Shown: positions 1 through 52,988 of the stretch, piece after piece
Numbering within the stretch: position 1 is the stretch's first letter
Layout of the letters: each line of letters starts with the position of its first letter
NCBI GenBank assembly: GCA_964416295.1
Contig: CAYQDV010000001.1
Location: 1 to 52,988, forward strand
DNA length: 52,988 bases
Origin: an uncultured Planctomycetaceae bacterium
GTDB lineage: Bacteria; Planctomycetota; Phycisphaerae; UBA1845; UTPLA1
Direction: 5' to 3'
Made by a program: the position numbers and the translations under genes
Notes under the pieces: generated by a model
What the model was told of the DNA's origin: nothing
What the model saw: the letters and a program-made list of their open reading frames with translations, nothing else
Databases searched by the model: none

Positions 1-1
1 T

Positions 2-1333
2 CTGCCTGAGACGAAGATGAAGCGCGGGATGTAGTGGGTCGTTCCCTTGGGGGCAGGCTACAGCTGCGGAGAAGACATAAAACTTGCCGACGACCCCGCC
101 GGTCGGCGGGAGGCCCATCAGGCTCAGGACGCAAATCGCCATCGCGAGGCCCGCCCAGGGATGACGCCGGGCTGCGCCGGCCAGTTCATCGAGGGTTTCG
201 ACGGAATCCTCGCCATCGGCACCTGATCTCCGGAAGAATGACAGCGCCGCAAAGGCCCCCAGATTCATCACGCCGTAGACGGCCATATAGAACAGCATCG
301 CCGTCACGCCGTTGCGCATCGGCGCCGAGCCGGCCCCGCCGGACCCCGGCCCGGCGACGAGTCCGACGAGCATGTAGCCCGTGTGCGCGACGCTCGAGTA
401 CGCCAGGATTCTCTTGACGTTGTTTTGCATGAGGGCCAGGGTGTTGCCGACGACCATCGTGACGGCCGCCATGACCCAGAGCAGCCAGAAGAGGGCGTCC
501 CCATAGTCCCAACCACACAGCGACAAGACGCGGATGAGGGCCACGAACCCGGCAAACTTTGGAACGAATCCCAAGAGGCCCGTTACGGGGGAGGCGGCTC
601 CCTGATAGACGTCGGCGACATAAAAGTGCAACGGCACGGCGGCGACCTTGAACGCCAGCCCGGCCAGCGAGAGCAGCAGGCCCACGACCACGAGATCGTG
701 CCCGGCGGCGTCGGGGCTGCGAAGGGCAGCCGTGACGGCGGCGACGATCGACTGCTGGGGACCGGACCCGCCGAACAATTGCGTTGTACCCGCCGCGCCG
801 TACAAGAAGCTGAACCCGTAGAGCATCAGCGCCGCGGCGAAGGCCCCCAGGAAGAAGTACTTGCCGGTGGCCTCCTGGGCGCGGACGTCCCGCCGCGACA
901 GACCGATCAGGATATAGGTCGGCACGCTCACGAGTTCGAGCGCGAGAAAGAGCAGAATCAGATCGTTCGCCACCGAGACGAGCAGAATCCCCGCCAGCGA
1001 ACACAGGGTCAGACAGAAGAACTCGCCGCGCTCGCCGGATTCCGGAACGTGGCGGTTCGTCAGGAGAATCAGCACGCCGACGGAAAGCGCGATCAGGCGG
1101 GTGTACCACACGAGGGAATCGTTCGTCAGAAAGGCCACGGCGTGCGGCGGCGATTCGACGAGGCGGAAGGCGGAGTAGATCGCAATGGCCACCGCCGCCA
1201 GTGAAAGAGCAAACACCGTGTCCGCGGCCGTGCGCGATCGGCTCAGCCCCATCAACAGGACGAGCACCGCACCGACGACCAGCACCAACTCGGGTGCCAG
1301 CCCCTGAAGGATCGGATGGACCGCCAACGTCAT
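2..1333 (-). CDS. nuoN: NADH-quinone oxidoreductase subunit N (3' end truncated by window edge)
   Basis: Open-ended, so absent from the ORF track. My translation from ATG 1333-1331 gives MTLAVHPILQGLAPELVLVVGAVLVLLMGL...GKYFFLGAFAAALMLYG...ILAYSSVAHTGYMLVGL..., a polytopic antiporter-like subunit. GAGGGAG Shine-Dalgarno about 8 nt upstream. ATGA start/stop overlap with nuoM. Last position in the nuoG-N order. Confidence 0.85.
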   Translation of the reverse strand, partial: MTLAVHPILQGLAPELVLVVGAVLVLLMGLSRSRTAADTVFALSLAAVAIAIYSAFRLVESPPHAVAFLTNDSLVWYTRLIALSVGVLILLTNRHVPESGERGEFFCLTLCSLAGILLVSVANDLILLFLALELVSVPTYILIGLSRRDVRAQEATGKYFFLGAFAAALMLYGFSFLYGAAGTTQLFGGSGPQQSIVAAVTAALRSPDAAGHDLVVVGLLLSLAGLAFKVAAVPLHFYVADVYQGAASPVTGLLGFVPKFAGFVALIRVLSLCGWDYGDALFWLLWVMAAVTMVVGNTLALMQNNVKRILAYSSVAHTGYMLVGLVAGPGSGGAGSAPMRNGVTAMLFYMAVYGVMNLGAFAALSFFRRSGADGEDSVETLDELAGAARRHPWAGLAMAICVLSLMGLPPTGGVVGKFYVFSAAVACPQGNDPLHPALHLRLRQ

Positions 1334-3132
1334 GGTCGCGGCTCCCTCTTGCGGTCGGGACCCCAATGCCGGCCAGTCCGGTTTTGGTCGGTCGGACGGG
1401 TCGGCTTGCGGTCCTCCGGCCGAGCAATCGCCGGGCCACTCCGCCCGGCGGCCGGAGCCTCAAACCCGGCCGTCGCAGCGAGCGCGACGGTCGCATCGGG
1501 ATGCGGCTCACGGGCGACCACACGCTCAGAAGGCGTCCCGACGACGTGCGCCAAGACTGCCGTATTCAGAGAGGGTTCCATCATCTGTATCACCGGTTTC
1601 GGATAGACGCCGAGCAACAGACACGCCACGGCGATCGGCGCCAGGATGCCGATCTCCCGTCGTGTCAGGTCCTGCGTCAGGCCGGACGAGCCGTCGAATC
1701 CGTGCTCCGGCTCTTTCACCGGACCGAACAGCACGCGGCGGACCATATGCAGCATGTAGATCGCACCGAGCAGGACGCCGGTCGCGGCCGGGACGGCAAA
1801 CCAGATTCCGAGGTGGTCCGACGAGGTGAACGTGCCGAGCAGCACCAAGTATTCGCTGATATAGCCGTTTAGCCCGGGAAGCCCGATGCTCGACAGCGTG
1901 AAGACGACAAGGAAAAAGGCCATGACGGGCATCTTCCTTGCCAGACCGCCGAGATGATCGAACTCGCGCGTGTGGTAGCGCTCATAGATCATGCCGACGA
2001 CGAGGAACAGCGCCCCGGTGCTCAGCCCGTGATTGATCATGTAGAGCAGCGAACCGGTCAGTCCGGCGGTTGTCAGGCTGAACATGCCCAGCAGGCAGAA
2101 CCCCAGGTGCGACACAGACGAATAGGCCACGAGCTTTTTGATGTCTGTCTGAACCCAAGCGGCGAGGGCTCCGTAGATGATGCCTGCGACGGCCAGCCAG
2201 CCGACGAGCGGGGCGTAATGCACGGCCGCGTCCGGCAGCATGGGCAGGCTCAGCCGCAGAAAGCCGTAGGTGCCCAGCTTCAGCAGCACGCCGGCCAGGA
2301 TGACCGAGCCGGCCGTGGGGGCTTCCGTATGCGCCAGCGGCAGCCAGGTGTGAAATGGAAACAGCGGCACCTTGATGGCAAAGCCGGCAAAGAATGCGAG
2401 GAAGAGCCAGCCCTGCTCCAAGGCGGTCAGGCCTCCGTCCGCTACCGGCAGCGTCGCAAGCCGGTAGAGGGCATCCAGGTCGAAGGTGAACCCCGACCCG
2501 ATGGCGTCGCAGGTCGACACGCGCCATCCGAGATACATGATCCCGGCCAGCGTCAACATGCTCCCCGCCAAGGTATAGAGGAAGAACATGTTGGCCGCCT
2601 TTTCCCGTTGCGGCCCGCCCCAGATTCCGATCAGGAAATACAGGGGCACCAGGGTGAACTCGAAGAAGATGTAGAAGACGAGCAGGTCCCGGGCACAGAA
2701 GACGCCGAGCATCGCCGCGTGCAGAAGCAGCATCAGGGCGTAATACTCGCGGGCGCGGCTGCGAATCCCGCTGAAACTGCCCCAGATGGCCAGCGGCGTC
2801 AGCAGGGACGTCAGCAGGAGCAACGGCATGCTAATGCCATCGACGCCGACATGGTATTGAACGTGCAGCCCGTCGCCGTCCGTGCCGCCCATCCAGCTTA
2901 GCTGTTCGACGAGTCGATAGTCGCCCGGAGCGGACCACGCCTCGGACACGAATAGCCCGGCGGCGAAGATGGCCGCAAGCAAGGTCAGCAGCGAAAAGCC
3001 GAAGGCCCACCGCCGCACGGACTTCGGCTCCTGCGAAGGCTGGGCGAACAGGATGGCGGCCCCGACGATTGGCAGAAGGATGACGATCGTCAGGATGTGC
3101 TGTCCGAGGAATGTGTCGTGCAACGCTGTCAT
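1330..3132 (-). CDS. nuoM: NADH-quinone oxidoreductase subunit M
   Basis: 600-aa ORF with ATG start, polytopic. Carries FHTWLPLAHTEAPTAGSVILAGVLLKLGTYG, typical of NuoM/ND4. Lies between nuoL and nuoN. The last ~85 aa form a Pro/Arg/Ala-rich tail that is atypical for the family. Confidence 0.9.
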   Translation of the reverse strand: MTALHDTFLGQHILTIVILLPIVGAAILFAQPSQEPKSVRRWAFGFSLLTLLAAIFAAGLFVSEAWSAPGDYRLVEQLSWMGGTDGDGLHVQYHVGVDGISMPLLLLTSLLTPLAIWGSFSGIRSRAREYYALMLLLHAAMLGVFCARDLLVFYIFFEFTLVPLYFLIGIWGGPQREKAANMFFLYTLAGSMLTLAGIMYLGWRVSTCDAIGSGFTFDLDALYRLATLPVADGGLTALEQGWLFLAFFAGFAIKVPLFPFHTWLPLAHTEAPTAGSVILAGVLLKLGTYGFLRLSLPMLPDAAVHYAPLVGWLAVAGIIYGALAAWVQTDIKKLVAYSSVSHLGFCLLGMFSLTTAGLTGSLLYMINHGLSTGALFLVVGMIYERYHTREFDHLGGLARKMPVMAFFLVVFTLSSIGLPGLNGYISEYLVLLGTFTSSDHLGIWFAVPAATGVLLGAIYMLHMVRRVLFGPVKEPEHGFDGSSGLTQDLTRREIGILAPIAVACLLLGVYPKPVIQMMEPSLNTAVLAHVVGTPSERVVAREPHPDATVALAATAGFEAPAAGRSGPAIARPEDRKPTRPTDQNRTGRHWGPDRKREPRP

Positions 3133-3135
3133 CCA

Positions 3136-5178
3136 CTATCCCTGCGTCAACACCGCCAGGTCGGGTCCGCCGCCCGACATCCGGATGAGCATCCACAGCA
3201 CGATCGCGATCACGCCGACGATCATGCCGGTGGCGTAACCCTGCATCGATCCGCTCTGCAGCCCCTTCAGACCGAAGCCGACCGCCCGCGGCACCGCGCT
3301 GATGATCCAGAGGATCGCGTTGATCACGTAGCGATCCAGACCGAAACAGATATCGCCGAGCCGCCGCAAGGGCCGTACGATGACGGCGTCGTAAAGCTCG
3401 TCGACATAGTATTTGTTGTGGAACAACCGATAGATCGGCGCGGCGCCGAACGCTGCGGCGGCCGCCACGGTCGGTCGCCGCCGATAGATGTAGCCGGCGG
3501 CGGCGATTCCGATGATCGCAATGGCGGCCGAGACATATAACATCAAATGCCCTTCTTCTGCGGCCCCGGCGTGCTCGGCCGCCAGGCCGACGTGCGCCAT
3601 GCCCGAATGGGCCGCCGCGAAGACCGGCTCCAGGAAGGCGTGAAGGCCGCCGTGTGGTTCGAGGAAACCGAGGAATCCGCCAGACTGCGGTGTGACGCCA
3701 ACATAGCCCGCGCCAATCGCTCCGGCGGCGAGGACACTGAGCGAAAACGTCATCCAGCTGCTGCTCTCATGGACGTGCTCGACCGTCTTTGGCAGCCGCA
3801 GAGGTCCGTGAAACGCCAGGAAGATCATCCGAAACGTGTAGAAGGCCGTCAGGAAGGCCGTCGCCAGACCGATCCAGCCGAGCCACGGCATGGAACTCGA
3901 CATCGCCGCGTGAATGATCTCGTCCTTGCTCCAGAAACCGGACAACAGCGGAAAGCCCGCCAGCGCCAACCCGGCGATCCAAAACGTGACGGCCGTGACT
4001 TTCATGCCCTTCCACAGTCCGCCGAAACGCCGGATGTCGATGACCCCGGCCATGGCGTGCATGACGCTGCCCGCGCCCAGAAACAGGCAGGCCTTGAAAA
4101 AGGCATGGGTGAACAGGTGGAAAATCGCCGAATCAAAGGCCCCGACGCCCAGGCCGAGGAACATGTATCCGAGCTGGCTGATCGTCGAATAGGCGAGAAT
4201 CCGCTTCATGTCGAACTGCGTCAGGGCGATGGTCGCCGCGAAGAGGGCCGTCACGGCGCCGATGACTGCGACGACCGTCATCGCCGTCGTTGACGAGGCG
4301 AAGATGACGCCGCAGCGTGCGACCATGTAGACGCCGGCTGTGACCATCGTGGCCGCGTGGATGAGCGCGCTGACGGGCGTCGGGCCTTCCATGGCGTCCG
4401 GCAGCCAGACGTGCAGAGGCAGTTGGGCGCTCTTGCCGATCGCTCCGCAAAACAGGAGCAGGGCGATCGTCGTGATCCTTTCGGTGGCGAGCAACGATCC
4501 CTCCGCAGTGACCCCGTCGGCGACCATTGCGAAGACGCGGTCGTAGCTCAGTGTGCCGAACGTGAGGTAGATCAGGAGGATGCCGAGGGCGAAGCCGAAG
4601 TCGCCAATCCGGTTGACGAGAAAAGCCTTTTTCGCCGCCGCTGCCGCGGCTGGGCGCTCGTAGTAGAACCCGATGAGCAGATAACTCGACAGCCCGACCA
4701 GCTCCCAGCCGAGATACAGCAGCAGGAAGTTGCCGCCGAGCACGAGCATGCACATCGAGAAGACGAACAGGCCGAGAAAGGCGAAGAATCTCTCGTAACC
4801 CCGCTCGGGGTGGCCGTGATGGTCCCGCATGTAGCCCACGGAGTAGATGACGACCAACAATGAAACGCCGAGCACGGTCAGGAGCATAACGCAGGTGAGC
4901 GGATCGATCCGAAACTCGACGTCGAACCACGATTTTTCCGCATCGCCCGCGCTGATCCATTGATACACCGTCACGGTTTGGGCGACCGCTCTCTCGCTGC
5001 CGGACGATTCTCGCACCTGGTTAAAGAGCGATACCGCCGCCGCCAGCGCCAGCCCGACGCCCGCAATTACAAACCAGTGTGACCGGGACCGCAGCCAGCG
5101 CAAACCGACCAGCCCCACGAGCGCGGCACCAACGGCCGGCAGGAGTGGAATCAGGATGGCAAGTGACTTCAGATCCAT
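3136..5178 (-). CDS. nuoL: NADH-quinone oxidoreductase subunit L
   Basis: 680-aa ORF. WELVGLSSYLLIGFYYERP...NRIGDFGF and LPLHVWLPDAMEGPTPVSALIHAATMVTAGVY are NuoL/ND5 signatures. Position matches the conserved nuo order. Confidence 0.93.
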   Translation of the reverse strand: MDLKSLAILIPLLPAVGAALVGLVGLRWLRSRSHWFVIAGVGLALAAAVSLFNQVRESSGSERAVAQTVTVYQWISAGDAEKSWFDVEFRIDPLTCVMLLTVLGVSLLVVIYSVGYMRDHHGHPERGYERFFAFLGLFVFSMCMLVLGGNFLLLYLGWELVGLSSYLLIGFYYERPAAAAAAKKAFLVNRIGDFGFALGILLIYLTFGTLSYDRVFAMVADGVTAEGSLLATERITTIALLLFCGAIGKSAQLPLHVWLPDAMEGPTPVSALIHAATMVTAGVYMVARCGVIFASSTTAMTVVAVIGAVTALFAATIALTQFDMKRILAYSTISQLGYMFLGLGVGAFDSAIFHLFTHAFFKACLFLGAGSVMHAMAGVIDIRRFGGLWKGMKVTAVTFWIAGLALAGFPLLSGFWSKDEIIHAAMSSSMPWLGWIGLATAFLTAFYTFRMIFLAFHGPLRLPKTVEHVHESSSWMTFSLSVLAAGAIGAGYVGVTPQSGGFLGFLEPHGGLHAFLEPVFAAAHSGMAHVGLAAEHAGAAEEGHLMLYVSAAIAIIGIAAAGYIYRRRPTVAAAAAFGAAPIYRLFHNKYYVDELYDAVIVRPLRRLGDICFGLDRYVINAILWIISAVPRAVGFGLKGLQSGSMQGYATGMIVGVIAIVLWMLIRMSGGGPDLAVLTQG

Positions 5179-5265
5179 ATCTTTAGGCCCCGGATGTGAG
5201 CTGTAGTCGACGCGAGCGCGTGGCGAGCCGCCCGGCTGCGCGATTCACAAGTCGTGAGTCGCTTG

Positions 5266-5568
5266 TCATCCCCGCATTCCACTCCAACGCTCCGCATCCA
5301 GCGTGCCTTTACGCCGAAACAGCATCACGACGATCGCCAGGCCTAACCCGGCTTCAACCGCCGCGATTACGAGCACGAACAGGCCGAACGTCTGCCCCTG
5401 GAGGTCGTCCCAACGCAGCCCCATCGCCACCAGGTTCAGCAGGACGCCCTGAAACATCACCTCCGTGCTCAGGAACATGACGATCAGGTTCCGGCGCGCC
5501 AGGAACCCGATGGCGCCCAGCCCGAACAGCACAGCCCCGATCAGACTCAAGCCTGCGGCGTTGATCAT
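5266..5568 (-). CDS. nuoK: NADH-quinone oxidoreductase subunit K
   Basis: 100 aa with 3 predicted TM helices. RRNLIVMFLSTEVMFQGVLLNLVA is NuoK/ND4L-like. Conserved position between nuoJ and nuoL. Confidence 0.9.
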   Translation of the reverse strand: MINAAGLSLIGAVLFGLGAIGFLARRNLIVMFLSTEVMFQGVLLNLVAMGLRWDDLQGQTFGLFVLVIAAVEAGLGLAIVVMLFRRKGTLDAERWSGMRG

Positions 5569-5705
5569 GCCGGTTTACTCGTCGTATGTCGTATCTGCGC
5601 CATGAAGTATCCAGTTCATTCCGTGCGACCCGCGCTTCTCACCGGGTCGCCAAACGGCCGAGCCACGGACACACCAGCCCACTATGCCAACTTCGATACC
5701 ACATG

Positions 5706-6458
5706 CTAAAAAGGCTTCACCCGTCGGCCGATCTCACCCGGCGGCGGCAGGTCTGCTCCCTCGTCCGCATGGGGTATTTGTTTCCGCGCGATTGCGATCG
5801 CTCCGATCATCGCGACCATCAACAGCACGCCGGCCAGTTCCACGCTGATGGCGAAACGATTCAACAAGACGTTTCCGACGGCCGCCGTGTTTCCGACAGC
5901 CAGCTCCGCGCTCGGTCGGACGGGCCAATCCTGTCCGGCGATGACACCTGCCAGCGTGGCCACGAGGACGAATCCCGCCAAGACGGCCGCCCCCGGCTCC
6001 CGGGCGTTCGCGTCGTACTGCACCGATGCCGCGGTCGATCGGTCGTCCGCAGATGACTGCTGAGCCAGCATGATGACAAACACATAGGTGACGAGGATGG
6101 CGCCGGCATAGACGATCACGAGGGCCGCTGCGAGGAACTCCGCCCCGGCGAGCACGGCCAGTCCCGCCGTGCTCAGGACGACCAGGATGAAGTAGAGCGC
6201 GGCATAGACCGGCCGAGGATGGGTGATCACGCGGGCCGCGCCGCCCACAGCGAGAATGGCGAGGATGTAAAAGGCGACCGAGTCCGCGGCGCTCCCCGCC
6301 ACGTCTCGCAGCACCAGCATCAGGCCGGCGAGACCCGCAGCGCTCAAGGCCACGGCCAGTCCGCGCCGGGAACGCCCCTGGCCCGGCAGCGCGGCATAGA
6401 CGGCCGCGGCGCCGACGGCCGATGCGACATAGGTGCCATAAACCAGGTATTGTTCCAC
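5706..6458 (-). CDS. nuoJ: NADH-quinone oxidoreductase subunit J
   Basis: 250 aa. GTG start with GGAG about 10 nt upstream. PVYAALYFILVVLSTAGLAVLAGAEFLAAALVIVYAGAILVTYVFVIML resembles NuoJ/ND6. Conserved position. Confidence 0.85.
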   Translation of the reverse strand: MEQYLVYGTYVASAVGAAAVYAALPGQGRSRRGLAVALSAAGLAGLMLVLRDVAGSAADSVAFYILAILAVGGAARVITHPRPVYAALYFILVVLSTAGLAVLAGAEFLAAALVIVYAGAILVTYVFVIMLAQQSSADDRSTAASVQYDANAREPGAAVLAGFVLVATLAGVIAGQDWPVRPSAELAVGNTAAVGNVLLNRFAISVELAGVLLMVAMIGAIAIARKQIPHADEGADLPPPGEIGRRVKPF

Positions 6459-6477
6459 TCGCTGCTATCTCCGTAGT

Positions 6478-6588
6478 TAGTTGTCAGTTGTCAGTTATCA
6501 GTTGCCAGTTGCCAGTTGCCAGTTTGCGGTCTCCGGCTCTCACGGTTGCAAGGTCCGCACTGGTAACCGGAAACTGGCAACTGGCAAC
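6478..6588. repeat. Seven tandem heptamers (consensus CAGTTGC, 6478-6526) forming one arm of a long inverted repeat (6508-6529 vs 6567-6588, 21/22 complementary, 37-nt loop) in the nuoI-nuoJ spacer
   Basis: Read directly from the sequence. The units are tagttgt cagttgt cagttat cagttgc cagttgc cagttgc cagtttg. The left arm gttgccagttgccagtttgcgg matches the reverse complement of ccggaaactggcaactggcaac, with 18 contiguous bp plus 3 more. The right arm ends 2 nt from the nuoI stop codon. Confidence 0.9.
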
Positions 6589-6590
6589 TC

Positions 6591-7184
6591 TTAATACCCT
6601 GTTACTGCCGGGTTTTTGCGCCGCTTGTCATCCTGGGTCCTATCGAACACCATCAGCAGTTTTTCCTTGTCGAAGATCATCTCGTCCCGCGATCGGCCCA
6701 CCAGGTGGTACTCGGGCGTCAGCTCGATTGCGTCGACCGGGCAGGCTTCTTCACACATTCCGCAATAGATGCAGCGCAACTCGTCGAGGTCGAACCGGAT
6801 TGGATACTTCTCGCGGTCGTCCCAAGGGCTTTCGGCACCTTCGATGTGGATGCAATGCGCCGGACAGGCCGTCTGGCACATGAAACACGCCACGCATGCG
6901 ACACGGCCCTGTTCGTCTCGATTCAGCCGATGCACGCCGCGATAGGTCTCCTTGCGCTGTTCGCGTTTTTGTTCCGGATACTGAATCACCATGTCGTCAC
7001 GGAGACGTTTCTTGAACATGTGGCGGAGTGTGGTCCGCATCCCCCCGAACACTTGTGGCAGGTAGAGTCGTTCGGCTGCGGACAACTCCGGCTGATCGAC
7101 GCATACGACGTCTGTCTCCGTCCATCGGCGTGGATTCGGCGTGCTCGCATCGGCTATCGCGGTTTTCGGCGTTTGGTCAACCAT
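6591..7184 (-). CDS. nuoI: NADH-quinone oxidoreductase subunit I (2x[4Fe-4S] ferredoxin-type)
   Basis: Two CxxCxxCxxxCP motifs (CVACFMCQTACPAHC and CIYCGMCEEACPVDA). The longest ORF starts at TTG 7193. ATG 7184 (MVDQTPK...) is more plausible and overlaps the nuoH stop by 8 nt. Confidence 0.9.
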   Translation of the reverse strand: MVDQTPKTAIADASTPNPRRWTETDVVCVDQPELSAAERLYLPQVFGGMRTTLRHMFKKRLRDDMVIQYPEQKREQRKETYRGVHRLNRDEQGRVACVACFMCQTACPAHCIHIEGAESPWDDREKYPIRFDLDELRCIYCGMCEEACPVDAIELTPEYHLVGRSRDEMIFDKEKLLMVFDRTQDDKRRKNPAVTGY

Positions 7185-8433
7185 GACTGACAACCATTTT
7201 TCTGCGCAGGCTGGCCTGCCGCCCGGAGATCGGCTGGCTCCGGGCCGCGGCGATCACGCCGGCGACCCCCACGACGGCCACGTTGCCGATCGTCGCCCAC
7301 CACTGGCTGATCTCGGTATAGACGATGAGGCCCTGGATCACCACGAGCGCCATGCTCATGGGCACGATGCCCTTCCAAGCGATTCGCATCAATTGGTCGT
7401 ATCGAAAACGCGGGATCGTCCACCGCACGAGCATATACATAAAGATGACACCGCCCACCTTGACGCCGACGACGGCGATGCGGCAGACCATGGCCAGCCA
7501 CGATGCGTCCGTGTTCAGCCAGTCCCAGCCGGGCAGCATATAGCCGCCGAAGAACATGACGACCATCAGGGCGCTACTCGTGATCATGTGGGCGTATTCG
7601 GCGAGGAAGAACAGCGCTAGTTTCATCGCGCTGTATTCCGTGTGGTATCCGCCGACCAACTCTTGTTCGCATTCGGCCAAGTCGAAGGGGGTTCGATTGG
7701 CCTCGGCGAGGGCCGCGACAAAGATGAGGATCGCTCCCAGCGGGTGATAGAAGATGATCCACTCGAAACCCGACAGCCCGAAGAATCGCCCGGCCTGGGC
7801 CTCGACCATGTGTTCCAGCCGCAGATGCCCGGTGGCGAGGATGACGGTCAGAATAACCATGCCGATCGGCACTTCGTAGGAGAGCATCTGAGCCGCGGCG
7901 CGCATGCCGCCCAAGAACGAATACTTGTTGTTGCTGGACCACCCGCCCAAGACAACGCCGTAGACGCTCAGGGACGACACGGCCAGGATGTAGAGGAGGC
8001 CGATGTCGACACTGGCGACCTGCGCCGAGAGCGTCCGGTCGGCCGCCATCCAAGGCCAGCGGAACTCTCCGCCCCACGGGATGACCGCAAAGCCGAGCAA
8101 CGCCACGACGAATATCATCCACGGGGCAAACAGGAACAGCCCACGGTCCACGTTGGTGGGGATGATGTCCTCTTTCAGGAGGAACTTCAGGCCGTCCGCG
8201 ATCGGTTGAAACAAGCCGTACGGTCCGACCCGATTCGGCCCGTAGCGGTCCTGCACCCAAGCCGCGATCTTCCGCTCGAGCAGAATGCCGTAGGCGACGG
8301 TCGTCATGATCGCGCCGATCAGGAACAGCATCAATACGACGCTGAACCCGAACGGGTCCGCCAGCACATCCTTAAGACAATCCACCATGGCTGAGTCCGT
8401 CTCGCCGCGAATCCTATTCTCGCGACTCATCAC
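7177..8433 (-). CDS. nuoH: NADH-quinone oxidoreductase subunit H
   Basis: 418-aa polytopic ORF. LLERKIAAWVQDRYGPNRVGPYGLFQPIADGLKFLLKEDIIP is the NuoH/ND1 signature. The start could instead be the internal Met at 8388. Confidence 0.92.
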   Translation of the reverse strand: MMSRENRIRGETDSAMVDCLKDVLADPFGFSVVLMLFLIGAIMTTVAYGILLERKIAAWVQDRYGPNRVGPYGLFQPIADGLKFLLKEDIIPTNVDRGLFLFAPWMIFVVALLGFAVIPWGGEFRWPWMAADRTLSAQVASVDIGLLYILAVSSLSVYGVVLGGWSSNNKYSFLGGMRAAAQMLSYEVPIGMVILTVILATGHLRLEHMVEAQAGRFFGLSGFEWIIFYHPLGAILIFVAALAEANRTPFDLAECEQELVGGYHTEYSAMKLALFFLAEYAHMITSSALMVVMFFGGYMLPGWDWLNTDASWLAMVCRIAVVGVKVGGVIFMYMLVRWTIPRFRYDQLMRIAWKGIVPMSMALVVIQGLIVYTEISQWWATIGNVAVVGVAGVIAAARSQPISGRQASLRRKMVVSHG

Positions 8434-8481
8434 CTGTCACGTCGCCGCATTCTGCGCACACGGGCGATCCGTGGCAATGTC

Positions 8482-10104
8482 TCAATGTGCGTATTCGCAC
8501 TTTGCCGGAGGAACGTGGAGATCGGCGAATGCCGGCATGGCCTCCGCCATCTGCTCACGGACCCGCGCGGCGTTGTAGAGTCCGGTCCCGCCGGCCAGCG
8601 TGTAGAGGAACTGCCCGTCCCGCCGGCAGCCATCCACGGGAGCGATCGCCGCTTCGAACGGCTGGACCTGCCCCGCATGATTCACGAAAGTCCCGGACCG
8701 CTCGGCGAAAGAACACCCCGGGACGACGACGGAAGCCGCCTTGGTCACGGCATTGGCGAACAGGTCCTGCACAAACAACTCCCCGATCGCGCCGGCGGCC
8801 TTGCCCCATTCCTTCGTGACCCACGGCGTCGGGGAACCGCCCACGATCCACGCCGCCGAAAAGCCGCTCGCGGTCGCCTGTTTGACGAAGTCGTCGCACG
8901 ACACGATCGTGCCGCCCAGCGCGGCTAGGATCATCTCCACGCCCCGGCGATTGGGGCATTTCTCGGCTCGGATCGTGAACTTTGCGCCATCGCCGTTGTG
9001 GTTTCCGGGGAAGGCCTCGTCCTCGCCGGTCACCGGGACCGGCCCCATGGCGAGCGTCGCATTGGGGGCGATTTCGCGAATGAAACGCGCCAGCAGCCAG
9101 GCCTCTTCACAACTCATGAACGGCGACAAGATGGCTCCGACCTTGACAGATCCGGCGTCGGCGACGACCTCGTCGAATCGGAATCGCGCGAGTTTCGGGA
9201 GCTCTTCCCACTCCGGGGTCTCTTCATCGGCTCCACGCCGCACGACTAGCCGCGTCAGCCGCTTCGGATCGTGGACATATTTCCAGCCGAACCGTCCCTC
9301 GTCACACATCCACCAGTCGTTGACGCCCGGGTTGAACCGCGGCTTCAACCGCCAGACACGGCCTTCGTTGTGATCCACGTGGATTGTGCAGCCCGTCGAA
9401 CACCCCGGGCAGACGCTGTCGGCCCGGTTGAGGAGCCAGACGCGCTGGTCCATCAGGAAGTCCTTGTCGAGCAGGGAGCCCACGGGGCAAATGTCGACGA
9501 CATTACCCTGCAGGCCGTTTTCGAGAGGTTGTCCCGGAAAGACGTCGATCTCGGCCCGGCTACCGCGGTTGACGATGCACAACTCGCCGGCCCCGGCCAC
9601 CTCCTTGCAGAACCGCACGCAGCGGGAACACATGACGCAGCGATCCTGATAGAGCAGCGTTTTGCTGCCGATGTCTTTCTTGGGGTTCTTGTTCTTGGAC
9701 TCGACCATCCGGCTGGAGGCGTGTCCGAACTTCCGGCTGTAGTCCTGGAGGCAGCACTCACCTGCCTGATCGCACACCGGGCAGTCGAGCGGATGATTGA
9801 GCAGGTAGTACTCCATGCAATGCCGGCGGTTCTCGATGACCTTTTCCGAGGCGAAGCGGACCTCCAGCCCATCTTTGACGGGCGTCTGACAACTTGGGAA
9901 CAGCTTGGGTGCCCACCCCAGTTCCCTGGTCTTGGGGTGCGGCATTTTCATTTCCATGAGGCACAGCCGACACGATGCGACGACCGTCAGCCCCGGGTGG
10001 TAGCAGTAGTGGGGTATGTCGCAGCCGGCTTCGATCGCCGCCTGGAGGACGGGAATCCTCTCGCGGCACGTAACTTTACGACCGTCAATGATGATTGTCG
10101 CCAT
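8482..10104 (-). CDS. nuoG: NADH-quinone oxidoreductase subunit G (short form, 540 aa)
   Basis: N-terminal 2Fe-2S ferredoxin-like segment (HYCYHPGLTVVASCRLC). HPLDCPVCDQAGECCLQD and CVMCSRCVRFC Fe-S motifs, then CPGCSTGC. ATG start. First gene of this operon segment. Confidence 0.88.
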   Translation of the reverse strand: MATIIIDGRKVTCRERIPVLQAAIEAGCDIPHYCYHPGLTVVASCRLCLMEMKMPHPKTRELGWAPKLFPSCQTPVKDGLEVRFASEKVIENRRHCMEYYLLNHPLDCPVCDQAGECCLQDYSRKFGHASSRMVESKNKNPKKDIGSKTLLYQDRCVMCSRCVRFCKEVAGAGELCIVNRGSRAEIDVFPGQPLENGLQGNVVDICPVGSLLDKDFLMDQRVWLLNRADSVCPGCSTGCTIHVDHNEGRVWRLKPRFNPGVNDWWMCDEGRFGWKYVHDPKRLTRLVVRRGADEETPEWEELPKLARFRFDEVVADAGSVKVGAILSPFMSCEEAWLLARFIREIAPNATLAMGPVPVTGEDEAFPGNHNGDGAKFTIRAEKCPNRRGVEMILAALGGTIVSCDDFVKQATASGFSAAWIVGGSPTPWVTKEWGKAAGAIGELFVQDLFANAVTKAASVVVPGCSFAERSGTFVNHAGQVQPFEAAIAPVDGCRRDGQFLYTLAGGTGLYNAARVREQMAEAMPAFADLHVPPAKCEYAH

Positions 10105-10165
10105 GCGATTCCCCGCATCCGTTCGCCGGTGCCATGCGATCCGTCGACCTTCCGGCCACGCACAG

Positions 10166-10187
10166 GTTTGTGAAAAAGATCACAAAC
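10166..10187. promoter_or_regulatory. Perfect CRP/FNR-superfamily-type palindrome GTTTGTGA-N6-TCACAAAC upstream of nuoG
   Basis: gtttgtgaaaaagatcacaaac contains the exact TGTGA-N6-TCACA core (10169-10184). It lies in an AT-rich patch of a GC-rich intergenic region, centred about 72 nt upstream of the nuoG ATG (10104, minus strand). Confidence 0.45.
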
Positions 10188-10331
10188 TTGCGCGGCATTC
10201 TAGTGCAACTCCGTCGCGCACGCGAGAGCCTGACGCGTCCAAGTCTGATTGGGGAGAACATTGCCCAGCCGCGGCGTGGGATCCTTCCCACGCGAGGGCA
10301 CGCGTGGCCACATCCGGCAGGATTCGGTCGT

Positions 10332-10347
10332 TGGCATAGAGCGTGCA
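10332..10347 (+). promoter_or_regulatory. Orphan sigma54-like -24/-12 element TGGCAT-N5-GTGCA
   Basis: tTGGCATagagcGTGCAt has the exact GG-N10-GC spacing and the same TGGCAT...TGCAT variant as the flgB promoter. It lies in the 520-nt non-coding gap between lptB and nuoG and points towards lptB (antisense). About 0.4 such matches are expected by chance in this window. Confidence 0.25.
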
Positions 10348-10628
10348 TGACCTCCCCCTATTGCCTCGCGCGAGCGCCCTTCGGGGGCGGTAGGAGACCA
10401 GCCGTGAGCGAATCACGCAATCCGCGTACGATGACGTTGAGGAGACTCTTGAGCCATATGCTGCTCCGGTTGCGTGCGTGGAGACGCTCCGCGGCCGCCA
10501 GGCGCCCGGCGGTCTGTGAGAGTCCGGAGCGACCGGGCCAGATCCCGTGCTATTATGCCGAATGAGCGGGTCGAAGCCGATCGTCGAGTGTTTCGACGAG
10601 ACCTCCGGCATGGCTCGTTGGCCGACCC

Positions 10629-11420
10629 TCATGGCCGGCGACCGGCGACTGGCGGGGCCGAATGGCGTTGGTCGAACTCGTCGCCCCGGAACGTCTCGCC
10701 CAAATACGAATCTCGAACACGCGGATTATTGATCAGGTCACGCGAGGCCCCCTCGGCGATCACGGTCCCTTGGTCGAGGATATAGCTTCGGTCCGTGACC
10801 TCGAGGGTCTGGCGGACGTTATGATCGGTCAAGAGAATGGAGAGCCCCAAATCCTGCTTCAGGTGCAGGATTTCCCGCTGGAGGTCCTGGACGGCAATCG
10901 GATCAACTCCGCTGAAGGGTTCATCCAGCAGGATGATGGCAGGCTTGGTCACGAGGGCGCGGGCGATCTCCAGCTTTCGCCGCTCGCCTCCAGATAGTGT
11001 TCTGGCTTCCTGCCGGGCATTCCGAAGCAGGTCGAAGCGCTCCATCAACTCGTGGGCACGCTTTCGCCGCTCGGTCGACGTAAGGCCATGCACCAGTTCC
11101 AGAATTGCCAAGAGGTTTTTCTCGACGCTCAGCTTGACAAAGACGCTACTTTCCTGGGACAAGTAGCCGATTCCCTTTTGGGCCCGGCGGTACATCGGCA
11201 ACCGGCTGATGTCCTCGCCGTTTAACAGGACCGATCCGCTCTCGGGGACAATCATGCCGATTGTCATCCGGAAGCTCGTGGTCTTCCCGGCCCCGTTTCG
11301 GCCAAGCAACCCCACGATCTCGGCACGGCCAACGCGGAAGTTGACGTGATCCACGACCGTTCGTCCGTCATACCGCTTCACGAGCTGCCGGGCTTCGACA
11401 ACCGGAAAACTTCGAGCCAT
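10629..11420 (-). CDS. lptB: LPS export ABC transporter ATP-binding protein LptB
   Basis: Walker A GRNGAGKTT, signature LSGGERRKLEIARAL and Walker B ILLDEPFSGVDP. The overall N-terminal pattern VEARQLVKRYDGRTVV... is LptB-like. The longest ORF starts at 11504, but ATG 11420 (MARSFPVVEAR) fits the family length. Confidence 0.85.
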   Translation of the reverse strand: MARSFPVVEARQLVKRYDGRTVVDHVNFRVGRAEIVGLLGRNGAGKTTSFRMTIGMIVPESGSVLLNGEDISRLPMYRRAQKGIGYLSQESSVFVKLSVEKNLLAILELVHGLTSTERRKRAHELMERFDLLRNARQEARTLSGGERRKLEIARALVTKPAIILLDEPFSGVDPIAVQDLQREILHLKQDLGLSILLTDHNVRQTLEVTDRSYILDQGTVIAEGASRDLINNPRVRDSYLGETFRGDEFDQRHSAPPVAGRRP

Positions 11421-11763
11421 AGCAAGGTCCGCTCCGGGAGCACAGCCCGTGTTGAAAACATGTTCATGACGTCGGCGGAAACCTGGGTCGAACCCGGTCC
11501 ACATCGACCTACGAAAAACGCGGGCAGACTAAGTACAAACCCGAAACCCGCACGGGGAAGCCAGCCATAAAACGTCTATCATCATTGTTTCCAATATGTT
11601 ACGGCGGTCCGCAACCTGTTCCACCCGAACGGCGCTCGCGGGGATCGCCGCGGCAGTCGTCAAGTGGTCCGACAGCGACCGCCCGCTTCGATCTTCGGGG
11701 CCACTGTGGATAAGTCGGTCGTGGCCTCCTCAACGGCGCAAGGTCTCCCGACAACGTTCTGCC

Positions 11764-13569
11764 CTAGCGGATGATACGCATTCTGCCCACATTCGGGATA
11801 AAACCGAATGGCGTTGAGAACAGCCGGTAGCCGCTCGGCCAATAGACGAAGAAGGCTCGGCCGATCATCTGGTCGGCGGGCACCGTTCCGGGTTGATAAC
11901 TTGCCGGATCGCCGCGGTCGTAACTGCCGCGACTCCTGAGCATGGGTGCCACCTCCCACCACAATCTCGAATCCTTGCTCTGTGGGCTATTGTCGCCGCA
12001 ACAGAAATAATCTCCCGGTGTCGCACGGAGAAGCAGCGGATGACTGGCGGTCGCCCACCCGGGTTGGCCTCCGAAATGCACGTTCTGCACGCCGTTGATG
12101 TTTCGATCTTCGAGACTGACGCCGGAACTGCGATAGAACACATCTCGCTCGATCTTGAGGTGGTTGAGTTCAAGAGCGAGGTCACGGGCGGCGATATCGA
12201 TTTCAGTCCGGCTCGATTGCCCATCCCGCATTCCTCGCAAGCGGCGGAGGTCCGGTCGGTATTGGTCCGCCGTGGTCGCAACGATCAACTCATCGTCGAT
12301 GCGAAGCGCGACGCGATAATCGAGATTCTCAAACTCGATCGTCCTTGGGCGTCCCGGCACGAGTGGCTCGATCTTCCCGGATGCGAGCGTTCGAACGGGA
12401 GGGTTCGGGCGATGAATGCGGTCCGGCACTGCGCGGCTCAACGTCACCGCCCCGCTCGCCTCGATTTTGACTTGAAACACGTCCTCTCCTCGTTGGATGA
12501 GGAGCAGGAGGTAGCCCCGCGCCGCCTTGGGCGCCAAGACGAAAGAAAGCCGGACGTCCCCTACGTGCACGTTTCTGCCGTTGCCATTGGTGCCGGGAAG
12601 ATTGTAGCCATAGTGATCCTGGATGGGCTTTCCGGCCAGGTGGATCGCGTGCTCGGCGGTATCGTCCGCGGGCGGCGCGAAGAGGATACGCGGTGCCGCG
12701 GTGTTCCACGGTGAATCGGCGTTCGCATCGGGTGGACTGGGCTTCCACATCGGAGGATCGAAGGCCGGGTTTCCGCGCCGCACATACTCCGGCGCTGGCG
12801 GATAATCATGGTCATAGTGGATCAGCCAGAGGGAGTCCTGTGCGACCCGGGGTTTGCGCTGAATCCTGAGCTTCCCGTCAAGTTCCTCGCGCAGGGCAGG
12901 CGGCAAGGGGTGGGCGTTTCCCCGACCGCTGGCCCGCGGTTCAGACAGCCGGTGAACCAGTTCAGGCGACAACGCTGTCACCGGCGCGGTGTAGAGGTCA
13001 CCGTTGACGATCTCGATGACCTCGCCCGGCAAGCCGAGGAGCCGCTTGATGAAATTCTGTTCACCGTTTTGAGGATCCTTGAAGACCACGACGTCCCACC
13101 GCCGGGGTCCGAGCCAGGGACCGCCGATGTCGTAAGGCCACTTGAGCACGAGGATTCGGTCGCCAGCATCCGCGACGACGCGATCATGGCGTGGATTGAG
13201 ATGATTGTTGCCCTCGCCCGCCCATCCGCAATTCGGACAGCGGACCGTGATCGGCGCACCGAGCGTACCGCGCTGAACCCGTCCGTCGGGCAAACGGAAC
13301 CCCTCGCGTATGCCGTAGGCAAAGGGATACTTGCAGCAGGCGCAGCGGTGCTGGCCGTGCAATCCATAGAGCGTTGGAGCCATGGACCCCGTCGGAATGA
13401 TGAAGGCCTCGACGATAAAGGCACGAAAGACAAACGCGAAGATGAACGCAATGACGATCGACTCAACCGTGTCCCGAAACCCGTCCGGCTTGGGCAGGTG
13501 CGGCGTGACGCGGCCGCTGGAACCGCGCTCCGTCTCTTCGGCGACCCTCGAGGGTTGTTTCACGGTCAT
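11764..13569 (-). CDS. lepB: Signal peptidase I (S26 family), long form with Cys4 insert and ~330-aa insertion
   Basis: Box B IPTGSMAPTL, box C GDRILVLKW, box D FIKRLLGLPGEVIEI and box E GDYFCCGDNSPQSKDSRLW. N-terminal TM segment IVIAFIFAFVFRAFIV. CACC...CPNC lies between boxes B and C. Confidence 0.85.
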   Translation of the reverse strand: MTVKQPSRVAEETERGSSGRVTPHLPKPDGFRDTVESIVIAFIFAFVFRAFIVEAFIIPTGSMAPTLYGLHGQHRCACCKYPFAYGIREGFRLPDGRVQRGTLGAPITVRCPNCGWAGEGNNHLNPRHDRVVADAGDRILVLKWPYDIGGPWLGPRRWDVVVFKDPQNGEQNFIKRLLGLPGEVIEIVNGDLYTAPVTALSPELVHRLSEPRASGRGNAHPLPPALREELDGKLRIQRKPRVAQDSLWLIHYDHDYPPAPEYVRRGNPAFDPPMWKPSPPDANADSPWNTAAPRILFAPPADDTAEHAIHLAGKPIQDHYGYNLPGTNGNGRNVHVGDVRLSFVLAPKAARGYLLLLIQRGEDVFQVKIEASGAVTLSRAVPDRIHRPNPPVRTLASGKIEPLVPGRPRTIEFENLDYRVALRIDDELIVATTADQYRPDLRRLRGMRDGQSSRTEIDIAARDLALELNHLKIERDVFYRSSGVSLEDRNINGVQNVHFGGQPGWATASHPLLLRATPGDYFCCGDNSPQSKDSRLWWEVAPMLRSRGSYDRGDPASYQPGTVPADQMIGRAFFVYWPSGYRLFSTPFGFIPNVGRMRIIR

Positions 13570-13816
13570 GCGGACTCTCTCTCTTCAGGCCGATTCGGTG
13601 GCTTGAATGGGACGATAAGCCCGAGGCCGGATTCGGTCAATCGGCCCGCGTTTCGCCGCCGCGCGGCTTTCACGGGACTCGTCCGTCGCGCATGCCCACG
13701 GCTGCGCCGATGGGCTTGGCTCCCGGCCGGTTCAATCGGCCGGGTACGGCTGCGAAGCGCGCACAGCCGGCGGGCGTCCCTTTTCATACGCGCCCAACTC
13801 GGTCAAAGTTCGGGAG

Positions 13817-14743
13817 ATGGCTGCGGCGCGAAGCTCCAACACGGTGCACTTGATCGTGAACCCGGTCTCTGGGGCCGGAGCGCCGGCCCGCCGCATGCTC
13901 TCGGAGTTCTGCGAACGCCTGTCAAGTCTCGGCTTTCACGTCTCGGTCCATCGGACAGCCGGCCCGGGGGACGCAGCCGTGCTCGCACGACAGTGTTGCG
14001 AACGACCCTGCCGCGTACTCGTTGTGGCGGGCGGCGACGGCACGGTCCGCGAAGCCGCCAGCGGCATGCCGCGAGCGGGGGTACCGATGCTGGTGTTGCC
14101 CGCCGGCACCGAGAACATACTGGCAAAGTACCTCGGCATGACCGGGAAGGCGGAATGGCTCTGTGAGGTCCTGCGAGCCAACAAGCAGAGCACATTTGAT
14201 GTGGCGACGATGAATGGTCGCCCGTTCCTGCTGATGGCGGGAGTCGGGTTTGACGCAGACGTCGTGCGGCGTCTGGCCGCCTGTCGGACCGGTCCGATCA
14301 CCCGACTGGACTACTTCGGGCCGATCTGGCGGGCGTTTTGGGGATTTCGGCACCCCGCACTTCGCGTTGAGACCGACGGCGAGTTCCTCACCGAGGGACG
14401 CGGACCGGCCTATGTGGGGATCGTGCCGCGTTACGCGGTCGGGCTGAGGATCCTCGACCGGGCGGTGCCGAACGACGGCCTTCTCGATGTTTGCGTTCTG
14501 CGATGTTCGGGGCGACTATCGTTGTTGCGTCATGCAATGCGAATCCTGCTGCGACGCCACACCCGGAGCAGTGAGGTGACTTATCGACAGGCCCGGCGGG
14601 TCCGGATCACATCGAATGAGCCGATGGGGATCCAACTGGATGGCGACTGGGCCGGCTTCGGACCGGCCGAGTTCGGAATCCGCCAGAACGCGATTCGGTT
14701 TCTCGTGCCTCCGGGTTGGACGCCGAATGTGTCGCTTGCATGA
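13817..14743 (+). CDS. Diacylglycerol-kinase-family lipid kinase (YegS/BmrU-like)
   Basis: HLIVNPVSGAG start and the VVAGGDGTVREA nucleotide-binding motif, followed by LPAGTENILAKYLG. 308 aa, typical for the family. GGGAG RBS upstream. Confidence 0.8.
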   Translation: MAAARSSNTVHLIVNPVSGAGAPARRMLSEFCERLSSLGFHVSVHRTAGPGDAAVLARQCCERPCRVLVVAGGDGTVREAASGMPRAGVPMLVLPAGTENILAKYLGMTGKAEWLCEVLRANKQSTFDVATMNGRPFLLMAGVGFDADVVRRLAACRTGPITRLDYFGPIWRAFWGFRHPALRVETDGEFLTEGRGPAYVGIVPRYAVGLRILDRAVPNDGLLDVCVLRCSGRLSLLRHAMRILLRRHTRSSEVTYRQARRVRITSNEPMGIQLDGDWAGFGPAEFGIRQNAIRFLVPPGWTPNVSLA

Positions 14744-14833
14744 TCCGAAGACGCGCGGTCTGTCCGGACCCGTGACCGCGCCGATCGCCGTTTCGAACGA
14801 TGAGCCATTGAGAACGCTGCAAGGCAAAACGGC

Positions 14834-16873
14834 ATGGAGCGTCATTCGGGAGGCAAGCGCAACGTGAACACGATGATCCTGGCAGCACTGCTGGCGACAT
14901 CGCCGGTCTGGGCCGCGCCACCCGCGTCTCAGCCGACTGACAGACCCGTTCCGTCCTCCGCAACGCTGCCGGCGACGCGACCGGCCGGCAACTCGTCTTC
15001 GACCCTGCCCGAAGTTTCGTATGAGGACCTCGCACTGCTTGTTCAGACCGCGCGACGCTCCTTCCGAGAGGCAGTCCTCGGGAAACCGGAGCGCGGTGTG
15101 ATCTATCGCCCGCGAGGACTGGCCGGCCTGCGGGCGATCCTTCGAACCACGCTGCGATCGAACGGCGTAGCCCTCGTGAGCGCTCAGACCCGCGACATGG
15201 AGGTGGTCGATGCAGCCGTGGCCGTCGGGGTCCTGTTGGCACGGGCTGTCCGCGCGAGGAAAGCGCTGCTGGCCAAGCCGGAGGTCCGGTCGGGCGGCGA
15301 CACGCTCGGCCTGGAGTTCGAGTGGATCGGCCCGCCGGAGTATCAGACCGTCCAATTCGAGGATCACACGCGCTGGCCGGAGAAACTGCTGCACGCGTTT
15401 GAGGGCGGGCGCGAGGGGGTCGGCGTCGTTTTCCACGGCAAGGTCGGTCGGACGCCACCGAGCGCCGTGATCGCACGGAATCACACGCCGGACCTGGCGC
15501 TGATCGCGGCGGAAGAAATGGTTGGCCTGACGGCGCTGGACAAGGAACGGCGACCTGCTGATATCCGCTATTTTCGTTTCCAGACCTACCACCTGTGGCA
15601 GCCAAAGGCGTGGATCAAGGCTCCGTATCGCCTGATCCGCGGCGAAGAACTCGTGCGGCAGGAGGCCGTGTCCAAGGCGACGGTGGATGCCGCCATCAAA
15701 CGCATCGGAAGCTATCTGTGCTACCGACAAAACGAAAACGGCTGGTTCTCGTATCAGTACGCCCCGAGCGGTGATCGGTATCTGGACGAGGACGCGGCCT
15801 CGGCCCAGTTGCATGCCTTTCAGGCGCTCACGGCTTATGCGAAGTGGTCCGGAAGGCCGGACGTCCGCGCGGGCGTCGTGGCGGGGCTTCGCGCCGCCAA
15901 CGGCAAGTTGCAGGAGGTCCGCCACCGACCGGCCTCTCAGCCGGCAGGCCGGGCAGCGGCCGCTCCGCCTGTTGATGCCAGCGCGGGGCCGGTCCGACTT
16001 GTGCTGCATCTGGAGGGACATGGCCACCACCTGGAATTGTCCGCGCGGTATTTGCTGTCTTTGCTCAGCCTTGATGGGTTGGTCGAGGCGGCGGACGGCG
16101 ACACACTCGACGTCGCGTCGTTCGACGATGAGCGTGCCGGGCTGGTGGAAGCCCTCCTTGCCAGCCAGCGGCCGGATGGGAAGATCCAAATGCGGTTCGC
16201 CGCGCGGGAAGCCGAGACGACGGCAGACCAGGAGGAAGCAGCATGGGCACTGCTGGCGTTAGCCAAGTCGTCGGCTTGGCGTGCCGATCCACGAATCGAA
16301 CGCACGATCTACCGCGCACTACCCTATTACAGACAGAAGGTTGCCGTGCCTTCAATCGCAGGCACGCAGCGTGAGGCGAGCGCGGTGGCCACAGCGGAGC
16401 TGGCTCGGGCCTTTGCGGCGGGCTATGACCTGACCAACGATGCCCGGACGAGCGATTTTGTGTTTGAGATCGTCGACCAGTTCGTGCGGCTCCAGCTCAC
16501 GTCGGCCAATTGTCCGTGGCCGGAACTCCAAGGGGCGATCAACGTGCGAGAGCGGGGAGCGGTTGGTGCGGACACGGCGTGGTATCTGACGGCCTTGGCG
16601 GACGGTTTGGCTCTGGCCGAGCGCGTGGGGGATCGTGTCCGGATCGAACGTTATCAGGCGGCGGTCTCTGCCGCCGTTCGGTTTGTCCTGCAGCTCGAGT
16701 TTCGCGACGCCGGCTGCTACTACCTGCGGAGTCGGCGCGATGCGCTCGGCGGAATTCGAGTTGCGCTTTGGGACAATCAGATTCGCATTAATCACTGCGC
16801 CGAATCCCTCATCGCCTTGATGCGGGCCCGCGAGGTCTTGTTCGGGAGCCGATGTACTCCCACGAACCGATAG
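14834..16873 (+). CDS. Secreted hypothetical protein (weak AMMECR1-like N-region; alpha/alpha-toroid-like repeats in C-region)
   Basis: Signal peptide MILAALLATSPVWA-AP. QNENGWFSY and SQRPDGKIQ resemble prenyltransferase/terpene-cyclase-type repeats. High-GC3 coding frame over 679 codons. The start may be the internal ATG at 14873. Confidence 0.6.
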   Translation: MERHSGGKRNVNTMILAALLATSPVWAAPPASQPTDRPVPSSATLPATRPAGNSSSTLPEVSYEDLALLVQTARRSFREAVLGKPERGVIYRPRGLAGLRAILRTTLRSNGVALVSAQTRDMEVVDAAVAVGVLLARAVRARKALLAKPEVRSGGDTLGLEFEWIGPPEYQTVQFEDHTRWPEKLLHAFEGGREGVGVVFHGKVGRTPPSAVIARNHTPDLALIAAEEMVGLTALDKERRPADIRYFRFQTYHLWQPKAWIKAPYRLIRGEELVRQEAVSKATVDAAIKRIGSYLCYRQNENGWFSYQYAPSGDRYLDEDAASAQLHAFQALTAYAKWSGRPDVRAGVVAGLRAANGKLQEVRHRPASQPAGRAAAAPPVDASAGPVRLVLHLEGHGHHLELSARYLLSLLSLDGLVEAADGDTLDVASFDDERAGLVEALLASQRPDGKIQMRFAAREAETTADQEEAAWALLALAKSSAWRADPRIERTIYRALPYYRQKVAVPSIAGTQREASAVATAELARAFAAGYDLTNDARTSDFVFEIVDQFVRLQLTSANCPWPELQGAINVRERGAVGADTAWYLTALADGLALAERVGDRVRIERYQAAVSAAVRFVLQLEFRDAGCYYLRSRRDALGGIRVALWDNQIRINHCAESLIALMRAREVLFGSRCTPTNR

Positions 16874-17269
16874 TCCCGTACGACCTGTCTGCGAGCGATT
16901 CACGTATCTTTCGTGCCGCCGGAACGTTGTCCGTCCGGGCAGATGCTGCGCTGGGTGGACTCAGCACGGCTGCGGTCGCCCACGGTTCGCGTTGGCAGCG
17001 TTGGCGATCATGCGCGCGCGGCTGGGTGTGGTGTTGCGCTCCGCGGGCCTCTTGCCGACCGGTCAGAATTGCGCTGACCGACGAGCGCACATCTCGCCGA
17101 TAGAACGTCGACTTTCGCGCGTCGTTATCGGGTCTGGCGACTCCGGGGCCAACCGCTCCGTCGCCCTTGCGATGTTCTTGCGACGTGCAGCGATCGACCG
17201 GTCGGGAACACCGGTGGGCAGGCAGTGCGGATGGGATCCGATGACGCCTGACTGGAGTAGAGGCCCAGG

Positions 17270-19711
17270 ATGAGTAACGCGGCAGGCATGTTGCCGATCC
17301 GTGCTTCGGTGTCGGGGCGATGGCAGGTCCCGGTGTTGAGCATGGGTCTTGTCCTGTTCGGCGGCGGCTTGGTTCGATTGGCTGCGAACTATCGATCCCG
17401 GTCGTTCACGGACGACGTCGCACTGACGAAGCGTCTGCGTGACGCGAAACAGCTTCCCCGCGCCAGCGCGTTTCTCGTGGAGCGGCTCAAGGATCAGGAC
17501 CAGCCGCCCTCCCAGCGAGCGGAACTGCACCGGCTGCTCGCCGCCACGATCCACGAAGCCGAAGCACCCCTGACCGTGCACTCGCCGCGCAACGCTACCG
17601 CCATCATCCGCAATTTTCAGGCGGCGGCCCGGCTGACAGGCGACATCGGCCCCGACGACTGGAACCGCGTGGCTGACGCTTACCGGTGGGCGGGAAACGA
17701 GAGCGAGGCGGTCGACGCGTATCGTCAGTCACTTCGGTTGGGGACCGCCGGACCCGACGGGGTTCGGCGACGAATCGTCGAATTGCGCTCGGGCTTCGCC
17801 GGAAAGATCAGCGACGATGCGGAAACCGAGTTGGACGCGATTCTGTCCGACGCGAACGCGTCCCCCGGAAACTATCTATGGGCTGTTGAGCGCAAGACGC
17901 TTCGACTGCTGGACCACGGCGACGCCGCTACGGCCCGCGGCCTGGTGGCGAAGGCAGGTGAGCGGCTGTCGGGTTCGGCCGCGCGGGTGGCGCTTCCCTA
18001 TCTGGATGCCCTTACGTTGTGGCGGTTAGGACTGAGCGATGAAGCGGAGGCTCGGCTCCGCGCCTTGCGAAACGCGTGGGCGGTCCGCGATGAGCTGTGG
18101 GGCAAGTCGGGCTGGCTGCTGGGCAGGATCCAACAGCAGGATGACCGGCCACAGGCTGCATTGTCTTTCTATGACGAGGTGCTTCGCTCATTCGAGACCG
18201 GAGAATTGCACGACGCATGCCTCTTCGGCCGTGCGGAATGCCTGGCGTCGCTAGGCAGGCACGCGCGGGCGCTGGAAACATTCTCTGAACTTCAGGACCG
18301 ACTTCTCGCTGCCCGACGACATCGCTATCTCGATCGGGATACCGTGCGGGCCTCCGTGACATCGATTGGACTGTCGGTGCTCAGCGAGCCGACGGTGGCC
18401 GAGGGCGACCCTCCGGCGGGCGATCGCGAATTGGGCATTCGTTATCTACGACTGGGCTTGGAGATGGTCGAGCCTGCGGACGAGGGAGCGCAAGTGCCCT
18501 ATCTCTCTCGAATCGCCTCCGGCCTGAGCGCGATGGCCGACGCCGCCGTCGATGCCAGCCGGGGAAGGCGGCTGCACCGGGAGGCGGGCGAAGCCCACCT
18601 GCGGCTGTCACGTCTTCAGCGCGACGACGGTGAGGCCTCGGCGCGTTCCAATTGGGAGGCGATCGAGCATTTCGCAAAGGCCGGTCGGCCTCATCGCGTC
18701 ATTGAATTGCTCGAACGCTTTGTCGCGGTACGTCCGTCGAGCCTGCTCCGGCCGATGGCCCTGCACCGTCTCGGACAGGCCTATCAGGCCGAACACCGCT
18801 ATCCGGAAGCGGTGCATTCTTATGATACCGTGATCCATGAGTTCGAGGGACTGCCCGATGCCTTGGCTTCGATGGTGCCGATGGCACAGTGTCTACTTCG
18901 TCAAGGCGGCCGCGAGACCGCTCGCGGCGTGGGGCTCCTACTGGATATCGTCGACGATCGCGGGCCCAAGCAATGGCTGACGCCGCGAGCGAAGGAGTAT
19001 CGCGAGGCCCTCGTTCAACTGGCAACGTACTATGTCGGCGCCAGCGACAGCGAAGTGCCGAATCACGTGGAACGTGCGATCGAACGGTTGGAGGACACGC
19101 TGGCGTTGTATCCGGAAGACCGGCGCGCTCCGGAGCTGACGTTCCTGCTCGCTGATGCCTACCGGCAATCGGCCGTCGGACTTCGCCGGGAACTGAAGAA
19201 GACCGGCCGACCGTCCGCCGCCGACGTGCAAACGTCGGCGTGGGCGAATCGTCTGCAGACGGCGTACCGGTATTTCAATGAGGTTGTCTCGACGCTGGCG
19301 CCACACGATGACGGGACGACGCATGCGCGGGCGGCCGACAAGGATTCTCCGGCGGTGGCATCGGGGCTGAGTGAACTGGAAAGCACCTACCTGCGGATGA
19401 GCTATCTCTATCGCGGGGATTGTCTGTTCGACCTCGGTCGATATGACGAGGCGGTTGCGGCCTATGAAGAGGCCGCTTGGCGGTACGACCACATGCCGGC
19501 GGCGGTGTCGGCCTCCATGCAGATTTATCACTGCTATCAACGAGTCGGGCGGACGGAGGAGGCCCGGGCGGTTTTGGGGCGGCTCCACTGGCTGATCCGG
19601 GCGATTCCCGAGTCGGCGTTTGAGAACGAGCGGGGCATGCCTTCGAAGAGGTATTGGGAAGCGCTGGTCAACCGGCTCGACCGACTGGCTGCCGACGCGG
19701 TCAGCGGCTGA
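17270..19711 (+). CDS. Membrane-anchored tetratricopeptide-repeat (TPR) protein
   Basis: One N-terminal TM helix (WQVPVLSMGLVLFGGGLVRLAA), then ~770 aa of helical-repeat sequence with TPR-like A/Y/L periodicity (e.g. YRGDCLFDLGRYDEAVAAYEEAAWRY). Confidence 0.7.
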   Translation: MSNAAGMLPIRASVSGRWQVPVLSMGLVLFGGGLVRLAANYRSRSFTDDVALTKRLRDAKQLPRASAFLVERLKDQDQPPSQRAELHRLLAATIHEAEAPLTVHSPRNATAIIRNFQAAARLTGDIGPDDWNRVADAYRWAGNESEAVDAYRQSLRLGTAGPDGVRRRIVELRSGFAGKISDDAETELDAILSDANASPGNYLWAVERKTLRLLDHGDAATARGLVAKAGERLSGSAARVALPYLDALTLWRLGLSDEAEARLRALRNAWAVRDELWGKSGWLLGRIQQQDDRPQAALSFYDEVLRSFETGELHDACLFGRAECLASLGRHARALETFSELQDRLLAARRHRYLDRDTVRASVTSIGLSVLSEPTVAEGDPPAGDRELGIRYLRLGLEMVEPADEGAQVPYLSRIASGLSAMADAAVDASRGRRLHREAGEAHLRLSRLQRDDGEASARSNWEAIEHFAKAGRPHRVIELLERFVAVRPSSLLRPMALHRLGQAYQAEHRYPEAVHSYDTVIHEFEGLPDALASMVPMAQCLLRQGGRETARGVGLLLDIVDDRGPKQWLTPRAKEYREALVQLATYYVGASDSEVPNHVERAIERLEDTLALYPEDRRAPELTFLLADAYRQSAVGLRRELKKTGRPSAADVQTSAWANRLQTAYRYFNEVVSTLAPHDDGTTHARAADKDSPAVASGLSELESTYLRMSYLYRGDCLFDLGRYDEAVAAYEEAAWRYDHMPAAVSASMQIYHCYQRVGRTEEARAVLGRLHWLIRAIPESAFENERGMPSKRYWEALVNRLDRLAADAVSG

Positions 19712-19787
19712 GGCGGTGTCTGCGACGAACGGCGGCTTCCGGAGTCGCATTCAGGGAGCGTGTTTCGCGGGATGGGCAGAGTGTGAG

Positions 19788-20288
19788 ATGAGGAGTGACA
19801 TGAGCGATATCCCGGCAGCATTGAGGAACGCGGACACGCGCGAGCGGCTGATCCGCGACCTGGTGCGATTGCTGACGCACCAGCAGACGCTCTACCGACG
19901 CCTTCGGTTATTGGCGCAAAGGCAGCGGACTCTCGTGCTTGGAGATGACGCCAACGCTCTACTGGAACTGCTCTCGGAGCGCCAGCGGCTTGTGGACGGC
20001 CTCAGCGGGCTGAACGGGAAGATTGCCCCTTATCGGAGTCACTGGACGGAGATATACCACGCGTTGGACGATTCGGCGCGCCGCCAGGTCTCGAGCCTGC
20101 TGGAGGAGGCCAACGCGACGCTGGGAGCGCTTCTCAAGGGAGACGGCCACGACTGTGGCACATTGTCAGCGAAACGCGAGCAGGTCGCGGCGCGCCTGTC
20201 CACGATCGACACGGGCAGTTGCGCGAGTGCGGCGTACTCCACCGCAGGCATCGGAACCCACCACACCACGACGGACATGAAAGGCTAG
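19788..20288 (+). CDS. FlgN-family-like flagellar export chaperone (putative)
   Basis: All-helical ~165-aa protein. LVRLLTHQQTLYRRLRLLAQRQRTLVLGDDANALLELLSERQRLVDGL matches the FlgN family pattern. The longest ORF (TTG 19620) overlaps the TPR gene. ATG 19788 or ATG 19800 (AGGAG upstream) is more plausible. Confidence 0.5.
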   Translation: MRSDMSDIPAALRNADTRERLIRDLVRLLTHQQTLYRRLRLLAQRQRTLVLGDDANALLELLSERQRLVDGLSGLNGKIAPYRSHWTEIYHALDDSARRQVSSLLEEANATLGALLKGDGHDCGTLSAKREQVAARLSTIDTGSCASAAYSTAGIGTHHTTTDMKG

Positions 20289-20293
20289 GCGGC

Positions 20294-21229
20294 GTGCAAA
20301 CATCTGTTCCAAGTTTGCGGATCGGCGTGCCGAACCGCCGTGTCCCTGCGCTGGACCGCGGCATTGACGCGGCGTTGCCAGACGTCGCGGTCGCGACCGA
20401 ACGGGAGCGGGAACTGGCCGCCATCATAGGGGCCTACAACGATGTGACCGAGCGTTTGAAGGGCGCCCACGACCGGCTCACGTGTGAGGTGGGGCGGCTG
20501 CGGGACGAACTGCGAGCCAAGAACGAAGAGTTGCGGCGGCGTGAGCGGCTGGCGGCGCTCGGAGAGATGGCGGCGGGGTTGGCGCACGAAGTACGCAATC
20601 CCCTAGGAGGGATCGCGCTGTACGCATCGAAGCTCGAACGGGAACTGAGCGAACAGCCGTCCGCCCGGCGGGCGGCGCACAAGATCGTGCGTGGGGTGAA
20701 ATCGCTGGATCGGCTCATCTCGGAGATCCTGGATTTTGCACAGGAAGACCGCCTTGATCTGGCGGATTGCCGACTCGGCGATGTGCTCGCTGCGGCCCTT
20801 GAGAGCGTGGATGCCTGGGCAACTGAAGGAACCGGCACGATCGTCGTCGAGGCGGCGGCCCACGACCTGCGCCTGACCTGTGACCCGGCCCGCCTGCGGC
20901 AGGTTGTGATCAACCTGCTGATGAATGGACTCCAAGCGGTGCCCGCCGGTGGCGAGGTGCGGGTCTCGGCAGCGGTCTCGCATGACGCGATGACGGAAAT
21001 AGCCATCAGCGATAACGGCCCTGGTATCGCGTCGGATTGCCTGGATCGGATCTTCAATCCCTTTTACACGACGAAGGCGACGGGGACGGGACTCGGCCTG
21101 GCGATCGTTCATCGCATCGTCGAGGCCCATGGTGGAACGATCACGGCGGGCAACGGCCCGCAGGGCGGTGCATGCTTTGTGGTACGGATTCCGAGGCCGC
21201 CACCGGACTCGCTTTCCGGACGGCGATGA
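20294..21229 (+). CDS. Soluble sensor histidine kinase (HisKA + HATPase_c, no TM segments), FlgS/FlrB/FleS-like by context
   Basis: H-box LAALGEMAAGLAHEVRNPLGGI, N-box INLLMNGLQA, and G-boxes DNGPGI and GTGLGLAIV. Preceded by a coiled coil. The start is uncertain: TTG 20219 overlaps the flgN-like gene, and in-frame GTG 20294 follows its stop. Confidence 0.8.
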   Translation: MQTSVPSLRIGVPNRRVPALDRGIDAALPDVAVATERERELAAIIGAYNDVTERLKGAHDRLTCEVGRLRDELRAKNEELRRRERLAALGEMAAGLAHEVRNPLGGIALYASKLERELSEQPSARRAAHKIVRGVKSLDRLISEILDFAQEDRLDLADCRLGDVLAAALESVDAWATEGTGTIVVEAAAHDLRLTCDPARLRQVVINLLMNGLQAVPAGGEVRVSAAVSHDAMTEIAISDNGPGIASDCLDRIFNPFYTTKATGTGLGLAIVHRIVEAHGGTITAGNGPQGGACFVVRIPRPPPDSLSGRR

Positions 21230-21303
21230 GCCGCGGTCTATCGACTCGCAGTGTGCGTCATGGACAGAGATATGAGCAGGATGTTTGAAACCCTCTGATT
21301 GGA

Positions 21304-22740
21304 ATGGAGCAGCCAATGGCACGGATTTGCATTGTGGACGACAAGGATGTCATGCGGGATTCCCTGACGGATACACTCGTCGGTCAGGGGCATGAGGTGA
21401 CGGCGTATCCCGACCCGAAACTGGCGGTCGGGGAACTGCGTTCCTCCGGTTTCGATGCGATCGTCAGCGACCTGAAGATGCCGGAGATGGATGGGATTGA
21501 CTTTCTGCGGGCGCTGCGCTCGCGTGGCGTTGATACGCCGTTTGTGCTGATGACTGCCTACGCCAGCGTGCCGACGGCCGTCGAAGCGATGAAGATGGGG
21601 GCCTTCGACTACATCCAGAAGCCGTTTGAGGCCGACGAGATCGCGATGGTCATTCAGCGGGCGGTCGCCATGGGGAGACTGCGCGGGGAAAACGAGGTGT
21701 TGCGTGCTTCGCTGCATGATCTCGAGGGCGAGCCCCACATGGTCGGCTCCAGCCGTGCGATGCGCCAGATGCGGACGCAACTCGAGCGCATCGCGCGAAG
21801 CCAGGCCACCATCCTCATCCAGGGCGAGAGCGGCACCGGCAAGGAGTTGGCCGCGAGAACAATCCACACCGCCTCCTCGCGCGCCGGCCGGCCGATGCTG
21901 TGCGTGAACTGCGCCGCCCTGTCCGCCAATCTGCTGGAGAGCGAGCTGTTCGGGCATGAGCGCGGCGCGTTTACGGGCGCCGACAAGCTGAGAAAGGGGC
22001 GATTCGAGCTGGCATCGGGCGGAACACTCTTGTTGGACGAAATCAGCGAAGTCCCGCTGCCGCTCCAGCCGAAGCTGTTGCGCGTCCTGCAGGAGAGAGA
22101 ATTCGAGCGCGTCGGCAGCAGTGTCACGCTCCAGGCGGATGTGCGCGTCATCGCAACGACGAACCGCGACCTGTCTGATTGGGTAGCGCGCCGGCGATTT
22201 CGGGAAGACCTCTTTTTCCGTGTGAGTGTGCTTCCCGTGACGATGCCGCCATTGCGCGATCGCCGCGACGACATTTCCGAATTGACGGATTACTTCCTGA
22301 AGCGGATCGCGCGGCGGGAGGGCCGCGAGACACTCATCATGACGAAGCGGGCGATGACCGCGATGGAAACGTATCATTGGCCCGGCAACGTGCGCGAGCT
22401 GTACAACATCTGCGAACGCGCGGTAGTGCTGTGCAACGGCGGATCGATCGACGCCCAACTCATTGAACCCTGGCTGTCGACCAGTACGGAAGTGAAACTC
22501 GAAGGTGTGCGACGCCCCCTCCGGCCGGGTCACATGATGGAAGACGTCGAACGCTCCTTGATCGAACAGACGCTCGTGCAGTTCAACGGTCATCGCGAGA
22601 AGACCGCCAAGGCTCTCGGGATCGGCGTGCGGACACTCGGCATGAAGCTGAAGCGATGGCGGGAGGAGGCCGCGGCCGCCGCCCTGGCACAGCAGCCTCA
22701 GCAGACGCTGATGGCCTCGCCACAGCGGCGCGCCGGCTGA
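21304..22740 (+). CDS. NtrC-family sigma54-dependent response regulator (REC + AAA+ + Fis-type HTH), FlgR/FlrC/FleR-like by context
   Basis: REC domain (ICIVDDKD...DLKMPEMDG), Walker A GESGTGKE, the sigma54-contact loop ERGAFTGA, and C-terminal HTH KTAKALGIGVRTLGMKLKRW. Confidence 0.9.
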   Translation: MEQPMARICIVDDKDVMRDSLTDTLVGQGHEVTAYPDPKLAVGELRSSGFDAIVSDLKMPEMDGIDFLRALRSRGVDTPFVLMTAYASVPTAVEAMKMGAFDYIQKPFEADEIAMVIQRAVAMGRLRGENEVLRASLHDLEGEPHMVGSSRAMRQMRTQLERIARSQATILIQGESGTGKELAARTIHTASSRAGRPMLCVNCAALSANLLESELFGHERGAFTGADKLRKGRFELASGGTLLLDEISEVPLPLQPKLLRVLQEREFERVGSSVTLQADVRVIATTNRDLSDWVARRRFREDLFFRVSVLPVTMPPLRDRRDDISELTDYFLKRIARREGRETLIMTKRAMTAMETYHWPGNVRELYNICERAVVLCNGGSIDAQLIEPWLSTSTEVKLEGVRRPLRPGHMMEDVERSLIEQTLVQFNGHREKTAKALGIGVRTLGMKLKRWREEAAAAALAQQPQQTLMASPQRRAG

Positions 22741-22766
22741 TGCGGGCGGTGCGCGACGACGCGCAA

Positions 22767-22788
22767 GACCTGCGCCGCCGCGCAGGTC
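22767..22788 (+). terminator. GC-rich hairpin (9-bp perfect stem, 4-nt loop) downstream of the response-regulator gene
   Basis: gacctgcgc-cgcc-gcgcaggtc, 27 nt after the stop codon. No U-tract follows, so it may be a weak terminator or an RNA-stability element. Confidence 0.4.
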
Positions 22789-22845
22789 CTGCCTGCTGGT
22801 TCAGATAAAAAAGGCACGGTGCCACGTCGTGGAGACCGCCGGGCG

Positions 22846-22861
22846 TGGCATGGTGTTTGCA
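22846..22861 (+). promoter_or_regulatory. Sigma54 (RpoN) promoter, TGGCAT-N5-TTGCA, upstream of flgB
   Basis: gTGGCATggtgtTTGCAt has the exact GG-N10-GC spacing. It lies 57 nt upstream of the flgB GTG (22918) and directly downstream of a sigma54 activator gene. Overlapping 11-nt palindromes GGCACGGTGCC (22813-22823) and CCACGTCGTGG (22822-22832) lie just upstream. Confidence 0.7.
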
Positions 22862-22917
22862 TCAATAGCGTTCAGGTTGTGGTCGGCACTCTCCGCCGAC
22901 ACGAGGAGATTCAGACG

Positions 22918-23355
22918 GTGGCACTCCTGACAGACATCACGGGCGGCGGCGCCTTTCCCATGTTGGAGAAGACGCTGGCGTTCACGGCAGCACGTAACCG
23001 AATGCTCGCGGAAAACATCGCGAACGTGACGACGCCGGGCTATCGTACCCAGCAGCTCGACACCTCCGCCTTCCAGGCGGCCTTGCGGGACGCTTCCGAC
23101 CGTCGCTCGCCGGTGGACAAGCGCTTCCGCCTCGAGACGGCGAAGGAGTTCGAGCTTGATGACGCCGGGTTCCTCAAGACTCATCCGAGCGAGGAGCCTG
23201 CTGAGAATCTTCTGTTCCAAGATGGCACCAACGCACGAATCGAGCGACAAATGGCCATGTTGGCTGAGAACGCCATGATGAATCAATTCGCCGCAGAGAC
23301 GCTGAAAGGCTACTACGACGGAATGTCGAAAGCCATTCGAGGACGTGTGATCTAG
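22918..23355 (+). CDS. flgB: Flagellar basal-body rod protein FlgB
   Basis: LEKTLAFTAARNRMLAENIANVTTPGYRTQQLD is the FlgB N-terminal rod motif. The longest ORF (GTG 22819) would contain the sigma54 promoter. GTG 22918 has GAGGAG 9 nt upstream. ATG 22960 is an alternative start. Confidence 0.85.
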   Translation: MALLTDITGGGAFPMLEKTLAFTAARNRMLAENIANVTTPGYRTQQLDTSAFQAALRDASDRRSPVDKRFRLETAKEFELDDAGFLKTHPSEEPAENLLFQDGTNARIERQMAMLAENAMMNQFAAETLKGYYDGMSKAIRGRVI

Positions 23356-23359
23356 AGCC

Positions 23360-23382
23360 GAAAGCTGAAAGCTGAAAGCTGA
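23360..23382 (+). repeat. Tandem heptamer GAAAGCT x3.3 in the flgB-flgC spacer
   Basis: gaaagct gaaagct gaaagct ga read directly from the sequence. It lies immediately 5' of the flgC GGAGG ribosome-binding site. Confidence 0.85.
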
Positions 23383-23396
23383 TGGAGGTGAGTCGA

Positions 23397-23798
23397 GTGT
23401 TTGGTGTATTGGATATCAGTACGTCGGGGCTGGTCGCGCAGCGGACGCACCTCGACACGATCGCGGGCAACATCGCCAATGTGCAGACGACGCGTCGGGC
23501 GGACGGCCGGCCGGGGCCCTACCTGCGCCAAGTCGCGTTGCTGGCGCCGGGAAACGGTCGCGGCGGACCCGGCGCGCATGTGCAGAACGTCATCGAGGAC
23601 ACGAAAGGCAAGCCCCGCGAGGTGCTGGATCCGAGCCATCCGGACGCGGATGCAAACGGAATTGTTCGCTATCCGAACGTCGACCTTTCGACGGAACTGA
23701 TCAATGCCATGGTGGCCGTCCGGGCCTACGAGGCCAACGTGACGGCCATCGAGGCGACGAAGTCGATCATGGCGAGCACGATGCGGCTGCTGGCCTAG
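23397..23798 (+). CDS. flgC: Flagellar basal-body rod protein FlgC
   Basis: FGVLDISTSGLVAQRTHLDTIAGNIANVQTT...VRYPNVDLSTELINAMVAVRAYEANV is the FlgC signature. GTG 23397 has GGAGG 8 nt upstream. The ORF-track start, ATG 23382, is the alternative. Confidence 0.9.
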   Translation: MFGVLDISTSGLVAQRTHLDTIAGNIANVQTTRRADGRPGPYLRQVALLAPGNGRGGPGAHVQNVIEDTKGKPREVLDPSHPDADANGIVRYPNVDLSTELINAMVAVRAYEANVTAIEATKSIMASTMRLLA

Positions 23799-23861
23799 CC
23801 GCTGACAGGATCGATATGTGTTGCCGGACTAACCGGATGACCCTGAGGGAGCAATTAAGTC

Positions 23862-24179
23862 ATGGCTGATCCGACGATTGGAGCGAGCGGCCTGAATCCG
23901 ATTCGACCGATTCAGCCGTCGACGACATCACCCATAGCCAAGCCCTCGGGCCTAGAGGGTAAGGACTTCAAGTCCTACATGCTCGACAGTCTGGCGACAG
24001 TGAACCGGCTTCAGAACGAGGCGGATGCCGGCGTCCAAAAGCTGCTGACCGGTGAGTCTGACAACGTGGCCGAGGTGCTGAGCGCGTCGCGGAAGGCGGG
24101 AGTCGCCTTCGATCTGTTGATGCAAATCCGCAACAAACTGCTCGATGCGTACAACGAGGTTCGACAGATGCGGGTGTGA
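23862..24179 (+). CDS. fliE: Flagellar hook-basal body complex protein FliE
   Basis: 105 aa. The C-terminal VAEVLSASRKAGVAFDLLMQIRNKLLDAYNEVRQMRV is FliE-like. Conserved position after flgC. Confidence 0.85.
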   Translation: MADPTIGASGLNPIRPIQPSTTSPIAKPSGLEGKDFKSYMLDSLATVNRLQNEADAGVQKLLTGESDNVAEVLSASRKAGVAFDLLMQIRNKLLDAYNEVRQMRV

Positions 24180-24240
24180 CGATGATCGCTTCTGCGCTGC
24201 TTCCACCTGTTGATCGGGGAACGGCTTCGGCACGTGGCCT

Positions 24241-25908
24241 ATGGACTTTCTGAAGACACAACTCAAACAGATCGGCGAACAGTTGCGGGGTATGTCAAAC
24301 TCGCAGCGTGTCGCCGTGATCCTGTCGCTCGTGATCGCGCTGGCGGGCGTCTGGGGCATGTTCACATGGGCCGGCGGCAGCGAGTGGGTTCCCGTGCTGG
24401 ATCAGCCGCTGACCGGTGACCAGATACAGCGGATCGAGTCCGCGCTGCTCGTCGCCGATATTCAGACGAAAATAGCAGACGATCGCGTCATGATCCGAGG
24501 TGATCGGGACGCTCGCCGTCGCGCCGAGGCCCTTCTCGCCCAGAGCGATGCCCTGCCGCGAGACACGACTCGAAGCTACGACTCGCTGATCAAGAACGAG
24601 AATCCGTTCACGGGCAATCGCAAGGAGATATGGAAGGAGCGCCGGGGCCTGGAATATGAGCTTTCGGCGGTGCTCCGCGAGTTTCCCGGCGTGAAGCACG
24701 CCCGCGTCCTCCTGACGTTGTCGGATCACCGTTCATTCAAAGATCGTGGAAAGGCCTCGAGTGCGTCCGTGGCGATGACCATGGCAGACGGCCGGCCGAT
24801 CCCCAAGAAGCAGGTCGTGTCGGTCGCGCAGTATGTCGCGGGTGCCGCCGGCTTGAAGGTGGGAGACGTCAAGATTACCGACGGTTCCCGCTTCTACAGG
24901 CCTCCGGATGACGCCGATGCGATGCCGACCGAACAACTGGAACTCCAGCGGCAGTTTGAAGATCGATACGCCCGGAAGATCTATGATCAGTTGCGTCACA
25001 TTGCCGGCGTTGTCGTGAACGTCCATGCGACGCTGCGAACCACGGCGGAGCAAATCCAGGAAAGCACTGTCGGCAAACCGCGCGTTTCCAAGGAAAAGAC
25101 CCGCACCGAGGAGATGAGTGGAGGAGGCGGCGCTGTCGGACCGGGCGTGCGTCCGAACACCGGACGAGCCCTGGCGAACGCCGGGACGGGACAGACGAGC
25201 ACAAAAGAAGAGACTGAAACGATCTTCGAGGGCGAGACGGACCGCAAGACGTCCAGCAAGACCCTCAAGGCGGGTCACCTGGAGCGGTTGACGGCGTCGG
25301 TCAGCGTGCCGCGGAGCTACCTGGAACAGATCGTCAAGGCGGAAGACAACATCGATCCGGTCAAGCCGCCGGATATCGAGCGCAAGGCCAAGGTCGTGCT
25401 GGCGCGGATTCGCGATCGCATCAAACCCCTGCTGGATGCCACGGCGGACGAGCAGGTCGTTGTGGATTGGTACTACGATGCGACACCGTCGGACGCCCCC
25501 GCCGCCTCCGCCGGCAGCGAGCCGATCGACTACATCGCGTTGGCGAAAGACTACGGCCCTCAGGTGGTCCTTGGGCTATTCGCTCTGTTCAGCGTACTCA
25601 CCGTAATTCGCATGGCTAAGAAGTCCGGCGGTGTCGCCGGCGGCCCCGTGCCAGCCGGCGCGGGAATCGGTGCAGCAGGAGACATCCCGATGGTCGGGGA
25701 AGGTGGCGAGCGCCCCTTGTCGTCACTCGGGGGTGTGCCGTTGGCGGTGGGTGAGGCCGAGGAAATCGGGGGCGTGCTGGAAGGTCAAGAAGTTGACGAG
25801 GATGCGGTCCGCACGCAGCAGATCGTGAAGCAGATCGGCGCGATGGTTCGAGAAGATCCGCAGGTGGCGGCGAGTTTGCTCGAGCGCTGGATCGATCAGA
25901 GCCGTTAG
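24241..25908 (+). CDS. fliF: Flagellar MS-ring protein FliF
   Basis: 555 aa. N-terminal TM segment (RVAVILSLVIALAGVWGMF) and C-terminal TM segment (VVLGLFALFSVLTVIRM), with a large periplasmic region and a FliG-binding tail. Conserved position. Confidence 0.9.
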   Translation: MDFLKTQLKQIGEQLRGMSNSQRVAVILSLVIALAGVWGMFTWAGGSEWVPVLDQPLTGDQIQRIESALLVADIQTKIADDRVMIRGDRDARRRAEALLAQSDALPRDTTRSYDSLIKNENPFTGNRKEIWKERRGLEYELSAVLREFPGVKHARVLLTLSDHRSFKDRGKASSASVAMTMADGRPIPKKQVVSVAQYVAGAAGLKVGDVKITDGSRFYRPPDDADAMPTEQLELQRQFEDRYARKIYDQLRHIAGVVVNVHATLRTTAEQIQESTVGKPRVSKEKTRTEEMSGGGGAVGPGVRPNTGRALANAGTGQTSTKEETETIFEGETDRKTSSKTLKAGHLERLTASVSVPRSYLEQIVKAEDNIDPVKPPDIERKAKVVLARIRDRIKPLLDATADEQVVVDWYYDATPSDAPAASAGSEPIDYIALAKDYGPQVVLGLFALFSVLTVIRMAKKSGGVAGGPVPAGAGIGAAGDIPMVGEGGERPLSSLGGVPLAVGEAEEIGGVLEGQEVDEDAVRTQQIVKQIGAMVREDPQVAASLLERWIDQSR

Positions 25909-25920
25909 GAGGAACCGTCG

Positions 25921-26964
25921 ATGGCGAGTGCGGCTGCCGTGACTGAGTCCGAAACCGACATCGAGGAGATGTCCGGGCTGCGCAAGGCGGCCATCCTGCT
26001 GGTGAGCATGGAAAAAGATGCCGCTTCGCAGATGATGAAGAAGCTCAGTTCGTCAGCCGTTGAGGACGTGACCCAGGAGGTCGCCATGTTGGGGGGGACC
26101 ACCGAGGCCCAGCGTCAGGCGGTCATCGCCGAGTTTCACGGGCTGGCTCTCGCGAAGGCCTATTCGGAACAAGGGGGAATCTCGTATGCGCGAGATCTGC
26201 TACGCAAGACGCTGAACAAGGACGAGGCCGACCGGATCATCGCCCAGATCGAAAACCAGGTCTACTCAAAGCCGTTCAGTTTTCTCCAGAAGACGGAAAG
26301 TGAGAATCTGCTGACGTTCATTCAGGATGAACACCCGCAGACCATCGCGTTGATTCTGGCGCACCTGACGTCTCAGAAATCGAGCGAGGTGCTCGCCGGC
26401 CTGCCGCTGGAGAAGCAGGTGGAGGTTTCCAATCGGATATCACGAATGGAGCAGACCAGCCCCGACGTCATCAAGGAGGTGGAAAAGGGGCTTCAACACC
26501 GGCTCAGCGGCATGATGAGCGAGCGATTGCAACGCGTCGGCGGTGTGGCCGCCGTAGCCGAGATGCTGAATCTCACCGACCGCGCTACGGAGAAGGCGAT
26601 TCTCGAGGCCATCGAGTCGGACGACCCTGAACTTGTGGAAGAGATTCGGCGGTTGATGTTTGTGTTCGAAGACATCCTGCTGGTCAACGACCGTGGCATT
26701 CAGGCCGTGTTGAAGGAGATCGAGAACAGTGAGTTGATTCTCGCCCTTCGGACCGCGAGCGAGGAACTCAAGGAGAAGATATTCGCCAATATGTCGGACC
26801 GCGCCGTGCAGTTGATCCGGGAAGAGATGGAGTACATGGGGCCGGTCCGCGTGCGGGATGTCGAGATGGCTCAGCAAAAGATCGTCGACGTCGTTCGGCG
26901 GCTCGAGGATGCCGGCGAGATCATCATCGCCGGCCGCGGCGGCGAGAGCGAGTTGATCGTCTGA
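25921..26964 (+). CDS. fliG: Flagellar motor switch protein FliG
   Basis: 347 aa. LRKAAILLVSMEKDAASQMMKKL..., MFVFEDILLVNDRGIQAVLKEI and the C-terminal torque helix region are FliG-typical. GGAGG RBS upstream. Confidence 0.92.
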   Translation: MASAAAVTESETDIEEMSGLRKAAILLVSMEKDAASQMMKKLSSSAVEDVTQEVAMLGGTTEAQRQAVIAEFHGLALAKAYSEQGGISYARDLLRKTLNKDEADRIIAQIENQVYSKPFSFLQKTESENLLTFIQDEHPQTIALILAHLTSQKSSEVLAGLPLEKQVEVSNRISRMEQTSPDVIKEVEKGLQHRLSGMMSERLQRVGGVAAVAEMLNLTDRATEKAILEAIESDDPELVEEIRRLMFVFEDILLVNDRGIQAVLKEIENSELILALRTASEELKEKIFANMSDRAVQLIREEMEYMGPVRVRDVEMAQQKIVDVVRRLEDAGEIIIAGRGGESELIV

Positions 26965-27082
26965 CCGGCGCGAGGCGGTGGAAGAGGACAGGATGAAAGA
27001 CATCGTCCGGCATGGCGTCACGCCGCGTGCCGCAGGCCGCGCCCGCTCGTATCAGGGCTTGCACGATTGAATCGGAGCTTTC

Positions 27083-27865
27083 GTGAGCAACACGATCATC
27101 AAGGCCGGAGAGCACAAGCCGCTGGCCAAAGGGGCCTGCCGGCTCGATCTGCGGGATATTTCCGCGATGGCGGAGACCGCACTGTCAGCGGCCCGGTCGG
27201 AAGCCGATCGCATCGTCGCGCGGGCGGGCGAGCAGGCCGCGGCGGAGCGTGATGCGGTGCGAGAGACCGCGCGCCGTGAGGGATACGAGGTGGGCTTCGA
27301 GACGGGGCAACAGGCGGGGCGGGAAGAGGCATTGGAGGCATCACGGCAGGCGTTCGCCACAGACCAGGCGTCGCTGGTGGCCGCTTTGACGTCGCTCGTC
27401 CGTGAATTCACTGCGAAGAGAGAGCACATGCTGCTCGCGGCGCGGCGCGACGTGGTCGTGCTGGCCATCGCGATCGCCCGGCGGCTCTCGCGACGCCTGG
27501 CTGGCATGGAAGACGTCGCGCCCGACATGGCGATCGAGGCTTGTGAGCAGGCCCTGTCGCTGATTCGCAACCAGACTGATGTCGTCGTTCACGTCCATCC
27601 CCACGATGCGGCGGCGATGCACCGGTTTCTCGATGGAAACGCCGGCAGACCCGGCGAGGAAGCGGCCTCGCCGGCGGATGCCGCTCGAGCCATGGCCGCT
27701 TCGGACCATTTCCGCATCGTCGAAGACGAGAAGATCGGGCAGGGCGGCCTGCTGATCGAGACAGCGGACGGGCGGGTGGATGCCACCGTTTCGGGACGTG
27801 TCGACCGCGTCGCGGACGAGCTGGTGGCGGCGTGGCGTCTGCGATGGAGGGAGCTTGGACTGTGA
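27083..27865 (+). CDS. fliH: Flagellar assembly protein FliH
   Basis: 260 aa. Ala/Glu/Arg-rich helical N-half. The C-terminal VHVHPHDAAAM...IVEDEKIGQGGLLIETADGRVDATVSGRVDRV is FliH/YscL-like. GTG start with GGAG upstream. Lies between fliG and fliI. Confidence 0.7.
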   Translation: MSNTIIKAGEHKPLAKGACRLDLRDISAMAETALSAARSEADRIVARAGEQAAAERDAVRETARREGYEVGFETGQQAGREEALEASRQAFATDQASLVAALTSLVREFTAKREHMLLAARRDVVVLAIAIARRLSRRLAGMEDVAPDMAIEACEQALSLIRNQTDVVVHVHPHDAAAMHRFLDGNAGRPGEEAASPADAARAMAASDHFRIVEDEKIGQGGLLIETADGRVDATVSGRVDRVADELVAAWRLRWRELGL

Positions 27866-27925
27866 CGGTCGCGCGAGCGACCTGCGGCACCGGCTTCCGA
27901 TGCTGACTGAGAATGCGGGACGAAC

Positions 27926-29272
27926 ATGACGGTCCTTGCCGAACAAATCCGGACGGCTCAGACGGCGGCGCTGCTCGGCGTGGTCGGTCGAGTCGTTTCC
28001 GTCACGGGGATGACGGTCCAGGCAGTCGGGCTTCCGGTGCCAGTGGGGTCGGTCTGTGAGATCGGCGAGGCCGGCCGCAGCGTGTCCGCGGAGGTCATCG
28101 GCTTCCGGAACAAGGTCACACTGCTGATGCCGCTGGGCGATTCCGGCGGGCTTTCCCGAGGGCAACCGGTCCGCTTCGTCACGGACGCCCGGAAGGTGGC
28201 GGTCGGCCCCGGGCTGTTGGGACGGGTGGTCGACGGAATGGGTCGAGCGTGTGATGCCGGACCACCGATCGCCGTCGATATGTACTATCCGCTCGATCGA
28301 ACGGCGCCAAAGGCGATGGATCGTACGCGTATCGATACCCCGTTGTCCGTGGGTATCCGCTCGATCAACGCTCTCCTGACGGCAGGGTCCGGGGGACGGC
28401 TGGGTTTCTTCGCCGGCACCGGCGTCGGCAAGAGCGTGCTGATGGGCATGATGACGCGATTCACTTCGGCGGACGTATCGGTGATCGCCCTGGTGGGTGA
28501 GCGTGGCCGCGAGGTCGGCGATTTCCTGGCGAAGGAACTGGGGCCGGATGGCTTGAAACGATCCGTCGTCATCAGCAGTACGTCGGACCAGTCGCCGCTG
28601 CTGCGCGTCCGAGCGGGATTCGTGGCGACCGCCATCGCGGAGTATTTCCGAGACCGCGGCAAAGAGGTGTTGTTGTTGATGGACTCGGTCACCCGGCTGG
28701 CGATGGCCGCACGGCAGATTGGTCTGGCGGCGGGCGAACCCCCGGCGACCAAGGGCTATCCCCCCAGCGTGTTCGCCCTGTTGCCGCGGTTGCTGGAGCG
28801 CAGCGGGCGGACGGCGCGGGGGTCCATCACGGGCCTCTACACGGTGCTGGTCGAGGGAGACGACCTCAATGATCCGATCGCCGATGCGGTTCGCGGCATC
28901 CTGGACGGGCACATCTGGCTTTCCCGGCGGATCGCCGGGCGCGGCCAGTACCCGGCGGTCAGCGTGTTGGACAGTGTGAGCCGGCTGATGCCGGACGTCA
29001 CCGACGCGGAGCACCTGGCCGCGGCTCGAAAGGTTCGCAGACTGCTGTCGACCTGGGCGGAGATTGAGGATCTTGTCAACATCGGCGCTTACGCCGCGGG
29101 CAGCAACGCCGAGTTCGATCTCGTCATCCGGATGCGTCCGGAGATCGAATCGTTCATGCAGCAAGGCATGCACGATGGATACGATTTCGATGCGTCCCGA
29201 GCGGCGCTCCTGGCGTTGTCAAGACGAGCGGATGAGGTTTCGGAGAAGCTGGAAAAGGGTCCGTCGAAGTAG
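27926..29272 (+). CDS. fliI: Flagellum-specific ATPase FliI
   Basis: Walker A GTGVGKSVLMGMM, Walker B LLLMDSVTR, and F1/T3SS-ATPase-like sequence over the full length of 448 aa. Confidence 0.95.
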   Translation: MTVLAEQIRTAQTAALLGVVGRVVSVTGMTVQAVGLPVPVGSVCEIGEAGRSVSAEVIGFRNKVTLLMPLGDSGGLSRGQPVRFVTDARKVAVGPGLLGRVVDGMGRACDAGPPIAVDMYYPLDRTAPKAMDRTRIDTPLSVGIRSINALLTAGSGGRLGFFAGTGVGKSVLMGMMTRFTSADVSVIALVGERGREVGDFLAKELGPDGLKRSVVISSTSDQSPLLRVRAGFVATAIAEYFRDRGKEVLLLMDSVTRLAMAARQIGLAAGEPPATKGYPPSVFALLPRLLERSGRTARGSITGLYTVLVEGDDLNDPIADAVRGILDGHIWLSRRIAGRGQYPAVSVLDSVSRLMPDVTDAEHLAAARKVRRLLSTWAEIEDLVNIGAYAAGSNAEFDLVIRMRPEIESFMQQGMHDGYDFDASRAALLALSRRADEVSEKLEKGPSK

Positions 29273-29310
29273 GCGCCTCGCCGCTGCGATCGACGACAGG
29301 AGTGTGATGC

Positions 29311-29784
29311 ATGGCAGTGCAACGCGTGTTCCGTTTTGAGACGCTCCGGCGTCTGCGCAAAGCCAGGGAAGATGAGAGGAAACGGATCGTCGCCGCGCGG
29401 TTGCGGACCATCGCCTCGCTCGGGCGGCAGCGCGACGTGCTGGAATCGCAGGTTCGGCAGCAGACCGACGTCCTGCGCGAGGCGCTGATCCGGCCTCGAG
29501 CGGAGATCGCCGGATTGAGGTGGGGTCGACATTGGGTCAGCCGGCTGCGCCGTCAGGCCCTCGAGATTGAAGCAAGAATTGCCGAAGAGCGGGCGCTCCT
29601 TGCGCAGGAGCGGGCCGAACTGACCGCCGCGCGAAAGGAAACCAAGGTCATGGATCGATTGAAGGAAAGACAGCGCGATCTGCTGATGGCCGAGGAGGCG
29701 CGGCGCGAGCAACGGGACACGGATGAGTTGAACACGGTCCGATTTGTATTCGCGCGAATCGCCGCCGGAGACGACGCATCGTGA
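29311..29784 (+). CDS. fliJ: Flagellar export protein FliJ
   Basis: 157-aa Arg/Glu-rich coiled coil (FRFETLRRLRKAREDERKRIVAARL...). Conserved slot after fliI. Confidence 0.65.
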   Translation: MAVQRVFRFETLRRLRKAREDERKRIVAARLRTIASLGRQRDVLESQVRQQTDVLREALIRPRAEIAGLRWGRHWVSRLRRQALEIEARIAEERALLAQERAELTAARKETKVMDRLKERQRDLLMAEEARREQRDTDELNTVRFVFARIAAGDDAS

Positions 29785-30440
29785 AGCGACTGGTGTCGAT
29801 TCTGTCCGTCGTGTCCTTGTTGAACGTCATGGCCTTGGCGGCCTTGGCGGGATACGCCTGGAGCGGAGGCTGGTTGGCACCGGACCGTGTGCGAGCGGCA
29901 GCGAGCATCTTGCGGGACGGGGTCGTGGACGGCGTCGAGGAGGTCGCTTCGACACAACCCACCGGCGCGGCCGCGACGATCGGCGAGCGAATCGAGCAGA
30001 ATGAAGAGGCCGTCCGCGTTCGCCGGGCCGAGCTGGATCGCCGACAGCGCGAGATCGAGCAGGCATGGCAACAGTTGGAAACCCAGCAGTTGGCGTTTCT
30101 CAAGGAGCGAGAGTCCTTCGAGACGGCAAGAAGGAGAGAGGCTGCTGAGGCCGACGAGCGTGCTCGGAAGGCGGGCGACAGCGGTTGGCAGCGGGAACTG
30201 GAACTGATGGGAACCGTGAAAGCCAAGCTGGCGAAGAGCTTATTGAAGGACAAGCCGGACGCCGAGGTCGTCAAGGTTCTGATGGAACTGGATATTCGCA
30301 AGGCCAAGAAGATCGTCGAGCAGTGCAAGACGTCAGAGGAGCGCCAGTGGATCGGGCGTATCCTGGGTCAACTTCAGGATCGCAGTGCGTCGCAGGCGGA
30401 GGCCCTGGGTGCAGGCACGGTGTCAAACCCGGGAGCCTGA
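29781..30440 (+). CDS. MotE/YlxF-like flagellar protein (N-terminal TM, coiled coil, MgtE_N-like C-terminus)
   Basis: TM segment LVSILSVVSLLNVMALAALAGY, a charged coiled coil, and KLAKSLLKDKPDAEVVKVLMELDIRKAKKIVEQ, which resembles the MgtE_N/MotE family. GTGA overlap with the fliJ stop. Same slot as ylxF in Bacillus. Confidence 0.5.
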   Translation: MKRLVSILSVVSLLNVMALAALAGYAWSGGWLAPDRVRAAASILRDGVVDGVEEVASTQPTGAAATIGERIEQNEEAVRVRRAELDRRQREIEQAWQQLETQQLAFLKERESFETARRREAAEADERARKAGDSGWQRELELMGTVKAKLAKSLLKDKPDAEVVKVLMELDIRKAKKIVEQCKTSEERQWIGRILGQLQDRSASQAEALGAGTVSNPGA

Positions 30441-30443
30441 TTC

Positions 30444-32198
30444 ATGGCTCATGTCACGGGGGCCGGGACGCTCCGGCCCGGCGGAGTCGAGCGAACGGCT
30501 CGCGCCGACAGGCGTCAATCCAGACGCGCCGACAGATTTGACCGATACCTGGATGACCTCCGATCGGGTTCCGGCTCCGATACGGCACGCGTGCCGGACG
30601 AGCCTTCATCCAGACCACAGGCCGACGACGACAGGACCGTTCGAACGGACGATGGAACCGCTCCGCCAACGCCCCCCCCGGCGCACCTTGAACTGATTCC
30701 ACCAAGCGTCGCGACGCCGACCGAAGACCGCAGCGCCCCAGCTCAGGCTCAGGACAGCGGCGCAACCTCGACCGTGGGTTCTGCCCCAACGACCGCGTCT
30801 GCAGGCACCCTCCCACCGAGTTTTCCGGCGTCCATCCCACGGCCCGGTGCTGGGACGGACTCGCAGAAATCGTCTCTGACCGGAACGAGTTCGACTGAGG
30901 CGATTCTGGCAGTGGATGCTGTCCCGGTGGCTCCCACATCGATCGATTCGACCGTCACGGCAGACGCGGCGCCGGACACGGGCATCACGACGACCGGAGA
31001 TCAACCCTCAACCACACCGAGTGAGCAACCTCTCGCCGGAAGCGCCGATGCCCAGGACTTGCCGGGCCGAAACGTTGCGGCGGGGCAGAACACGAGTACC
31101 GCGGCCGCCCCCTCCGAACCGGTGGCCGCTCAGGCCGGCGAAGCAGCCGTGGCCGACACGGCCACAGCACCTGACGCACGAGGACGGCAGGCACCGGCTG
31201 ACGCATCGGAGCCGGTTGCTGCGGGGGACACGGTTTTCGACCGCATGGTGCGTAAGGTGGAAGAACAGGTCACTGAACAGGCTTCTCGGACTCAGGACAG
31301 ACGACGCTCTCGAGATTCCGCCGTCAAAGGCGAGGCAGCGTCAGTTCGACCCTCTGTCCGTGTGCAGCACTCGGGATCTGATCCGCTTTCGTCACAAACA
31401 CGATCGTCGATAGGAGCGGATCCGGCCGAACTCTCCGCGACGAGCGGGAGTAGATTGGGCGATGGTCTGGCGGCTCGGATCGGGCGATTCCTGATCGGCT
31501 CGACCGATGTGGCCGGCGTTGACGCGACTGCGGTGGCGCCTCAAGGCACGGCTGCCGGACCACCGGCATCGTCCAGACTCATCACGCCGACGACCGGCGT
31601 TTCGGGCGCCGGCCCGGCGGGACACACGTTCAGCCGGATTCTGGCCGCAGGTGCCGATGGTGCGGACGCGATAGACGGCACGGCGCGACTCCTGCACGCA
31701 GCCGGCGGACAGGGGCGCTATCAAGCGACGCTTCAACTCGAGCCACCGGAGCTGGGCCAACTCCGCGTGCAGCTCCGGATGCACCATCAGGCGATGACGC
31801 TGCGTGTCGATGCAGACAACGCTGCCGCAGGACGCCTCATCGGCACGCACATGAGCGATCTGCGCGATGCGCTGGCCATCCACGGAATTCGCGTGGACCG
31901 TGCGGACGTCGTCGTGCGTTCCGAGTCGCCGGGGCAAGCGGGTGCCCACACGCAGTACGGCGGCGGTTCGACGGGCGGCGATGACAACCCATCGGGATCC
32001 GCAACGTCGGACTGGAATGATGGAGGCGGGCGAACAGACGGTGGCCCGCAGGATCAGCGTCGCTCCGGAGGTCGTTCGGCCGACCGTCCGGAGAATGCCG
32101 AGCAGCCGGCTCGGCTCGCCGCCGGGCAACGGACCGTGGAGCGGGTGGGCGATGGGATGACATCGGCAGCGGAGCTGTCGCTCGATCTGGTAGCGTGA
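30444..32198 (+). CDS. fliK: Flagellar hook-length control protein FliK
   Basis: Long Thr/Ser/Pro/Ala-rich ruler region. The C-terminal Flg_hook-type domain is RYQATLQLEPPELGQLRVQLRMHHQAMTLRVDADNAAAGRLIGTHMSDLRDAL. Lies immediately before flgD. Confidence 0.8.
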   Translation: MAHVTGAGTLRPGGVERTARADRRQSRRADRFDRYLDDLRSGSGSDTARVPDEPSSRPQADDDRTVRTDDGTAPPTPPPAHLELIPPSVATPTEDRSAPAQAQDSGATSTVGSAPTTASAGTLPPSFPASIPRPGAGTDSQKSSLTGTSSTEAILAVDAVPVAPTSIDSTVTADAAPDTGITTTGDQPSTTPSEQPLAGSADAQDLPGRNVAAGQNTSTAAAPSEPVAAQAGEAAVADTATAPDARGRQAPADASEPVAAGDTVFDRMVRKVEEQVTEQASRTQDRRRSRDSAVKGEAASVRPSVRVQHSGSDPLSSQTRSSIGADPAELSATSGSRLGDGLAARIGRFLIGSTDVAGVDATAVAPQGTAAGPPASSRLITPTTGVSGAGPAGHTFSRILAAGADGADAIDGTARLLHAAGGQGRYQATLQLEPPELGQLRVQLRMHHQAMTLRVDADNAAAGRLIGTHMSDLRDALAIHGIRVDRADVVVRSESPGQAGAHTQYGGGSTGGDDNPSGSATSDWNDGGGRTDGGPQDQRRSGGRSADRPENAEQPARLAAGQRTVERVGDGMTSAAELSLDLVA

Positions 32199-32262
32199 GG
32201 CGTCCGACGGAGCGGACCCTTCGCCAACGTCGCGGCTGTCATGCCGCGTAAAGGGACCAGTC

Positions 32263-32940
32263 ATGGATGTTTCAGGCATCGGTGGTGCGGGAGCGGCAAC
32301 GGCAAGCCCGCCGTCGTCGAAGGGATTTGACGATTTGAAGAGCGAGGACTTTTTCGCGCTGATGATCGCGGAATTGCAGGCTCAGGACCCGCTGAAGCCC
32401 ACGGACAACCAGCAACTCTTCACACAAATGTCGCAGGTCCGGCAGATCGAGCAGTCGGTGACTCTCAACCGGACTCTTCAGTCCCTCGCGGGCGAACAGC
32501 GGTTCGGAGCGACGACGAGTCTGATCGGCCAGTTCGTCTCGGGCACGCTGACAAACGACGCCGGCAACACGTTCGATGTTCAAGGCGTGGTGGTTGGTGT
32601 GCGGTTCGAGGGCGACGGCAAGGCGATTCTCGATCTGCACAACGGCGTCTCGATACCGGCGGACAAGGTCAATCAGGTGACGCTCGTCGAGAATCTCCCG
32701 CCGGACGTGCTGGATCAGATCCAGGCGGAGTGGGCTGCGGCCAGGGCCGGTGATCCCACATCCGATGCGGCTCCGCCGAACGACCCTGCCACCGCGAAGT
32801 CGATCCGGTCGGACGCGACCCGGTCTCGCCAGGTGCCGGGAGCGGACGCGTTCCGTGAACTGGGACGCGGCGTGGATACCACGGCTGCGATTCTGGATTC
32901 GATCCTGTCGCCGGGCGTGAGCGTCGGCGTCGGTGTCTAG
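32263..32940 (+). CDS. flgD: Flagellar hook capping/assembly protein FlgD
   Basis: SEDFFALMIAELQAQDPLKPTDNQQLFTQMSQVRQIEQ is the FlgD N-terminal signature. Lies before flgE. Confidence 0.85.
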   Translation: MDVSGIGGAGAATASPPSSKGFDDLKSEDFFALMIAELQAQDPLKPTDNQQLFTQMSQVRQIEQSVTLNRTLQSLAGEQRFGATTSLIGQFVSGTLTNDAGNTFDVQGVVVGVRFEGDGKAILDLHNGVSIPADKVNQVTLVENLPPDVLDQIQAEWAAARAGDPTSDAAPPNDPATAKSIRSDATRSRQVPGADAFRELGRGVDTTAAILDSILSPGVSVGVGV

Positions 32941-33049
32941 CTCGCCTGAGCGGGCCCGGCTATTGAGCCGCGGCGCGCACGCGGATACGCACGATCACGA
33001 GTTCGATCGCCGTCGAAACAGGACCAATCGCCACCGGAGATTCGCAAAG

Positions 33050-34723
33050 ATGGGTTTGACATCAGCACTGTTTACAGGACTGTCCGGCCTGAACACGAGC
33101 CAGTTTCAACTTGACGTCATCGGCGACAACATCGCCAACGTCAACACGACAGCCTTCAAGAGTTCGCGCACACTGTTTCAGACACAGTTCGCGCGAACGT
33201 TGACGTCCGGAACCAAACCCAGTGCCGCTCAGGGAGGAACCAACCCGGCTCAAGTCGGGCTGGGTTCGGTTGTCGGCACGATCCAGCGTTCCTTTGAGCC
33301 GGGCGCGTTGGAAACGACGGGGCTGCCCAGTGATCTTGCGATTGAGGGCGAAGGATTCTTCGTCCTGCGTTCCCCCGAAAACGAGCAGGTGTTTTCGCGC
33401 GACGGCACCTTTACGCTCAGCGCGGACAACCGGTTGATCAACCAGGATGGATTCGCGGTGCAGGGGTTCAGCGTCAACGACAAGTTCCAGTTGATCCCGG
33501 GAGCGCTCGGCGATCTGACCATTCCCATCGGGGAATTGACGACTGCGAAGGCCACGGCGACGGCGCAGCTCGACGGGACGCTCAACTCCTCCGGCACCGT
33601 CGCCACGAAGGGCACGATCCTGCAATCCCAGGTGCTCAACGACGCCGCGGGCAATCCCATCACTGCGGCGACCGACCTGACGGTGGTTCGGAATGTCGGT
33701 GGCGCTCCGCTCCTCGCGACCGGGGACGTGATTTCGATCAATGGCGTCAAGAAGGGCGGCCGCGATCTTCCCGGCGAGACCTTCACGGTCGGCACGACGG
33801 GCACAACGGTGGGCAGTTTCCTGACATGGCTCGACAACACGTTGGGCGTCGATACGACGGTCGGCGTTGGGGGAAGTCCGGGCACGTCGGTTAGCGGCGG
33901 CAAGCTTCAAATCAGCGGCAATGTCGGGACGGAGAACTTCCTGTCCATTCAACCCGGCACGCTAATCAGCAGCGGAACGACGAGCACGCCCTTCACGTTC
34001 ACCGAGACGCAGGCGGCAGACGGTGAGAGTGCCCACACCTCGTTCCTCGTGTACGACTCGCTCGGTACGCCGATCACGGTCGGCCTGACCATGGTGCTGG
34101 AGGCCCGCACGACGGCGAGCAGCACGTGGAGATTCTACGCGGATGCGGAGTTGGACAGTGACGTCCAGTTCGACGTGGGGACCGGCACGATCCAGTTCGA
34201 TGCGAACGGCCAATTCGTCACGGCACCCTCGAACGGCATCGTGATCAACCGCATCAATTCCGGAGCCACCGAACCGCTTCCCATCTCGTTCGACTTTTCG
34301 CAGATGAGTGGACTGAATGTATCCCGGTCCTCCTTGGTGATGAGCTTTCAGGACGGATTCCCGACCGGAACACTGATTGAATTCAACGTCGGTGACGATG
34401 GCCTGATTACGGGCACATTTTCGAACGGCGGTTTGCAGACGATCGGGCAGATGGCGATGGCGACGTTCGCCAATCCGCCGGGGTTGATCGCCCGGGCCAA
34501 CAGCATCTTTTTCATCGGTCCCAACAGTGGCGAAGCTCGGATCACGGCGCCGCTGACGCTGGGAGCGGGGCGCATCAAGGCCGGGGCGCTGGAGTTGAGC
34601 AACGTGGACCTGTCGCGCGAGTTCATTGGGTTGATCAACGCGTCGACGGCCTTCTCGGCGGCGAGCCGCGTGATCACGACGTCGAACGATCTCTTGCAGC
34701 AACTGCTGCTGATTGCCCGGTAG
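33050..34723 (+). CDS. flgE: Flagellar hook protein FlgE
   Basis: MGLTSALFTGLSGLNTSQFQLDVIGDNIANVNTTAFK at the N-terminus and LELSNVDLSREFIGLINASTAFSAASRVITTSNDLLQQLL at the C-terminus. ATG 33050 with GGAG upstream. The longer ORF from 32933 overlaps flgD and adds a non-family leader. Confidence 0.92.
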   Translation: MGLTSALFTGLSGLNTSQFQLDVIGDNIANVNTTAFKSSRTLFQTQFARTLTSGTKPSAAQGGTNPAQVGLGSVVGTIQRSFEPGALETTGLPSDLAIEGEGFFVLRSPENEQVFSRDGTFTLSADNRLINQDGFAVQGFSVNDKFQLIPGALGDLTIPIGELTTAKATATAQLDGTLNSSGTVATKGTILQSQVLNDAAGNPITAATDLTVVRNVGGAPLLATGDVISINGVKKGGRDLPGETFTVGTTGTTVGSFLTWLDNTLGVDTTVGVGGSPGTSVSGGKLQISGNVGTENFLSIQPGTLISSGTTSTPFTFTETQAADGESAHTSFLVYDSLGTPITVGLTMVLEARTTASSTWRFYADAELDSDVQFDVGTGTIQFDANGQFVTAPSNGIVINRINSGATEPLPISFDFSQMSGLNVSRSSLVMSFQDGFPTGTLIEFNVGDDGLITGTFSNGGLQTIGQMAMATFANPPGLIARANSIFFIGPNSGEARITAPLTLGAGRIKAGALELSNVDLSREFIGLINASTAFSAASRVITTSNDLLQQLLLIAR

Positions 34724-34768
34724 GGTGCGGCAGCGGCCAGAGAGACCCGTAGCCGGACGAGGATCCTC

Positions 34769-34960
34769 ATGATCTCGGTCACACGACTGAACGGCAAGCC
34801 GTTTGTCATGAACGCGGAGTTGATCAAGACCATCGAATCGACGCCGGACACGATGGTCACGCTGATCAGTGGCGAGCACCTGGTCGTCAAGGAGTCTGTG
34901 GAGGAGGTGGTTCGCCGCGCGGTGGCCTACTGTCGGTCCATCCGGGCCTTCCCGGCGTGA
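34769..34960 (+). CDS. flbD: Flagellar protein FlbD
   Basis: 63 aa. MISVTRLNGKPFVMNAELIKTIESTPDTMVTLISGEHLVVKESVEEVV matches the FlbD family. Canonical slot after flgE. Confidence 0.8.
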   Translation: MISVTRLNGKPFVMNAELIKTIESTPDTMVTLISGEHLVVKESVEEVVRRAVAYCRSIRAFPA

Positions 34961-34995
34961 CGCCGCCGACGCGCAGTTGGTGCGCCTGTGAGCGG

Positions 34996-35012
34996 CGCCG
35001 AGGCCCTCGGCG
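34996..35012 (+). terminator. Short GC-rich hairpin after flbD (candidate operon boundary)
   Basis: cgccgagg-c-cctcggcg, effectively a 6-bp stem with a 5-nt loop, followed by tatgtcc. It lies at the start of the 280-nt flbD-fliL gap. Weak. Confidence 0.3.
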
Positions 35013-35240
35013 TATGTCCTCCGAGCGTCGTAGCCCGGCAGGTGAAGACTCGCGCAGTTTCCGCCGCCTGCGCGCACCGGCACACTCGACCGCGTCCCTG
35101 CAGAAACTGCGCCGGCCGCGCCGTTGTTGACAGGAGTCCTATCTGACACGCCGGTGGTGCGGTGGAGCGGGCGCAGGAATCGACCGATAAACACCTGGTT
35201 GCATGCAGAAGCGTGACGCAGACGGAACAGGTGGGTCGCC

Positions 35241-35777
35241 ATGGCTGCTGATTCGGAATCTCCCAAGACAGAACCTGAAGAAGCTCCTGCCGGTGCGCCG
35301 GCGAAGCGTCCCAAGAAGATGCTGACGTTCGGCCTCATCGGCGGTGTGATGTTGGTCGAAGGTTTGGCGATCTTCGCTTTCATGAAAATGTACGGGACGG
35401 AGCCGGACCCGACGCTGGGGCTGGAACTGGCGCCAACCACGAACCCGTGGGCGGAATACGCGGAGATTGAGGTCGCCACGTTGCGCGTGGCCAACACCAG
35501 CGCGGGGCGGACGATTCTGTACAACGTCAAGATCGTTGTCACCGTTCACCATGACAAAGAGCAGCAGTTGAAGGACATCTTCGAGAAGCGCAAGTGGACG
35601 ATCGACGACGCCATCAGCCGCCTGATCCAAGAGGCTTCGGAGCTCGAGATGAGTGAGCCGGGCAAGGAATCTTTGAAGCGCAAGGTGCGCCACGAGCTCA
35701 GCCAGATCATCCATGACGATGCGATGGTCGAGGAGGTTCTCATTCCTGAGCTGATCGCTCTTCCGACCGGTTTCTAG
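35241..35777 (+). CDS. fliL: Flagellar basal body-associated protein FliL
   Basis: N-terminal TM segment (LTFGLIGGVMLVEGLAIFAFM). YNVKIVVTVHHDKEQQLKDIFEKRKWTIDDAISRLIQEAS...SLKRKVRHELSQII matches the FliL family pattern. Confidence 0.8.
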   Translation: MAADSESPKTEPEEAPAGAPAKRPKKMLTFGLIGGVMLVEGLAIFAFMKMYGTEPDPTLGLELAPTTNPWAEYAEIEVATLRVANTSAGRTILYNVKIVVTVHHDKEQQLKDIFEKRKWTIDDAISRLIQEASELEMSEPGKESLKRKVRHELSQIIHDDAMVEEVLIPELIALPTGF

Positions 35778-35864
35778 CCCGTCGAAGGGTGATGATCCCA
35801 TCGGGATACTTCAAGACGACCATCGAGGCAGGATGCCGCGCGTAGCCATGGAAGGTTGACCCCA

Positions 35865-36869
35865 ATGTCGGACGACGAACCCAACACGCCCGAAGGTCTG
35901 TCGCAGGACGACATCGACGCGGCGCTGAACGCGGCCCAAGGGCCCACCGGCGATGAGTCGGCGACGCCGTCCGATGTGGAGGGACCTGCGGACGCGGCAG
36001 ACTCGTCCGGGCAGGGTACCGCCGATGCGGTCGACGAGTCTGCGGATGTCTCGGATGCCCCTGAGGCTCCGGCGCCCGACGCGGCTGAGGACGATGCGAC
36101 TGGCGGGACACCGGTCGAAGCGGAAGGCGTTGGAGCGTCGTCTGCGGAGAGTGGCGACGGCGAGGGTGGACTGTCTCAGGCGGACATCGATGCGGCGTTA
36201 TCGGCGGTGGCAGGTGACGCCGGCGAATCCGGCGCATCTGCACCGGCCGAGACTCCGGCGGCCGTTGCGGAGGCCGACGTCTCAGGATTCACCCAAGAAG
36301 ACATCGACGCCGCTCTGCTCGGAAACACCCCGTCCGACGCCGATTCCTCCGCGCCGCCGGAGAATTCGACCTTGAATCCGGACGGAAGCCCGAAGCTGGA
36401 TACGACGGGCAAGCCCTTTGACGCGGCGGCGGCGGCGATGGAAGCGGCCATCGCCGAAGAGAAGGCGGCCCAGGCGGAAGCGGCGCGTGCCGAGACCCGC
36501 TCTCCGGCACCGGCGGCCGTGGTGACGATGCCTCCACCGCCCCCCGAGGCCCGCTCCCTGGATTTGCCTGATCTCGGTCAGGTGCCGGCCGGTGCGCCGG
36601 AGGACCAGGGCGTCGAACTGCTCAACGACGTGGACCTGAATGTCAAGGTCGAGCTGGGGCGCGCGGAGATGGCGATCGAAGACGTGTTGCGACTTGGAAG
36701 CGGTTCCATCGTCGAATTGGATAAGTTGGCCGGCGATCCCGTGGACGTGCTGGTCAACGAGCGGCTCGTGGCTCGAGGCGAAGTCCTGATTCTCAACGAC
36801 AACTTCTGCGTGCGAATCAGCGAGATCACGGGTGACGAAGCAAGCAGTGAACAGGCGGTGGCGGAATGA
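35865..36869 (+). CDS. fliN: Flagellar motor switch protein FliN with a ~250-aa acidic N-terminal extension carrying three LSQxDIDAAL motifs
   Basis: C-terminal SpoA/FliN domain LNVKVELGRAEMAIEDVLRLGSGSIVELDKLAGDPVDVLVNERLVARGEVLILNDNFCVRISEI. The N-region is Asp/Glu/Ala/Ser/Pro-rich. Motifs lie at 35898-35927, 36171-36200 and 36287-36316. ATG 35865 is preferred over TTG 35856. Confidence 0.85.
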   Translation: MSDDEPNTPEGLSQDDIDAALNAAQGPTGDESATPSDVEGPADAADSSGQGTADAVDESADVSDAPEAPAPDAAEDDATGGTPVEAEGVGASSAESGDGEGGLSQADIDAALSAVAGDAGESGASAPAETPAAVAEADVSGFTQEDIDAALLGNTPSDADSSAPPENSTLNPDGSPKLDTTGKPFDAAAAAMEAAIAEEKAAQAEAARAETRSPAPAAVVTMPPPPPEARSLDLPDLGQVPAGAPEDQGVELLNDVDLNVKVELGRAEMAIEDVLRLGSGSIVELDKLAGDPVDVLVNERLVARGEVLILNDNFCVRISEITGDEASSEQAVAE

Positions 36870-37660
36870 AACGACCAGAGTCTCGTTTCGATCGTGGCCT
36901 CCGCATCATCCGTTTGGGTGCGGCGTATGCGACGACGGTTGCAGCGTTGCTGACTGCGTCGGCACCGCTCCGGGCCGACAGCGTCACTCCGGCGCACGCC
37001 GATCGAGGAGCTTCGACGGTCGCCTCTCGCGATTCCGGCGATTCCGGAGACGCGGTCTCGTCTTGGATTTCGGGCGTATCGTCTCAGCCGGAGGACGTGG
37101 AGCGGACGCTTCGCCGTGGCCGGACCGGGAAGGTAGAACGGAGCCGGAACGATGTTACACCGCATAAGGGATCAGCTCGGCGCGTGGTCCAGTTCTGGTG
37201 GCCGACGCTCGCGATTCTGGGTTTTATCATCGTTGCCGCTCTGGCAGCGCGGCGGTTTTTTCCACAGATCCGGCGCAGGACCGGAGGCGGCGCGATCAAG
37301 GTGTTGGCGCGCCATCCGCTGTCGAACAAACAGAGCCTTTGCTTGATTCGGCTGGGCCGGGGACTGGTGCTGGTCGGTGTGACGTCCGACAGGATACAGA
37401 CCCTGGCACGCATTGAAGATCCCGAAGAGGCGGCGTCTGTCATCGGTATGATCGAGGGAGGCCGCTCCGATTCGTTTACCGCCGCACTGAACCGGCTGGC
37501 TGATCGAGATGGCGGCCCGGTAGCGCAGGAAAACCGGGCGGCCTGGTCCGTCCGGTCATCGCGAGACAGGCTGGCACAGACGCAGGAAAGCGTTCAAACA
37601 CTGGTCGCTCGAGTCCGCGGGATGGCTGGCTCGTTGGGGGCATCGGCGGAGCCGACGTAG
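36866..37660 (+). CDS. fliO: Flagellar biosynthesis protein FliO (long form)
   Basis: TM segment WWPTLAILGFIIVAALAARRFF followed by IKVLARHPLSNKQSLCLIRLGRGLVLVGVTSDRIQTL, the FliO core. ATGA overlap with the fliN stop. Carries an extra ~100-aa N-terminal region with a signal-like segment. Confidence 0.65.
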   Translation: MKRPESRFDRGLRIIRLGAAYATTVAALLTASAPLRADSVTPAHADRGASTVASRDSGDSGDAVSSWISGVSSQPEDVERTLRRGRTGKVERSRNDVTPHKGSARRVVQFWWPTLAILGFIIVAALAARRFFPQIRRRTGGGAIKVLARHPLSNKQSLCLIRLGRGLVLVGVTSDRIQTLARIEDPEEAASVIGMIEGGRSDSFTAALNRLADRDGGPVAQENRAAWSVRSSRDRLAQTQESVQTLVARVRGMAGSLGASAEPT

Positions 37661-37721
37661 AGGACCCTACCGTCGCGAACGGAGCGACGACGGAAGGGGT
37701 CCGGCGCAAAGGAGTTGCGCA

Positions 37722-38567
37722 GTGCAGAGCCGACGGCGCCGCCTGCATCGGTGGCGTGTGATCCTGATCGCGTGTGGGACACTCGCGGGCGCGGGTTTGT
37801 TCCGCGGCACCGCTGCGCAGGCGGCCCCCGGCTCTTCCACTGGCTCAAACGCGATCGACAACCCGCTCGGCATTCCGGACCTCAGCCGGATTGCACCGCC
37901 CGCCAAGGATTCCGAGGGGGTCAGCGCGTCTCTGCGGATTCTGGTGCTGCTGACGGTCCTGTCGCTCGCCCCCTCCATCCTCATCATGATGACGAGCTTC
38001 ACGCGGATCATCATCGTCTTGACGCTGCTGCGTCAGGCGATGGGCACGCAGGCGCTGCCGCCGGGCCAGGTGCTGATCGGTCTTTCCCTCATCCTCACGA
38101 TGATCGTCATGGCCCCGACGTGGCAGCAAATGAAAGAGGATGCGGTCGAACCCTATCTGGACGGGCGAATGGGACAGGCCGAGGCGATCGAGCGGGCCTC
38201 CGCCCCCGTCCGCGATTTCATGTTTCGCCAGATTGAGGCGGCCGGGAACGAGGACAATGTATATCTGTTTGCAGAACATGCGCGTGGGCCTCTTCCACCG
38301 GGCGTCGAACTGGCCCCGAAGGACGTTCGAATGGTCGAGCTGGTGCCCGCCTTCCTACTGAGTGAACTGGAGACGGCGTTCGTGATGGGCTTCCGGCTTT
38401 ATCTACCCTTTCTGGTCATTGACATGGTGATTGCCTCCATCCTGATCAGCATGGGGATGATGATGCTGCCGCCGGTCCTGATCTCACTGCCGTTCAAGAT
38501 CATGTTGTTCGTGCTGGCCGACGGATGGGCATTGGTCGTCGGATCGGTCATGGAGAGTTTTGCGTAG
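37722..38567 (+). CDS. fliP: Flagellar export-gate protein FliP
   Basis: Signal peptide, then LRILVLLTVLSLAPSILIMMTSFTRIIIVLTLLRQAMGTQALPPGQVLIGLSLILTMIVMAP, the FliP signature. GTG start with GGAG 8 nt upstream. Confidence 0.93.
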   Translation: MQSRRRRLHRWRVILIACGTLAGAGLFRGTAAQAAPGSSTGSNAIDNPLGIPDLSRIAPPAKDSEGVSASLRILVLLTVLSLAPSILIMMTSFTRIIIVLTLLRQAMGTQALPPGQVLIGLSLILTMIVMAPTWQQMKEDAVEPYLDGRMGQAEAIERASAPVRDFMFRQIEAAGNEDNVYLFAEHARGPLPPGVELAPKDVRMVELVPAFLLSELETAFVMGFRLYLPFLVIDMVIASILISMGMMMLPPVLISLPFKIMLFVLADGWALVVGSVMESFA

Positions 38568-38637
38568 ATTGGCCGCGAGCCGTCGCGCCGGAGCCGGGCG
38601 ATTCGATTGCGACACGAAGACTGCGGTCGATCGCCAT

Positions 38638-38655
38638 TCGGCTCTTGCAAGAGCC
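38638..38655. repeat. Perfect 18-bp palindrome CGGCTCTTGCAAGAGCCG in the fliP-fliQ spacer
   Basis: Read directly from the sequence. It would form an 8-bp-stem hairpin in the polycistronic mRNA, 37 nt upstream of the fliQ ATG. Confidence 0.7.
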
Positions 38656-38691
38656 GACCTCGGCCTCGTATCAGTTGTGAGGACTCCTCGA

Positions 38692-38958
38692 ATGGACCCC
38701 GGAACCGCGATCGATCTGAGTTATGACGCCCTGTTGCTGGCGCTCACGCTGGCCGGACCGGTCCTGGCCATCGGCATGGTCGTGGGACTGGCGATCAGCG
38801 TCTTTCAGGCCGTGACGCAGTTGCAGGAACAGACGCTGACATTTGTGCCCAAGATCGTCGCGATGGGTGCGACGGCCGCCCTGTTGGTCCCGTGGCTGAC
38901 GGCACGGATGGTCGAATACGTCCAGCAGTTGTGGGGCGGCTCGGCACTGCTGCCCTGA
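38692..38958 (+). CDS. fliQ: Flagellar export-gate protein FliQ
   Basis: 88 aa from ATG 38692. MDPGTAIDLSYDALLLALTLAGPVLAIGMVVGLAISVFQAVTQLQEQTLTFVPKIVA is FliQ-typical. The longer ORF from 38560 adds an Arg-rich non-family leader. Confidence 0.9.
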   Translation: MDPGTAIDLSYDALLLALTLAGPVLAIGMVVGLAISVFQAVTQLQEQTLTFVPKIVAMGATAALLVPWLTARMVEYVQQLWGGSALLP

Positions 38959-39044
38959 GGAGAATCGCGCATGGCAAACGGTCGATGGCGGAATGTTCAC
39001 GCGTTCCGTGCTGCAAGGCGCGTTGATTGTGTTGATGGGCTGTC

Positions 39045-39839
39045 ATGAAGCTGCTCGCCCTGCAAATGATGTTGCCAGGCTTTGCACTGGTCCTGGCCCG
39101 CGCCGCGGGACTCGTGCTGGCGGTGCCGATGTTTTCGAGCAGCCAGATTCCGCGCATCGTCAAGGTGTGGATGTCGGTCACGCTCGCGTTGATGACATTC
39201 CCCGCGGTCATGCCGCAGTTGCCGCCTTCGCTGTCCATGGGACACGCGGCGGGCGGCATTGTCGGCGAGTTCATCATCGGCGAAGTGATCGGCCTGGGTG
39301 CCGGGTTAGTCTTCTTCGGGGCGCAGCTCGCCGGCAAGATCATCAGCTACCAAACCGGCATGGCGTTGGGCGCCGTGTTCAATCCCGTCTTCGATGCGGA
39401 GTCGACCGTCCTGGACCAAATCTGGTTCTTTACCGCGTTGATGTTTTTCCTGGCGCTGCGTGGACACCTGGCCGTGGTGCAAGTCGTGCTCCACAGTTTT
39501 GCCAAGGTACCCCCGCTCAGCGTGTGGTCCACGGGCATCACCGCTGAGTTCTGCGCGTCCGTCCTCCAGAGCGTCTTCGAGATGGGCGTGCGGCTGGCCG
39601 GACCGGCGGTCCTGGCGCTGCTGCTTACGTCGCTGTCGATGGGCATCCTGACGAGGACGATGCCGCAACTCAACGTACTCAGCGTCGGATTCAGCATCAA
39701 GATCGCGTTGGGCGTGTTCGTGATGGCGGTGTCCATTTCGGCATCGGACAGCGTCATGGCCGGGGCGTTGGCCGACGGCCTTGGCGATGTGGGCCTGTGG
39801 TTCGACCACGTGGCCGACACGGTGACCCATGGCGGATGA
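39045..39839 (+). CDS. fliR: Flagellar export-gate protein FliR
   Basis: 264-aa polytopic protein. FALVLARAAGLVLAVPMFSS...GEFIIGEVIGLGAGLVFFGAQLAGKIISYQTGMAL is FliR-like. Lies between fliQ and flhB. Confidence 0.88.
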   Translation: MKLLALQMMLPGFALVLARAAGLVLAVPMFSSSQIPRIVKVWMSVTLALMTFPAVMPQLPPSLSMGHAAGGIVGEFIIGEVIGLGAGLVFFGAQLAGKIISYQTGMALGAVFNPVFDAESTVLDQIWFFTALMFFLALRGHLAVVQVVLHSFAKVPPLSVWSTGITAEFCASVLQSVFEMGVRLAGPAVLALLLTSLSMGILTRTMPQLNVLSVGFSIKIALGVFVMAVSISASDSVMAGALADGLGDVGLWFDHVADTVTHGG

Positions 39840-40917
39840 TGCCGGCGACAAAACGGAGGCTCCGACGCCACGGCGGCTCACCGACGCTCGAGAAGAAGGG
39901 CGGGTGGCCCGCAGCACCGACCTGAATGCGGCCATTGGCCTTCTTGCCGGGCTGATGTTGCTCCACGGCTTCGGGTCGCGGGTGACGGCGGCGTGGCTGA
40001 CGCTGTTGCGCGACGGTCTGTCGGCGCGCGATCCGGCGGCGGTGAGTCGCATCGACCTGCTGACGATTGTCTCCAGGATCGGCACGACGGTGCTTTTCGC
40101 CATCGGACCGATCCTAGCCGGATTGCTGCTGGCCTCGCTGTTGTCCAATCTCCTCCAGATCGGCTTGCTCCTGACGCCACGACCGCTCGCGCCCAAGTTC
40201 AGCAAGCTCAATCCTATCAGCGGTGTGAAGCGCCTGTTCAGTGCGCAGACGTGGGTGCAATTGGGGATGAACCTGGTGAAACTCGCCGTGGTCGGGTTCG
40301 TGGCATACCGGGCCATCCGCGATCGTGCGGGAGACATTCTGGTGGCGATCGCGACCGGCGGATGGAAACAGGTCGCCGTCATGAGCTCGCTGCTGTACGA
40401 CGTCGGTTTGAAGCTGGCGCTGATCCTGCTGGTGCTCGCGTTGCTCGACTTCGCCTGGCAGAAATACAGATTCATACGGGACATGCGAATGTCCAAACAG
40501 GAGGTCAAGGAGGAGATGCGCAGAATGGAGGGCGACCCGGTGATGAAACAGCGCCGCCGGCAGGCACAGCTTGCCGCGGCGCTGCAGCGCATCAAGAGCG
40601 CCGTGCCCAAGGCGGACGTCGTGGTGACGAATCCCACGGAACTGGCCATTGCGATCCGGTATGACCCGGACACCATGGCGGCCCCCAGGGTCGTGGCCAA
40701 GGGGAAGGGTCACCTCGCAAAGAAGATACGCGAAATCGCCATTACGCACCGCATTCCGATCGTCGAGCGGAAGCCCTTGGCGCAGGCGCTGTACAAGACC
40801 GTCGAAGTGGGTCAGGAGGTGCCCGAGCAGTTTTACAAGGCGATCGCCGAGATTCTGGCGTATGTGTATGAACTGACCGGCCGGACGCCGGGGCGCCGGG
40901 CCGCCTCGGCAGCCTAG
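39829..40917 (+). CDS. flhB: Flagellar export switch protein FlhB
   Basis: MADDAGDKTEAPTPRRLTDAREEGRVARS N-terminus, 4 TM helices, SKQEVKEEMRRMEGDPVMKQRRR, and the autocleavage region VVVTNPTELAIAIRY (NPTE instead of the canonical NPTH). Confidence 0.92.
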   Translation: MADDAGDKTEAPTPRRLTDAREEGRVARSTDLNAAIGLLAGLMLLHGFGSRVTAAWLTLLRDGLSARDPAAVSRIDLLTIVSRIGTTVLFAIGPILAGLLLASLLSNLLQIGLLLTPRPLAPKFSKLNPISGVKRLFSAQTWVQLGMNLVKLAVVGFVAYRAIRDRAGDILVAIATGGWKQVAVMSSLLYDVGLKLALILLVLALLDFAWQKYRFIRDMRMSKQEVKEEMRRMEGDPVMKQRRRQAQLAAALQRIKSAVPKADVVVTNPTELAIAIRYDPDTMAAPRVVAKGKGHLAKKIREIAITHRIPIVERKPLAQALYKTVEVGQEVPEQFYKAIAEILAYVYELTGRTPGRRAASAA

Positions 40918-41070
40918 CGACCCGGTCGTCCCGAGCGTTGCGGCGTATGGACGCTCTGGCGCGGCTGACCGACGGCGTTTGTACAGCAGCGCGGCCCTTG
41001 CCTCGTGGCTGGGGCTGAACGAGACGGTTTCGAGATTCCGCTCTGCGGTATTCTCGCCTTTGGATTGGTT

Positions 41071-43200
41071 ATGGCCAAGGACGGCACGCCCATCACGCAA
41101 GCGCTCCAGTTCATCCAGGAGCATCGGGGATTGTTGTACCCGATGCTGGCGATGGCGCTGGTCTTCGTGGTCCTGGTTCCGCTGCCGACGCCGATCCTGG
41201 ACATCCTGCTCGTGGCGAACATCACGCTCAGCGCCCTCGTGCTGCTGAGCGTGATGTACATGAAGGGGCCGCTGGAGTTCTCGGCGTTCCCGTCACTGCT
41301 GTTGTCGCTGACGTTGCTGCGTCTCGTGTTGAATACGGCGACGACCCGTGCGATTCTGACCAATGCCGACGGCACGACCGCGGCGGCCGGCCACGTGATC
41401 GAACAATTCAGCGCCTTCGTTGCGGCGGGATCGCTGGCGGTCGGGTTGATTATCTTCGTGATCATCACGTTGATCCAGTTCGTTGTGATCACCAAGGGTG
41501 CGACGCGCATCGCCGAAGTGGCGGCCCGGTTCACCCTGGATGCGATGCCGGGCAAGCAGATGGCCATCGACGCCGACCTGTCGGCGGGCCTGGTCGATGA
41601 AGCCGAGGCCCGACGTCGGCGTGAGAACATCACGCGCGAAGCGGACTTCTACGGTGCGATGGACGGTGCCAGCAAGTTTGTCCGCGGGGACGCGATCGCC
41701 GGCATTGTTATTACGCTAGTAAATATTCTAGGTGGACTCTTTGTCGGCATGATCGAAGTCGACCCACCCCTTTCGCTGATACAGAGCCTGGACGTGTTCA
41801 CGAAGCTGACGATCGGGGACGGACTGGTGTCGCAGATTCCGGCATTCCTGGTCTCGATCGCGGCCGGCATGATCATCACGCGCTCGACGAGCAAGACGAA
41901 CCTGGGCGAAGAGTTGTTCTCGCAACTCCTGTCACAGCCAACGGCCCTGCTGCTGGCCTCCGGTTTTTTGGCCACCTTGATGTTCACGCCGCTCCCGAAG
42001 GCGCCGTTGATGCTGCTGGCTGCCGGGACCGGCGGGCTGGGGTACCTCACACGCCAACAACGCAACGCCAAAGCCGCCGCGAAGAAGACTCGCGCGGCGG
42101 CGCCTTCGAAGGAGCCGGACAAGATCGAAGCCTGTTTGAATGTTGATCCGATGGAACTGGAGGTCGGCTACGGATTAATCCGCTTGGTCGACCGAAAGCA
42201 GGGCGGCGATCTGCTGGACCGCATCTCGAACATACGTCGACAGGTCGCCACCGACCTCGGCATCATCGTGCCGCCGATCCGAATCCGCGACAATGTCCGG
42301 CTCGAACCCAACAGGTATTCCGTCAAGCTGCGCGGAGCCCCCATCGCCCAGGGCGAGGTGATGCCCGGACACCTGCTGGCCATCGACTCCGGCGCCGTCA
42401 GCGAGAAAGTGCATGGCATCGACACGAAGGAGCCGGCATTTGGGCTTCCCGCCATCTGGATCGCGGACGACGCGCGATCGACGGCCGAGCAACGTAATTA
42501 TACCGTCGTCGAGCCTACGAGTGTGCTGGCGACACACCTGACGGAGCTGATTCAGATGCACGCGGCCGAACTGCTGACGCGCCAGGACGTCAGCCGGCTC
42601 CTCGACAACCTCAAGGAACGAAGTCCCAAGGTGGTCGAGGAAGTCGTGCCCGATCAGTTGAAGATCGGTGAGGTCCAGGCCGTGCTGGAGCGGCTTCTGC
42701 GGGAGCGCGTGCCGATCCGCGATCTGGAGACGGTCCTCGAAACGCTGGGAGACTGGGCTGGCCGGACCAAGGACCCCGAGGTCCTGGCCGAGTACGTCCG
42801 GAACGCGCTGGCCCGGCAGCTTTGCGAGCGATATCGAGACGACGGACAGGTGATCCACGCCGTTACGCTCGATCCGGGGCTGGAAGACACGATTCATTCG
42901 CATGTGGAACGCACGGATCGCGGCTCGTTCCTGACGGTCCCGCCGGCGCTGGCCAACAAGATCGGTCGCGCAGTGCGTCGCGAGCTGGATCAGGCCGCGG
43001 CCAAGGCCCGCGGCGTCCAACCGGTGGTCCTGACGTCGCCGCAGGTGCGGCAGTGGGTGAGACGATTGATCGAGGCGGCTCTGCCGAAGGTGGCAGTGCT
43101 GGGTTTCAACGAAGTCGTTCGAGGCATCGAGATTCGGACGCATGGAATGGTGGCCATTACTGATGCAACTGAAAACGTACAGAGCCCGGTCCATGTCTGA
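41071..43200 (+). CDS. flhA: Flagellar export-gate protein FlhA
   Basis: ATG 41071. ITKGATRIAEVAARFTLDAMPGKQMAIDADL and FYGAMDGASKFVRGDAIAGI are FlhA signatures. Large C-terminal cytoplasmic domain. The ORF-track start at 41005 adds a non-family leader. Confidence 0.95.
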   Translation: MAKDGTPITQALQFIQEHRGLLYPMLAMALVFVVLVPLPTPILDILLVANITLSALVLLSVMYMKGPLEFSAFPSLLLSLTLLRLVLNTATTRAILTNADGTTAAAGHVIEQFSAFVAAGSLAVGLIIFVIITLIQFVVITKGATRIAEVAARFTLDAMPGKQMAIDADLSAGLVDEAEARRRRENITREADFYGAMDGASKFVRGDAIAGIVITLVNILGGLFVGMIEVDPPLSLIQSLDVFTKLTIGDGLVSQIPAFLVSIAAGMIITRSTSKTNLGEELFSQLLSQPTALLLASGFLATLMFTPLPKAPLMLLAAGTGGLGYLTRQQRNAKAAAKKTRAAAPSKEPDKIEACLNVDPMELEVGYGLIRLVDRKQGGDLLDRISNIRRQVATDLGIIVPPIRIRDNVRLEPNRYSVKLRGAPIAQGEVMPGHLLAIDSGAVSEKVHGIDTKEPAFGLPAIWIADDARSTAEQRNYTVVEPTSVLATHLTELIQMHAAELLTRQDVSRLLDNLKERSPKVVEEVVPDQLKIGEVQAVLERLLRERVPIRDLETVLETLGDWAGRTKDPEVLAEYVRNALARQLCERYRDDGQVIHAVTLDPGLEDTIHSHVERTDRGSFLTVPPALANKIGRAVRRELDQAAAKARGVQPVVLTSPQVRQWVRRLIEAALPKVAVLGFNEVVRGIEIRTHGMVAITDATENVQSPVHV

Positions 43201-44470
43201 CGCCCTTGCCCGCGTCAAGGCGGACCTGGGTCGCGACGCGGTGATTCTGCACACACGCACCCTCAAGCGGGGCGGCGTGTTGGGAGTGGGCGCCCGATCG
43301 CAGGTCGAGATTACGGCGACGGCGGATGCTCGCCTGGTCGACGGTGGGGCACAAATGTCGTCGCGTACGGCGCCACAGCCTCCGGCGTGTGCACAGCCGG
43401 AGACGCCCGCGGGCGCGCGACGCGAAGATCCGCAGACCGTGGCGGAGGCCCCGGCCTCGCGCCTCGATCTGAGGGCCGGACAGACATCGGATGCGGTGCT
43501 GCGCCGCGATGTCGAGGCCATCCGTGACATGGTGGATGAGTTGCTGCGCGACCGGCGTCGAGCACAGCAACCTCAGTTGCCGGTTGAGCTGATTGACTAT
43601 TACACCGAACTCGTCGGGCAGGCGGTCGCGGCCGAGTTGGCGTCCCGACTCGTCGATCACGTCCGACGACGGCTCGACGATCCCGGAAAACCCGGCCCGG
43701 CGAGACGCCTGACCGGTGCGGCCGCCACGGCCCGCGACCGACGGATTCGCCAGGAACTGGCGCAGTGCCTCAGCGAGATGATCCCACCCGCGTCACCCCT
43801 GAAGCTGAAGACGGACGCTGGGCCGACCATCGTCGCGATGGTCGGACCCACCGGTGTCGGCAAGACGACGACGATCGCCAAGCTGGCGGCAAACATGAAA
43901 CTTCGAGAGCACAAGCGCGTCGGGCTGGTGACGATCGACACCTATCGGATCGCGGCGGTCGAACAATTGAAGACCTACGCGCAGATTTTGGACGTCCCGT
44001 TGCTATCGGTCGTCACTCCCGAGGAGATGAAGACGGCCATCGCTCGCCTGTCCGACCGCGATCTGATCCTGATCGATACCGCCGGCCGCAGTCAGAAGGA
44101 CGAGGCCCGTCTTGCGGAACTGAAGCACTTCCTCGCAGCCGCCGAACCGAACCAGGTTCACCTGGTGCTGTCGACGACCAGCCGTGAGGATGCCATCCGG
44201 GACACGATTCAGCAGTTCGCGGCCGTGGGGGCGGATCACCTGATCTTCACGAAGCTGGACGAGGCCCTCGGGCTGGGAGTCATTCTCAACGTGCTGGAGT
44301 CGGTCGACATGCGGTTGTCCTACCTGACCAACGGGCAGTCGGTCCCAGACGACATTGAAGTGGGGACGGCCCATCGCGTGGCGCGTCTGATTCTGCAACC
44401 GGAGGAGCGGGCGATACCCAACGGCTTCGACCGGCCGACCCTGGATGTCACCGTCGGCGAAGGGGTTTGA
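43163..44470 (+). CDS. flhF: Flagellar biosynthesis SRP-type GTPase FlhF
   Basis: MQLKTYRARSMSDALARVKADLGRDAVILHTR N-terminus, G1 MVGPTGVGKTTTIAKLA, G3 DTAGR and TKLDE. Overlaps the flhA end by 38 nt. Confidence 0.88.
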   Translation: MQLKTYRARSMSDALARVKADLGRDAVILHTRTLKRGGVLGVGARSQVEITATADARLVDGGAQMSSRTAPQPPACAQPETPAGARREDPQTVAEAPASRLDLRAGQTSDAVLRRDVEAIRDMVDELLRDRRRAQQPQLPVELIDYYTELVGQAVAAELASRLVDHVRRRLDDPGKPGPARRLTGAAATARDRRIRQELAQCLSEMIPPASPLKLKTDAGPTIVAMVGPTGVGKTTTIAKLAANMKLREHKRVGLVTIDTYRIAAVEQLKTYAQILDVPLLSVVTPEEMKTAIARLSDRDLILIDTAGRSQKDEARLAELKHFLAAAEPNQVHLVLSTTSREDAIRDTIQQFAAVGADHLIFTKLDEALGLGVILNVLESVDMRLSYLTNGQSVPDDIEVGTAHRVARLILQPEERAIPNGFDRPTLDVTVGEGV

Positions 44471-44471
44471 G

Positions 44472-45362
44472 ATGAGTGTCGCGCTCGCGGATCAGGCCGC
44501 CGGGCTACGGCGGTTGATGGAGCATCAACGGTCCGTGCGAATGGCCCGTCCCTCCGCGCCGCAGTCGTCTTGCCGCTGCGTCGCGGTAGCGAGCGGAAAA
44601 GGCGGAGTCGGGAAGACCGTCGTGGCGACCAATCTGGCGATCGCGCTGGCGCGGGGCGGCCACCGCACGGTCCTGGTGGATGCCGACCTCGGGACCGCCA
44701 ATGCCGACGTGGCTCTGAACATCGAGACGCCCTATGACCTGTCGCACGTGATTCGCGGCGCACGCGCGATCGACGACGTCGAAGTTCCTGTGGTGCCGGG
44801 GCTGACGCTCATCGCGGGCGCCTCCGGGCTGGCCTCGGTCGCCGATCTGAGTCCGTGCGACCGGCTGGCGCTGGTCGACGGGCTGGCGACGTTGGAGACG
44901 TACGCCGACATCTTGCTGCTCGACTGCGGGGCCGGCATTTCGCAGAACGTCCTGGCATTCGCGCAGGCAGCGGACGAACTGCTCGTTGTGACGACGCCTG
45001 AGCCGACCTCTCTGACGGACGCGTACGCCTTGATCAAGGTCATCAGTCGATCGCCGCACCCTCCGGCCGTCGGCACCGTGGTCAACCTGGCTCGCGATGT
45101 GGCGGAAGCGGAAACCATCGGCCGGCGTGTCACGTCGGTGGCGGCGCGTTTTCTCGGCATGACCGTGGGAATGGCCGGGCACGTGTTGCGGGACGAGCAC
45201 GTCCCGATGGCGGTGTGCCGGCGCGTGCCGGTGGTCGTGCGTTATCCCGGCAGCGCGGCGGCTGCGTGTCTGTTAACACTGGCAAGACGGTTCGACGGGT
45301 CGTCGCCGCGGGATCAGCGGAGGACCGGCTTCTTCCGGCGCGTCGTGGATATTTTCAAGTGA
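44472..45362 (+). CDS. flhG: MinD/ParA-type ATPase FlhG (FleN/YlxH)
   Basis: Deviant Walker A ASGKGGVGKTVVATNLA and DADLGTAN. C-terminal amphipathic membrane-targeting helix GFFRRVVDIFK. ATG 44472 lies 1 nt after the flhF stop. Confidence 0.88.
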   Translation: MSVALADQAAGLRRLMEHQRSVRMARPSAPQSSCRCVAVASGKGGVGKTVVATNLAIALARGGHRTVLVDADLGTANADVALNIETPYDLSHVIRGARAIDDVEVPVVPGLTLIAGASGLASVADLSPCDRLALVDGLATLETYADILLLDCGAGISQNVLAFAQAADELLVVTTPEPTSLTDAYALIKVISRSPHPPAVGTVVNLARDVAEAETIGRRVTSVAARFLGMTVGMAGHVLRDEHVPMAVCRRVPVVVRYPGSAAAACLLTLARRFDGSSPRDQRRTGFFRRVVDIFK

Positions 45363-45433
45363 ATTGGGCAGGAGTCCCCGCCGATGGCATTCCAAGGTGA
45401 GGACCGAGAACTGCCTTTGGAAATGGTGCTTGC

Positions 45434-45736
45434 GTGGCGCGATTGTGCGGTGCGTGTCTGGGGTTGCTGCTCTTCGGCGCGATGATCGCGCGCGGATTGG
45501 TCGTCGACAACCCACCGGACGTCATCTTGCAGCGCGCCCTGATCGGGCTGTTCGGCGGGATGGTGCTGGGCCTGGTCATGGGACGGATCGCGTCCGTGGT
45601 CGTCATGGACAATCTGCCGTCGCGCGACAAGGACGCTTCAGAATCGGCGGACGAAGACGACGCCACTGCGCAAGGCGCGTCTGCCCCATCGGAGCCCTCC
45701 ACAGGCCGCTCCAAGGCTGAACCGGTCTCTCGTTGA
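45434..45736 (+). CDS. Small hypothetical membrane protein (2 TM helices + acidic tail)
   Basis: LCGACLGLLLFGAMIARGLVV and ALIGLFGGMVLGLVMGRIASVVV are hydrophobic helices. G-rich first codon position and high GC3. Fills the flhG-fliA gap and ends 32 nt before fliA. No family recognised. Confidence 0.5.
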   Translation: MARLCGACLGLLLFGAMIARGLVVDNPPDVILQRALIGLFGGMVLGLVMGRIASVVVMDNLPSRDKDASESADEDDATAQGASAPSEPSTGRSKAEPVSR

Positions 45737-45768
45737 CTCGCCACTGACATGCAAGGGAGCGATACTGG

Positions 45769-46545
45769 ATGCCCGTCACGACCGAAATCGACGTTCAGCA
45801 GGTATGGAAGGACTACAAGAATGAGCCGACCAATGAGCGTCGCAATGTCCTGATGGAACGGTACCTGCACATCGTGCGTTTCAACGCAGAGCGGATCCGT
45901 TCGAAGCTGCCGACCGAAGTGGAGCTGGACGACCTGATTTCGGCGGGGATGTTCGGCCTCGTGGACGCCATCGAGGCCTTCGACCTCGAGCGGGGCGTCA
46001 AGTTCGAGACCTACTGCTCACCCCGCATCCGCGGAGCGATCCTGGACGAGTTGCGATCGATGGATTGGGTGCCACGGCTGGTGCGCAACCGTTCACAGAA
46101 AATCCAGGGCGCCACCAAGCAGTTGCAGAGTGAACTCGGGCGGCTCCCCAGCCCGCAGGAGGTCGCCGGCCGCATTGGCGTGTCCGGCACGGAGTACTCT
46201 CGGATGGCCAAGGATTCCTCGGCCGTTACCATGACTTCGCTGTCGCGCAAGTACTTCAGCGGGAACTCCTCACGGGACATCACGGAAATCGACGTTCTCA
46301 AGGACCGTCGTGCCATCAATCCGCTGAAGGAACTCCAGAAATCGGACGTCAAGGCCCTGATCCAGAAAGGGCTGACACCCACCGAACGCCTCATTTTGAT
46401 TCTATATTATTATGAGGAGATGACGATGAAGGAGATAGGCGTCACCCTGGATTTGTCCGAGAGCCGGGTCAGCCAGATGCACTCGGCGATTATCGAACGG
46501 TTGCGGTTTCAGTTGAAGCAACGGGATCGCGAGTTTCGGATCTGA
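45769..46545 (+). CDS. fliA: Flagellar RNA polymerase sigma factor FliA (sigma28)
   Basis: Region 2 DDLISAGMFGLVDAIEAFDLERGVKFETYCSPRIRGAILDELRSMDWVPR. Region 4 LILILYYYEEMTMKEIGVTLDLSESRVSQMHSAI. 258 aa. Lies at the end of the flhFG block. Confidence 0.92.
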   Translation: MPVTTEIDVQQVWKDYKNEPTNERRNVLMERYLHIVRFNAERIRSKLPTEVELDDLISAGMFGLVDAIEAFDLERGVKFETYCSPRIRGAILDELRSMDWVPRLVRNRSQKIQGATKQLQSELGRLPSPQEVAGRIGVSGTEYSRMAKDSSAVTMTSLSRKYFSGNSSRDITEIDVLKDRRAINPLKELQKSDVKALIQKGLTPTERLILILYYYEEMTMKEIGVTLDLSESRVSQMHSAIIERLRFQLKQRDREFRI

Positions 46546-48646
46546 CGATGTCTGCCATTCCGCCGAGCAATATTGCCTCCGTCCTCCAGGCCGGCGTCAC
46601 GCAACAACACCAATCGAAGATCGACGACGCCGAGCGCAACGAGCGCGCGCGGACCTCGAGAGAGTTGAGCGGACGGGACGACGCCATTCTCGAGGTTGAG
46701 GCCACGGACGACGACACACAAGTCCACGCCGATGCCGAAGGGTCCGGCGGCTCGGGGCGCGAGACCCGCGAATTGCCGACGGAAGAAGGCGAATCTCCGG
46801 CGGAGCGTGTCGCCGACGAGATCACCGTCGGAGAAGACGGAATGCCCCATCTCGATCTAACGGCGTGAGGACGGCCGGAATCCAGACCGCTGTGCGTCCC
46901 ACCCGGTTGAACGGCGCACGCATTGTTCCGGCTGCGGACGCTGGGGCTTTCGGCCTTTGACGGTGCCGTTTTCGGCGTCGGTGGGTCCTGTCGATTCCAA
47001 GGGGCAACCTTTTCGTAAAGGGTGAGATAGGGTCTTTCCCAAGGGCGAGCCGGCCGGCTGTGGTGGATGTAGCGAAACGAGGGGTTCCTGACGAATTCAC
47101 CGGCAGGAAGCCCGTGCTGTTCCGATGCCGCGAATTGGCGGTCCCACGCGAAGATCGTGCCGATCGGGGCCTGCTCGAGACGCTCGCGAACCGAGGGGCG
47201 CCTCGGCGAGAGGACCACGCCCCGCGCATAGTCCATCCACACCACGGCGGAGATCACGTCCCGGTCGCCGTAGCCGCTGTTATCCAGCCATTGCAACGTC
47301 TCGTCGATTACGGCCGCTTCCGGAGGCCGCGGGAGCACGCCGCACAGCTTTCCGACCGTCAACACCATCATCATGGCGAGTGCGACGGGGATGAGTGGGC
47401 GAATCCAGCGGCGTGCGCCCGGCCGCCGCCCGGCCAGAATGGAGACGAGCGCCAACACCGCCAGCGCGGCCGTCGCGGTTCGTACGGCTTTCTTGGCCAG
47501 ATCCAGGTCGGGGATTTCGGCCAGGATATCGCGCGTCTGTGCGTGCAGGACGACCTGTCGCTCCATAGCCGCCCAGAGCAGGACCATCGTTGCTGCGATG
47601 AGGGCCACGGCGACGCAACGCCGGCGCTCGTTTTTGTGCCACAGTCGCAGCCAAGCGGCCAATGCCGCCACTGCCACCAACGGCGACAGCGCGACGAGAA
47701 ACCGTGCGTACCCGCCGGACGAAAACAGCCCCATCGCCCGGATGACGGTCTCCGCCGTGAAGTAGGACGCGATCGATGCGGCGAGCAGCCGACCTTGTGG
47801 GTTCCTCCAAGCGGCCCACAGGCCCGACAAGGCGAGCGTGGCAATCGCCGGCCCCCAGGCCTCCATCGAGCGAGAGAGGAACGTGAGCCAGCTTCCATGG
47901 CCGTATTGGGATGAGGGGCGCGCGACGAAGTATTTTTCGAACGCCGGTCCCGCACCCACATTCAGTGCCCCGACGTTCACAAGCACGGGCGCCCAGAGAA
48001 TAGGCCACAGACGCCGCAGGCGCGCGTCCGCCCGCCATGCAAGGACGAGCCAGACTGGCAGAAAGATGATCGCCTCATGCCGCGTGACAAACGCGAGCGA
48101 CACCACCGCCGCCGACCAGGACCAGCGGTCACGCTGCGCGAGGTACACGGCGAGCGACAGGTAGAACGCCAACGCGGTCTCGGTCAGCGTCGTCTGTGAC
48201 AACTGGAAGAACAGCGGCTGGCCGTATGCCAGCAGGACCGCTGCCCAGGCATGACGCAGTCTCAGCCCCTGCGCGATCCGATACGCGAACCAGGCACTCC
48301 ACGCCGTCAGGATCGCCGAGAGCACGCGGCACATCGGCCAGCCGACACCGGCCGGCAGAAAGTACAGGACCGTGAAGCCGGGCTTGCCCCAGTCATCGAG
48401 GAGATAGGTCGGCCAGGTCCACGCCCATCGCGCGAACAGATAGTGGGTCAGGTCGTCGAAGTGGACCACGCCCTCCGGCGAGAGGCCGCCGAACACGGCG
48501 GACACCACCAGCCCCGTCGCCACGAGAACGGCCGCGAGCCGATCTTCCCGACTCCCATGTTCGCCGAGCGGAGTCGCCCTGAAACCGGCCTCGCCGTGGG
48601 AGGGCGGCGCCGGGGTTACGGGCGATGGCTCGTCGTTTACGATCAT
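46490..48646 (-). CDS. GT-C fold glycosyltransferase (PMT/ArnT-like, family 39/83-type) with C-terminal soluble domain
   Basis: About 11 TM helices. VHFDDLTHYLFARW in the first extracytoplasmic loop resembles the FDE(V)H motif of PMT/ArnT enzymes. Family-like sequence ends near ...PYLTLYEKVAPWNRQ (about 47000). The remaining ~165 codons to the stop at 46490 are Ser/Arg-rich and antisense to fliA and the acidic ORF. Confidence 0.75.
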   Translation of the reverse strand: MIVNDEPSPVTPAPPSHGEAGFRATPLGEHGSREDRLAAVLVATGLVVSAVFGGLSPEGVVHFDDLTHYLFARWAWTWPTYLLDDWGKPGFTVLYFLPAGVGWPMCRVLSAILTAWSAWFAYRIAQGLRLRHAWAAVLLAYGQPLFFQLSQTTLTETALAFYLSLAVYLAQRDRWSWSAAVVSLAFVTRHEAIIFLPVWLVLAWRADARLRRLWPILWAPVLVNVGALNVGAGPAFEKYFVARPSSQYGHGSWLTFLSRSMEAWGPAIATLALSGLWAAWRNPQGRLLAASIASYFTAETVIRAMGLFSSGGYARFLVALSPLVAVAALAAWLRLWHKNERRRCVAVALIAATMVLLWAAMERQVVLHAQTRDILAEIPDLDLAKKAVRTATAALAVLALVSILAGRRPGARRWIRPLIPVALAMMMVLTVGKLCGVLPRPPEAAVIDETLQWLDNSGYGDRDVISAVVWMDYARGVVLSPRRPSVRERLEQAPIGTIFAWDRQFAASEQHGLPAGEFVRNPSFRYIHHSRPARPWERPYLTLYEKVAPWNRQDPPTPKTAPSKAESPSVRSRNNACAVQPGGTHSGLDSGRPHAVRSRWGIPSSPTVISSATRSAGDSPSSVGNSRVSRPEPPDPSASAWTCVSSSVASTSRMASSRPLNSLEVRARSLRSASSIFDWCCCVTPAWRTEAILLGGMADIVRSETRDPVASTETATVR
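46548..46868 (+). CDS. Small acidic hypothetical protein translationally coupled to fliA
   Basis: ATG 2 nt after the fliA stop. 106 aa, Asp/Glu-rich and probably disordered. Strong G-at-codon-position-1 bias favours this strand over the Ser/Arg-rich antisense frame. Fully overlapped by the 3' read-through of the minus-strand GT-C ORF, so automated callers may omit it. Confidence 0.45.
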   Translation: MSAIPPSNIASVLQAGVTQQHQSKIDDAERNERARTSRELSGRDDAILEVEATDDDTQVHADAEGSGGSGRETRELPTEEGESPAERVADEITVGEDGMPHLDLTA

Positions 48647-48815
48647 CGCGACATCATCGCGGGGCGCAACGGGCTGTAAAGCCTGCCCCGCCGGTTAGAA
48701 GTCGCGCAAGAACAAGGCGAATGGCAGACCCGCCAAACGGCCAAGCCAGCGGGCCAGCCAAGCCAGGCGATCGACCGTCTTATTCCTGCGCGGTTCCTTA
48801 GAGGAACTCGACCCC

Positions 48816-50036
48816 ATGAATCCGTCCGTCGCGATCGACGTCGGAACCGCCTCTGTCGACTTGTGCAGTTGGCACGGCCGGAACCTGTTGGTTGACAAGG
48901 TACCCTTTGCCGATCCGATCTCTGGGCTGCCACACTGGCTCGAACGTCTCTCGCCGCCTCGTCGCTTCGAACTGGTATCGCGCTCGATATGGGACGACAT
49001 CGACGGGACGAGAGAAGAGCGGCTCCGCGACGTGGCCGCGACCCGCGGCGCGCGATCGCTCCGGATTGTGGCGGCCGATTGTCCGGCCGACCCCGGTGTT
49101 GCCGCAGCGCGCCAAGCGGCGGATCGGCTTCGGCTGGGCGCGATCCGGTCCGTGGAGATCGGTGCGGCGCATGTGACCACGGCGCGAGTCGATCGTCGTG
49201 GCGTGGCGACATTCCTGCGCCACGTCGCGCTGCCGGTCGCTCTGAGAGTTTCGCCGCCGTCCGGTGAGGCTCTCGATCCGAGTCTGCGTCGACTGTTTGG
49301 AGCCAAACCGGAACCGGATGGATCGATCGCACCTTCCGACGCTCCGCTTGTGTGTTTTGGCGAATTCGGGCCGGCTCTGGCCACGGCGATTGCCGATTGC
49401 TGCGGTGCCTCGTCGGTCGTGATACCCGTCCACGCCGCAAGTCTGGCCTGCATTGGATTGCTGATCGCCGACATCGTGCTGGATTTCCGCGAGACGTGGC
49501 GGCCGCGCCCGTTAAACATGCCGTTTCTGCGAGAAGCGTTTTTGCGGCTGATGGACGCCGCGTGCGACGCCGTGGCCGCCGAGGGCTACGACCTGGACGA
49601 CACGATCTGCGATCGGATGGTCGAGATGGCACCCGCGGGTTCAGCAAACGTGATTCGCATCGAGGCAGACGCTTTGGCGGATTCGGCTCCTCTGCTGAAG
49701 CGGTTCGGCAAGACGTGGATGGCCGCGCACGGGGCCATTGAAACCAATCACCCCATCGAGATCCGCGCCGCCGCGGTGCGGGCGACGGTTGCGACGACGA
49801 AGCCCTCACTTCCCTTGCCGCAAGGAGGCCCAAGCCTCGCGAGCGACTTGCCGGACGCCGAACCGCGAGGGTCTCGTTCGGACGAGTGCCGTGTGCGGCG
49901 CCACGAACTGCTGCCCGGCGTGACCCTTCACGGTCCCGTCATGATTACCGAGCGCCACACCCAGACACGCGTCGGCGTGGGATGGAGAGCCGTCGTCCAG
50001 CCGACAGGGGACCTGTGGTTACAACGAAAGGATTGA
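48816..50036 (+). CDS. Hydantoinase/oxoprolinase-family-like protein (short, degenerate)
   Basis: N-terminal VAIDVGTASVD, compared with the family DxGGTxTD. PLVCFGEFGPALATAIADCCGASSVVIPVHAASLACIGLLIADIVLDF resembles the Hydantoinase_A core. The C-terminal GPVMITERHTQTRV resembles the 'GPAIIEe..sT.vv' end. Only 406 aa. Confidence 0.45.
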   Translation: MNPSVAIDVGTASVDLCSWHGRNLLVDKVPFADPISGLPHWLERLSPPRRFELVSRSIWDDIDGTREERLRDVAATRGARSLRIVAADCPADPGVAAARQAADRLRLGAIRSVEIGAAHVTTARVDRRGVATFLRHVALPVALRVSPPSGEALDPSLRRLFGAKPEPDGSIAPSDAPLVCFGEFGPALATAIADCCGASSVVIPVHAASLACIGLLIADIVLDFRETWRPRPLNMPFLREAFLRLMDAACDAVAAEGYDLDDTICDRMVEMAPAGSANVIRIEADALADSAPLLKRFGKTWMAAHGAIETNHPIEIRAAAVRATVATTKPSLPLPQGGPSLASDLPDAEPRGSRSDECRVRRHELLPGVTLHGPVMITERHTQTRVGVGWRAVVQPTGDLWLQRKD

Positions 50037-50055
50037 GGGCGTCTGAAGGGGCGAA

Positions 50056-51138
50056 TCACTCGCCGTCACCAGCCGCGACGGATGGACCGGCCGTGACGCC
50101 CGAGTCTTCGGCGGCACTCATGTCTTCCTCGTAGGGATCCGGTTCGATCGCCCCCAGGGCCACGAGCCGCCGCCGGGCCTCAACGGCCCAGGTGGTCTCC
50201 GGCCAGCTATCGAGGACGATGCGGTAGTAGAAGGCCGCTGCGTCGATCTTGTCGGTTCGTTCGTAGTAGCGGCCGACGGTGTAATCCTTCTGGGCGCGGG
50301 ATTCCCGGATTCGCGCGAGCGTCTGCGCGATGGCGGCCTCGGCGGCATGGCGTGGATACTGCTGCTGAAAATCCTGGAAATAGACTTCCGACTCCAGAAG
50401 GTCGGCGTCGTCGAACTCGACGCCCGGGAAGCGAGCCAGGGCCGCCTCTCCGCTGCGAAGCATCGCCACGCGGTGATACCGGCCGCGCGGGAAGTCACGG
50501 GCCAGCCGGGCATATGCCGTTTCCGCTTCTCTGAACTCACCCTCGACAAAGTGGTAATCGGCCTTGAGTCGGAGGGCTTGTTCGGCGATGGCCGTCTTCG
50601 GTGCCCATTCGTCGATGATCCGATCGAGCATCGTCAACGCCTCTTCGGTCGCGCTGAGCCACATCAAACCGCGGAGGACCCGCTGCTTGCGATGCTTGAA
50701 AAGAAACATCTCCGCAATGATCAGTTCGCGCCGAATGGCCCGATCGGCCAGGTCGGTCCCTCCCCAGCCCTCGATCAGCTCTTCGTACCAGCCATACGCC
50801 TTCATCAGGTCGCCGGAACGTCGCTTCGCCTCCTCCGCCGAGACCTCCGTGTCTGCCGCATAAAACAAGGCCTCACCACGGCGCGCGGAATCCGGGTAGT
50901 CCCTCAGCCAGTGTTTGAACAGCTTGCGGGCCTTCTTGTATTCCCCGCGGGCCAGACGCGACCGGGCCAGTTCCAGGTCGCCGTCCTCAGTTCTGGCCAC
51001 CGGCGACGCGATCGAGACCCACCGGCCGGTCTCGGGGTCGTACTCCCGCCGGTCGGCGTACGACTCGTCCTCTTGGGCCAGGACGGCTGGTGCCGTCAAG
51101 AATGTCACAATCCATGCGATTGCGATGTATCGATTCAC
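50056..51138 (-). CDS. BamD/YfiO-like TPR outer-membrane assembly protein
   Basis: Signal peptide (GTG start; IAIAWIVTFLTAPAVLA-QE, no lipobox Cys). The repeated helical pairs ARSRLARGEYKKARKLFKHWLRDYPDS...EALFYAAD... and YTVGRYYERTDKIDAAAFYYRIVLDSWPETTWAVEARRRL follow the BamD-type pattern. Confidence 0.65.
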   Translation of the reverse strand: MNRYIAIAWIVTFLTAPAVLAQEDESYADRREYDPETGRWVSIASPVARTEDGDLELARSRLARGEYKKARKLFKHWLRDYPDSARRGEALFYAADTEVSAEEAKRRSGDLMKAYGWYEELIEGWGGTDLADRAIRRELIIAEMFLFKHRKQRVLRGLMWLSATEEALTMLDRIIDEWAPKTAIAEQALRLKADYHFVEGEFREAETAYARLARDFPRGRYHRVAMLRSGEAALARFPGVEFDDADLLESEVYFQDFQQQYPRHAAEAAIAQTLARIRESRAQKDYTVGRYYERTDKIDAAAFYYRIVLDSWPETTWAVEARRRLVALGAIEPDPYEEDMSAAEDSGVTAGPSVAAGDGE

Positions 51139-51322
51139 CCGTGACCCTCGCTTTCGTTGAGAGCTCGACGTGCCGCGCGTCTGGCGTTTCCGTCGCCGGC
51201 CGGATTCTACAACCCTTGCTCATGTTGGCAACCGCATTGCCTCGGCGAAGCGGGCCGATATAATCCGGTCGGTTTCACGGGGGGCGTGCGGACCGTCCGC
51301 GGGAACGACGAGGCGTATCGTA

Positions 51323-51889
51323 ATGCTCGGGAGACGTATGCCGATGGCTGCAGGCAGGGTGATGGCGAGGCGCGCGGCGGCCGTTGCGGCCGTGCTGGCG
51401 TGGATGGTGTCGGCGGAGGGGTGCGGTTATTCCACCGACCGCAGCGACGTGTTCCGGGTCACGAATGCGAACCACGATCAAATTCGGACTGTATCGGTCG
51501 ACATCTTCGAGTCCAAGGAGTTTCGACGTGACTTGGAATTGCAGTTGACCGAAGCGTTGACGAAGAGGATTCACGCGGATACCCCTTATCGGCTCGCGCG
51601 AAAAGACTATGCCGACACGGTTCTGTCCGGCGAGATCAACGAAGTCCGGCAGTCGACGATCGGGCGTGATTTCAGGACGATCCTGCCGCGGGAGACCTCG
51701 GCGACCCTGGTGGTCAGCGTTCAGTGGAAGGATCTCCGGACCGGAGAAGTCCTGATGGATCGCCCAAACTTCGTACAGACAGTGGATTACGTTCGGAATC
51801 TGGACGAAGATTTCCACCATGCCATGCAACGGGCCACGGACCGAATGGCCGAACGGGTCGTCGAGGCCATGGAATCCAACGATTGGTGA
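51323..51889 (+). CDS. LptE-like LPS-assembly lipoprotein
   Basis: Lipobox MVSAEG-C. VSVDIFESKEFRRDLELQLTEALTKRI...ADTVLSGEINEV...LVVSVQWKDLRTGEVL matches the LptE family pattern. The ORF-track start at 51170 adds an Arg-rich leader. ATG 51323 is preferred. Confidence 0.55.
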   Translation: MLGRRMPMAAGRVMARRAAAVAAVLAWMVSAEGCGYSTDRSDVFRVTNANHDQIRTVSVDIFESKEFRRDLELQLTEALTKRIHADTPYRLARKDYADTVLSGEINEVRQSTIGRDFRTILPRETSATLVVSVQWKDLRTGEVLMDRPNFVQTVDYVRNLDEDFHHAMQRATDRMAERVVEAMESNDW

Positions 51890-51987
51890 TTCGGTCGCGC
51901 TATAATCCGATAGAGTGAAGGCGACATGTGAAGGCTCCAGCGGGGAGTGTAGACGTAACGCCTTGTGTGGAATAGGGTTACTTTCCA

Positions 51988-52988
51988 ATGCCGGAATCGG
52001 ACCACCAGCCGGAAGGGCGCCAACAGAAGAGGCCCGATAAGCCTCAGCCTCCCCGCATGCGGATGTCGCGGGGTGTAATGAGCTGGGTGGGCTTCGTCCT
52101 GATCGCGGTGATGATCGCCATGATCATCCAGAACGGCTACACCCCTGCGACGAAGATCGATATCACGCGCTTCTGGAGCGATCTGGATGCCGGACACATC
52201 GAGAAGGTAATCCTCCGCGACGACGCGATCGAGGGCCTTTACAAGGAAGGCGCAGCGCGGGGCAAGACACGGCGTTTCCGTGCGGAATATCCGACTGTGC
52301 CGCAGTTCACGGAGCTGGAGGCCAAGATTCAGAAGGCCGCTCCCGGCGTCGAGGTCTCATTCGAGCCGAGCCAGACCCCGTGGATGAACATGCTCATCGG
52401 GATCATTCCCTGGATTCTGATCTTCGGTTTTCTGTGGTTCTTTGTCCTCCGTCAGTTGAGGGCATCGGCCGGCGGCCCCGGGGGCATGTTGGGGAGCTTC
52501 GGTCGCTCCCGTCACCGCGTCAGCAACAAGGAACTCACCAACGTCACGTTCCACGACGTCGCCGGGGTGCAGGAGGCTAAGGAAGAGGTCCTCGAAATCG
52601 TCGAGTTCCTCAAGAATCCCAAGAAGTTTCAGCGGCTGGGTGGGCGGATCCCGCGCGGTGTGTTGCTCGTTGGTGCGCCGGGCTGCGGCAAGACGCTGCT
52701 GGCCAAGGCCATTGCCGGTGAAGCGGACGTCCCCTTTTTCTCGATCAGCGGCGCTGACTTCGTCGAGATGTTCGTGGGCGTCGGGGCGTCGCGTGTCCGC
52801 GACCTGTTCCGCTCGGCCAAGGAGAACTCGCCGTGCATCGTTTTTCTCGATGAGATCGACGCGGTCGGCCGCCGCCGCGGCGCGGCCTATGGCGGTGGGG
52901 GGCATGACGAGCGGGAGCAGACGCTTAATGCGATTCTTGTCGAGATGGACGGATTCGACACCTCGGATCAGGTGATCGTGATCGCCGC
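51988..52988 (+). CDS. ftsH: ATP-dependent zinc metalloprotease FtsH (5' part; runs off window end)
   Basis: Open-ended, so absent from the ORF track. My translation from ATG 51988 gives two TM segments, then [87 protein letters not shown]...[15 protein letters not shown]. Confidence 0.93.

Follow-up and report, generated by a model that had tools for sequence, protein, structure and literature searches.

How the occupancy of CheY-P is converted into an ultrasensitive flagellar switch, and what role tethering peptides play in this conversion, is still debated. To our knowledge, all motors studied so far carry a single docking peptide on each FliM, or on each FliY.

The EIDAL motif of FliM is treated as a high-affinity CheY-P site in the relevant passages of PMC6946799, PMC12826062, and bioRxiv 10.1101/2022.04.21.489128. 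It is not restricted to FliM; the passages on EIDAL in Henderson et al. 2020 (PMC6946799) report its sporadic occurrence, in full or degenerate form, on FliN and FliY, which form no clean clades. That survey covers single motifs from 12 species in four groups, with tandem arrays and Planctomycetota outside its coverage, and tandem copies go unmentioned in the EIDAL passages of all three sources (PMC6946799, PMC12826062, and bioRxiv 10.1101/2022.04.21.489128). A second ligand, FlhG, is described in the corresponding parts of two of them (PMC12826062, bioRxiv 10.1101/2022.04.21.489128), according to which EIDAL is both necessary and sufficient for FlhG binding in Shewanella, and the FlhG partner in B. 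subtilis is FliY, not FliM.

The DNA analyzed here, hereafter the window, is the entire 52,988-bp contig of an NCBI metagenome-assembled genome (MAG) of an uncultured Phycisphaerae bacterium. It encodes an extended FliN, hereafter long FliN, which can be compared with three known proteins. Like FliY of B. subtilis and T. maritima, it occupies the slot after fliL/fliM and before fliO(Z)/fliP, and combines an N-terminal EIDAL-type peptide with a C-terminal SpoA domain whose sequence is very close to that of the T. maritima protein (1o6a/1yab). FliY, however, contains a CheC-like phosphatase domain, which is missing from long FliN, so no CheY-P phosphatase activity is expected. In addition, FliY has one docking peptide whereas long FliN has three, as well as an additional conserved helix and a disordered, acidic tether of 150 aa. 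With canonical FliN of E. coli and Salmonella (8umd, 1o6a, and 1yab) it shares the SpoA domain; the N-terminal region of canonical FliN is short and free of EIDAL motifs, and its gene adjoins fliM, whereas long FliN is extended by 250 aa that contain the three motifs, and its gene has no fliM alongside. The resemblance to the FliM N-terminal peptide, LSQxEIDALL, lies in a near-identical consensus, a first copy close to the N-terminus, and a predicted short helix in disordered surroundings. The FliM peptide, by contrast, reads EIDA-L-L and is present singly on FliM, whereas that of the window reads DIDA-A-L and is repeated on FliN.

Gene Context and Domain Content of Long FliN

A flagellar cluster fills the right two thirds of the window. 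It begins with genes for a histidine kinase and a sigma-54 response regulator, followed by flgB, flgC, fliE, fliF, fliG, fliH, fliI, and fliJ. Next comes a 219-aa ORF with a weak FlbB-like match, at the position of ylxF in the B. subtilis operon, and then fliK, flgD, flgE, and flbD. The cluster continues with fliL, fliN, fliO, fliP, fliQ, fliR, flhB, flhA, flhF, flhG, and fliA. Apart from the lack of fliM, cheY, and the che genes, the order is that of the fla/che operon of B. subtilis, which places the ORF at 35865-36869 in the fliY slot; motA and motB are also missing from the window. Just as the earlier note on this DNA had described, a single ORF lies between the end of fliL (35777) and the start of fliO (36866). 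Its ATG is preceded by GGAAGG, and its stop overlaps the fliO start in the sequence ATGA. It belongs to a flagellar export/switch operon adjoining fliO-fliP, and this arrangement is kept in about 90 loci. The features of the region are collected in Table 1.

Table 1. Features of the long fliN locus and of the flagellar genes relevant to it, in window coordinates
Feature	Position	Strand	Basis or remark
FliG EHPQ motif, aa 137-140, intact	26329..26340	+	translation (DEHPQTIALIL)
fliL, directly upstream of fliN	35241..35777	+	weak FliL matches (Pfam, NCBIfam); same neighbour in related loci
long fliN, 334 aa + stop	35865..36869	+	ORF and translation; fliY slot of Bacillus-type flagellar operon
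acidic disordered N-terminal region holding three motifs, aa 1-165, net charge -40	35865..36359	+	composition, AF2
docking motif 1 (predicted), LSQDDIDAAL, aa 12-21	35898..35927	+	predicted helix 14-24, pLDDT about 82
docking motif 2 (predicted), LSQADIDAAL, aa 103-112	36171..36200	+	predicted helix 105-115, block pLDDT 71
docking motif 3 (predicted), FTQEDIDAAL, aa 142-151	36288..36317	+	predicted helix 144-152, block pLDDT 71
conserved helical segment KLDxxG[RK]PFDxAAAAMxAAIxEE, aa 177-200	36393..36464	+	invariant D179, G182, D186, E199
Pro-rich linker and LDLPDLG element ahead of SpoA	36531..36578	+	alignment consensus PPPP....PLxLPDF
SpoA (FliN) domain, aa 250-322	36612..36830	+	PF01052, 1.3e-22; PDB FliN matches
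fliO, start overlapping fliN stop	36866..37660	+	PF04347
flhG (MinD-like ATPase), candidate second motif partner	44445..45362	+	ParA/MinD Pfam matches

The assignment of the C-terminal part to FliN/SpoA, with no CheC-like domain, was borne out by profile searches. PF01052 (FliMN_C) is the sole Pfam domain of the protein (aa 252-321) and is above its threshold (79.9 bits versus 23.8), as is the NCBIfam fliN model TIGR02480 (98.6 bits versus a cutoff of 84.05). The best NCBIfam match is the FliY model NF005995, with 107.6 bits where 218 are required; its alignment is confined to the C-terminal ~100 aa of the protein and to profile positions 271-371. The FliM equivalog TIGR01397 likewise aligns with the SpoA portion only (27.1 bits versus 219.6). 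A Pfam scan of the ORF detected neither a CheC domain (PF04509) nor a FliM domain (PF02154), and a FliM HMM gave no match to the FliM N-terminal or middle domain in it. Weak Pfam matches to Pex14_N, UBZ_FAAP20, and Pou fall on the motifs and were discarded as chance. The nearest solved structures are T. maritima FliN (1o6a/1yab, 1.9e-21) and FliN of the Salmonella C-ring (8umd), each matching aa 245-324 only. On its domain content and gene context, the ORF at 35865-36869 is a FliN-type C-ring subunit of an uncultured Phycisphaerae bacterium.

Predicted Docking Motifs in the Disordered N-Terminal Region

The N-terminal part of long FliN had been described as acidic and apparently disordered, and both properties were confirmed. 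The composition of aa 1-165 is 22% Ala, 15% Asp, 11.5% Ser, and 11.5% Gly, and this region is rich also in Glu and Pro. An AlphaFold2 (AF2) model of the protein has a mean pLDDT of 58. It consists of isolated helices placed exactly at the three motifs, linkers of pLDDT <50 between them, and a long helix (aa 185-210) together with the SpoA strands. Short linear motifs whose folding is induced by a partner would be expected to give such a pattern, and the FliM N-terminal peptide, which folds on CheY, behaves in this way.

All three motifs reported in the earlier note are present; the coordinates given there for the first two are right, and those of the third were one base low. Their likeness to the N-terminal docking motif of FliM and FliY also stands, on both the family consensus and the predicted helices. 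The EIDAL-type consensus [LF]SQxEIDALL, which is found near the N-terminus in a disordered context, has three matches in long FliN, and the deviation common to them is Ala in place of the first Leu of 'LL'. When aa 1-249 were shuffled, none of 200,000 shuffles gave even a single motif, so chance does not explain three, and the pattern Q.[DE]IDA[AL][LM] is absent from the rest of the 53-kb window in all six frames. Motif 3 is the copy most widely conserved, with Q144, D148, and A149 each present in at least 90% of the orthologue alignment, and motif 2 is tandemly duplicated in one orthologue (L006/P0002).

The DNA of the three copies is mutually only 79-83% identical, with synonymous differences, which indicates that the copies are old. 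The comparison with the closest relative among the matches listed, a 75%-identical protein named 'FliN [Phycisphaerae bacterium]' by NCBI, is informative with regard to selection. In the motifs, 29 of 30 residues are identical (97%) in spite of 8 synonymous codon differences; the SpoA domain is conserved to the same degree (70 of 73 residues, 96%), and the linkers are identical at 94 of 135 positions (70%). The motifs are thus under purifying selection. The same orthologue carries a fourth motif, owing to a 17-aa tandem insertion. Copy number therefore shifts by local duplication and differs even among close relatives.

The Long-FliN Subfamily

The homologue set comprises the best 120 matches listed. 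These proteins are 190-380 aa long and have PF01052 as their only domain, and those that are named are FliN of Planctomycetota, Phycisphaerae, or Phycisphaerales in the NCBI and JGI names. Plain 'FliN' labels of this kind in databases hide the motif array. Under a strict definition of the motif, 14 of the 120 homologues have no copy, 48 have one, 38 have two, and 17 have three, while two have four and a single one has six. A looser pattern retrieves 250 instances from the same set, the consensus of which is G[LFM]SQ[ADE]DIDA[AL][LM]; Q and D are present in 250/250 and I in 237/250, and Ala replaces the canonical Leu of EIDALL in 169/250. The first motif begins at residue 12 in 48 of the 120 homologues. 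Successive copies are spaced by a median of 39 aa (range 13-170), and the last one is followed, after a median of 38 aa, by the conserved segment G[RK]PFDEAAAAMxAAIxEE. PF28396 is precomputed on some of the homologues.

Gene neighborhoods were surveyed in 80 species-representative genomes, most of them carrying a Phycisphaerae label and all but two a label from Planctomycetota lineages. A docking motif is found in 24 of the 26 loci whose FliN has the conserved segment, versus 5 of the 54 without it; this co-occurrence of segment and motifs defines a long-FliN subfamily within uncultured Phycisphaerae. Short FliN proteins devoid of the motif are found in Phycisphaeraceae, Poriferisphaera sp. 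WC338, Algisphaera, and Phycisphaera sp., and FliN of Tepidisphaeraceae has one or two degenerate IDQA[AS]IDELL elements and no canonical motif. Since a strict motif is lacking in those 14 of the best 120 homologues, and most FliNs of cultured lineages have none at all, the motif must be dispensable for a working motor. As to conservation in orthologues, a point raised in the earlier note, the presence of the motif is conserved within the subfamily and the number of copies, which runs from 0 to 6, is not. When representatives were searched exhaustively with aa 1-165, only the query itself and P0121 were returned; the latter is an EF-hand-like repeat protein and its match is spurious.

The Empty fliM Slot

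Scans of all plausible ORFs of at least 150 aa with Pfam and NCBIfam detected no FliM domain in the 53-kb window. The search was extended with a FliM HMM seeded with the exact E. coli FliM, the FliM of locus L087, and B. subtilis and T. maritima sequences, which was sensitive enough to find an unrelated FliM fragment at 1.4e-45. It gave no match to the FliM N-terminal or middle domain among ORFs of at least 80 aa in 86 loci and the window. Moreover, the gaps between the upstream gene and fliN are too small for a 330-aa gene (80 loci). The order ...flbD-(motA-motB)-fliL-fliN-fliO..., without fliM, was found at every related locus examined, about 90 in Phycisphaerae, and fliM is not within 10 kb of fliN in any of them.

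The slot is equally empty in lineages without a canonical motif on FliN (Phycisphaeraceae, Poriferisphaera, Algisphaera, and Tepidisphaeraceae), which indicates that the rearrangement is class-wide, older than the motif array, and unrelated to it. The earlier note was therefore right that fliM is missing beside fliN; the connection that it drew between this absence and the motifs does not hold. Gene-order arguments of the form 'fliM is missing here' can mislead when a rearrangement is ancient. Cultured, motile members are known from some families with an empty slot, among them Poriferisphaera heterotrophicis, a Phycisphaerae species with a single polar flagellum, and Terricella alpina. A fliM gene is listed both for the Phycisphaerales MAG M1A02 (PMC9119077) and for Terricella alpina (PMC13514998).

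Several searches for the relocated gene were carried out. A scan of metagenomes with a DNA pattern for Q[DEAG]xDIDA...YDFR returned one match, L087, a locus whose FlgB, FlgC, and FliE are only 27-41% identical to those of the window; a tblastn comparison of L087 FliM with plasmids returned no PVC record. A MotA search, aimed at a relocated motAB pair beside fliM, retrieved main-cluster copies only among the matches listed. In the two split clusters, L033 and L080, the upstream regions hold housekeeping genes only and no fliM. No Phycisphaerae FliM sequence was among the matches listed, that is, the best 120 per search.

FliG of the window retains an intact EHPQ motif, and the EHPQR sequence of FliG is the FliM-binding site. 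Together with the published listings and with a long FliN that offers no substitute for the FliM middle domain, this suggests that fliM is encoded elsewhere in the genome.

Possible Ligands and the Role of Multiple Motifs

Both known ligands of EIDAL-type peptides have to be considered. The window encodes a complete FlhF/FlhG pair, and its FlhG has the activator motif DQAAGLR (aa 16-22), a Walker A motif, and a C-terminal amphipathic helix; no cheY is present within the 53 kb. Judged from sequence, the predicted docking peptides could tether CheY-P and/or FlhG, and multivalent docking is plausible. This possibility, which had been proposed before, is a reasonable reading because the peptides are conserved in orthologues. 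The frequent replacement of the canonical Leu by Ala means that partner specificity may differ, and the Ala of DIDA-A-L in this clade hints at co-variation with the partner.

We consider it probable, though by no means certain, that the motifs dock CheY-P, and possibly FlhG as well, on a FliN that occupies the FliY slot and whose docking peptide has been multiplied. The most economical origin of such a protein would be a FliY ancestor that lost its CheC-like phosphatase domain and kept the N-terminal EIDAL-type peptide and the SpoA domain; the peptide would have been copied, in this case up to a total of three, along a tether that is long, strongly acidic, and disordered. The SpoA domain would build the lower C-ring with a FliM encoded elsewhere, and each motif would become a short helix on binding CheY-P, possibly also FlhG. 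A ring of the Salmonella type contains about 34 FliM and about 100 FliN. With three motifs on each of about 100 FliN subunits, the C-ring might offer roughly 300 sites for flexible capture of the ligand, which would thereby become more concentrated close to the switch and could be handed from there to the FliM/FliN surfaces that set the sense of rotation.

A different possibility, which we regard as rather doubtful, is that the motifs serve mainly as handles for FlhG, in the control of flagellar number and position, and not for CheY. By binding the FliN peptides, FlhG would bring FliM/FliN to the polar basal body as it forms, in the manner in which FlhG of Geobacillus and Bacillus acts through FliY, and a dimeric FlhG would be bound with higher avidity by more than one copy. 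The presence of flhF and flhG in the same cluster, the features of FlhG noted above (the DQAxxLR signature included), the single polar flagellum of a cultured Phycisphaerae species, and the location in the fliY slot all agree with this idea, given the FliY partnership in B. subtilis and the sufficiency of EIDAL in Shewanella (PMC12826062, bioRxiv 10.1101/2022.04.21.489128). However, FlhF/FlhG clusters are equally present in Phycisphaerae with a motif-less FliN. Furthermore, the peptide has been found to bind CheY-P in all systems studied so far, and for this reason the roles of the motifs in binding CheY and FlhG are not mutually exclusive.

In a bolder form of the tethering idea, which seems improbable at present, the docking of CheY-P (and FlhG) would have moved from FliM to FliN in the long-FliN lineages, the FliM encoded elsewhere would have no N-terminal peptide, and the C-ring would act as a multivalent antenna. 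If so, each C-ring would carry a brush of about 100-600 tethered helices on acidic linkers, such an 'antenna' would alter the gain and dynamic range of the switch, and frequent duplication and loss would tune the copy number.

It is very unlikely that the repeats are neutral decoration, produced by a low-complexity acidic linker that propagates a short repeat without binding anything. A copy number as variable as 0-6, low-complexity and fast-evolving linkers, and family members without any motif are what this explanation would predict. Yet the motif residues are conserved like SpoA despite synonymous drift, the consensus is specific at individual positions, Q and D being invariant and I nearly so, the first copy is fixed at its N-terminal position, and shuffling fails to reproduce the motif, which is moreover identical to the experimentally defined binding peptide as described in the sources cited above.

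Finally, it is hardly credible that FliM was lost or absorbed and that FliN with docking peptides took over its role, the 'FliM-function fusion' of the earlier note: the absence of fliM from the contig and from the vicinity of fliN in about 90 loci, and of Phycisphaerae FliM from the matches listed, would fit such a loss, but long FliN has no FliM middle (CheC-like, GGXG) domain and scores only 27 bits against 219.6 with TIGR01397, FliG keeps its EHPQ motif, the slot is empty also where FliN is motif-less, motile cultured lineages included, fliM is reported in two Phycisphaerae genomes (M1A02, PMC9119077; Terricella alpina, PMC13514998), and a multi-motif FliY (P0248/L091) coexists with an adjacent FliM.

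Motif Arrays Outside the Clade

A synthetic query of five motifs was used in the search for other arrays. Among its matches is P0248 (locus L091), the metagenomic FliY fragment just mentioned, which has three tandem N-terminal EIDAL-like motifs. Like long FliN, it is a fliY-slot protein with three tandem motifs; unlike long FliN, it has retained the CheC domains, its gene directly follows a canonical fliM, and it comes from a low-GC organism (36.8%). The assumption that a switch protein carries one copy is contradicted by this canonical FliY. Nor does the proposal of a new switch architecture survive, since EIDAL arrays occur on FliY outside the clade and EIDAL on FliN and FliY has already been reported in the EIDAL passages of PMC6946799. 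Long FliN is a lineage-wide variation of the known design in which FliN or FliY carries a docking peptide.

The interest of the subfamily lies in its range: FliN proteins that differ in tether length and range from no copy to six would amount to a natural titration of valency, which could be used for models of tether and transfer and for the sharing of a peptide between CheY and FlhG. Four further matches to the five-motif query, P0243, P0247, P0249, and P0257, contain two or three motifs each and are either small proteins or fragments; P0247 and P0249 lie in non-flagellar contexts.

Docking motifs and the conserved segment in FliN and other proteins

Throughout the long-FliN subfamily of uncultured Phycisphaerae, the EIDAL-type docking motifs occur together with the segment KLDxxG[RK]PFDxAAAAMxAAIxEE, to which the Pfam family PF28396.1 may correspond; its precomputed annotation is carried by part of the homologues. 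The synthetic five-motif query also found two small proteins, P0249 and P0247, of 85-96 aa, nearly the entire length of which is made up of two or three EIDAL-like motifs. Their gene contexts are non-flagellar, with multihaem cytochromes and a ParA/MinD-like ATPase around P0249 and hydrogenase/Fe-S genes around P0247, and the two proteins could serve CheY or MinD-type ATPases as adaptors or as free decoys. In addition, the FliY of locus L091 shows three EIDAL-like motifs at its N-terminus, ahead of the CheC domains, indicating that tandem docking motifs are also present on canonical FliY.

In the Tepidisphaeraceae (loci L077, L054, and L058), the FliN N-termini bear one or two copies of a degenerate element, IDQA[AS]IDELL[KR]QA[SN]FEDP, which is distinct from the EIDAL motif and may be a diverged relative of it. 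A contig labelled 'Bacillota bacterium MAG104' (L057, JBLNDH010000220.1) has a flagellar cluster typical of the Tepidisphaerae type and a FliN containing IDQAAIDEIL; this contig is probably mis-binned or mislabelled.

Other genes of the flagellar cluster

Neither motA nor motB is present in the flagellar cluster of the window. The two genes are found at precisely the flbD-fliL position in many related Phycisphaerae loci, and this gap is only 280 nt in the window (34960-35241). This lineage must encode its stator at another site. The histidine kinase/sigma-54 regulator pair preceding flgB-flgC-fliE resembles the FlrBC/FleSR arrangement of polar flagellates. In four compared loci (L001-L004), the flhG-fliA interval contains a conserved ORF of 65-100 aa.

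Coordinates of the features in the window and in compared loci
Feature	Location	Remarks
Helical segment of long FliN	window 36393-36464 (aa 177-200)	conserved
P0249	L088 4359-4649; L089 5001-5291	small, stand-alone; almost only EIDAL-like motifs
P0247	L090 8-265	small, stand-alone; almost only EIDAL-like motifs
fliM, then frameshifted fliY	L091 2-1913	low-GC metagenomic contig
Histidine kinase and sigma-54-dependent response regulator	window 20219-22740	immediately 5' of flgB-flgC-fliE
219-aa ORF	window 29781-30440	conserved; 3' of fliJ; weak FlbB-like match
Small ORF, 91 aa in L001	L001 19513-19788	conserved; between flhG and fliA
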